A DNA stretch of 60,262 nt, filler included, from Bipalium vagum (lineage: Eukaryota), in assembly GCA_037834085.1 (NCBI GenBank). It is 3 parts of 3 records of this genome, joined end to end, with 100 filler letters (N's around TTAATTAATTAA, not from the genome) between each part and the next. Parts side by side here need not be neighbours in the genome. Positions count along the whole stretch, not along the records: positions 44,541 to 60,262 come from JBBMKC010149933.1; 2 more parts are not named here. One strand, 5' to 3'. A program made the position numbers and the translations under genes. A model generated the notes under the pieces. That model saw only the letters and a list, made by a program, of their open reading frames with translations, ran no database searches and was not told the origin of the DNA. Below, in pieces: positions 1 through 60,262 of this stretch. Within the stretch, counting starts at the first letter, position 1; every line of letters starts with the position of its first letter.

Positions 1-27
1 CTTATTATACTTAAAAATGTTAAATAA

Positions 28-208
28 AATACTTTCATTTTTATTAAAATACTGGCATTATTAATAAAATACTGACAATTTAGTTATTTTACTGACATCT
101 GTTATACTGATATAGAAAATGCTTACATTACATAATAAATACTGACAATTTAATTAAAATACTGACAAAAAAATGAAAAAAATACTGACATGTTAAATAC
201 AAGCCTTG
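28..208. repeat. Cluster of (A)AATACTGACA subterminal repeats ending in ACAAGCCTTG; probable terminus of a hAT-like non-autonomous DNA transposon
   Basis: About 7 copies of aatactgaca-like motifs (near 48, 68, 90, 105, 138, 158, 181). The reverse complement of the end reads CAAGGCTTG, resembling hAT CAGGG termini. The other end is outside the window. Confidence 0.45.
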
Positions 209-488
209 TAAAAAAACTAGTTTTAAAATTATCATATTTAATCAAAATCAAAACAAAAGATTATTTTATTGTAAAAGAATCGGTCCATATATTAGAATAA
301 GAAAATTAAAAAACCACTATATTAATTTCTATCATATATACAGAGACAGCTAATCTTTTCTTAGTGCTCAATGACAAAATTATAACGAAAAAGAATAAAA
401 ACCAAAGAATAAATTAGGAAATAAATTTAAGAATTAAAAAAAAGATTTATTAGAACTTCGGTTCCACCAAAGTTTCGATCTAAAAGAA

Positions 489-2312
489 CTATAATTTGGT
501 ATTTACTCTATCTTGGTCTATCTTCTTCCTCAGAAGTGCCGGTATTCGATGAGCAACATCAAAATGTGGCTGAGTGATGTTTTTGACGTTTTCATACCAC
601 TTTATAACAATATTTTCATTCCCAATAGATTTTTCAACCAAATCTGATAAGCTTGAGCACAAATAATCATACTGACTTAATTCACACACAGCCAATATAT
701 CTGCAATTCCCAATGATGAAGATCCACCAACAAAATTATTCTGTTTCCCTAGAAAATAATCATTCAGTGCCTTCAAATCCTCTTTCATCAATTCTAAATA
801 TTTATTTCCCATTTCCGTGTCAGGTTGCTTTCCTGTCATAATTTGCTCAAGCACCTGAAAATATCTATATATATTTTCATGTCACATTGGTTAATGCTAG
901 ACATTTTTTTAATGGAATAAACATCAAAAAGATTTAACATAAATCTCAAAAATATTATGCTAAATTTTATGCTAAAAATATTGTGCAAATTATTCGTTAA
1001 AATGAATTTAATTAAATAAATGACCAAATAAAATATAATATTACAAAAGTATTTTTATTAGATAGTTTTAGATAGATAGTTTTATTTTCAATGTTTTTTT
1101 ATTATTTCATATTATTTTTTTTTATTTATTATTTTTTTATTTATTATTTTTTTATTTATTACTACTATTATTTATGTATTTATTTATTATTACTATTATT
1201 ATCAATTTTCGAAATTATTTTGATTGCATTTTGTGAGAAAATAATGATTGAAAAATATCCATATTGTAATGGACATTTTTGAGAATTTTACCAAAATTTT
1301 AACCATTATTCTTCACATACCCCTTTAAATATAATTGAACTTTGCCCATTGATAATGGTTTGATCAAATATTAAAGAATGATAATCCGACAGTGCTAGAT
1401 ATGTGATCGCTTACAGTGGACGCATCATTACTTACCAGTTTAATCTTGCCGAGGCTTTGACATTGCCGTATTGGAACAATGTTTTTCAATGCTGATTTTT
1501 TCAATCACTTGCTATAAATAATATAGGACTTCAAACTAAATGACTCCTTTCCAATCCTCGTCAGACATAACGTAATGATCGAGTTCGAGGACTAATGACA
1601 TGTAATGCATTTATGAATATTTAAATAAATCATTTATATCTTAATTAGCTTCACATTTAATTATATTTCATAATTTAGAACAATGTTTTTATAAATACGA
1701 AAAAACATTATCTTGTTCCTCTATTTTGAAATTAAATATTAATTAACAAAAAATTCCTGGTGTAATATCAACCCTGTTACGCTATTTATTTTAAAGGTAA
1801 TTAAAGGACATATTTAAGGTTCAGAAGAATAATTGATAAGAAAAATAATTTCAAATGATATAATTTACCATTATTCGAAAATGCATTCCAAAGTGTAACC
1901 TTAAATTCAAATGATACCAATGTAAAAATTCTTCAATCTTTGCCTTCAGTTGGAGATCTTTTGGAATTAAGTTTCTTTCTGTGTTATATCTTTTGACCGC
2001 ATACTTCATAATAGCAATACTATTGAAACAAATATTAACAGTAATTTATTATGAATTTTCTGAAAATCAAACCTCTCAGATAACTGAAATCCTTGGTCAT
2101 CAATTGCAGGAACTTTTTGAAAATAATTGATTTTTCGGTAATCAGAAGTAAGATGTTGTTCTAGAATAATAATGATAGCTAAATAGATGAGACTGATTAC
2201 TCTTTTTTAAATCAGTCATGCATAATTCAAATGGTATATTTGCGTATTTAAATAAAATGTAACATGCTCTAGCTGGCTGGGATATAAAGTCATTATATAA
2301 TTTCAGTATCAT
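489..2312 (-). CDS. GSTT: Theta-class glutathione S-transferase, copy 1 (238 aa); exons 2312-2201, 2160-2073, 2019-1869, 854-489
   Basis: All introns are GT-AG and the frame is continuous (112+88+151+366 nt). Protein reads MILKLYNDFISQPARACYILFK...QKVPAIDDQGFQLSESIAIMKY...FLHWYHLNLR...SLGIADILAVCELSQ. It has the Theta catalytic Ser in SQP, cis-Pro KVP, the ES motif and the N-capping box. Confidence 0.93.
1320..1610 (-). mobile_element. Degraded mariner transposase fragment in intron 3 of GST copy 1
   Basis: Minus strand reads DWKGVI*FEVL, similar to mariner WWDWKGVIYFELL, with stops. Confidence 0.5.
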
Positions 2313-3173
2313 TTTTTAAAAATTTTGCAATACTGATAAATTTAGTAACAATTTCCATTTGCTTTATTAAAACAAGATGATATTTACTGAAAAATAATCA
2401 TTATTTGACAAACATTTTTCGTTAAAATAATTTGAAAAATAATTTTTAAAAATATGTAAGATTATCAGAAACATTGTCAGCTTATGGGCTTGAAATTTCA
2501 GAAATAATTTTTAATTGTTTATCATGAAAAAAAATGAAGTTACTCACTTTTCATTACTTTATGGATTTAAAGAGCAAAAAATTAAATTTTTTGTACTAGT
2601 TTATTATATATAGTGGTCAAAAGTCACTCTACAGTAAGGGTTAAAATTAATTTATTTACATAATTGTATAACTATTGTGCTGTTTATTTATGATTGTTTA
2701 TGAATAGTTTTTAAATCAGTGTAAACTACATGCTGTAATCTAAAACAGTTGATATGAAGTCAACTTTTTCCACTTATAAATCTATAAAGAAATAATTATA
2801 ACGCATAGTTTTGCAAAAGGCATTTTTTCCTCTTATGTTACGCTATTATTTTACTATGAACGCTATCGTAACACGTAGCTGGAAAATTTTACTTACCCCT
2901 TCACTTGTGTCAAAGCGTGTATGCAAATGAATGAATCAAAACAAATACGAACAACAATATTGCCAAAGTAACAAAAACAAATACAATGTCTGTAAACAAT
3001 AAATAAAAATGTCTTCAATCACAAAATCAAATGTTTCAATAGTCGATCACATTAAAAATCGAATGTCTTGAATAATAATCAATTGAATAATTAAATTAAA
3101 TATAAATATCAATCAAATAATTAAATTTCAATCTCAATTAAATTAAAAAGAAAAACGATGAAAAAAATGACGA

Positions 3174-3814
3174 TGTTGAAGTTCGACTCATATCTTATAA
3201 GTTCTGTAAATAAAATTTTGGCGAAAAATAAAATATAAATAATATGCTGTCTAATTTAAAATTAAGTATTTTAATTATTAATTATTAATTTAAAGTTAAT
3301 TTTTAAAAATTTTAATATTATTTAAGAATCAACTACTGATTTTTAATCAGTAGCATGTATTTCTAAAATTATAATTTTCAAAATTTTTAGTAATAATTAA
3401 ATATAGAAAGTACGTCATGATCTACAGTTTAACTGGCTAATCAGAGATGCTAAAACAAGCAGTAAAGTAGTATATAAGCCAGTGAAAATTCATTATTTTT
3501 CGCGAAGAAAATTTTAGGATAAAATGTATGTTTTATTTTGTTAATTTTATCCTTCTGACCACGCTTTACCCTGGCATAGTTTTTTAATTAAGGAGTGCTA
3601 TTTGTAAACTGTCTGAGCAGTTTATTGATTTAGTTTAACTAACAATTGTTGCAGTTTGTTTGCTGTAATTAAAAGGGTCTTACCCTCGTTTAATTTAATA
3701 AAGCTGTATAGAGTTGCTTTTGTGTTTTCGTTAGAGTGAGATAACGAGCTCTTTAGATAGGACCACAACAAGCTCAACGTAGGTCCGGTAAGCTAGATAA
3801 GAGTTGTGCCAACA
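3174..3814 (+). mobile_element. Possible solo LTR
   Basis: TGTTG...CAACA inverted termini, a TATATAAG box (~3471) and AATAAA (~3697) in LTR order. No target-site duplication seen. Confidence 0.3.
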
Positions 3815-5214
3815 TTTAATATATTGACTTCTAATTTTTATTATATTAGTAAATTAATTATTTATTCCATTTACTGCATTAAGAAAATTATCTAAAATAT
3901 TTTCACCAAAAATTTGAAAATTGAAATAATATGATTTTATCCTTTGGTAGATGTAAATGAGCAATTAATGAATAAGCAAAACATTCTGTCTATTTTTTTA
4001 TCTTTACAATATATGTTGATTTAAGTAATAATTATACTAATGAAAAGCCTGCTAAAATTTGATCTATAAATAAATCTAATCAAATTGATTTCTTCTTTTC
4101 AAAATACAATCCTGGTCCCGTATGTTCTTTTTTCTCTATATTTATTTAATTGTTCTAAATTTTGTAAAATTTAATTAATTTAAAATTAATTAATTTAATT
4201 TAAATTTTACTTTTTCTGATTTAGAATAATAAGAACATTTTAATTCTTGTTTTTCTCCTAAAATTTCTTTTATAATTACATAGTATATCTGATATTTAAA
4301 TTATTTCTTCATTAAAATATTTTCATCAATTCATTTTAAAATTATATACTTAAGTAAATTTTTCATGCTTCTTTACTTAATTCAATTTTGCTATTTTGTA
4401 AAATATTTAATTACTATATTCATAATTTTTATATTTGTCATTTAAGTTTTCTTTTTAATAAACATGTTAAATTTTGGTTGTTGATCAATAAAAATTTAGT
4501 AAAATAATTTTTATTATGATTTTAAATGACATTAATGCAGTTTTTGTTCACGTTTTTACACAAAAAACTCGATTTTGAAGAGAAAATTTTTTGGTCTTTA
4601 TAATCTTAATTTTGATATTTTATCATATTTTTTAAGAAGATTATTTGACTTCTTGTTGTAATTTTTATGCCTTTTATAAGTTATAAAAAATCCAAACCTA
4701 CTGTTAACTTCCGATATAGTAATTTATATTTTTCATGTTTTTTTTTACCATTTTTGCATCTTTTTATACATTTTCATTTTTTTGTTTTTTTTACTGATTT
4801 GTTAGTGTTTTAAGCGATTTCCTTTGTTATCATTTTAGTTTGTTATGATTATTTTGCTACATTTTAATGATTTTTATGAAATTTTTAGTGTTTTTTCATT
4901 TCTTTTACCATTTTTAGTACTTTTTTTAAAAGATATTTTCATGATTTGTTTTTTTTAATTTTTTGGAAAAGGTCTTAACTTTTTATTTCCCCACTAACAA
5001 TTTTAACTTTCTCTTCAACTTTAAGTCTGTCACGACTCAAAATCGACCAATAATCTAAAATAAAAATGTGGATATTACAATTTTAAACATTGAATATAAG
5101 CCTTTTAGTTACCAATAGTTCAACTCAAAACATGATATTCAAATATTTATAACACTAAAATAAAACTATTTAATTGACATCCTATATATTCATAGAAGTG
5201 TTTGTTTGATTATA

Positions 5215-5914
5215 CCATACTAGGATTAAAAAGTGGACCACCAAAATTTTTTGTACTAAGCACTCATTATCATATGTATAAAAATCTAATTTCATAAAAT
5301 TTATTGAATTTTCACTATGACTCAACTATACCTTTTGTTGATCCACCCCTATTTTTATTCAAATCAGCTAATCTATTAGCATGCTGAAATCAGTATTTGG
5401 GTCAGGTGGATTAATATTGTTTCCCAAACAGTTAGAATTCGTCCGCAAAGCTCCAAACGTGATTTTTCACGAAATATTTTGTCAACATAACTCCATAGAT
5501 GACCTATTAGGTGACATATCTGGTGATTGACCAATTGATAAACAGGAGTATATATTTTAAATATTTCAAGAATTATAGATAAAATATTGATTTCCGATAA
5601 CATCGAATTTTAATGAATAATTTTTTCATATCTTTCTGATAAAAAAATCAAGGTTTATAAAGCTTTCTAATATGAATACGAGTTACTACTCCTGGTACTT
5701 TACATACAAAATAAGCCAAATAACAATGCGCATTTTCAAAAAATAATTAAAATTTTTTTCAAAATTATTTTTTAATAACCTACAATAAAAACATCAATAG
5801 AAGAGTGTAGTTGTCTTATTGAACAAAACCAAAAATTGTTTATCTTTTTTTTCATTAAATAATACAATTTTTACTTTCTTTCTTTCACCGGTCCACTTTG
5901 TAATCCGAGCAATG
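5215..5914 (-). mobile_element. Internally deleted Tc1-like element with TIRs and TA target duplication
   Basis: TIRs TA|CCATACTAGGATTAAAAAGTGGACC and GGTCCACTTTGTAATCCGAGCAATG|TA. Internal minus-strand remnant SPDMSP..GHLWSYV resembles the Tc1 SPDLNPIEHLW motif. Confidence 0.75.
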
Positions 5915-6530
5915 TATAGTATAAAAAATATAAATCAAATAGATTACGAAAATTAACTTATGTGTGAAACATATTAGATTCTTATTTTGAAAAAAAAAAT
6001 CAATTTTTTCGTTTTTTATCAAAATACCTATAAATAATTCTTTCGTGTTAATGGGAATTTCCTAGGATTTTAGACAAATTTATTTGTTTCTCATAATTGA
6101 GAAGACATTTTCATTTAATGAGTATTTTAATCAGATTTTGTAATTTAATGTAATTATTAAAGTATTAAATACCAAAAAAACAACATTTATGGACAAATTG
6201 TAAATGTATACAAAGTATTATCAAAAGATTCATTTAATGGTCATTAGCTCTTTTTTGTGTTTTTCAATTTTTTAAAATTTTACCTCAGACGTGTCTGATT
6301 AACTGGAATATTATATCGAACGATAAAAGATAATTGTTAGTTCATAAATGACTTTCATATTTATTTCTGTTTTAGTTACTCTTTGACAACAAAGTAGAAC
6401 AAAAATATTGATGTTCCTGGTTTCGTAAAATAATAATAATAATTCAAAAGTTAATCAAATTTATTAAAAGAATATAAAAAACCTATTTTTGTGCTAGTCA
6501 CTGTTTAAGTAATTTTGGCCAATTTTTCCT

Positions 6531-9500
6531 TCACTTTTTCTTATTAAGGGTTTCATGGGTAAAATCGAAATGAGGTTGTGTAAGCCTTTTAACGGAACCA
6601 TACCATTCTAAAACACCATTGTAGTTCACACCCCATTTTGTCATTAATTCAGGTAAACTGCAAATCATGTAATCAACTTGACTTATTTCGCAAACAGCCA
6701 AAATATCTGCAATGCCTAAAGATGGCGATCCACCGATAAATAAATTTGGTTTAGCGAGAAAGTATTCGTTCATCGCTTTTAAATCTTCTTTCATTAATCC
6801 AAAATATTGATTGGCCATGTTCATGTCAACGGGTTTCTTTGTAATCTTTGGTTCAATTAGCTGAAAATAAAAATATGGACACGTCTTTTCAAGGCCTCAA
6901 GTAGAAATCAAAAAATAATTTTTCAACTGTATTAAAACTGACAGAAAAAACGGATCATATCTTAGTCAAAAAGGAAAGTATCAAAAATATTTTGAATGCA
7001 ACGTCGAAATATATCGATTCTAGACTTCATCAAAACCCTTCAAATTTTTTTATACTGGTACTGTTTCTTTAAAAATAAATCAAGACTGAGGTACAAAATT
7101 AGTGGCGACAATGATCAGATAAAGTATTTTTCGGCGATGAATTCTTAATACACTCTAGATTTTTCTCTAATAATTATAGAAACCTCCTGTGGTAAGCGAT
7201 TCTAAGAAGTTACTTTTACATTATGTGTATTTTTAATTATAAAACTATAATTTTAAAATTTTTTTTCAAAATACATTAATCCAGAAATTGTGTAACACAT
7301 AATGACGAGAATTCAATACAAATATTCACTGTAGCAAAAAAAGATAATGTTCTGATCTTCTCTCAATCGATTTAATTCACGACTCAGCTTGCATATATTT
7401 TGTTTTCCCAAGAAATGTACTAGGAAAACTTTTATGTCGTGCCCAGATTTCAATGCCTCCTCCTTTCTTCTTTTCGACTCCAAATTCTGCAATGCAAGGC
7501 CATCCACATATTCATTTCAGGAGAGTAAGGTGATGAGTATTCTTAATCTCATCTGGTCCAAGAAAGAATTTTTTAATTTTGTTGTACGAGAGCCAATATT
7601 GTACTGTATAAAGGTGAGATCTCAAAGTTGATGTTTATTCTTCAGATTAGCTGATGCAAATACGATTAGATGGAACGTGATTTCTATATATCTGAACTAA
7701 GAAACAAATTTTTAAAATTTCAAAGATTCTGCGACATGCTTTTCTTAATTATTTTTTTCAGTCACCAGTGTATTAAATCTCTAAAAAGTACATTTAACTT
7801 TGGCATTTCATAAGAAATAAAAATTGGTATATTTTTACTTTCAATTTTTATCAATTTAATATTAAATTTCCATTGAATTCAAATTAACCAATTTCCAAAA
7901 AAAAACGGTACTACTTAAGACTGAAGCCGTTGGTAATAGGTAAGTCAAAAAACATTGTTCCTTTAGATTTTGACATTAAAAAGCTATCTGTTTATTATCG
8001 TTGGAATTCAAAATCCTGGGTGACTATCATTTTTTCAAGATTGGCTAAATAATTAAAACAGCAAAAAGAAAACATCGGACGCAGAATACTATTATTGTTA
8101 GACAACTCACCAGTTCATCATAAAGATTTAGAAACGAGTAACATTTTTTCCAGAAAATACGTCATCTTGTATTCAACCTTTAGACCAAGATATTATAAAA
8201 ACATTAAAAGATTATTATTATTATAAGAACTTGTATATCATTGGAATTTTACTTAAGTATTAATTTCATACAGGAAAATTGGATTTTAAAAATTTATAAC
8301 AAGATGTGATTTTTGATAGCGAAATATCAACAACTATCTCTAAAATAATCTCTTACAAATGCACATGTATTCAAAAATAAGAAAAAAAAGGCGAAAAAGA
8401 AAATCGAAAAAATGAAAATTATAGACTTCATTACTTTTCAAACAAATGAAATTTAAATAAAATCAGAAATTTTATAAATGATACGTTTAATATCGATTTT
8501 AGTATTATAAGAGTTTCTTAAGGTTTTTTCACATTACTTCTCATTATGAACACGTGAGAAAATCTGAAAGTTGGTGTTCATATTGATTTTATTATTAAGA
8601 ATGTAAATAATTTAAACAATTAATAATTATTATTATATAAAAATAATAATTATGTCAATAATTAGGAAAAATAATTTTCGACATAGTTTTAAAATTAAAA
8701 ATAAGCAAGGTAAAATTATTTTACAAAAAAAATAAAATTCACAAAAATTTATCAAATATATTGATGTAAATCTCATTTTAAATTAGAAAGTTAAATTTTT
8801 TGTGTATCTTGCTGTAATGAACACAAATATTCAACTCATGTGACTACGACCATTATTCTTGAACCAATCAATACATAGAAAACAAAGAAAAAAGAATAAA
8901 AAGACGAATAAATGGATAAGGAAATAAGACCTGACAATTTATTACTCGTAAATACTACGTAAGCATAACGAGATAAATAAATAAGATATTAATCTTATAT
9001 TCGAATATCGAATGAAACATGACCTTTGAGAACATGTAACGATTTACAACTTCAAATAGTGACTTAAATAAACCAAGAAAAATATTCAAATATGTTTACT
9101 TTGTTTTACCGTTCGGTGTTGGTTTCTAGATGTCATTGAAACATCAAAAAATGTTTGAATAAAGAATGTGAACTGGGTTAAAACAGACGTCAGACAATTA
9201 AAAATAAACTATCACTGGTAAATGTTTGATCCAAAGATAAGTGGAAGAAGAAAACATTAAAGAATTAATATTTGTGAAACAATTATGGAAAAGGAAATAA
9301 ACCGATATTTGACATAGAAAAAAACTTTAAAACAAGTTAAAACACACAAAGTTACTGGAAAGATAAAAAGTTACTAATCACTTTATTTAAAAATAGAACC
9401 GAATGAAATAAATAGATTTATTATTACCAATGTGCGAAAATACATTGCGAAATGCAATCGTAGATTCAAGTGATACCAGTGAAGAAACTCTTCGACCTTA

Positions 9501-9899
9501 GCCTTGATTTGCACATCTTTTGAAGTTATGTTCTTTTCGTTATTGTACTTTTTAATGGCATATTTCATTATGGCAATACTGAATACATTTTCAATAGATC
9601 AATAACCAAAATTCAAATTGATAACCTCTCAGATAGTTTGAATCCATTATCGTCCATTGCTGGAACCTTGTTGAAATAATTGATTTCATGAAAATTTTCA
9701 GATAAGTGTTCGCCTGAATAATGAATAAGGAATGCATAATGGATGATAATAATTGTATATATGACGAATTATTAAACATATCTACACCTTTTCTTAAATT
9801 GATATTACATGATTCAAAGGGTATATTTGCATATTTAAATAAAATATAACAAGCTCTTGCAGGTTGAGATAAAAAATCTAAATATAGCTTCAAACTCAT
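6531..9899 (-). CDS. GSTT: Theta-class glutathione S-transferase, copy 2 (226 aa); exons 9899-9788, 9713-9626, 9578-9428, 6860-6531
   Basis: GT-AG introns and the same first three exon sizes (112/88/151) as copy 1. Protein reads MSLKLYLDFLSQPARACYILFK...NKVPAMDDNGFKLSESIAIMKY...SLGIADILAVCEISQ. Confidence 0.92.
7300..7740 (-). mobile_element. Highly degraded Tc1/IS630-type transposase remnant in GST copy 2 intron 3
   Basis: Minus strand gives FIQYNIGSRTTK (QDNA..H-like) and PYSPE*N (PYSPELN-like). Confidence 0.35.
7900..8220 (+). mobile_element. pogo/Tigger (DDE_1) transposase fragment
   Basis: Frameshifted KSWVT..DWL...LLLDNSPVH...FPENTSSCIQPLDQDIIKTLK, matching the pogo LLLDN..H and NTT..QPLDQG motifs. 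Confidence 0.7.
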
Positions 9900-12189
9900 A
9901 ATACACTTTTCAATTTAAATGATATCACTTACACATTTATTTTAGTAAAACAACTTATAAATACAATTAACATTTTTTTCTTATAGCAATAATTAAAGAA
10001 TTTTTCTAATATTTAAAATACTATTCTAAAAAACACTAATTCTGAAAATGATTTTCACAATCTTGATCAATTTATCAGCTAGCTTGTCGTCCATCATGAT
10101 TAATCGGAACAGAGATTCTAAAATATGAAGAGAAATGTCAAAAATATCAAATGAATTTAATCGTATGTCAAACCTTTGGACACTGGGTTGCCAATTATGT
10201 GTTGCCAAAGCACTTATTCGATTTAAAACCAGAGAAATATTTCAAGAACGATATTTATAAAATACAGTGAGAAATAACATTAGTAAGAAAAAAATATTTT
10301 TTTAAAAAAGTTTTTGTATTCTTTCATTAAAATTATATAATAAAGCAAGATGGAATCGTTTTCCTAGAATGATTGATGATAAACATTTCAATATTAATAT
10401 TTTATGTAGAAAGAAATACTTTTTAGATATATATATCTAATATTCCAATTTATTTATTTGTTACCCTCTGATATCATGGTTTTTAATACACAAAAATAAT
10501 TGTTTAAAATGAAATCAAATTTTTGTCAGATTCTGCTTGTTGGTGCATTATATCCCTTTTCAAACAATAAAATAAAAAAAAGGATTCAATACTGAAAATT
10601 TCGAATTATGAAGTATGTAAATATTTAAATAATAGTGATCAATTAATTTTAGTAAAATTCCAAATTTTATTTTGATTTACAAGATCAAGCAGAACATTAA
10701 AAATACAAATTCATGTGAATAACTATTTAAAAATTAACACAAATACAAATATTTAGAATTGAAAAAAATGAAAGTCTCGAGAAACATAAATAATTGAAGG
10801 TAAAGGTAAGAAGGTTAGGCATGAATATTTTGGGTTTACCCAAGACATCCCCCGGGAAAGATAACCAAGAAAAATCATAAAAAGAGTAGAGATGTAAAGA
10901 ATAATAATAATATTAATAATTAAAATTAATTAACTCTTGAGAAAAAATTAAAAATTCCCAGATATTTTTATTTTTTAAATACAGGAAATAAAACAACACT
11001 CCAAAAGTAATTTTTATTTTTAAAGAAGTCTAAAAGAGGTATTTTATAAATATTAATGATCATCATAAAATATTTTTTAGGGAATTTTAGAATTTTAAGA
11101 TGATTTTGAGACTATTTCGAGAATAATCTCTAGATGAAGATCAAGTATATAAGTAGAGGGATTCTAGCATATTTTCACCCCTCAGAAATCGTGCTAAGCA
11201 GAAAAAGGTTTACAAAGAATTTCTGAATACGAGAAGATTTGAAATTATTTCACGGACCTAGTGGAAAAAAATCGATACCACATTAGAAAACTATTGTTCA
11301 AAGGAGATTAGTCCTGATTTTCGGAGGCCGAACCCATTGTCCAAAGGATCTTTTTCTTTAAAACCAAGTATTATTATGCTTAATTCAGTATTCGGACTAT
11401 GCTTAAAATTCCCCACCAGCGAGTTATCGATGAGCAACCGTTAGGGCTCAGACGATAACTCGGGAGTTTTAGCAGAAGATAAGCTGAAAGATCTTTCTAT
11501 TTTCTTTGAACTTTATTTTTTTAAGTAATTATTAATAAAAGTAATATTTTGTTTTAATCAAGCTTTAATATTTTGTTTTAATTAAACTTTGACTATCATT
11601 GATTATATTACTGAGACATTACATCAACTCATTCTTTATAATTGTTATTGGATTGTGTTGTGTGAAACATTTCAGACATTAATTTTGATCCCAGACTCTT
11701 GAGTATCTCTTGTATTTCTGTGTATTTTTGTGATATAAATACAATTATTGCTTTACTGATTGTTATTATTTTCACCACCTAAGAGTTGGAGTCAGGTCTA
11801 AATTTGATACACTAATATTGAACAAATAAGTGAATTATTTACAAATTATATATTTGAATATTATATAAATTAAATACAGTCAGTGTTCTCTTAATTGCCA
11901 AAAAATTATTATAGGCTTCATCTATGAAATATTCTGTTAATTGCGAAATTCTAATATTTTCACCTTTATTACTTAACATTTTAAAATTTTGTTTTAATAA
12001 TGAATTTTTTATAATGAATCATTTAATATTTATAGAATTCCACAAATATGATCAAACTAAATAATCACACGAATACATATCCACATTTAGAACCTATTAA
12101 AACTATAAATTAATTCCTTCACAAAGTATTTGAAGAATTATAAGACTAATATATATACATTTTAAAAACAGGGTATCTATTATACTTTG

Positions 12190-12450
12190 CAAATTTTTTT
12201 TGGTTCTTTTGGAAACCTGTTGTAATAAGAAATTCCTTTAAGTCGAGATGTTTCAAAAAAATTGATCAATCTTAGAAGGTACAATATAACGCATCAAAAA
12301 GAGCATGGATGACAGATGAGATCTTTAATAAATGGCTCTATGATTTTGATGAGAAATTAAAGATAAAAGGAAGAAAGGTATTATTAATTATCGATAATTT
12401 CCAGGCTCATAGCGTTAAATATGAGCTAACATCTATGGTAGTCTTATTTA
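12190..12450 (+). mobile_element. pogo/Tigger (DDE_1) transposase fragment
   Basis: KPVVIRNSFKSRCFKK...AWMTDEIFNKWLYDFDEKLKIKGRKVLLIIDNFQAH (ORF 12309-12500). Confidence 0.7.
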
Positions 12451-12528
12451 TACATAGGCACTACAGGCATTCTTTAGGCTATAAATTAAAGTATCATTAG
12501 AATTTTTAAACTCCATTTTAATCAGAAT

Positions 12529-12617
12529 AGTCACGTGTTGCGTAATTATGTATTGTTTGAATAAATACTTTATATAACTCTGACGTCTTTTCAATGTGTA
12601 GTAAAGAAGAACTAACG
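12529..12617 (+). repeat. 5' LTR (~88 bp) followed by PBS-like GGCGACC
   Basis: agtcacgtgttgcgtaattatg...gtagtaaagaagaactaac is repeated at 15180-15255. Confidence 0.85.
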
Positions 12618-15179
12618 GGCGACCACACCGAAAATGTACATGCCTTAACCAGAAGCATGAAAAAAGTTAGTCATGGATGCTTTACCAAAATCAAACGATA
12701 TAACGGCAGAAGCTCTACTGAAGCCGAAAGATGGTTGAAAGATATTGAGGAATGACTCAGTATAAATGACTTATGCCTTCTCGGCATATTTGATTTGCTA
12801 TGATCCGACGAAGCCTCAACCTTATGGAAGAGTTTCAAGACAGAAGCAACAATAAAAGAAGAAGCCAAGTCGTGGTTTTCTGACACATTATGGAGAAGAA
12901 ACCAATAACCGATTTCATTTGCGAATTGTCAGAAGTTAGACAAAAAATCGGAATGTGCCAGATGCTGAGATGTTCGAGACAGCGGATGGCAGACAGTGGA
13001 GTTGGATGAAGATAAGAGGTATGAAGATCTAAGTGTTCTGGGATTCCGGAGTTTCAGTTACTGTGATGAACAAAAATTGTTGGAACAAAATTCAGAATCC
13101 ACGTCTAGTGGAAAGAAACATGTTGTTGAGTGGCGTATTTTCGTCTGGAGGAGAAAGACCACTTGGATCTTTCAAAGAAAATACCTCTTGGAAGGGAAAG
13201 GGATTGAAGTTGAAATTATTGTAGTGAAGAAGCTGCAGCCCGACTTTATTGGTGGTGTCGACATTATGAACAATTTTGGGATTCAACTGTGTGTGGTAAA
13301 TAATATTGAGTCATCAGACTTGATTAAGAAAATATCTGACATAGATAGAGGAGCAAGTAATGATGGTATTCAATCATCAAACCAGTATACAGTTTCGTAA
13401 TATGTTACTACGACATGGGAAGATATTCATGACCCATTCATTTGATATTGGGCACACCGGATTGGTTAAACATGACATAATCGTCACCGGCCCACCTATT
13501 GCACAGGCATCACGAAGACAAGCAATGCATCTTGAATCTAAAGTTGATGAGATGAATACTCAACTTTTAGATGCCGGTGTCATTTCCAAATGCAAAAGTG
13601 CATGAAGCTCCCAGTCGGAAGAAAGATGGATCTATCCGAATTTGCGTGGATTTCAGAAGTGTAAACGCCATAACAGAAAAATACACGTTCCCGATGCCAG
13701 ACATCCAAATGCTGCTGGATTGCTTGGCGGATTCAAAATATTTTTCGTTAATAGATCTTGGCCAAGCCTATTACCAAGTGAAATTGACAAGCACAGAAGG
13801 ATAAACTATGTTAAGCACCAATTCTGGGTTTTCCAAGCAGAGATCGTATTTTTATTGGATACAGATGCAAGCTTTGGAGCGATTGGATCTGTTTTGAGTC
13901 AGCTGAAGGAAGATGGAAGTGAAACAGTTATTGCTTATGCCTCTAGACACATATCTATCCATGAATTGGGATATTGTGTCACCAGAAAAGAGCTGTTATC
14001 AATCTATGAATTTGTTCTTCATTTCAAGCAGTGGAAAACATTGCATTGTGAGAACAGATCATAAAGCTTTGGTTTTTATGAATACCACGAAGAACCCAAT
14101 TAGTCCACAGTTTCAAACTTGGCTAGCAAATCTATCAGAATATAATTTTGAATTGAGGTTCAGAAAAGGTTAAGATCATTGTAACACTGATGGTCTATCC
14201 AGAATTTCCCATGTAGTATGCTCTGAACACCAAACGAAGCATGAACACGCCAAGATTGAGAAGCCAAAAACAAAATACATCAGTGCCGTTCATAATATTA
14301 CTCCTCAATTGGAAAGAATAAGAATCGAACAGAGGGCCGATAAACTGATATCTGGAATCCTTATCCCGAGAAGAAGCTCACATTTCTTAGAGCATATCGT
14401 GGTAGATGTAGCCTTTATGGGAAAAGCAGCGGCACACTGCAAAAACATGGTTGTCATTATTGACCGTTTTAGCAAACTAGTGAGTTTATGCTCGATGTCC
14501 AAACTTCATGATCAATCAATCTTCAAGGCAATAATGAACCATTGGATTTATAGATTTGGCAAGCCGAAGATTATCTTAACAGATCGAGGAAAGAACTTTG
14601 AGAGTTCTTGGATTCAACAAAAATGGAGAGACCTCAATATGGAGTGCGAATTCAGTTCACCTTACCAGCATCAGTCCAACGGTCTAGTCGAGCGAGCAAT
14701 CCGAACGATTCGAGATATGATAACCACATCTCAAAAGAGCGGTTGTCAAGAAAAAGATTGACACGAATTGCTCCCAAGAATTGAGTTTACTATAAATGGT
14801 AATCAGCAGAGCTCAACAAAGTTTTCTCCATTTGAGCTTGTATTTGGCTACAAAGTCAATCTTTATTCTGGCAGCCGTGACCAAACCTATCCAGATACAG
14901 AGATCATTAGAGAAGCTCGAAGAAACTTAGAAATTGCAGCCGATAAAATGAAGAACTTCGAAACGGATATTAGAGGTTCACGTGAGTTTTCAATTGGGAA
15001 AAAAGTATTTCTACGGAAAGAGCCGCAAAACAGAAAGAAGAATGATTTCCAATATGAAGGTCCATACAGGATCACAAACTTCCTATCCCCAAATCAAGTT
15101 GAACTGACAGGTCCAGAAGGAATCAAACTGAGGAGAATTGAATGGCTGAAGAAGTGGCATCAGTCTTAATTGAAGGGGG

Positions 15180-15255
15180 AATTACGTGTTGCGTAATTAT
15201 GTTTTGTTTGAATAATACTGACGTCTTTTCAATTTGTAGTAAAGAAGAACTAACT
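15180..15255 (+). repeat. 3' LTR (76 bp) preceded by polypurine tract GAAGGGGG
   Basis: aattacgtgttgcgtaattatg...gtagtaaagaagaactaact lies just after the integrase stop at 15169 and the PPT at 15172-15179. Confidence 0.85.
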
Positions 15256-15289
15256 AGTATAAATTGTCATTTTTACTCACCATAATTAT

Positions 15290-15680
15290 GATGAAATGTG
15301 TAAAATCATTTTTGATGCTTCACATAAAGAAACTCCAAAATCATTTAAATTATGAATGGAATAAAACTAATAAAACAAAAAATATTTATGTAGCTTTATA
15401 TACAACTACTCATGCACAATTAAGATAATATGATTTATAAGATAGTTTAAATGAAAGATAGTTTAACTGATGCAATTATATTTATTGATGTTTTGTAAAA
15501 ATAAAATTTGTGATCTTGAAAATTGTAAATCTCTTAGAAAAATAGAAAATAAAATAGGTCAAAATGTAGGAGATTTAACAAAAGAAATTGAAACAGAATA
15601 TATATTTCTTATATAAATGAAATAGCTGTGCCTGCTCCAAAAGATTATCATTTGAAAATTTGATAAAACTGTGTTGGGTC
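15290..15680 (+). mobile_element. Polinton/Maverick protein-primed DNA polymerase B, C-terminal pseudogene fragment
   Basis: NIYVALYTTTHAQLR..TDAIIFID..GQNVGDLTKEI..YINEIAVPAPKDY parallels pPolB NIFIAAFTTAYARL..YxDTDS..GD.LGDL.DE..GPKNY. Confidence 0.7.
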
Positions 15681-15732
15681 AATTTATGATTTTCATCACG
15701 CAATTAATTTAATTTTTTTTTCTTTAGAACTA

Positions 15733-16450
15733 TTACTCATAAATATAACAGTAAAAATCTAAGTTTGGATAAACACCAATATAATTCGTTATTTCTGTAG
15801 TATTAAAATAATGAGGAAAACATCCTTTTACACTTTTAAAATCAAAAGTACTTGGAAAAATTTTCAAAGGAGATAATAGTAAATTTATTGAATCAACAAA
15901 TCTTATTTTAAAATGTTTAACTAACATAAATGTGATTTTATTTCTTGAACTACATTTTTCTTCAGATAATATATCGAATTAACCGACCTAATATAGGATG
16001 ATAATAATAACTCTGCATAATGAACAACTAAAGCATAATTTTTAAATCTAAAGAATTGAGAAATTTACAAAAAATATCGACTAATAATTTTGAGTTTTTG
16101 ATTAACATTTCATTTTAATTGTTAAATTTTTTGTTTTAAGAGTAAAAATAATAATTGAATTATATTTTTCTTTCATTATCATATGCTATAGCATAATTTA
16201 TTTAATGATAACCAGCATTTTTTGAGTGCCTTCAAAATTAAAAATATATTTATTTATTTCCATTATTTTCTATATAACATTTATGCTGACTAAAAGTGGT
16301 TTATAAGGTTCATTACAAATTCGATAATTTTTAAAATTACATTTATCTTGATAAGAGCTAAAATATTCTTCACCACAATCCTGACATATTTAAGAACTTC
16401 GATAAGTAGTTATATTATCTATTTTGCAAGTATGCTGATTTTGAAATTTT
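15733..16450 (-). mobile_element. Polinton/Maverick pPolB N-terminal (exonuclease) pseudogene fragment
   Basis: ORF 15733-15927 reads IRFVDSINLLLSPLKIFPSTFDFKSVKGCFPHYFNT, like IRFIDSLNF..L..LP..F...KGYFPH.FN. Upstream YIFNFEGTQ resembles FFDFE.TQ. Confidence 0.75.
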
Positions 16451-16839
16451 TTTAAACATTTATGTTAATATTTTTGACTTTAAAAAAATCAGATATTTTT
16501 GATATTGAAAAAAATGACAAGTTTTATCTTCATCATAATAATATAAAGTTTTTCTATCAAAATCTTCATTACCTCTATATAAAATTGGTTGATCATTATT
16601 ACATTAAGTTCAGACACCTCATTTTCCACTTCTCTCCTTCATTTATATCTCCTGGGCCGTGGCATTTTGATTAATTTCGTCTTTTTCCCTATGACAGTAG
16701 TTATAATAAAAAAAATGTTTTAATGTTTTAAATGTTTTTATATTTTAAATGTTGTAATGTTTTAAATGTTTTAAGTTATTTCCATATTTTTGATTATCTG
16801 ACTTTTTAGAACATTTCCCTTTTTCTCTAATTAAATGAC

Positions 16840-17480
16840 ATACTTTTTATCAGTATTATTGAATATATTTTTTATTTCATTGGGAAATCTTGTTCATTAA
16901 TCATTAAAAAATAAATGAAAATCTAAATTGGCGCATTATGAAAATAAAATAGATTTTTTAATGACGTATTACATTTATAATGTGCTACTCCTCTATACTC
17001 ACAATTTAGATGATCATAAGAGATAAATCATAATTTCTCTAAATTCTATTTTTGTTCTTCTACATCTTTATTACAATAAATACATCATGTATGGGTTATT
17101 AAAAGTTATCTCATCATCTTCCGTCATAATTTTTTTGCTTTGTACTCTAATTATATTAGTTAAATCAATATTTATTTTAATTTATCGATTATATCTATAC
17201 CATAAAATATTTTGATTCTTATAATTCTTTATATTTTATTTTATATATAATCTTATTGATATTAGTTGTCTAATACTTAAATCTATAAAATAATTGTTTT
17301 ATAACATTCAAAATCAGCATAAATCACTAATGGTGTTTTATTTCTAAAATAATAATTTATAACCAATCCTCTATGTGACTTTAGCTTCTTTACAATAATG
17401 TATGTTCTTTTAATAAATTAATTGATTTATGTGAATTTAAACTTTTTATGCATGGATACTTTATTTTTATTATCATTTGA
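16840..17480 (-). mobile_element. Second Polinton-type pPolB fragment, with embedded endonuclease VII-like motif
   Basis: TPLVIYADFECY (Exo I motif), DHLNCEYRGVAHYKCN (DHCH.TG.YRG.AH..CN-like) and FHN..LDFHL (Exo II motif), all with frameshifts. Confidence 0.65.
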
Positions 17481-20179
17481 AAATATATTTTGTCAGTCAA
17501 ATTAATTGTCGTTTTAATTAATCAGAATGGTTTATAGTGTGTTATGTTCGTGTTCAAATAAAAAGTGAGATTATATATTATTTTTTATCGACTGGGTAAG
17601 TGAATATGGGTGCAAGTAAAATTCAAATTGGATTGATAAAAATACTTAAACACAATAAAAATTATTCACTATGACAAATTAATACAAAATTTTGGTTTTA
17701 TATAAAAAAAATATATTTTTCAATCCTAGCCTCAAGAGCCCTCAAAAGTAACAAGTGCTTCTCCGCCCTACTAGACGTAAGGAAGGCAATAAAAAGAAAG
17801 GATATGAAGTGTTAATATCAATCGGCTTGTAGTCAGAAATAGAAGACATTTTTGAATATATTTTATTAAGTGAAATAACAAATAATATTTAAACAAATTT
17901 TCTCAGACCTGGAAATTTCATTCATACTTTTTAAATATTTTAAAATAAATAATTAAAAATTCCCCAGGTCTGATTAGCCTTCTCATAGAAAGTAACAAAA
18001 ATATATTTATTTTGATAATGATAGAATAATTGTGGAACTATCCAATTATTCTATCCCGATTATTTTACAGATATTATAAATTAATCACAATATTCAATCT
18101 GTGATCAAATTAATATTTATGATTTACTTGTAAAACAAAAAACGAAAATAATTACTTTTACGACTGTTGGACAAACTAAAGATGGTTCTCTGGATAGATT
18201 ATTGGTTAACCACACGATTCTAAATATTCCTTAGTAGGATATGAGGGCGTTTCTTGAATTTGAAACTTCACTTCCAGTTTTTTTCTTTTAATATTTCGGA
18301 ATCGAAATGTAGTTGTTTTCAAATAGTTTCTCCAAAATTAGCTTTTAATGTTCTGTCACCTTTTTCTTTTTTTATTACTTGTTTTCTGTCTTTTATATAC
18401 TAGAAATTGCTTGTTCAATTGAAATGGTAATATAAAGTTTCCTTTTGATCTCTTCTCCACAAGTGTCCGATTTCCAATGTAATTCAATATCTTTACTTCT
18501 GCTACGATATTCGATATTTACCTCATAAAATTTTTGTCCTTTTCTATGACAATCGATGTTCTGATAGCTACACTGTAATTTGATATTCAAAAAAATTTTG
18601 TTCTGTTTTTGATTAAAGAGAAATTTAATTTATAATATTATTTTTTAACCTATTTTTATTTATAGAAATATAAATTTACTATAATTAATTTTTATAACTT
18701 TTTTTTATTTATTTCATTATTTAGTTATTATTTTTGTTGTTATTTCTAAATTTATAATTATTTTAAATTACCTGCTTTTTTGTGAATATTATTTATATTT
18801 TATTTTCGCGTTTAATTAATTTATCATATATTATTACATATACACATATGCTTAAAGTTTTATATAAAGAATTTACTTAGCAAAGGTTCAAAGGATTACA
18901 ACATAAGGTTTGCACAAAATAGTAAATTTTTTGAGTCATTTCTTTTCTGCCTCCTAACCTGGGAATGAACTTTACATACTTAAAAATTCAACCAGAACTA
19001 GTAATCTCTTTTATGTTCATATTTTTTTAATTTGAACACATTTTGGTTTATATTATGAAATAACTTTAATACTTACATCTTTTTAAAATTCATTTAGAGA
19101 TTATACTTTTTGATTTCATTAATTCTTATTTTGATTCTAAAAATTCTCAATTTAGAAGTATGTATACATTTTTATTTTATGATTTTGAGTAATTTGTCAA
19201 TTAAGTTTCTTAATACTAATTTATGTAAATGTAAAATGATATCATGAAGCTAGAAACTATACTTTCCAAGTAAATACTGACCAAAAATGGTATAAATCCA
19301 AATCGAATCAACAACAGATTTCATCATAACCTGTGAAGATAAAGAGACATTTTGATGATGCCAACATTTTAAGCAAAACAAAAAACGAATAAATCCGAAA
19401 GAAAATAGCAAACAGCATGAAATATCCAATTTATTTGGACAATGTCTTCGTTGGGATGTTGGCGTCTTGGGATCACTAAAGCGACACTTACTAAAATTTG
19501 GTATAAGAAAGCATATTTTTATTGTTTCAAATTTCCAATAAGTCTATTATTATAATAAATGTAAATGTATGGTGTACTCTTATCAAAATCAGCTAAATTT
19601 TTGTTTCCTTGTAAATAACGTCAATTTTAATAAAATAATGTGTATCACAAAATCAAAAATTTAATTTATGAAAATAGTAATAATTTATTAATGACAAGTA
19701 GAATGTAAATGACAACTAAAGTCATTATTAGACAAATAAGTAAAAAATTAAATTTTCAATTGATCATTAATCAAATCTTCATTAATTAGTTTATTAATTT
19801 AGGAACACTTCAATTTTATTTAAGTCTTAATCAATTTCTTTATAATTTAATTAAATTTCATTCCATTAAAAAAACTATTCTAATTTTCAAAAATGGAATA
19901 AAATAACAAAAATGTATAAAATATGCTTGCACCGTAAAGTATAAATTATTTTCTAAGTTGATTGGAATCCTAAGAAGTTTAATATCTTTAATTATTGTAC
20001 CATACACAGAAACCGTTAATGATTTAAAAATCTTGTTTTCGAAACACATTTATTGCAAATAGGAGGAAGTAATAAAAAGAATGAAAAATATAACAATAAT
20101 AAAGACAAATGAAAATTATTCAAATTAATAAAAGTTGAACAAAAAAGAATTTTCAAAGCACTCATTCATGATTGATTTC

Positions 20180-21660
20180 TAATTGTAACGAGACCTGAAA
20201 GTAATGGTAAAATTAAATGAAATTTTTTTAAAATTTGAAATTATCCGGAAAATTGTACTTGAGAAATAAAATTAAAGACATTTTGACTTTAAAAATGTAA
20301 CATTCAAAAATTTAGTAGTCGGAGCTCAATGGAGCAGAACGCTGGATAATGGAAATCGATTAGTCTTTTATGAATTATGTTCGGAGTTTTTTTAATTTTT
20401 CTTTTCGGAAAAAGCTATTTAATGGAAGAATTTATAAACAGAAACTGCGACGAAAGAAAAGACAAGAAACTAGTTGAAGAATGCATTCATAATGGGAAAA
20501 TCCCAACTCGACATTGTAATGAACCAAGCAGTAATTAAGCAAAAAGCGAATGAGAATGCTGCAAAATTCGAAATTCCGACAGCGTAATGATGAATGCTAT
20601 GTTATAATGAGAAGAAATGGTTACAGGTTTTTCTGATGAAGAACAAAAATGGTCTTAAAGAAGCATTCATAATAAATCTGGTATTGAAAAGGAATATATC
20701 AGGGATAATGCAAAACTATATGAGAATAGGGAACAGGAAAGTTCTGAAAATGAAATTGTGCATGTATATGCAGTTCGATACCGGAGTCGCGCACAGGCAG
20801 TTTAGGGTGGACAATATTAAAGCCGGTGAAAGCCTCTGAATATTTGAATTCAAAACCAATCAGACCAACACATTGGGAGAATATCAGGGTCCCATCATCA
20901 TCATATCAGATAAATCAGGCTTTATAGACATGAATCAGTTTTCGTTAATCAAAAAGGTGATCCATTTTCGATGAAACAATTTGCCTGGTGTAAGAAATTG
21001 TAAGAGATTGTAAATAGAGTCAAGCAGCTTCGACTAGGTCAGTAATTTTGTTGCGGTAGTGGAGATCAATTAAGAATGCACTGCCCATTGAACAATGTAT
21101 GTAATATAAAACGGATATCGTATTCGATAGTGCCTACCTTTTGGAAAGGTGTTCTAATATATAATGTAAATCAATATTGTGTATTCATGAAGAGATCGAA
21201 ATAGTCTCAATCTCAGTATGGAAGCTTACAAGATGACTCAGACGATGACATAATATTACATTACAGATTCCATTTCTTACATTTCGTCTGCAAGTCTAAA
21301 TAGAAATCGAAGTATATCTATGTAACATAGTGCATCAGTTTGAGTTCGTATTCATGACATCGACTTTTGACTTAGATCATAGTGACAGATACACCAGACC
21401 ACAATCACCCGGATCAGATTTGTTTAAAAAACAAGAAGAGGAGATGAGGACAGAGAGAATGAGTGAGTTTGAGAAGGATAAAAGCGTTGTCCAGAATTTG
21501 AATTTGTGGAATGTATTAGTCTTGAAAGAACCCAAGAGTCAAAAGTACGACGACCCTTGCCGAATAACATTTACATATCATATATCAAATTGTATTGAAG
21601 GTGCCGGACAAAATGAAAGTTGAAAGGCTAAAATAGCGGCGAAGGAGTTAGAGAATATGC
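20180..21660 (+). mobile_element. Strongly decayed gypsy-like retroelement remnant
   Basis: Protease-like QFDTGVA (ORF 20594-20839) and a GPY-like integrase tail VLVLKEPKSQKYDDPCRIT (ORF 21330-21623). Truncated by the gap. Confidence 0.4.
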
Positions 21661-21700
21661 AATGCTTTTATTTTAAAAATACGTTTTAAAACTAGAACGT

Positions 21701-21800
21701 NNNNNNNNNNNNNNNNNNNNNNNNNNNNNNNNNNNNNNNNNNNNTTAATTAATTAANNNNNNNNNNNNNNNNNNNNNNNNNNNNNNNNNNNNNNNNNNNN
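21701..21800. other. Assembly gap with artificial linker (44 N + TTAATTAATTAA + 44 N)
   Basis: Identical 100-bp structure at 44441-44540. The linker has stops in all six frames. Confidence 0.95.
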
Positions 21801-22479
21801 TAATAATATTGATAATAATAATATTGATAATAATAATATTGATAATATTAATAATGATAATCAATATTAAGATAAATATAATTTCTGAAGGATACAGTGT
21901 TACTGTTATATATTAAATCTATCACCATTGTTGAAACCCTTCAAAACCCATGGTGAAGTATAAAAATCTCATATCCCTCTCGCAGCACAGATTAAAACAA
22001 TTATTAAAAGAAAATTTCATATGTAATGTTTTTTTTAATTTAAATACCAAAACTGTTATTAAAAAGAAAAAATTCAATTAAAGATTGTTTCGCGGATCCC
22101 TTTAAAATTGGCCGTGATGGTTTGACATTTATCTGGTAATCCCTTGTGTTGGGTTTTTTATTTACTACGTTAAAAGAAATCGTTTATGTTGCATCTCTGT
22201 TGTGGAGTGATGCTTCACATTTTATCATTTGTCAATAATCAACAGCCGAGGGCTGCGAGTGAAACTTTTGTTTAAAAAAAGAGACTATTTTTTATTATTA
22301 TTATTTTCTCTCTTTTTTGAGAGAGGAATGCTTGAAAAATATTTATGGAACATTTTTCATTGGGGAAAAATTGTCCCCCTTTAATTTTTTTAAATTAACT
22401 AAAAATATCATTAAAACTGTACATTGAATTTATGGGAAATGTTTTCAACCGTAACATTTTTTGAATATTGCAATGGTAA

Positions 22480-23700
22480 AACAATTATCCATTTTATGCT
22501 TCATTGAAATGTGGCAAAACAATTACGAGGATCTGCTTTGGGAACTGGGCCGTGCTTATCGCTTTTTCAGATTCTTTTCGTTCCTGTGAGTTTTTTTTCA
22601 AATGATTATGACCTTTATCCTTCCAGCTGGTTTAATATGTTTATAAAGTAGGCGTAGAAGTTGGAATTTCGGGAACATATTGGCAGATTCACTTGTAATT
22701 TTCTTGGCGGTTAGCTTTCCTGTGGTGAAGGAACATCTTTTCGTCAGATAAGAATCAGAGGAAACCAGAGCTGTCGTGCTTCAAAAAATTCCCCAAGGCT
22801 GATGCTTTTGTTTTTCTACTGAATTTATTTCTTTCCGTCTACAGATGTCGACTTTGAAGCACGCAGGATATGTAACTTAAGTCATTATTTACCGCTATAC
22901 CCACAGCTTACTCAGTCATTTCAATTTTCTTTGACAGATCACTCCTTTTTTTACTCTTATCTTCATCAATTTCGTTTCATTTCATGTTCTTCTTCATTTT
23001 GTTTGCGAACAGACCTTTATTGTGATATTGTTTGAATTAAATATATTTATTGTTTTCTTTCGGTATAATATTTTCTTAATTCATAAAATTTGGTCTTGTA
23101 GCGAAACCATCTAATTATTTCTTTTGGCTTTTTTCCGATTAGGAGTGACTCCAATAATCCTGTATTTCAGTCAGATTCTGAACCCATGACTAATATTAAA
23201 TAATTCAAGTTTGATCAATCTATTTTATTGATAAATTAACTTACTTAAACAAAACCCATTATATGGATTACTCTAATAATTTTATTTTAACTACTTCGAA
23301 AATGTTGCGGATTTATCTCGATGACTTTGTTTATGGCATGGTCTACATCTCACGGTTGACTGAGCAAATTTCGAAAATTAATCCAAAATTATAAATCAGA
23401 GTGAATATTTCATTTGACAGGGATTATGAAAGGTATCTGTCATGATACATTTCAAAAGCATTTTTCTTATAACTAAAAACAAGAATGATTATAACAATTA
23501 TTTTATTGATGTATGTTTCAGACCTTTGGAATTACGTTGAACAAGTAAGATGTTTAATCAGCTTATAGTTTAGTGGTGAAGAAACAACCGGAAATAACAA
23601 TTTATATTTTCATTGATAAACAATGTTCCATTGTTGATCAGAGACATGATCCAGAGATCAAAAAAGAAAATATAAAGAGAAAATAAATATTTAAAGAGTA
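22480..23700 (-). mobile_element. Possible piggyBac-like transposase remnant
   Basis: Minus strand ends DPRNCFATFQ*, resembling the piggyBac Cys-rich tail RNCF..FH. The rest is badly decayed. Confidence 0.3.
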
Positions 23701-24892
23701 TGTCAGGTCAGGTGGAATTCTAATTTTAATAATTTTCTTTGTTTTCAATGTAAGATTTTAAAAATACATAATTAAATTTAATCAAAAGTAATAATGAAAT
23801 TCATTGGCTTGACTAGATTTGTTTGAATATTCAGATTTATGGTGTTAAAAAATAAATTATTAAAAAATACACTTATGGAATATAAATCAATAAATGTTAA
23901 TGCAATAAATAATCAATATTTCTGGATCAAATAAAATTATTTTTAATTCATAATTAAAATAATTTTAAATATTATATTATTTCTATATTTTCAGTAGAAT
24001 ATAAAATATTTAATAATTTCTAATTAATTAATAAATATTTCTAATATAATTTATATTTTCTTGACTTGTTTAAATGGTCTTTCAAATAAAATTATTTTTT
24101 ATTTTTATATATTTTTTAAATATATATATTTTAACTTTTATAATTATATAAAAAATAGAAAAACTTTTTATGAATATTAATACAATTAATTATTTGACAC
24201 CATGAAATGGGTCTAAGTTACACGATGAAGAGACAAAAAGGTTCTCAAATAAAGCAAGTATTCAAGGAAGAGCGTTATTTGTATAAAAAGTCTAATTAAA
24301 ATTGAACTCGCCCTCCAAAGGTCATCAAGCTTTGACGTCACCAGATTACAGCAGTGTCACATTTGATATATTTCACTATGCTAATAATAATTTCTGTTGA
24401 TTTAAAATCTATTCAATTAAAACAAGAATGTAAAATTAAGTCATTTATTTTTAAAATAAAATTATTTTTGATTTTTTCTCTTTCCAAATATAAAAATATT
24501 AAAAAATCGTTAATGATTTTACCGGGTTCTAATTTCATTTAAAGCCAGTTTTCGATTCTCATAATAATTTTAATGATAGATAGATAAAAGATGGTCCCAT
24601 CAACATTTCGAAATGTTATTCTTTTAATTTACTGAGATTTTATGTTATTAAACTGTCTTAAGAAAGTATGAAAAAAATATCTGAAAAAATTTCTCTTGTT
24701 AAATAAATTTGATATTTTAATTCCTTTGATAAGAATTGGACAGTAATAATTAAATTAATTTTGGCTTTGTTTTAATTGACGTAATGTTTAATTTAGCCCC
24801 ATTGAATAAGTTGACTTAATATTAATTTAAAGGCTTTAGTTAATCTCTTAAGAGATATTAGACAAGCGAAATTTTTGTTTAACTTTATATTA

Positions 24893-25982
24893 TTAGGTCG
24901 TCTGGAAAGTGTTGTGGATTTTTTAATGAATTCTTTTTCATTTAATACTATTTACGGGATCTCATTCGAAATATCTGCACCATGTCTTTGTTTTAAATGA
25001 CTAATTTAATCTCAAAGTAATATTATTTTTTAGCTTTACTTTTTTAACTATATAGTATATTATTTAAATATAACGAAAGAAGTCACTATTAAGGTCGCTG
25101 CTCTTCCATAAAACGCTTCGCTAATTAAAAAAATCTCTCTGTAGGTCTGAATTCTAAGAAAATTGAATAACATAAGAAATATTAAATTAGCCTTGACAAA
25201 AGACCTGCAGTGATATCAAAATTCAATTCTATATATGTTTAACTTCGTTTTGTTTAAATAAATTGATTAAACAAAAAATGCGGCGGTTGAAATAAACGGA
25301 AAATATTTTTAAAAAGAAAATAATATTATTATTTAGTCATTTTTTGAGATTATGAAATGTATTTGCTAAAGAACCATTTTCAACACATTCTTATTTGATT
25401 TTAAGTAGGATAAAAGTGCTCAAATTATCAACATCAAGATTTCTGAAGCATACGGATAAGGTGTTGGGTCAACAGATATAGTTAAAACATGGTTTCTAAA
25501 ATTCGAAGATCATAATTTCAAGCAGGAAGGTAATTCTCGTTCTGGTTGGGATGAAGCAGAAGACCATAACCCAGAATTCTTGCCTAGATGTTTCAGAATT
25601 GACTGAGGTTCTCAAAATACCACGATGTACCGTTAAAATTCTTATAAAAAACTGGGATTCATCAATAACTACGATATTTTGGTTCTTCATACTCATCTTA
25701 CCTGGCACCTTCAGATTACTATTTATTCTTCTCCCTCTAAAATTCATTATACCATAGGATATTTGATTCATTGGCGGCAATAAAAGGTACTTGGATGACT
25801 TATTTTCCAATATGCCAACGGATTTCTATAAGAGATTGATTTTTCGACTACTACAAGACCAATGGCGACTTGTAATTAAACAGAATGGATATAACATAAT
25901 AATGCTAATAATTAAGTTTTTAAAATGTTGAATTTCATTAGATTTTATTAGTCGAAATTCACAGGACTTTCTGATGACCTAA
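24893..25982 (+). mobile_element. Deleted mariner element with TIRs and TA TSD
   Basis: TA|TTAGGTCGTCTGGAAAGTGTTGTGGATTT ... AAATTCACAGGACTTTCTGATGACCTAA|TA, with mariner N- and C-terminal remnants inside. Same family as 34999-35903. Confidence 0.75.
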
Positions 25983-26756
25983 TATCTATTTCTGTTGATA
26001 TTTTTCCGCTTAGTGCTCTTTTTCAACAGAAATAGATTTCAATGTTCAGGAAATATAAATTATGTCTGAAAGGTCTTCATATTGAGACTGGACCTTCGTA
26101 GTTCAGTTTTTCAGTCTTTTTTCCTGACGACATTATCAAAATTAAAGAGAAATAGTTCCAGATTTTGAAAAAGGACATGAAAAAAGAATTAGAAAACCAT
26201 AATATTCAAACAAAAGTTATTATAAAAAAACCTTCAAATCAGAGAGAAAATGCTAAACTGTATTAGGAGTGTTCATTTCCAAGACAACTGAGGATGGGGC
26301 AAGTCAAAAAAGAAAAGTTAGAAAATTTGAACGACAAAGTAACAAGGATAAAGACCAAAATTTATTTGACTGATAAAATAATTTTAGTCATACTATTATA
26401 AATTTTAAATATTTGGTCAGTGAAAATCAATTTATGAATATTAAAACAAATCGTAATTTAAAATCATGTGTAATAATAATTAAACATTTAAAATCCAAAA
26501 ACCACTGACAAAAGTACATTTAAAAAGCTCCAAAAATGAACATTAAAACAAATGTGAAAGCCATAATATTTTTTGTTTAAATAATTACAATTATTATTTA
26601 ATTTTGTTTAAATTTTAATAACAAATAATTTAAACGTTTTTCTTTTAAAATTAATAGAAAAACAATTTTATAGAGATTTTTCATTGACCTAAAATGTGGT
26701 TTTGCAATTAAAAATGTCCTAACGACAAGTCCTTATAGAATTCAACTCTTTACATT

Positions 26757-29700
26757 TTATACAATGGTTAATATAGCGCTTGGAACAGCGGATAGATTAG
26801 GCGACCTATTTGTATATACAAGTAAACACTGCTGAATCTTGAATACGGAGATTAATATTAGTAATTTATTACTTAATTAATTAAATTATTATCGCACCAG
26901 TTTATACTTATGACATTATATTCACGTTTATATAATAGAAGTCCACCTTAAATGGAAGTGATTGACATTTAATAAAAATAATATAATTATAATCTCACAT
27001 AATTTATTAAAATAATATATAAATAATAATAATAATATAAAGCAATTTTTAAAAGTGAAAATATATAAATTCTAATTTAATTATTTTTTAAAAGTATTAA
27101 TAATGAAAAATCGATTATTAATATAAAAATGAGACTTTTCGTCAAAGTATTGATCATAAAGAAATAGATTTTCTATAATAAGTGTAGATCAAAAAAATTA
27201 ACTTAAATAAAAATGCAGGAGATGAATCTGTTTATCTTTAATACTGATGAGAAATAATGATTCAAAAACTGGTAACTCAACTTATCACCGTTACTATGGT
27301 GATCATCTACTAATCAACGGGTGTACCTTGTAGAACTGTGCTTCGAAATGAAAAAGTTTGTTTAAATAATGTGTACTGTGTCTTAAAGTCAATTGAGGAA
27401 TGGCTTAAATTGCCAAGAAGGTTAAAATAAATAAAATTTATTTTCCATAATTGTACCAGCCAAAGCGCCGGTGTGATATTAATTTTTAATCAATTTTACA
27501 AAAATCAAATTTTAAATCCAAATAAACTTATTATTTTTTATTGATTTTTAACTATTTTCATCCAATAAAAATAGATATAATTAATAAAATTTTTTATTAA
27601 ATTCATATATTATTTTAAGGATAATATTTATTTTTTAATGATTTTCTTAAGCATCTTATTTATGTATGCAATTTTGCTTACGATTTTTGTTTACTTGAAA
27701 AATGGGTAAACAAACTGTGTCCACCAATAATAAAAATAAAAAAATATTTTACCTCCACTATCTCTTATTTTTCGGCGCATCATCATCGGTTGACAAACGT
27801 CTGAAAAAAATTAATCCATTAAATATTGATATAATTATTTTTCGATTAATTTCATTTAATTAATTATTGATTAATAATTTTTCAATTTTCAATATTGTTA
27901 TTGTAAATCAAGAATTAATCATTAGAAAAACGAACTTTGCGATGGAACACTGTGGTCTGAACCATTATCACTTCTAAGCTCTAAGGGGTAATTAGAGAAA
28001 CAATGGCAACCACTTTTCAGGAGACTGGAACTTTGGGCACTATTTAACAGCATATAATCTGGCCTGAAGAGAATCAATTTAAACAAAACTTCAGAGATAT
28101 AATCCTGAACTACCTTCTTTGTTGACTGTTCGTCGTGGCAACAGAGTTATTCTCCAGAAAAATATCTAAATTGTAGACAATATCAAATTGACGTCATTCG
28201 GCAATTGTTGGTGCATTATCGATTGTAACAGGAATTAATTCATAATTTGTTTTAATTATTTCACATCTTTAAGATAATTTTCATATAAGTATAATATTTA
28301 AATGTTTTTGAAAATGAAATTTGTTTATGATGTTCCACTCCTCGTTTCTATTGAACAATTTCCACGTCTTCGAGCTTATATCTGCTCGAATGGTAAAAAA
28401 TTGCAACAAGTTAGATTTGACGTCATCAAAAATAGTAAGACTTGTCCCTTTTAAGAACCAAACAAATGCTAATTCGAATGAAAGAGATCAGCGCAATATG
28501 GTAAGTGTGGCAATATATCTCAACTAAGGTTCTTTAATTTGTGCCAAAGGCCAAAGAAATGTGCGGTTTTGAATGTTCATAATGAAAAACACTTGCCTTT
28601 GAGGTTTGCCAATTTTCGGTGTTTTACTTGGATTTCTGAAAAAAGATCTTATCAGTTGATCAATGTAAATATCAGAATTAGTTTTGATGATCACAACTAA
28701 CACAGCATAACTTTCTTTTGATGATTGTCAGTCTGGAACGACATCTGCGCTGTTTCCTCTGATTGCACCATTTCCCATCACAAATTGTTTCAAAACTTAG
28801 ATTTTTTTGTTTGATAAGCAAATTGCAAATTTCAAAGCATTATGTAATGTGACTTTACCTAAGTTGGTAAGAAACCAATAAATCCAGATTTCCACTTAAC
28901 ATATATGCCTCATATGGCTTTCAATGGTTACTTGTGATACTTTGATTTTCCTTGAAATGTTACTCGTTGTTTTGTGACCATTCTCTTTGATTAGCTCATT
29001 GATTTCGAATTCACTGACGGCCAGATCGTTGCTGATTTTTGACTGAAAAATAACTCTCAGAATTTTTTAAACCAATTCCTACACGGACATTCTTTTAATA
29101 CATTCTCTCTTTACACTTCATATTTTCTTTGCAAACTTGTGGTGCATTTTTACTTATCGATAATAGAAAAGTAAAATTAACCTCAAATTCGTCTTCCACA
29201 CTAAAGATGACAAAAAAACAAAACAAATCAATTAATAAATTAATTTAAATGTTGAAATTTGAATCCACCGCCTCTCTTTTAATGTTATTTAAACAATGAT
29301 TATTTTATTTAAAATTAAGTTAAATTGAAGTTAAATTTCTTTATTGAACATCGTTAAACTGGTTTGATAAATGTTTTAACTGTATATTTTTGGCAGACGT
29401 TCATCTCCTTTGGAATATAAATAAATAATATTTATCAGATTGGTCACTTTCTTCATATTATTTAAACAAGACACATACTTTTATTATTAATACAATACAA
29501 TTAATACAATTATTAACGAATAATATTAATTATTACTATTAGAATTATTACGTTTTGGCTTCTTCCGGCGACATTTAAGCAGAACGAGCGTCAATAATGT
29601 CAGAAACAGAAGTACCAGAATCCCAACCACACCGATAATAATCGCGACCATCATTTCCATGGTCATTTCTAGTCCGTTTGAGAGAGCTGCAAAAAATGAA

Positions 29701-32700
29701 AAGATATTACTTTCGTTTTTCGTTGAAAAATTGTTCATTATTTCCATGGTGAATTACGTTCTTTATTTACAAAATTTGTGAAAAGAAAATTATTAACAAT
29801 AAAGACTTAAAATATAAATATAAAACGGTGATGCGGAGGATGAGGATGATAATAAAGACCCTTAATTATTTTCAATTCCCATGAAACGCTTTGATTGAAA
29901 CGACTGAAGAAAAAAGGGGGAAAGTTTTATAACTCTTTGAAAAGGCCCACCGTGGAATAAGGGGTAAATTAATCATTTTTTATGTCTGTAATTGATCCAA
30001 CTGCATTCAGAAGATCATTATGAAATTTTGATTTAGAAATAATAGTAATAATAATAATAATAATTTTAGGAAAGTTGTGGATTTAATCTGTCAATTTGTC
30101 TGAAAAAAATGCTAATTAATCCACTGTTTATTTAATTAATTATATTTTTTGGTCTACGCTAATGCAATAAATATAATTTTTTCTCTCCTTTTCAGTTTCC
30201 CTAAATCACGAGATTGTTATTATTAATAATATTATTATATATTAAAATAAATAAATTAAATTAAAAAAATATTTTAACTGAATAAACATATAAATATACT
30301 TACTCCAGTCCATAAAAAATGGATTTAATAAATGACTATTTTTTACGTTAATGAATTCTTTTAAATAATCAATTTTGTTTATTTTATTGCTAATCTTTTG
30401 AATTTAGAAATTTCAAATCTTTTGGAGGATCAAAAATATTTTTACTACTGAATTATGAAAGGTTGTTTGTCAAAATGATACAGGTGGAACTCAAATATGA
30501 TACGGTCAAAGATTTATGCCAGTCTTTCAATGTCAACAAAAACTATGCCAGAAAATTTCAAGATCAGTTTTTTTAACGTGGTACGTTGGATAGAAAGCAA
30601 GGATATGGAAGAAATTATATTGAAAATTATGAAGAGCGATGAAAAGTAATGTCAGCAACAATTCGTAAAAAAAATATTAAAAAATTTCAGTTAAAATAAT
30701 CCTTTTTGAAAGTTGCAGTCCTACGTGATTCTAACATTCGTTTTAGTACATTGATTAACCTTAACTTCGGTGCACGCTGTCTTTTAAAATATCTAAAATT
30801 CATCTTCAAATTTTATTGCATACATGTCTTGGATATGTTGAAGTTATTAGCCAAATATCTTTGACCTTTTTAACCGTATTTTGCTACGTTTCCTGAATCT
30901 GTTAGTTATTTTTTGGAGGACAACCTGTTCCAGGCGTCTCATAATATGAGAGACCATTTTTGAATCGTTTAATGACACGATAAAAATGGTTCTTGCAATA
31001 CGTTCAGCTTGGAAATATCTAATGACATCTGATATTTTCATTCGTCCAATGAGAAATTATATTCGTTTCTGAATATCCTCCTTTTTTCTATAAAGGTTGT
31101 CATCCAAGTTGTGTTTATTATAAATGAAAAGCAAATTAAGAAACCTATAAATCTATATGCAATTGATTTTTTTTCCCACAAACATATAAATAAAAATTAT
31201 GTAATCGATTCTTAGTTTTAAAAAACTAATTATTAAGTTATTTCAATTTTAGATTAAAATAAAAGAATGTCAAACTTCATTATGAAAATTTTATCAGAAC
31301 TATTTCTTGTAATATTGGTACCCAATTTGGTTAAAAGAAAAACAAATAAAAAGAAAATCAGTAGGAAACATTATGAATAATAAAATGAAAATTTTCAAAG
31401 TACATATTCAAAGTTATACTACCAAATAAATAAAACTGGTAAATTTAAACAAAAAAAGATAAACAGCCAATATTTATTGACAACCTAATCATTTTTTCAT
31501 ATGAAGTCAACATCTTACCTAGATCCTTCTGAATAGAATTGGTTATCTGAAGGAGAGTTGAACCATTATATACAAGAAGCCTATAACTAAATAAATTTGG
31601 AGACTTTTCTAAAGTTACAGTTGCTTGTCCAGAGCTGGGCTTTGGGATTTGCATATCCTTGCAGCGGTTGGCTTCTTGTAAAGTACATATTCTCAGAACC
31701 AAATGGGAAAAATGTCCTGATGAAGGAGGTTCATAAAACACTGTAACTTTTCGACCATTATATTCTAGACGAATTTTCGATTCCGATATTGATATGTCTT
31801 CTACAGTAAGAAATATAAGTTCAATGAATGACGTTAAAATGAGAAAGTAAAGTGAAAATTATTACCAGAAGGATATATGTTAAATTTCAATGTCTTCGAC
31901 CCCAACTTATTTCTCACTTCACAAAAATAGTCTCCATAATCTGATGTGGTTATGGAACTGATACTGAGTTGAATCGTGTAGTTCTCGAACAGAGAGTACT
32001 TAATTCTTCCGAAGGGTTTCATGCTTATGAGCTGCTTCTGACCGGGTATGGTTTGCATATTGACGTTGTGATTATCCTGTTCGTAGAACTTGGAAACCGT
32101 TCTGATATTTTGTTGAAAATACCACTTAATGACGACCTTGGTAGGGTTTGACAGCAAATTGACATTTAAATCAATATTTGATCCTGGTTTTACATATAAT
32201 CTGTTTGACGTTTGGTGATTGAGTATCGGTTTATCTTGGAGATACAAACAGGTTAGTCTCATTATTGATACAACAGATTCTTACAGAAAACATCGAGAAA
32301 TAAATATCCAGAAGCCACGCCTCCTGGTGAACGGATATGACAAGAGTACCAGCCACGGTCTTTATATGTAATTGAAGAAATATTCAGGACCGGACTTTGA
32401 TAAAATGCAAAACTATCGGATAATCGAGAACAGCTTTGTCGAATTTCTGGAGACGGTTTAATAGCCATGTCACTATTCTGTGGAGACAGATATGAAATAT
32501 TCACTGGACAGAATTCCCATTGAAAATTGTATTCCGAAGTACTGGAGGGATTTCCACCTGATGTATAACACTGAAGATGAACTTTATCACTCTCCTCAAC
32601 TGATTTTGGCATGGAAACGACTTGAATAACCGGCGGATCTAAATTATTTCAAATGGAGGGATATCAATCCGTGCGAAAGATGTCTACTAGACTAATACTA

Positions 32701-35700
32701 ATTAAACTTATCCGAGTTTTGATCTTTACAAATAGAAAATAAGCTGAAAAGTACAATTGGATTCAAAACGTTTCGATAATTTTCAAAAGGTATTGTCTCT
32801 TTCAAAGTAGTTCCCAATCACTGAAACACACTTATACAGTGTAACCAGTTTAATATCACCTCGCTTAATATCACGACCTGTTTAATATGCACTGTACATT
32901 GTTTTCCTAATCATTAAGTGCCTTTATATTCTGGTTCCGGTATAGTTTTCAGGACCTGTAGTAAATGATCCTAAATCTCTTCTACTGGCTCCAAATCATA
33001 GCCCCAAAAATAGTCGCACCTTTGCCGAGAAAAGAGAGGAGTCATGCTGAGTCATATCACGTGAATATGGTACTTGAGGAATGGTTTTAGTTTGATGTGC
33101 GGCGAAAATATCACGAATAACGAGAGCAGTGTGTATAAGTAAGATGGTACATTTTGTTTCAGTGGTAAATAAAAAACGAATTTCTTGTTTGAATGTTACC
33201 TTTGCACTAATACATGACTTAAACAATTTAATTTTAATTTGTTCTCTTTTATTTTTATAATTTTATGTAATTTTAATTATTTATATATAATAATATATTA
33301 TGTCGTTATTATATTACTATTTTATTATGCTATTATATCTCTTTACTTATTAAGATGAACATTCAGGTCGAAGGAAGATTGGTCTATGAAAAGAATTCTG
33401 TCCAAGAAGTTCGTGCATGTTTCAACTTTCTCCAGAAATGCTTAGTGGAATTTAAGTCTTTCATTAAGTGCAAAAGGTGGTTCATATCTTTTTTTATGGA
33501 AATAAATTTGATTTATCTTCGGAACGCGCTGTACCGTTGATTTTGAAATACCTGTACTCCAACTCGGTGAACTTTATTGGTGTATTCTACCAATATCCTC
33601 AACATTGCATTGAATTTCTTTTCTGCCTGGTGGACTTGTTTGAAATAAAGATCCTGTTCTTAAAAACTTGTTTATCAAGTATTTTAAGGAAGAATGAAGA
33701 ATTCTTTTGTCCTTGTTCTTTATATTGTTGTAATGATAAGCACGTCGTCTCCATGTAAACAATAAAATTTTATCCTCCAATAACAAATCCATTTATAATT
33801 CGCGCTATGTTATTTAAAATAAAGTAGTGTAATAAAACAAAACCCCTATTATATTAATTTCACAAGTATATGTGGGACATAATATAATTATTACTATATT
33901 ATAAAATTCATTATTTTATTGTTTTAAGAATAATATGATATATACGAAAAGCCATCATAAAAATGTGCATTGTTTTCGAAATTGTATTCCATTTAAAGTT
34001 CATCCTAGTCCCAGGACCTTTAACTATTTATCCCAATTTAGAACTTTACTTGATGCTGGAAACTTCATTGATAAATATTATTGTCATGTGAAAGATTTAT
34101 TAAAAAATATCGTTACGTTCGACACAATGATCATAACCTCATAAAGGTCGGATCAAAGTGCTATATCAATATTTGGCTTTAATCCATCATTCTTGGTGTT
34201 GTTTTAATGAGAGATGTCGTATTGGAAAGTGATAAATAAAGCTATATCAAATAATTAGTCAAGAATATAACACATTATCAAAGGAAGGCAGTTTGGTTTT
34301 ATTATTTGTAAGAAGTTCAAAGTCAATCTCGTCTTTGGTAAATAAACAAATCTTTATTTATTTATGTGTAATTAGTGCAGAGGTCAATACCTCATTGCAA
34401 GTGAACAGTCGGAATGGTCATTACTCTAGAGCTAAATCAATCACAATTAATGACTTACATAATATTTTGAGCAAATATTCTTTACTGGTCTCGGTAGGCA
34501 GATAGGCATGGGTGACAACACATTTGTACATGGTACCGTGATTGAGTCTGCTTGAGCCGTGAATACTGAGAGTGCTAGATAGAGAGACTCCACTGTAATT
34601 GGCCGGATTCTAAGGTTTCAATAGAGTTTAGTGGAATATGAAGATGTTAGACAAAGATGTTATACCATATCTACATTGGAATGTGAAGTTATGTCTTCAG
34701 TGCGTTTTCCTGGTTCCGTTTTAAACCACTGAATTTTCGGTTGAGGATTAGCTGCTCCGGTAAAACAAGTTAAGGTCACTTTCTCACCTTCAGGAATTGG
34801 TCCAAGAGGATTTGAATTTAAGGCAATATGGTTTGGCGCAACTATGAATTATTTAATATATTATTTTCTTTATATTTTTATTAATTTAATAATCAAAATA
34901 ATAATATTTATTTATCTCCTTCATGTTTCAGACTTTTTCCCCATACTATTCATAAATCAGGGTCACTAACAAAATCGTAGAGCATCACTTTTAAAACATA
35001 AAGTCACCCGGAAAGTCCTCTGGATTTTTGAATATATATAAGTTAATTTGTTTAAATGAACTAATGCAGCGCTAAAATATTTTTAAATAGAAAATTTCAT
35101 TATGAAAAAACTACAATTATATTCGTCACTTATTTCAACATTACAAGAAGGGTAAAAATGTTCAAATTACCAACAATAAGATTTGTGAAGTTTACGGATA
35201 AGGTGTTTTGTCAAAAGAATCGTTCGAAAATGGTTTCTCAAATTCACAGGTCAGAATTCAAACTGGATGATCATGCGTGTTTTGGACCCGAACCTGGTTG
35301 TGATAGCCAAAAGACCAGATGCCAGAATTCTCGCCTCAATGTTACAAAATTGACATAAATACTCAAAATAACACTGAGTGTCATTCAACATCATATACAA
35401 AACTGCTATTTTTCAATCATTATGATATTTTGATTACCCATAACCTAAGAGAAAAGTTTCGAATTGCTCGAGCCTATGCTTTTTTGCTGTGAAAAAATGA
35501 TTATTTGTCTTTTTAAAAGCAGATTGTAACGGGAGATGAGAAATGTATTCAATGTCTGTGATAAAGGCTGGTGAAATTCCTTTCGAATCCCAACAAAGCA
35601 GAGTTGAGAATATGGATGGACAATGGTAATTCACCAAAAAATTCTCATCTGACTTTGCTCATTTGGATTATTGTTTTTTCTTATTCGTCTAAAATCCATT

Positions 35701-37338
35701 AACCAGTAGGATTTGTGATTCATCGGAGGTTATCAAAAAGCACTTGGATAAATTCTCCGGATTTCTGTAGAAGATGGGTTTTTCAACTACCAGATCGATG
35801 GCGAAGACTAAATAAACAGGATGGAGAAATTTTTATTAAATAAAAGTGTTACAAATTGTTGGACTTTTTTCTTATATGGCACCGGACTTTCCGGATAACT
35901 TATTAATATATTTAAAATATTTATTGAGATATTTATGAATATTTTTATTTTAATTTTTTTTTAATTTTAATTATCATTTTAATTTAATTTTACAATGATT
36001 TTAAACATATTTTGAAATACTTAACGGTACATGTCACATTCATGAATATTTATTTATTTTTATTAATATTATTCAGTGTTGTAGCATTATTAATACGGTA
36101 AATGTAGGCTTTGAAGGATCTGAAGTTCTGACTAACTATAAAATATAAAGTGCACATTAATTACATAATAGCAATTGTCACAATACTTTAATTATTAATT
36201 AAATTATTCATTTTTCAATAATTTTAACCAATTAATAAGTATCTGATTAATTAAAACAAATGTATTAATTTTAATTTTTTAAATAAAATAATAATTAACT
36301 GAAATGTAAAAGCTTTTTTATTAAAAAGATATCATAAACCTCAAGATATTTTAAAAACTGCTTTAAAGTTAAATAATATAATCATTAATTTTAATNNNNN
36401 NNNNNNNNNNNNNNNNNNNNNNNNNNNNNNNNNNNNNNNNNNNNNNNNNNNNNNNNNNNNNNNNNNNNNNNNNNNNNNNNNNNNNNNNNNNNNNNATTAA
36501 TATTGATTTATATTTTATATTAATATTGATTTATATTTTATATTAATATTGATTTATATTTTATATTAATATTGATTTATATTTTATATTAATATAATTT
36601 GAAAGGTATTTTATAGAATCAATGGTTCAATACTCACAGACCACAGTAATTATTTTGGTTTGGCTCAAGACCCTTCGACCTTGATAAGTAATGAAACACG
36701 TCACTCTGTAACCATTGTAAGCTTTAAGCAAGACCATGCGAACAGTGCTCTTGAGAATGTCCGTTTTGATATCCGTTTCTGATGTATCTGGTTCCAAAAT
36801 AGTCGAAACATTTTGTTTAGGAATTTTACGTCCCAGGTTGTCAACAAGTCCCCATTCAATATTGGACAGTGGTTCACTTCCTCCTTTCAATACACAAACG
36901 AATTGCTTTGATTGTGATTCTACCAACTGGTATTCCGGATCTTCGGTCAATTCAATTTTTTCTGGTGGATCTGAAAGCAATAATAAGATTAACATTCATA
37001 GAGAGTTTCCTCGTTATCATTATTATTATAGAGTTGGTACATGATATAAGTGCACTTACAATTAACTTTCACCATTACGACATTAGACGTCAAGGAAGAC
37101 ATCCTTCCAGCGATCTTTTCCAATTTACAAAAAAACTTTGCATTGTTGTCTTGCTTGGTGAGAACAATGCTTTTGTCAATTAACTTCTTTGGGGCTTCGC
37201 TGAACCTTTCGTGGAATACATTGAGAACTGGTACGGGATTACCGCCTTCTGCAGAGCACTGAAATGATACCAGAGACCCTATCTCATGCCTCTTTTCTTC
37301 GGGTGATGATGATGTTAAGGTTACCTTCTTTGGAAAGT
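26757..37338 (-). CDS. Nephrin/sidestep-like Ig-superfamily single-pass receptor, 5' part unresolved. Confident exons: 37338-37060, 36970-36638, 34841-34666, 34609-34459, 32638-32285, 32234-31866, 31800-31519 (FN3-like), 29686-29552 (TM). Probable cytoplasmic exons: 28165-28114, 28063-27936, 27800-27753, terminal ~26805-26757
   Basis: GT-AG junctions keep one open frame, with phase-1 introns between domains. Ig motifs include FQCSAEGGNPVP..AKFFC, FVCVLKGGSEP..W..YNGYRVTC, VTLTCFTGAANPQPKIQW..MYKC, LQCYTSGGNP..DRGWYSC and DYGDYFC, joined by YPP/FAP/YKP linkers. TM VAIIIGVVGILVLLFLTLLTLVLL is followed by KCRRKK. Confidence 0.85.
28250..29200 (-). mobile_element. Degraded mariner in an intron of the Ig gene
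   Basis: C-terminal HLPYCADLSHSN*HLFGS resembles HPPYSPDLAPSDYHLF. N-terminal CRNWFKN HTH remnant is also present. Confidence 0.6.
32700..33800 (-). mobile_element. Stacked Tc1/mariner remnants, including a ~58-bp TA-CAGTG...CACTG-TA mini element at 32837-32894
   Basis: IPQVPYSRDMTQHDSSLF (mariner-like, ORF 32996-33226) and LINKFLRTGSL..PGRK (Tc1-type HTH, ORF 33574-33792). Confidence 0.5.
34999..35903 (+). mobile_element. Deleted mariner element, same family as 24893-25982
   Basis: TIR-like ends AAGTCACCCGGAAAGTCC and GGACTTTCCGGATAACTT. Internal aaattaccaacaataagatttgtgaagtttacggataaggtg matches 25422-25462. Confidence 0.7.
36496..36595. repeat. 21-bp tandem minisatellite (attaatattgatttatatttt/a) abutting a gap
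   Basis: About four near-perfect copies visible. Confidence 0.85.
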
Positions 37339-38966
37339 CTGAAATCAATATAAATCTCAGGATTATATTATTATTATTATTATATATTATTATCATTATT
37401 TTTTTTTTATTTTAAAAATAAAATTGGATTAAGCTGTCGCATTTTTAAAATGCTTTTATTTTCTGAAAATCTGGAAAAATTAGCGTATCATGGAGCTACT
37501 TCTCTGTGATCTGTCACGACTATTAGCATATCCCCTGATACCCCAAACAATTCTAAGTCAAACGAATCAAATCATTGAAGAAAATATAGCCTTATCTTGC
37601 CATTCCTGATTAGGAGGGATAAAAAATCACTTTGGTATTGGCGTAAGATTTTCTACTCACAGATCTTTGTTGCCCGTCGTCCAATCAGAGCTGCCAATAG
37701 CTCTATGCATTGGTCTCGATCTCCTTTTTCGATTCATGGCCATAAGAAAATCATCAGAAAATTAGACAGTTAAATCAGAATAGATCCAATATTGATTTTA
37801 TATTGTTATTTATTGTTATTTTGATTGGTTATTTACTATTATAATATTAATTGTTAGAAATTTCAACAAATTCAGGCATATTTTTAACATGTTATTGATT
37901 AATGACACAAATAATACATCAATAAATTAATATAATGTGTCTTCATTGTATAAATGTTAATAATCAATAAATTTTAAAACTATTGATATTTTAAAGTTTA
38001 ATAAAACAACATTTTAGATACGATTTGGCACTTTTTAAAAATTCCAAACTATGTTTAAATACTCACATTTTATATATTATTGTTGTTAGTATAATTTTAT
38101 AAATTAAATTTTATTATTTAGTAATTATTTATTTACTATTAATAAAAACATAATAAAAGACAACAAAATTTATGGTAATATAATTAAATTTAAAAAGTAT
38201 AAAAATATCAAGAAATAATAAAATCCCTATAAAAATTTTTATAGAATTTTTATTGAAAAACTGATCTTGTTTGATCGAATCAGAGAATTTCGGTCGTTAC
38301 ATTGATATAATTGGTGATGTTCCGATGATTGTTCCTTCGTTATTTTATACAATTTTTATTAACTATAAATTATATTGCCGACTGCATGATGGCACATGCC
38401 TGACATAGTCCCGAAATAATAATAATAATAATAATCACAATTATTATCATTAATTAAATTAATTAAATATATATAATGAAAATAATATTGCAAATTATAA
38501 AGTGTATCATAAAGTATTAATTATAACGAGAATTAACATAATTAATTAAGCTTTATTTCTACAATTTGCAATTTTTTCTCTCAGCACTTAAGAGTTGTTT
38601 TAATTAAGGAATCTCTAATTGGATTTTTTTGTTTTTCCACATAACATATTTTACGAAGAATTCACTTCCTTTTACGCAATGGGTAAATTTTAATAAAAAA
38701 AACGTACAGCAGTTTCATACGATAGAAATTTTATATATTATTAAAATTACATTTTGCTTCAGTAATTAAAACAGGAAAATGAACGATTCACGAAAAAAAA
38801 TAATTTTTATTTTGCATATTAAAACAAAATAATATAAATATTTTGAAAAATATTTTTAGTTGTATTAAGTTTTTTCATCGTTGTTTATTATCAAAAATAA
38901 ATATTATTAACATTAAATATTATTCTAAATATTATTAATATATTAATAATATAAAAAATAAACAAA

Positions 38967-40990
38967 TAAGTCACCCTTTCATAAAATATCCAATCGAATT
39001 TGTTGTAAAAGAAAAAAACTTATATTTTAAAATAATAACTTTTAAGGTCAATCCTTCAAGGTCAATACACTGTCCAACGATTCTTGAATGGGATAATCTC
39101 ATTCCTAAAGTGAATTATCGGAAGACTTTCGAAATACCCCTCTGCAGCTGTTTAGATCTCACAACTTTTCGAGAAACACCTACTTTGAAATTTTTGTTGT
39201 TTTGTGATAGACAGAAATCAAAAGGAACCAGATCTGGTTGAAAAGTTATTTGATTAGCTTGTTACGTAATAAATGTCGTTTTTGAATTTTTTGTCAACTT
39301 GCATTTTGCACTCAATTTTTTTATATATATGCCTTTTATCCCACAGCATATTATACATTTATACGTCTGTCAATAATTACAAAATCTATAAATCGATAAA
39401 AGTATTTGATATTTTAATAATTTAAATTTTTATATTACTTTAAGTCTAGGATGCAAAACCGCGAATTTCGGATTTTATTTTTATGAGTACAAACTTGGAA
39501 AAAATACTGTAGATGTCGAAACTAAAATCAATACCGCATTTGGACAAGGTTCAGTGTCCAAACGAATTACTCCACATTGGTTTCAGAAGTTTCATTCAAA
39601 GCCTTGAAGAATTACCCGGAAGGGGTCGTGGTCCGGTCATTGATGATAAGGATTTGAGGACTTCTGCTGGAAAAGATACTCGTAAAAAGGTACGAGAGTT
39701 ATCTGGACAATTGAATGTTAGCATTGCCAAGGTTTCCCGTCATATAAAAGCCATTGAAAAGTGAAAAAAGATTGCTAAATAGACCCTGCATGAATTGATA
39801 AATGTCCACAAAATTCAGTGATATGAAATCTGCTCGTACTTAATTTTACGACAAAATAATGATCCTTAATAATAATGAGCCTAATTAATACCCACTAAAA
39901 AAGTTGATGGTCACTATCTGGTAGAATTACAGTGTAGTTACTCACTACAGTTTCGTAAACCCGGGAGAAGCTATCACTGCAGATAAATATTGTTCCGAAC
40001 TGGAAGATATGCATACAAAATTGAGGATTATTTCAATAGACGTGGGCCAATTCTGCTGCATGACAACACTAAACCCCACATCGCACATATGACTCTGAGA
40101 AAGCTACATGATCTCGATTATGAAACCTTGCATTATCCACCGTATTCCATTGACTTGTTCCCCACTGATTATCATCTGTTCAAGTATCTAGATACCTTCC
40201 TGAGTTCCGAGATGCGGACAAGGTATAAAAGGCTTTCTTGATTTCATCGCCTCCGGAACACAGGATTTTTATGAAAATGGGATAAATAAACTTTTATCGC
40301 GTTGGCATATGTGTCTTGATGCAAATGGGTTTTATTTTTAAAAAAGCTTTTCATTATGGTTTTGTATTTTTTTTCTTAAATTTTTTTTAAAAAACGACAT
40401 TTATTATGGAACAAGTTAATACATGAACCATTTTTTCAGATAGTCCAAAAGACTGGAGGTAATAGTATATACATACTTCCTTCCGCATCCAAGAGGACTC
40501 GTACCAACACATTTTAGATTGGTCTTGTTTTTTGGGTTGCTTTGAAGCTAAAATACCAGTCCAATCTACACTTTTCTTTGGATTCAGTATTATAATGATA
40601 AACCCAGATTTCTACCACAGGCACAATTTATGAATAAGATCGATTTTATTTTTCTAACAATCCATATTGTACTGCGAAAATTTTATTCCACTGAATTTTT
40701 AATCTTCAGTTTACAAAATTTGTCAAGATTTGAAAAAGGTGTTATGTAAAGATGACATGTCCATACCGAGAGAAATTTCACACAAAGTCAATCATTTGTC
40801 ATCTATAGCCATATCATGGAAACCGTTATGACTAATCGTTTTTCCATTTTTGAGTAATCGCCAAACACGTCTGCTGAAACAATTACTGACCACAGGAGAA
40901 TCGGAATGAATGAACAAATAAAAATTTAAATATTGACATGAAATGGTCCAATGAAAAACGGTGCATAAATTTATTATGAAATTTTCCTAT
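38967..40990 (-). mobile_element. Older decayed mariner split by the nested insertion at 39254-40419
   Basis: A C-terminal PDLVPFDFCL remnant lies left of the insertion. The mid-region (ETRPI*NVLVRVLLDAEG, similar to K.M..VFWD..G) resumes right of it. Confidence 0.5.
39254..40419 (+). mobile_element. Near-full-length mariner element (pseudogenised transposase)
   Basis: TIRs TTAGCTTGTTACGTAATAAATGTCGTTTT and AAAACGACATTTATTATGGAACAAGTTAA. ORF fragments SLEELPGRGRGP and PILLHDNTKPH..LHYPPYSIDLFPTDYHLF. Confidence 0.88.
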
Positions 40991-42584
40991 GAGAGACAAT
41001 TTATGTATGAGACAAAATTTTTCAACTAATCTAAAAAGAAAATAATTGAAAAAATTTTTTTAAAAATTCCAAAATTAGTGCCAATAATTTCTTTTTTTTA
41101 ATGAAATTGATTTTTTTATTTTAATTCATTAAAACAAATATTTTTCGAGTAAATAAATTCAAATATTGATGAAATTATTGATATTTTTAAAAAATAATCC
41201 AAAGTTTTTCAAAAAAATAATTTCAAATTGTAAAGATCAATGAGATCTGGAAACGAGATCAAAAGTCGTCCTACCACATTGCGCTGATCTCAGAATCACT
41301 GACTATGTTTCCCAAATAAACAACATTTTTGTTTAACGCAATTCTTTTGCCAAACAAATTGCAATAATAAATAATTGACGCAGACTTTACAGGAAGGAAA
41401 GGGGAAATATTTTTAAGAAAAAACTCGGGACAAAATCTGAAATGATAAGGAATAGAATTTGCGGTTCATCGCGATTTTCCAACGATGTCAAACTTGTAAT
41501 AAAATTTTCACTCAATTTTCATAAAATCTTTCCGACAATTAGAACAAAAAAATAATTCTAGCAGAAAACATGGAAAACAGAAAATGTATTTTATTTTTAT
41601 GATCATCTTCCTTTACTTCACATGTATATAAAATAGTTTTTTAAAAATTTTTGATTTTTTTAATTTAATTTTGCAAAAAATTTAAATCTACGTTTATATC
41701 TGCAATTTATTTTATTTATATATTTTTTGATTTTTATATTATTCTTATTAATTAATAAANNNNNNNNNNNNNNNNNNNNNNNNNNNNNNNNNNNNNNNNN
41801 NNNNNNNNNNNNNNNNNNNNNNNNNNNNNNNNNNNNNNNNNNNNNNNNNNNNNNNNNNNNNNNNNNNNNNNNNNNNNNNNNNNNNNNNNNNNNNNNNNNN
41901 NNNNNNNNNNNNNNNNNNNNNNNNNNNNNNNNNNNNNNNNNNNNNNNNNNNNTTGATAATAATAGCAATAAATATAAAAATCATCAACAATTATAAATAT
42001 TAATTAATAATATAATTATTTTTATTGATTATATTTATTTTCACTCTAATACTTATTCAATTAATTTTAATATTAAACAATAATAAAGAATTTATATTAT
42101 TAAATAATTTTAAAAAATAGCATGAATAAAACAAAATAACATTAAAAAAACAAAAATATTTTTTAAAAAATCAATAAATAATAAATTTATAAAATAAGTA
42201 AATCAATAAGTACATTTTGTATTGATAATGTTATCTTTCAAATCCATTATCAATCATTACCACAATTACTGATGGCGCTCATTGGGACTTATGTCCAGAG
42301 TCACATCTTCTACAGACTCAGCTCAATGATTACATCAATTTCAATTATATATTGTGAAGAGTTGTCACTTTGGTCCAAGTAAGCTAGTCATATGCTACCA
42401 AACCATTTAAACAAAAATATAAAATACACCGTACTTAATTAATTTATTTGATTAAAAGAAACTCTGGCTGGAACAAAAAATTGATAATGGTACTTTTTAT
42501 TTGAGGAAAATAAGCAAAGTGCAATAAGTTATAAATGTTTAAGATTAAGATGTTATGCTTTGGTGTTCGGGAAAGTTTGTTGGA

Positions 42585-43200
42585 TCAAGGGTGCTTGAGA
42601 AAAACAAACCAAGCCAAAATTAGATTTATTTTTCTTGGAAGAAAATCGCTTTTAAAGTGAACACACTTTCGCATGCGAACGAATCAAATTTCAAAGCATT
42701 TTTCCAAGCTGAAGTTTGCATTTCAAACATTGGCACCTCAAATTTCACGTGATGAACATATGTCATCAATTAATTTCTTTTTGATGGCTGGCAACAAAAC
42801 TAGGTCACACGGTGATTGGTCAAATGAATACGGGGTGTGTGCTTTAATTCTACATTTTAGTGACTTCAGAACTGGTGCTGTCTCCATGAAGAATAATTCG
42901 TCGTCTTTTCTCTTATGTTAGAAATCACTTGTGGTAGGCAAACTGTTGTAGACCATTCATCATTGTTAGTTATTCTTTGATTCTCTAAAGTCATCGTTCC
43001 TACATGTCCTCCTAAAGAAAGTTATTGCCTCTTTCTGTTTGTACAGAGACAAGTACATTGAGACCGAATAATTCTGTTGGTTTGGATTCAATTTTAAATA
43101 CCCAAGACAGTAGATCGTTGCTTGTTTTCACGTAGAATTAATACTTGACGTCAAACTAGCTCACTATACAGTATACATTTCAAGCTGAACATCCAATGGA
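42585..43200 (-). mobile_element. Deleted mariner remnant
   Basis: Minus strand AHTPYSFDQSPCDLVLLPAIKK resembles HPPYSPDLAPCDFFLFP.LK. Confidence 0.6.
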
Positions 43201-44440
43201 AGCTCAACTCAAGCAAAAAAACTAATAACTTTACATTATATGCAATTATACCTACAATTCTTAGTAATAATAATAGTGTAATATATATTTCCTTGAATAT
43301 AATCCTTTACATTATGACATCACCTTGGAAACATGGAGAAATTTTCCCATCATTCAGTAGCAGTCTTTCTAAAAAAGAAAATTGAAACAGGAAAAAATGA
43401 TTATTCTCTGAAAAAAGAAAAGAAAAAAATTGAAAAATACCATTGTTGATTTATCAATATTGATAAATATAAAATCATTATTTATTATGTCATGATCTAT
43501 CAATCACTTCAATCAATATTATGAGCAACCTTGGGAAAATATATATAAAATGATTTATGATCATAATAAATTTGTCAGTTTTTTATTTTGTTTTAATTTG
43601 ATAATTACCATCCTTAAATGTATTAATAGATGCAATTTGCTTTTTTCAGAGTCCGTTGAAGCAAATTTATATTAATAAATATTTCAATGAAAACAACAAT
43701 ATTTTTTTGTTTGAATGAAATCAAAATTAGTGTATTTAAAAAAATGTTTTTTCTTGTTTTAATGAGTAATTTTATATAAAATTTTAAGTTTGCTGAATTA
43801 ATTAGTCCAGATAATTTTTGAATGGAAATTTAAGAAAGAAGAATATAAATAATTATTTATCTGTTTAAATGAACCAAAAATTCCCATTAATTCAAATTTT
43901 TACTGTCATGTACAGTTTTTAATTTTATTTCAAAATGATTTTCTTGATAAAATAAATTTTTTGTTTCGGAATGATTTTAAAATTTTTCGGTTTTAAACGA
44001 TTTTATGGACAATTTTTTTTTGGAAAAAAATAAGAAAAAAATTTTATCAAGATAACTTATTTTCAGAAAGAAAACTAAATGGCATTGGGGAAGGAGCTCT
44101 ATGGGTCACAGAAATATATTGTATAACATTTTTTATATTAGTTTTTAGCGAATCATTTTAAACAAAATAAATTTTAATTAAAGTGTAATTTTAAAGATAT
44201 TAATTAAGAAAAATTAAAAGAATCTTCAAAAAACAAATTTTTTTCTAATTTGAGTTTTACGGAGGAATTTTGTCAGAAACAAGGAAAGGTCCTGGAAATA
44301 GAAAAGATAATAAATTGGTTTAAAAACGTTGGTAGAAGCACACAAGCTCAGAATTATTAATGAGACTAAGAAAATCATTATTAAAACAGACATCAACCTG
44401 TCTCCTGGTTTATATGCATTTACAATATTTATAGAAAATT

Positions 44441-44540
44441 NNNNNNNNNNNNNNNNNNNNNNNNNNNNNNNNNNNNNNNNNNNNTTAATTAATTAANNNN
44501 NNNNNNNNNNNNNNNNNNNNNNNNNNNNNNNNNNNNNNNN
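44441..44540. other. Assembly gap with artificial TTAATTAATTAA linker
   Basis: Same structure as 21701-21800. Confidence 0.95.
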
Positions 44541-44699
44541 CCTTTTGATCTTGTCATTGAAAAATAGCTATGAAATAATGATTTAAATATTATTGATATA
44601 TTTTTAAATTAATTTACTTTATAAGTAAATAGATTTGAAAAATTTTAACAATAAAATATAGTTTAGAAATGTTTTAATTTATTAACAATTATTTAGAAT

Positions 44700-45800
44700 T
44701 TTAGGGTGCTTTTTACTTTTTTCCATGAGTATAAATTGTCACATAAATGTGAGAAAGGAATAGATGTAATTTTCTTCGCCGAATATCAAAAATATATAAT
44801 CGACATATCTTTTATAAACCAGTAATTTGTTTCCTTGATATTTCTCAATTTAATTTTCTAAGTATGCCATAAAAATTGATGATAAAGTTGGTCCTAATGG
44901 TGACATAATGGCTACTCCATTTGTCTGCTTATACCACTCATTATTAAACATGAATTATTAAATTCTAGAAACTCTCGTTGTGCTTTATCATAGATAATTT
45001 GTTTCTCCACATTTATTCTACAGATCTATGAGCAGATCAAATGTTTCTGAAATCGGGACATTGGTATAATGGCTGCACACATCAATTGATAGAACATATT
45101 CATTACCTGGTTTTATTTTATAGTTATTTATGAATCGCTGGAATTCAAATGTGTGTTTTACTTCATATTGGGTGTTCTTCAATGGTTTTATTAATTCATC
45201 CAACAGTCTTGCGGTTTTATATTGAGCACAATTTTTCATCGAAAGTACCGGTATTAACGGCTGACTTTCTTTATGAATCTTCGGTAATCCGTATAATTTT
45301 GCCGGTTGTGCTTCTTGACTAATTAAATGCTTTATTATCTTTTGTATTATTGTTTTTTTGCCAATTTTTTTTCCAGTTTATTGATTATTTGCTCATCTTA
45401 AATTAGAATTGGTATGCTAATAATTCTTTTTACATTACTGGAGTTTAGTCTTCTTCTTTGCTCTTTGCAAAGATTTGGGATTTGCATAGGTCGACGCTGA
45501 AAATAATTTCATAAATTAAGCAAATTTTTTCCTCCAGCGTATTCAACCATTTAATGATGCAGTTCTGTTCCTCTTTGTTTTTAGAGACTTCCGTAATTTC
45601 AAGTAATATATTAGTTAAGAAACAGTCACCGACTTCATGCAAAACACGTAGATTGTGTTCGCAGAATTCCAACCGATGTTTACACATATCGTGTGTTAAG
45701 AAGTATAGAACAAATCTGAAACACATCTTTCTAATGCCATTCAGCATGTTGTGTACTGATCGATAATATATATTCAGTCGCTTAGATAAAGAAGAGTTTT
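44700..45800 (-). mobile_element. Penelope-like retroelement reverse transcriptase pseudogene
   Basis: PAKLYGLPKIHKESQPLIPVLSM, VLSIDVCSHYTNVP, FNNEWYKQTNGVAIMSPLGPTLSSIFMAYLE and YKRYVDYIF (YVDD mutated) are diagnostic Penelope RT motifs. No GIY-YIG seen before the gap. Confidence 0.88.
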
Positions 45801-46055
45801 TATAACTCTTCTTTCATCATGAATATTTTTTTTCAATTTTTTTTTCATGCGATTCGTCTATTTCTGCTGGTCTTCCAGTGCTTTTTTTTTCTCAATCGAG
45901 ACTCGACTACCTTTGAATTCTCTTATCCATTAATAAATGGCGATAAGTGATGGAGCATTTTTCCTGTACACCAAATGAAGTTCTTCTGTTATTTGTGCTG
46001 CGTTTTTTGTCGTAAAACTAAGAAGTGAATAACGGTTCGAAAAAAATATGTTTGC

Positions 46056-47309
46056 GAGTGCATTTAATAATTGCAGCACTTACAAAAAACAAGAATTACA
46101 TTATTTTCTGTCCCAAGATTTCAAAATATTTACACAATGAAGCTATCATATTTTGTCTTAATGCAAATGTAACAAAATAATTGAAAATTTCTTAATATAA
46201 CCAACTATATTAAGAAAAAAATAAAAATACCAAGAAAAAACTGGCATAAATTAATTGCCGCATTTTCCAAAAAATCGATTTTTATTCACAAACAATGTAT
46301 CAATACGATTCTAATATTTTATTGAGCTGCCGTTAGGATAAATATTTTTATAAATTCTATTTGACATTGAAGTTACCAAATTTTCCATGTTTTCAGGGAT
46401 CCATGTCTTTCCAACCACCAGTAACTACCGATCGCAGCTCATCAATAGAATTGAATTGTTTTCCACCAGTATATACCTTCCGAACCAACACTCCCCTAAG
46501 TTTTTTATGAGATTCAGATCCGGTGAGTACGGCGGCCAGTCCATAACTTCAATATTTTTGCCTCTTAGCCATTCCATAGTTGAACGGGATACATGGCACC
46601 TACAATTATCTTGCTGAAAGTAAGGGCTGAATTCGCCAAAATCTTTTATAAAAGGTAGTAGATTGTCTTTCAGGAGTCTCTTGATAACACGGATGATAGT
46701 CTCCTTGATTACGTTTAAGTTAAGTTCATGTGTAATTGTCGAGTTTGAAATCGATTTATTGCTGGCTTTGCAAATGATCAATCATTTCGTTTTTTGTCAA
46801 AACCTTTGTGTTTGGGCTAGGCTTACGATTTTTGCAATCTCCATTTTTCAAATAATATCTTATGGAGCTTTCATTTCTGTTTAACCTATTTCCGATCCAT
46901 CTGTTTGATTTTCCGGCTTCCTGGTAGGCCTCAATCATCCCTTTCTCAATGCTCGACATTTTGCTTAAATTTAGCATGGTAAGAATTTACTAAACAGTTT
47001 AAATTATTATTTTTATAATTATTAATTCTCACTTATTTTATATTGTAAACATTTTAAGTATAAAATTAAAATTGATAAAGAAAATCCAAATTCAATTTAG
47101 TGCGGCAATTAATTATGGTCAACAAAAATTTTGAATTATATAAACAAATAAATTTAGTTAAATTACAACTTAATTTAAATAATACAATGGTGTTCAAAGG
47201 AGTTCTTATATCTTGTACTTTCATCAATTTTATGAAAATTTAATTACAGTTTATATTTTATTATTTATTAATATTTTACAAGCATCGGCAATTAATATAT
47301 GGAGCACTG
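46056..47309 (-). mobile_element. Tc1-like element with IR/DR-type ends and deleted transposase
   Basis: HTH EKGMIEAYQEAGKSNRWIGNRLNRNESSIRYYL and DDE part FQQDNCRCH..WPPYSPDLNLIKNL. Right end ...GCAATTAATATATGGAGCACTG|TA. Internal repeats TTAATTGCCGCA at ~46251 and ~47101 (inverted). Confidence 0.8.
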
Positions 47310-48779
47310 TATGTTAATCCGTGTCTTTTTTGGCGTCACTGGTTGTGAGGGTGGAAGTTTCTAGTTCTAAAGTGTTCCTCAGTTTCGGTTCTACTCGGAC
47401 AGATTATTGGCTGAGCGGCTTCGACTATCTTGTCATATGCCTTTTTGGATTTGATTTAAAGCTATCTCTGTTTGAAAAATTTGGATAATATTATTTTTTT
47501 ATGATTGAATTTTAGGTTATAATTTTTGGATGTTTTTCTCCATTAACATAACCACAATCACATGGGTTCGTCAGCAGTGAGCGGGTCTTTTCTTCAGTCA
47601 TACATAAATTTATATATCTTGAAAAATCAAGTATGTTATTGACTTTGTTTTGATGAAAGTCAATCTGCTCCCTGTGCTTTTTTCGAGAAGTAGATCCATC
47701 AAAATTGTTTTCTTGTTTAAATTATCGACAATTAAGAGGATCCATTGGTTACCATGATAGTGGATCGGTCATAATATTATTTCCTAGTCATCAAGATTGT
47801 GGAATGGGAAAATATAATTGAAGGCCGATGAATTCTCATTCTGCATTGCTATTCATGCTTCTGGTAATATTTGTATTAATGAAGTACTCAATATCAAAGT
47901 TCGATAGTCTTTGCAAACCGCATATGTCTTGACTTGAAAAATTTAAATTTGCTGTACAGTTTTCAACGATGAACACTTTTGTGATTTGGCGATTACGAGT
48001 GGTGATTGAAAAAATGAATAATATAATTCTTTTTTTTTTCAAAAATATTGATTTTTCGTACGGTAACTTACTCTCCAGCAGAAGTCATATATGGAACGGC
48101 ATCGAATAATAAAATAAAGAAATTTTGTCCTTTTTTGTGACAAAGGTTTCAGTAGGCTGTACTTCACTCAATGAAGTACATATTGTTGGTCCACACTAAT
48201 TTCGAAAATGTGACAGTTCAGTACATAATTGCTTTGTGGATTGGATATATTAAATTTTTGACATACTTTGTGTTTGCAAGTATCAGTTTCGTCAATAACT
48301 AAGAAAACTTTTTTATCATGGATAATATTTCCAATTCTCATTCTTTCTTCATCAGCAATATTTGCAACTTGAAGATGTAGATTGGACCCAGATGAAAACG
48401 ATCGTTCAATGTTAGTGAACCAAATTGTAAGTTTCTCATTGTTAACTGTTCGAAGAAGAATATTCTCTGAGCAACATGAAATTTGAAATCACTTTGTTTC
48501 ATAAAATCTTTGACAGAAATGTTTGCTTGCTGTTTAACGTTACATCTTTCAAGCATTTCAAATGTTTCATTGGTTGATGAAGCTTGACGACGAATGATCG
48601 ACGCTCACTATTGACAGAAATAATATGCAATACAAATCCATTTTTAAGAATTTTTCATTTGAAAAAAAATCTTTTTTTAAACAATTATAAAACGTTACAA
48701 AAAAGTGCAATTAAAAATCAAGTTTGGAAAACTTGCCCTACAATTCCAAAACAATTTTTTCCTCAATGATTTCCCATCA

Positions 48780-50160
48780 AGATTTAATAATATTTGCTTT
48801 TCGCTCCTTTAATGCATATGGTATCCGTTTTTCTTCTTTTTAAATCTTCCCCATTGGTCTTCGTGCACAGACCAGAAAACTGTTGTCGAGTTTGTGAATG
48901 GTCTTCACCGAAAAATGATTTGGAATCTCTACTTTCGAATTATTTTCATTGATCTGAATGTTCAATGTCTTGCAAATCGTTCACGTAGTTTTCGAGATAG
49001 ACCTTTGTCACCATAGGTTTCCACAATAATACGGGAAATTCTAAGCTGTTCTTCCTTTTAAAGGAACAGAAAAATTAAAATATACCGCAAATGACATTTA
49101 CTTGATTGACATGAAGACACCTTTATTGACCAAACTATAGAGTACACCAACTTTTATGACGTGAAACATATTTTGAATTAAGCGCGCGAAAAATGTTAAA
49201 AATTAATTTAAATGAAAATAATATTAAATTTTTATTAAAAATTATTTATATTTTGTAAAATTTTTGATTTTCTTCATTTTTTTCGGAGACACAAGTCGAG
49301 CATTCAGAGTAATTAAAACAAATGACAAAACATTTAAATTTCGGTAATGATAAGCCGATTTAATGGTTCAGACTACAGCGGGGCTTCAATCAACGAAACC
49401 CAATTTTGTGGCTTTGAATGTCTGCAAAGTTAAAAGCTTCTGGCCCGGATCAGAAATTCTCAACTGAGAACAGAAAATTCTTTGGCTTTATGAAAAATAT
49501 TTTTTCAATAAAAACTCTTAATAAAATTTTTTTCATTTTAGTGGGACATTTTTCTCAGTTCCAGTTTTATTTTTCTCAGACGCTTCAATACAAGGAGCGA
49601 AATACGGTTAGGCCCATCATTATTAAGTGGATTGAAAAAAAAAACAGAAAAGAGTTTGATATGAAAATTTCATCGAGGGTTGTACAAAATTTTTAAATCA
49701 ATTCATAAATGCTTTGCGTTATTGATTTAACAAGGGTCTCTAATATTTTTCGTTGAATTTGTTTCCATGATGCTTTGACTTCAAAAGCGATTTGAAAATG
49801 TCTTTCAGAAATGTAGACCTGTCTGACCAATCAAAGTTTTCCAATCAAAATCATTCCTTCCTATGTTTAGCAGTGCACAGAAGGATTAACTTGTTGGAAA
49901 ACAAAATTTTGTCGCATAAGGCAGTTAACATGGTCTGACAAAAATATACCAAATAAATCCTTGTAGTTCTTGTATGTTAGAGGTAATAATCCGCCTCTCA
50001 CCATCACCGTTTCCCCGTCGAAGTCTCTACTGAAACACATGTCACACTAAAAAGATCATAGCGATATTTTTGAGAATCACCTGGTCCATCCATATTGAAC
50101 TTTTCTTATCGGTGAACATTAATTAAAGGTGGTATAAGAATGAGTTCTGTTAAAGATCTT
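48780..50160 (-). mobile_element. Mariner N-terminal remnant (48780-49060) and Tc3-like transposase remnant (49700-50160)
   Basis: IIVETYGDKGLS (mariner). MFTDKK.FNMDGPG..FDGETVMVRGG resembles Tc3 FSDEKKFNLDGPDG..GGGSVMVWG. Confidence 0.55.
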
Positions 50161-51360
50161 CTGTTCATCAAAAAAAAGTAATCCTTTTTGTGAAGGTTTT
50201 TTAACAAATAAAAAAAATTAAAACCAAAATAGACAATTAACGGAGAATAATTTTAATTTTTCTTTTGTCAAGTCTTTAAGTTGAGGGTCCTTATTATTTT
50301 GTTTTAAAAGATAAATTGAAATTCTTTATTCAAATGAATTCAAAGGGTTTTTTATTTTTATTTCGAAAAATAAATTTATATTTAAACTTTAATCTCCTGA
50401 AAAATCTTTTTTTTATTTTTATAAGTTTAATAATAATATAAAATTTTATTTCATTTGAATAATCATAATTAACATTGATAATACGGATAAAACCAATAAA
50501 TATTTGAATTTTAATTAAATCAATAATTAAATAATCACATTTCAAAATTGGATAAAAATTTTAAGAAATCAATTTTTAAATTTGATAATTTGTTTTAATA
50601 TTCATGTTTTATGGCAGAAATATTGAAAAATGTTAATTTTAATATAATTAATAATTTAATTATGATAAATAAACCAATGACATTTGCAACAAATAATATT
50701 AATTAAAGAAAATTATTTCTTTTTCTCATAATAATAATAATAATAATAATAAATCCCAAACTAAATCTGCAAATTAAAGGGATAAGTGTCCCCGAATGAT
50801 GAGCAGACTACGTCCATTGACAAGATATGGACTCAGTGATATAGTTCGATGTACTGTATTGTTTCCCCCGGGGTTCGTTAATGTATACTACGACAATACG
50901 TCCTAATCCCATTACTTTAATTACGAGCAGAAACATATCCCACCGGAATTGATCATGATTCCTTCGTGAGCATTACGGAATGTTAAAGGGAAACTGTCAG
51001 CATCCTTTAAAGAGTTTTGAAGGACTTCATCGATTTTAATTTCTTTTTGTAAGGTCTTCGCTACAAGGTTTTTATTTTAAGATCAAAACAATAAAGATTA
51101 AAACAAAATAAAAAAATTAATGATAATATTATCTAAATTGTTGATTAATTTTTATAATTAATTATTATTTATGTAAATTAATTTTTTACCTTACTTAAAC
51201 AATTCATAAGATTAATTTTATTTTATTTTATTAAAAAAAAAGATTTTTCTATTAATATTTTAAAATTTATTTCCATTATATAAGAAACCTTAAAATGCAT
51301 TTATAATAAAATGAAAAAATAAAAATTTTGTTTATTGAGAGGAATATTGAAAATTAGTCA

Positions 51361-51433
51361 GGCGATGTAGATCAGCGGTCAGAGCAGTCCATGCGCGTGC
51401 AATGGGTCCTGGACTCGATACCCAGTATCTCCG
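51361..51433 (+). pseudogene. tRNA-Ala(CGC)-derived element, copy 1 (degenerate)
   Basis: GGCGATGTAGATCAGCGGTCAGAGC...GGACTCGATACCCAGTATCTCC aligns to eukaryotic tRNA-Ala (GGGGATGTAGCTCAG...CCCGGCATCTCCA). The anticodon and T stems are mismatched. Confidence 0.7.
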
Positions 51434-51439
51434 AATAAT

Positions 51440-53070
51440 TTTCAACTATAATTATTATTTTTAATTAAAACAAAACCATTTTTTCTTTCTCGTTTAAAGA
51501 ATAAATCATTTATTATTATATTATTTAATGTTAAATATAAAAAAATGAATTTTTAAAGCTCAATTAATTAACAATTATTTTTATAGTATAAATAATTAAC
51601 AAAAAAATATAATTTTACTAAAATTAATTTCTTTATTAATATTTTTACATTTTTATTAAAATATTATTAAAACACAGAACATATTTTAAATAAAAATGAT
51701 ATTTTTATTTTTTATTATCAATAAAGAAATTTTAATTTTAAACAATTGTTTTTTATTTCAAATATATGTCATTTATTATTTAAAATATGAAATAAATTAT
51801 TTCTAATCCTAATTATTTAATTATTAATTTTCTATTAATTTCTTATAAATTAGTATTGTACAAAAATATTTTTCAATTAAAAAAATTTTTTTCTTTTTTT
51901 TCCTTTTTTAAAATTTTTTAAAATGTTTTTTTATTAAACATGAAAAATTATTTTAAATTATCAATTAATTTAATTTTAATTACAAAACCATTTTAATCTT
52001 TCATTTAAACAATTATTTAGAATTATTTATCATATATGAAATAAATGAATTTTAAATCCTAATTAATTGATAAATAGTTTCATAATTAAAAAAAACAAAA
52101 ATTATTTTTAACATTAATTTTTCAATAATATTTTTCTAATATTATTTTTTAATGTTTATTTTAAATAATTGATAAACATAAAATATAATTTTAAAAATTT
52201 TAATTATCCTTAAAAAATAAATTAATGTCATTTATTAAATATTAAATAAAAAAATTTAGGCTTATTTAATTAATATTTTTTAAAAAACTTCTTGGAAATA
52301 ATTTAAAATAAAATAATAAAGAATAATTTATTTTGTATTAATTTTTATTATCATTAATCTTTTTTTTCATTTAACAAAGCCGTTTCTTTTTCTCTTTTAA
52401 GCAATTAAATAATATATTATTTAATAAATGCTAAATATGAAATAAATGAATTTTTAATCTTAATTAATTGATAAATAAATTTTAAATTTTATAAAAAATA
52501 AAAGTTATTTTTAAAAAAAATTTATAAAAGTATTTTTTAAATGCTTTTATTTTGAATTTTTAGTAAATATTAAAAATAATTTTAAAAAAAATAATAGAAT
52601 ATAATTTATTTTTATATATTTTTATTATGAATAACGAAATTTTAAAATTAATAAAAATTACTTTCTTTCCCATAAAAAATATTTATTATTATTGTTAGTT
52701 AAAATTAATCGGAGATACCGGGATTCGAACCTGGGACCTTCACATGCGCATGCACCGCTCTGATCGCTGAACTACATCCCCGAAAATAATTTTTAATTTA
52801 TCTCACAATTATTATTTAAATATTAAACAAAAAAAAATATATTTTAGGCCTATTTTTTTCAAATATTTCAGAAATAATTTTAAATTAAATAATAAAGTAT
52901 AATTTATTTTTTTTAATTTTTATTATCAATAATCTTTATTTCAATTTAAAAAGCCATCTTTTTCATCTCTCATTTAAACAATTAATTACTATATTATTTG
53001 TAAAATATTAAATATGAAATAAATGAATTTTTCAAGCCTAATTAATTAATAATTAATTTTCTAGTACAAA
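51440..53070. repeat. Degenerate AT-rich tandem array (units ~250-600 bp)
   Basis: The block aaa(a/g)cc(a/g)ttt..tttaaacaatta..aaatatgaaataaatgaattttt..taattaatt recurs at ~51470, ~51985, ~52375 and ~52950, with a partial copy at ~51780. Confidence 0.75.
52710..52781 (-). pseudogene. tRNA-Ala(CGC)-derived element, copy 2 (intact acceptor stem with G3:U70, perfect B box)
   Basis: GGGGATGTAGTTCAGCGATCAGAGCGGTGCATGCGCATGTGAAGGTCCCAGGTTCGAATCCCGGTATCTCCG. The anticodon arm does not fold canonically. TTTT lies ~6 nt downstream. Confidence 0.75.
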
Positions 53071-54985
53071 TAATTAACAGTAATCACCGTAAAACAGTTT
53101 TTGGTTGAAATCAAAAATAATCGTGTCGCTGATAAATAAAAAATAATCAACCATGGAATTAATTAAAGGAATTGTTAACTGAAAAAATAATTAATTTACT
53201 TAATTAAAGTATGAGAAACATTAAAACAAATCATTAATCAAATTATTAATTAATTCAAGCATTTATTTTATGTCTTTTATCATCACTCAAAAGACGAACT
53301 AACAATCAGACTTTATCATAAAATAATAATAATACTTTTTTTATAAGAACATTAAAAAATATTTTTTCATAATTTTAAAAGATGGATTTTTTTAAAACAT
53401 TTTTGATTTTACTTAAACTTTTTATAAATAATTCCCTAGGTCAAAAAATAAATAATTAATACTCTTTGAGAACTAAAGCAATTCATATAAGGATTTTAAA
53501 TTTGTTTCTTATTTATATATTTTTTATATAAAATTTTTTTCTACAATTTGTATAATTAATATTTTTATAAATTGATTACTCTATTTAATATGATTCGTAT
53601 TATTATTTTATTTATTATTATGTACTATTTATTTTTGTGTGGTCACCACGTTAGTTACTACTACGTTATCGACACTTTCTGAATTCAAAATTAAGTATAA
53701 TGTGTTTTCGATGAAAATAATTGAATAGTTGAATAAGTGTTTTATTTAGATTATTTATTTAAATATAATATAAATACAATTATTAAATATTTTAAAAAAA
53801 CATAAATTATTTTTAAATTATGAGAAGCATTTATATTACATTAAGGATTAAATTTTAATTAATTTCTTAAAATTTATTTTAAAAATATTTATAATTTTTT
53901 TTATTATTTAATATTAACTAAAGTTGAATCCTTAAAATTGTTATTAAATTATTTTTTATATTAATTTTTATAATATTATATATATAATATATATATTTAA
54001 TATAATATTATATTATACTTTTATAATAATACTTTTTAAATGATAATATTATAACCATTATTAATTTTGTATTGGTAATATTAATTATTTTTTCTTTTAT
54101 TTAATAAATAATAATGTTTATTTTAAATTATTATATATTTTATTCTAAATACTATTAATATTTTTATTATAATCTTTATAAAATTTATTTTAAAATAATA
54201 TTTTATCAAAGTATTTACTATTATGATTATTATTATTGCGATAGTTATAATAATGTATATAAAAATAATAAAAATAATATTATTATTACTATTATTATTT
54301 TATTTTTAAATAGTATTTATTTTAATAATAATTATTATTATTTTAAAATATTTTATCATCTATTATAATTATTTATTTTTCCAATTTTTAAAATTTCAAT
54401 TTTTTTAATATTATATTTTTCTGTTTTTTAAAATAAATAATGTTCCCTTCGTCATTAGAATATGGTTTTCCCCAATCCTTTGCAGAGAAAAGTGGCAAAA
54501 ATTGATCGAGTTTTACCTTAGAATATTTGCCTGAAATGAATTTCGTTCAAGTTTCAGAATAATCAATAAAAAAATAATTTATAAACCATGTCTCCTAAGG
54601 AAATTGTTGTCTCTTACTAAAATTGAAATGGATAGTGGGGACCCGAATGCCATTTATAACGATAAAGGATGATAGCAGGAAAGGGGGAAATATTTTACAA
54701 AATGAAAACCAATTTCAAGTATTAATAATATAATAATGTAGGATTAAATGGAAAATCTAATTTTTTGTTTTTGTTTAAATTGATGCAAAAATGTCAAATT
54801 ATTTTTTCTTTTATTATTTTATTGCTGAAGGTAAAGGGATTTCTTTTACCTTTTTTATAATATTTATTGTTTTACTGAACCACTTTAATCAAAATATCAA
54901 AGCCATTTTTAAAATATTTTAATGAATTTAATTCATTAATTATTTTTGGTTTTTGTTTAAATAACTTTACAGAAAAATCAAATAC

Positions 54986-55063
54986 CGACTTGTACGAATC
55001 AAAAATAGTTGCAGCGAGCAAAAAGATAACAATGGTCCAATGATCAGATTTTGTCATTAACAT
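54986..55063 (-). CDS. Candidate signal-peptide first exon (MLMTKSDHWTIVIFLLAATIFDSYKS), possibly of the Ig receptor
   Basis: ATG, hydrophobic core and GTATTT donor, on the same strand as the Ig gene. The link crosses gaps and the splice phase could not be reconciled. Confidence 0.35.
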
Positions 55064-55401
55064 CACACTATAAGCCGATTGACGTCGAATTAAATGACGT
55101 CATTAAATGATTAAACCGTAATGATTCACCGTCATTAAAAAACCGTGAAAAAGAATGCCTATTCAGATTGGAAAATCGAAAAGATGATAGAAGTCAAAGT
55201 GGATATGTTTATGAATAAAAATAATCAAATAGAAAGAGAGAAAAACGTATTAAGGTTCTCTATTCAAATGGATTCAAATGTTTTTAAAGAAAAATTTTGT
55301 AGACCATAAACGCAGTAGGTTTAGAGGCAACCTCTGTAACCGTGAATACGAAAATAATTATAAAAAGAAAATTATAATTCCAAAAGCAATGGAACCTATT
55401 A

Positions 55402-56401
55402 TACGGTCATTCAGAAAGGACTGACATTTTAATTTATCAATAAAACATATTTTTACAACATTTTGAAACAGATTAAACTTTATTCAAAAATACGAGAAAT
55501 GAGATTATTTGTGAAACAAGACATCTGAAAAATAAGTGCTTGTCCGTAGAAGCTCAGGTTTCCTTGGCAGAGTGACATATTGCACAGTGTTATTGATACC
55601 AGATGCAATTCTACATCGATAACATGGATTTCATGTCATAGAAAGTTCGAAATCATCTGAAGATACCGAATGCCATTGACGGTCACTGCTTGTCCACTTT
55701 CATTTTCAAAAAAGTAAGGTCCAATTAGTCCTCCAGCAAAAAATCCACACCAAACCTTTACCCACTCAAGATACATTAGAAGTCCGTAGATCGCTTTAGG
55801 ATTTTTCGAACCCCCAAATTCGACAATTTTGTCTATTAACTTGGCCGCTGAGATAAAAATGCGCCCCATCGCTAAAGATGATTTTTTTCGAAAATCCTTA
55901 AGCATGTTGTTTATGTTTAAAACCCAACTTGCAAACTCTCGACGGCTTGTGTCAATTGAATCTTCTTAACATGCAAATGCAGGTTTTCCTTTAAAATTCG
56001 TTGAAGAGAACTTTTGAAAATTCCAATTTTTTGATTGCGATTACCAATTGAACACTTTGACTTACAGAGGCTATAATTTAGTCGTACGAGAAGTACTGAT
56101 ATCGCCACAGGATTTTTCGTTACGAACGGAACCACTTAATTCAAAATTATTTATTAAATTAACGCGGGGTTTCGAAAAGGTGCATCATGATGACCAAAAG
56201 CAGTCCTGTATTTCGAATTGTTTCGACAAAGCTTGGCCCATTCCGATAATGAATTTTGACAATTTGTCTGCGTTGCTGGATTATATAATTTTGCATTTTG
56301 AAATATTAATATTTTTAGATATTATTAAAACAAATACGATGGTATTTTTGCAATAAAAATTAGACCCAATTTATAATGTCAGTCCTTTATGAATGACCCT
56401 G
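55402..56401 (-). mobile_element. Tc1/mariner-superfamily element with TIRs, deleted transposase
   Basis: TIRs GGTCATTCAGAAAGGACTGACATT and AATGTCAGTCCTTTATGAATGACCCTG|TA. Protein remnants SSLQRILKENLHLH..KIQLTQ and VKVWCGFFAGGLIGPYFFENESGQAVTVNGIRY. Confidence 0.85.
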
Positions 56402-56804
56402 TATTATTTATGATTTTTAATGTAGTCAGTTACAGATAGAGGGGACATGATATGTCAAATCTTGAATTATTGAGCATTCCCAAAAAAGTAGAACAAGTGT
56501 TGGATCACATGATGGTTACAATAAAAGACGGGAAAAATTAGGCAAATGAAAATAAGTTTTGTGTTGTAATGAGCAACTTTGATAATGACGAAAAAAGAAA
56601 AATTGTTAATCATTAATAATCAAAAATTAAAATTAGAAATTAATGCAAAAAATCGATAAAGCAGAAATCAATGAATGATCAATGTTTTTGAAATTAACAT
56701 TGATTTTTGAATTAAAATATGTTATCTAAATAAGAAATATTTAATATACGTACATGTTAATATGATAAGTGCACATGATTGATACAAAAATTATAATCAA
56801 AATA

Positions 56805-57410
56805 AAAATATTAATTTTTTTAAAAATATAATTTTTATTATTTAAAAAATATATAATTTTTTTTATTTAAAAAAAATATAATTTTATGATTTTAAAAAAT
56901 ATAATTTTATTATTATAAAAATATATAGTTTTATTATTTTAAAAAAAAATAATTTTAATATTTTAAAAACAATTTTTATTTTTTTTAAAAATAAAATTAA
57001 TATTATTAAAATAAATATTCACCAAAATCTATTTTTAATAATTTTCCTCGTACAACTTTCAAATAAAAAATATCATTAATTAATTAAATTAACTGTTGCA
57101 AATTACAGAAATATCTGTAATTTCAATTATTGTTTCTATTGTTTGTTTAAATGTATGATTAAAAGTAATTTGACAAGTTAACTGACAGCAGCAATTAGGA
57201 TTTTTGATGAATAAAATGAAACAAAATTTATTGAAGATTAGAAGGCAACATTTCTTAAATTTATTTTTATATTCCATAATCGAAATGGAAATATTTTACA
57301 TGCTTTTTATATTGATTTTTTTATATATAATTTTTCAAAAATAATAATTAATATTTTTATATATAATTTTTCAAAAATAATAATTAATATTTTTATATAT
57401 AATTTTTTTT
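56805..57410. repeat. AT-rich minisatellites (~25-bp unit at 56805-56990; 37-bp unit at 57317-57405)
   Basis: Repeats aaaaatatataattttt(t)attattt and tttttatatataatttttcaaaaataataattaatat. Confidence 0.75.
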
Positions 57411-57656
57411 ATTTATAAATAATTTATGTGGAATTATATTTAGACAAAACGGTGAAAGAAATACTTTTAAAGGAATATTTCTAAAATGGAATAATAAATT
57501 AAATATACGTTAACATTATATTTAGCCTTTTTCGGAAAAACTAATTATTTAATATAATTATTAAAATTGTTGAATATATTAAATAAATTGAAAAAATAAT
57601 TTTATATTTTAATACTGGAATTTGGAGAACTAAGCTTAATATTTGGGATCCAATTT

Positions 57657-58750
57657 AATTGAGTGCTTTATACGGCAAAGCTTAACTTAAATCTAATTAA
57701 AATTCTTTGTTGAAATGTGTGTATTACATTTGTTTGAATGATGTCATTTATGTATCACATTTAAATTAGATAATAATTTGATATTTCTTATTGAAACCCT
57801 AACGACAGTATATATTCATATCAGGCACTGCTTGTTGTATGAGTATGAATAAGGCACCAAAACTACAGAAACTTAACGAAAGATCTCCCGAGGACAGATC
57901 ATCCATCCGTTATCGACTTTGACAAACTAGAGCGATTGATTGATGAGAACCCAAAACAAATAACGATGAATTGACCAAAATTTTCGATTGTCATGCGGAG
58001 ACAATGAGAATTCACTTACATAAAATGGGTAATCATATTGAGTCGGAAGATGAGAACCATATGCTTTATCGGACAAACAAAAATTTATGTTGATTACAAT
58101 GTTTATAGCAAACCTCGAAAGACAGGTAAGGAAGCGAGACATCGTGTGAAAGAGGGTTAAATAAAAATAATTCTTATCATCACAAGCAATGCTTACTGGT
58201 TGGACAATATTAATTTGCGACCTCAAAACCAGACCTATTCCAAAAAGTGTATTATTGCCTGATTCGTGGGATTGTTTAGAAATCGATTTTTAAGACCTCC
58301 TGAAAAATTGCAAAACTAATGCTTCTGAAAGTTAATACCAATAATTACAGGTTATATTGCGCTGTGCAAAAAATATGATTCAGTTTTTTTAGCAAAAAAA
58401 GTTTATTCTTCAGCATGATAATGCTAAGCCTCATGCATCAAATTGACACAAGAGAATAAGAGGACATGTTATTGCCACATCCACGATATAGCTTAGACAT
58501 TATCTTTTCCTTTCAACGGCTCACTTTCCTAAGGGAGAAAATAATGAAAACCTGGACAACAAAGGAAAATACCCTAACAAGTTTTTTGATGAAAACACTA
58601 CATAATTTTATTCCGATAGTATTCATTCTTTGGTAGATAGTGGCAGAGAGTAGTTGGCATTGGTGAAGAATATCTAATCAATTAAGTATTGTATGTTAAT
58701 ATTAAGGTAATAAAAATTATTTTGAAGTTTTGTTGATTAGGCACTCATAA
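57657..58750 (+). mobile_element. Degraded mariner element
   Basis: PEDRSSIR, R*EPYALS (WVPH.L-like), LQHDNAKPHA and LPHPRYSLD. Weak TIRs TTGAGTGCTT and GGCACTCATAA. Confidence 0.7.
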
Positions 58751-60262
58751 TAAAATTATATTCCTGATATATGATTATTTAGAAATTTGAAAACAATTTC
58801 TAATTTTAGAATAGCCAATCAAAATCATCAAGATTGACTAATCAAATTAAAATCAAAAAAATTATTAATAAAGTATACTTTATAGTTTTATAAAACAATT
58901 TTTCGCAATATATTTTTTCATTTGAATTTTGTTTCAACTATTTTTGGAATTGAATTATTTCAATACTCGTCTTAGAAGTTTAGAAATCGTTGTCATAAAA
59001 AATCTGAAAAATTAATGTATGTTTTGTGAATTATGAAAGAAATAAAAAAAATTTATTACCTTTAAATTTTTACAAAATTGTTTTTCCATTTAATTTAATA
59101 ATTTAATATTAATAAACATTTTAATTCTATTTCTACTTATTTTATTCATTTAAAATAGAAATGTATTTTGACAGAACTAAATCGATTTATTAATGAAAAA
59201 ATATATTAGAATTAAAACAAAAGTGCATTTTTAATTGATAAAAGTGAGTGAAATTGAATCCATATATTCACATTATTGTTTTATGCATCAAGAAAAAAAA
59301 GAAAAAAAATATTAATTTTAATTGAAATAATTATTATTATTATTACTATTATTTTAATTTTGAAAAAATGAAAAAAATAGAAATAATTTTCAAAAAATGA
59401 GTTAGTCTACATTCCCAAGTAATCAATATTAAGGGTTATTTGTTTTTGATCTTTCTAATATGTCGGCCTTCAAAGCAATATTCTTTAGAATAAGAACAAT
59501 TAGATTAATTGATTATTAAAATTAATTAAAAATTAATGAAGTAATAGGGGCTATTTATTTAATGTAACCTTAACTATTATTGTTTGAATTTATCATTTTA
59601 AAAACACGAAGTCAAAGTTGCAATTCTTTTATTTATATTATATTTTATTATTTTTCAAATATTTAATATAATTAATATTAATTATAAATTTTTATTTTAT
59701 TAATATTTTACTTTAAAAAACCATTTTTTATTAAAATTATTTTTTTATTGTTAATTAAAAAATTTAATATTTAAAAATTATTAAATTAAAAAAAAAAATT
59801 ATTTTATTTAATTATAAAATTAATAATAAATTATATTTTAATTATTATAATAGTTTACTGTTCACTAAAGGTAAGATTTCTCCATTAAATATAATTATGT
59901 AAAATATATTTATCTAGAATTTTATAATGAAAAGATAATTAAAAATTAAAATATAATTATATGAAAAATGAAAAAGAAATAAATGAAAACTTTAATTGTA
60001 TGTATATTTAATTTAATTTTAAATAAATTAAAAGTAAAATAAATGAAGAAAAATTGGTAACTTATTTAATATAACCTTCATTATGATGGCTTCAATTTTT
60101 TACATAATTTTTATTATGTTCAATATTTAAAATTATTTAATATTAATTATATTTCTTTTTCAATAAATATGATATTTAAAAAAATTACTTTTAAAATTGT
60201 TAAATATCTTAAATAAATTGAAATATTATTATATATTTTAATCCTGGAATTTGGAGAATTAG

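Follow-up and report, generated by a model that had tools for sequence, protein, structure and literature searches.

Two 115-bp modules in the genome of Bipalium vagum belong to a dispersed family of 115-bp repeats and are most likely (at a rough probability of 0.65) solo LTRs of a Helenus-type TRIM with a tRNA promoter. The order of parts in the unit (TG, a short leader, A and B boxes, a T4 tract and CA) is that of a Helenus LTR, and for this reason the solo-LTR reading is the best one. Membership of the family in Helenus is provisional; three of the features that define the group were found. Both modules lie in the window, by which we mean the whole 60,262-nucleotide stretch of DNA analysed, and since the copies are 76% alike, an old burst is implied.

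Structure of the Two Modules

The preliminary description of this DNA had placed two tRNA-Ala-like modules here, and a blastn alignment bears this out: copy 1 (51336–51450, plus strand) and copy 2 (52693–52807, minus strand) share 75.9% identity over 116 columns (E = 5e-16). In each 115-bp module a leader of 24–26 bp precedes a decayed tRNA-Ala core, after which come a T4 tract and a short trailer; the T4 tract lies 6 nt past the discriminator in both copies. An nhmmer profile built from the two copies detected no further one in the window (E = 7.5 for the next match).

Copy 1 starts with TG, while its 3′ end is eroded, lacks CA and possibly extends to 51451. Its leader (51336–51359, plus strand), which may correspond to U3, is followed by a decayed tRNA-Ala-like core (51360–51433, plus strand) that neither ARAGORN nor Rfam detects as a tRNA, and by a trailer (51434–51450, plus strand) with a T4 tract at 51439–51442 that could act as a Pol III stop. 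Copy 2 has TGT...ACA ends. Its leader (52782–52807, minus strand) is 2 bp longer than that of copy 1 and has diverged from most family members, and its trailer (52693–52709, minus strand) contains the T4 tract at 52704–52701 and the final ACA. The core of copy 2 (52710–52781, minus strand) retains an intact B box and a fully paired acceptor stem, including the pair G3:U70, together with a broken anticodon stem and a G discriminator, the last two read directly off the sequence. G3:U70 is the alanine identity pair of tRNA. This core reached an Rfam tRNA score of 33.1 bits (gathering threshold, 29), and ARAGORN called it Cys(GCA) on an Ala-type G3:U70 body. A 10-bp palindrome in the anticodon arm of copy 2 was considered as an RNA dimerisation site and rejected, as 1,289 of 20,000 shuffles carry one.

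An upstream flank common to the two modules had also been claimed, and the likeness of the leaders indeed exceeds chance, if modestly: 281 of 20,000 random pairs from local AT-rich DNA reached its score. The trailers are likewise modestly alike (111 of 20,000 random pairs). In the 25 bp outside the element ends the copies are unalike, with 17,709 and 13,247 of 20,000 random pairs scoring as high.

Leader and trailer form an inverted repeat of 13–15 bp. From the ends of the unit inwards, 6 terminal bp are followed by an offset, a 13-bp subterminal stem and then the 7-bp acceptor stem. In copy 1, the inner 13 bp of the leader pair with the trailer in register from the acceptor end at 12 of 13 Watson–Crick positions, a result matched by 67 of 200,000 random pairs; in copy 2 the complementarity is weak and contains indels (596 of 20,000 random pairs). 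The 6 terminal bp are inverted at 5/6 positions in copy 2 and at 1/6, ungapped, in copy 1. The complementary flanks that the earlier proposal described as extending the acceptor stem do not make up a continuous TIR. In the contigs of one sequencing run, the leader/trailer stem is present family-wide. RNA folding of the whole modules was no better than that of shuffles (z = 0.43 and −0.21), and in DNA folding only copy 1 outperformed its shuffles (z = −2.31 and −1.63, against −0.26 and −0.05 for copy 2).

Target-Site Repeats and the AT-Rich Array

Copy 2 is bordered by direct repeats at 52685–52692 (left) and 52808–52815 (right), for which lengths of 2, 5 or 8 bp fit: the flanks match at 2/2, 5/5 and 8/8 positions, but at 1/4 for a length of 4 bp, all within an ATT tract. 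In the array that surrounds copy 2, 17 of 1,080 background sites reach 5/5 and 1 of 1,080 reaches 8/8, these sites not being limited to ATT tracts, and 137 of 1,080 reach 4/5. The flanks of copy 1 match at 4/4 or 4/5 positions, depending on a one-base choice at the eroded 3′ end. The TATTATT repeat reported previously is exact (7/7) at the bounds then used and corresponds to this ATT tract read in a different register.

The degenerate AT-rich array comprises irregular units of ~180–270 bp and spans 51450–53080; copy 2 interrupts it and copy 1 abuts its left end. The right flank of copy 2 aligned with 52230–52365 (score 154; shuffle maximum, 92), and the left flank with 52861–52992 (score 116; shuffle maximum, 84). 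Beyond copy 2 the array resumes, with 78.5% agreement between 52811–53060 and 52230–52482, and copy 2 therefore sits inside it. No match to the array was found for the left flank of copy 1. Given that copy 2 interrupts the array and the left flank of copy 1 is unlike it, the copies are two separate insertions and not the arms of one foldback. The supposed empty sites near 51770 and 52230 proved to be homologous array units (154 vs. 92), but the duplication length cannot be fixed from them because the ATT tract varies in length. AT-rich simple repeats adjoin both copies.

A Dispersed Family in Sequencing-Run Contigs

The family was followed in the contigs of one sequencing run, probably from the window's own sample, which were compared with copy 2 only (region 52630–52870, at least 80% agreement, 1,835,864 contigs). 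Matches were obtained for 1,604 of the 1,835,864 contigs, 534 of them partial. Summed contig depth, in which overlapping contigs are added together and which is not a copy number, rose from 15 at 52630–52638 and 401 at 52675–52683 to 65,104 at 52693–52701, the trailer end, and peaked at 322,917. On the leader side it fell through 1,758, 1,146 and 381 across 52801–52827 to 15 at 52846–52854, a less sharp boundary because the leader of copy 2 has diverged. Long single-locus contigs have depths of 15–34, so the family must occupy at least hundreds of loci and likely numbers thousands.

The ends of the unit were located in the best 6 of 150 rows of loose-end contigs. In these rows, at least 27 contigs diverge directly outside 52693, where the DNA is unrelated and agreement drops to 0.44, and at least 96 carry the same terminal hexamer and one extra base relative to copy 2 in the subterminal repeat, followed by generic AT sequence. 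Two further groups in the same rows, of at least 43 and at least 26 contigs, traverse the leader to the CA at 52806–52807 and then differ; the inner part of their leader is like copy 1 and its tip like copy 2. The unit is thus most likely ~115 bp long and bounded by TGT and ACA, which keeps the modules where they had been placed and moves the former bounds (51334–51452 and 52691–52809) inwards by 2 bp.

The many contigs, the likeness that stops at the TGT/ACA termini and the unrelated flanks together exclude an accident limited to two copies, segmental duplication and the ordinary SINE, all of which the preliminary description had named as outcomes that would refute it. The idea that only these two copies exist is incompatible with 1,604 matching contigs, extended homology fails at the termini, and an ordinary SINE would not keep a leader before the tRNA +1 position, a fixed CA end and no tail.

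At the two box A sites where copy 2 deviates, the canonical pattern accounts for 7,613 of 8,518 (89%) and 58,887 of 62,653 (94%) of the depth, and none of the contig differences listed falls in box B. Seven contigs share both ends of copy 2 and have a different middle (52710–52781), their joints skipping 54–91 bp; this points to diverged subfamilies whose tRNA-like cores differ. The region is contained in one sequencing run, no RNA run being among the runs listed, and exact 24-mers gave 0 matches in each of the metagenome and viral contig sets.

Comparison with Helenus and Other TRIMs

Helenus (TRIMp3) comprises TRIMs whose LTR carries a tRNA-like sequence (Kojima 2024, Biology 13:119, PMC10886601). 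According to the available part of that account, box A (TRGCY, YGG) and box B (GGTTC) are conserved and isotype disagreement is frequent; LTRs measure 104–323 bp, the shortest being 104–130 bp, and for several families only solo LTRs have been described. A full element has two LTRs with a primer-binding site and a polypurine tract between them, at less than ~1.3 kb. Animal families are thought to use Gypsy, and the partners are Gypsy or Copia elements that share the primer-binding site. The same part of the account lists six animal phyla, Platyhelminthes not among them, and describes Pol III transcription of Helenus itself as not validated (PMC10886601).

The unit resembles these descriptions in its TG...CA ends, tRNA-like core, A and B motifs, isotype disagreement, T tract, length within 104–323 bp and solo copies (PMC10886601, as far as the available text goes). 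Specifically, a tRNA-like sequence within an LTR-sized TG...CA unit is seen in copy 2 and at the family ends, the 3′ end of copy 1 being eroded; the Helenus box patterns are present in most of the contig depth, with copy 2 departing at two box A sites and intact in box B; and the tRNA is predicted to be non-functional from its isotype disagreement, an ARAGORN Cys call on an Ala-type stem with a broken anticodon stem. By eye, the consensuses Helenus-4_PiIm (117 bp) and Helenus-9_PSt (112 bp), as given in the available part of PMC10886601, have the parts of the 115-bp unit in the same order and size, and the oyster Helenus-4B_SaGl shares its offset leader/trailer inverted repeat. Differences from the same text were also noted, and they count against the Helenus reading. 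The nearly perfect 13-bp stem that adjoins the acceptor stem exceeds in length those of the Helenus consensuses compared by eye, and target duplications are 4 bp in animals and 5 bp in fungi and a plant (PMC10886601), whereas copy 2 reaches only 1/4 and fits 5 bp; copy 1 fits 4/4 or 4/5. The preliminary description had held that its proposal should fall if a described family matched, and a described kind, Helenus, does match (PMC10886601, in the text available).

As expected for solo LTRs, neither a primer-binding site nor a purine tract was found beside either copy in either orientation; none appeared in the best 6 of 150 loose-end contig rows, and none of the 7 joints listed leads back in the manner of a two-LTR contig. 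These negative results count against a Helenus-type element. In TRIMs, solo LTRs can outnumber full elements by more than 100:1 (PMC13570524, in the part available). Our literature search found neither a flatworm Helenus nor a tRNA-cored MITE, with Repbase and Dfam families outside that search, and a term look-up in planarian genome preprints, supplements excluded, found no such element.

Among other TRIMs, the 5S rRNA elements Cassandra and Ajax also have a Pol III promoter inside the LTR, but one derived from 5S rRNA and not from tRNA; Ajax, which occurs in animals, makes 5-bp duplications and is found mainly as solo LTRs (1,114 LTRs against 151 internal parts; both elements per the available text of PMC10886601). 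The ta-TRIM of taeniid cestodes is a flatworm TRIM with many solo LTRs, but without a tRNA-like promoter as far as the available description goes, and its duplications are 4 bp in Echinococcus and 5 bp in Taenia (PMC4558846).

The window itself contains a broken Gypsy-type relic (12529–15255, plus strand) with an integrase core (PF00665), a primer-binding-like site and a purine tract. Its LTRs of 89 and 76 bp are identical at 71 of 76 aligned letters, its flanks match at 4/5 for a length of 5 bp, and its ends are not TG...CA; for this last reason it is not established as the helper. The 7 letters before its last base equal those at the 3′ end of copy 2, a 7-mer that occurs 11 times in the window. 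From sequence likeness, this would liken the end of copy 2 to an LTR end without making the relic the helper.

Alternative Explanations

That the modules belong to an unusual tRNA SINE, or to a retroposed pre-tRNA, copied by a LINE is very improbable, even with a tRNA core carrying A and B boxes and a T4 tract and with AT-rich simple repeats by both copies. A Pol III transcript does not include upstream DNA. Here at least 69 loose-end contigs show likeness from 24–26 bp before the tRNA +1 position onwards, the likeness ends at a constant CA that no tail follows, and the family does not show the SINE2 layout, which starts at the tRNA 5′ end and closes with a LINE-like or simple-repeat tail. The conserved leader and fixed CA end therefore exclude a normal SINE. 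The least probable account has segmental or tandem duplication spreading tRNA-Ala genes, genuine or decayed, or takes the copies as arms of a single 1.47-kb foldback. It would explain why the copies are inverted, 1.2 kb apart, and why the array begins right beside copy 1; it is refuted by the unrelated outer flanks of the two copies and opposed by the position of copy 2 inside the array (78.5% continuation) with its own direct repeat, by the hundreds of contigs that leave the ends into unrelated DNA and by the broken anticodon stem.

Because no two-LTR copy was seen, a DNA-mobilised MITE keeps a small share of the probability. Such a unit, with the tRNA captured once, would be moved by a Ginger2/TDD-type transposase recognising TGT...ACA and the subterminal repeat, a scheme that we consider unlikely. 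Both ends of copy 2 fit TGTNR, the pattern of Ginger termini, TDD-4/5 give 5-bp duplications and Ginger2 favours AT-rich targets (PMC2836005, available part); TGTNR is, however, common to Gypsy LTRs as well and for that reason does not discriminate. The leader/trailer stem, at 12/13 in copy 1 and family-wide, would suit a MITE, as would the lack of an internal TRIM part beside the copies or in the contig rows and joints listed, and there is a precedent in MER6, a MITE that took up a piece of a SINE, though not its tRNA head (PMC6887750, available part). Yet Ginger inverted repeats are 40–297 bp long, those of Ginger2/TDD being continuous and 45–297 bp (PMC2836005, available part), whereas here 6 terminal bp are inverted and an offset follows. 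The overall resemblance to Ginger2/TDD lies in TGTNR ends, 4–5-bp duplications and AT-rich targets, the difference in the long inverted repeats, and the available part of that paper mentions no tRNA. No transposase with the same ends was found within the 60-kb window. The retained A and B boxes and T4 tract beside a broken anticodon arm look like those of a transcribed unit, although this could be the state of the founder. Equally tentative is a combined scenario with no two-LTR form, in which the tRNA-promoter LTR is now a free 115-bp unit moved as DNA, by way of its leader/trailer inverted repeat, by an integrase-type (Ginger2/TDD) transposase, spreading thousands of Pol III/TFIIIC sites and bridging solo LTR and MITE. 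From the previous proposal of a DNA-mobilised element, two points stand: the unit is mobile and dispersed, its ends being fixed on either side of the tRNA, and it is not a tRNA SINE; its argument that a common leader and inverted ends exclude retroposition does not, for solo LTRs have exactly both.

Proposed Mechanism and Implications

Under the preferred solo-LTR reading, and by analogy with Helenus and Cassandra, the full element would consist of an LTR, a primer-binding site, a short internal part, a polypurine tract and a second LTR. The tRNA-Ala-derived core would supply an internal Pol III promoter, and the transcript would run from the tRNA-like box of the first LTR to the T tract of the second. 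Reverse transcription and integration would occur in trans, at AT-rich sites, through an autonomous LTR retrotransposon, probably Gypsy, and LTR–LTR recombination would leave a single LTR between the duplicated target. More speculatively, the leader of the 3′-LTR RNA may pair with the trailer and prolong the acceptor stem to ~17 bp, reaching as far as the T tract; the 3′-LTR cloverleaf could thereby be hidden from RNase P and RNase Z.

If the modules are solo LTRs, they extend TRIMp3 to one more group of animals with a family of high copy number, its LTRs among the shortest of their kind in animals; the host range would be widened and the mechanism would not. They would also give rise to false tRNA-Ala/Cys gene calls and contribute dispersed Pol III boxes to the genome. 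If the unit instead moves by DNA transposition, it would show in a living animal the LTR-to-TIR transition that is only a hypothesis in the available part of the Ginger paper (PMC2836005).

Genomic Setting of the Window

The 60-kb window has a GC content of 26% and carries spliced Ig-domain exons together with Tc1-type, integrase and DNA polymerase B fragments; its content is that of an AT-rich animal genome. Exons of a multi-Ig-domain protein lie at 31445–37411 (minus strand; Ig_3, V-set and C2-set_2 matches), and domain matches mark a Tc1/Tc3-type transposase fragment at 46425–46781 (minus strand) and a DNA polymerase B fragment at 15733–15978 (minus strand), which we take to be Polinton/Maverick-like. 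Three exons (489–881, 6531–6896 and 9591–9914, minus strand) presumably resemble theta-class glutathione S-transferase paralogues, a label that found no confirmation in Pfam, protein and PDB searches. Directly left of copy 1, at 50760–51060, lies an island of ~300 bp that is richer in GC than its surroundings.
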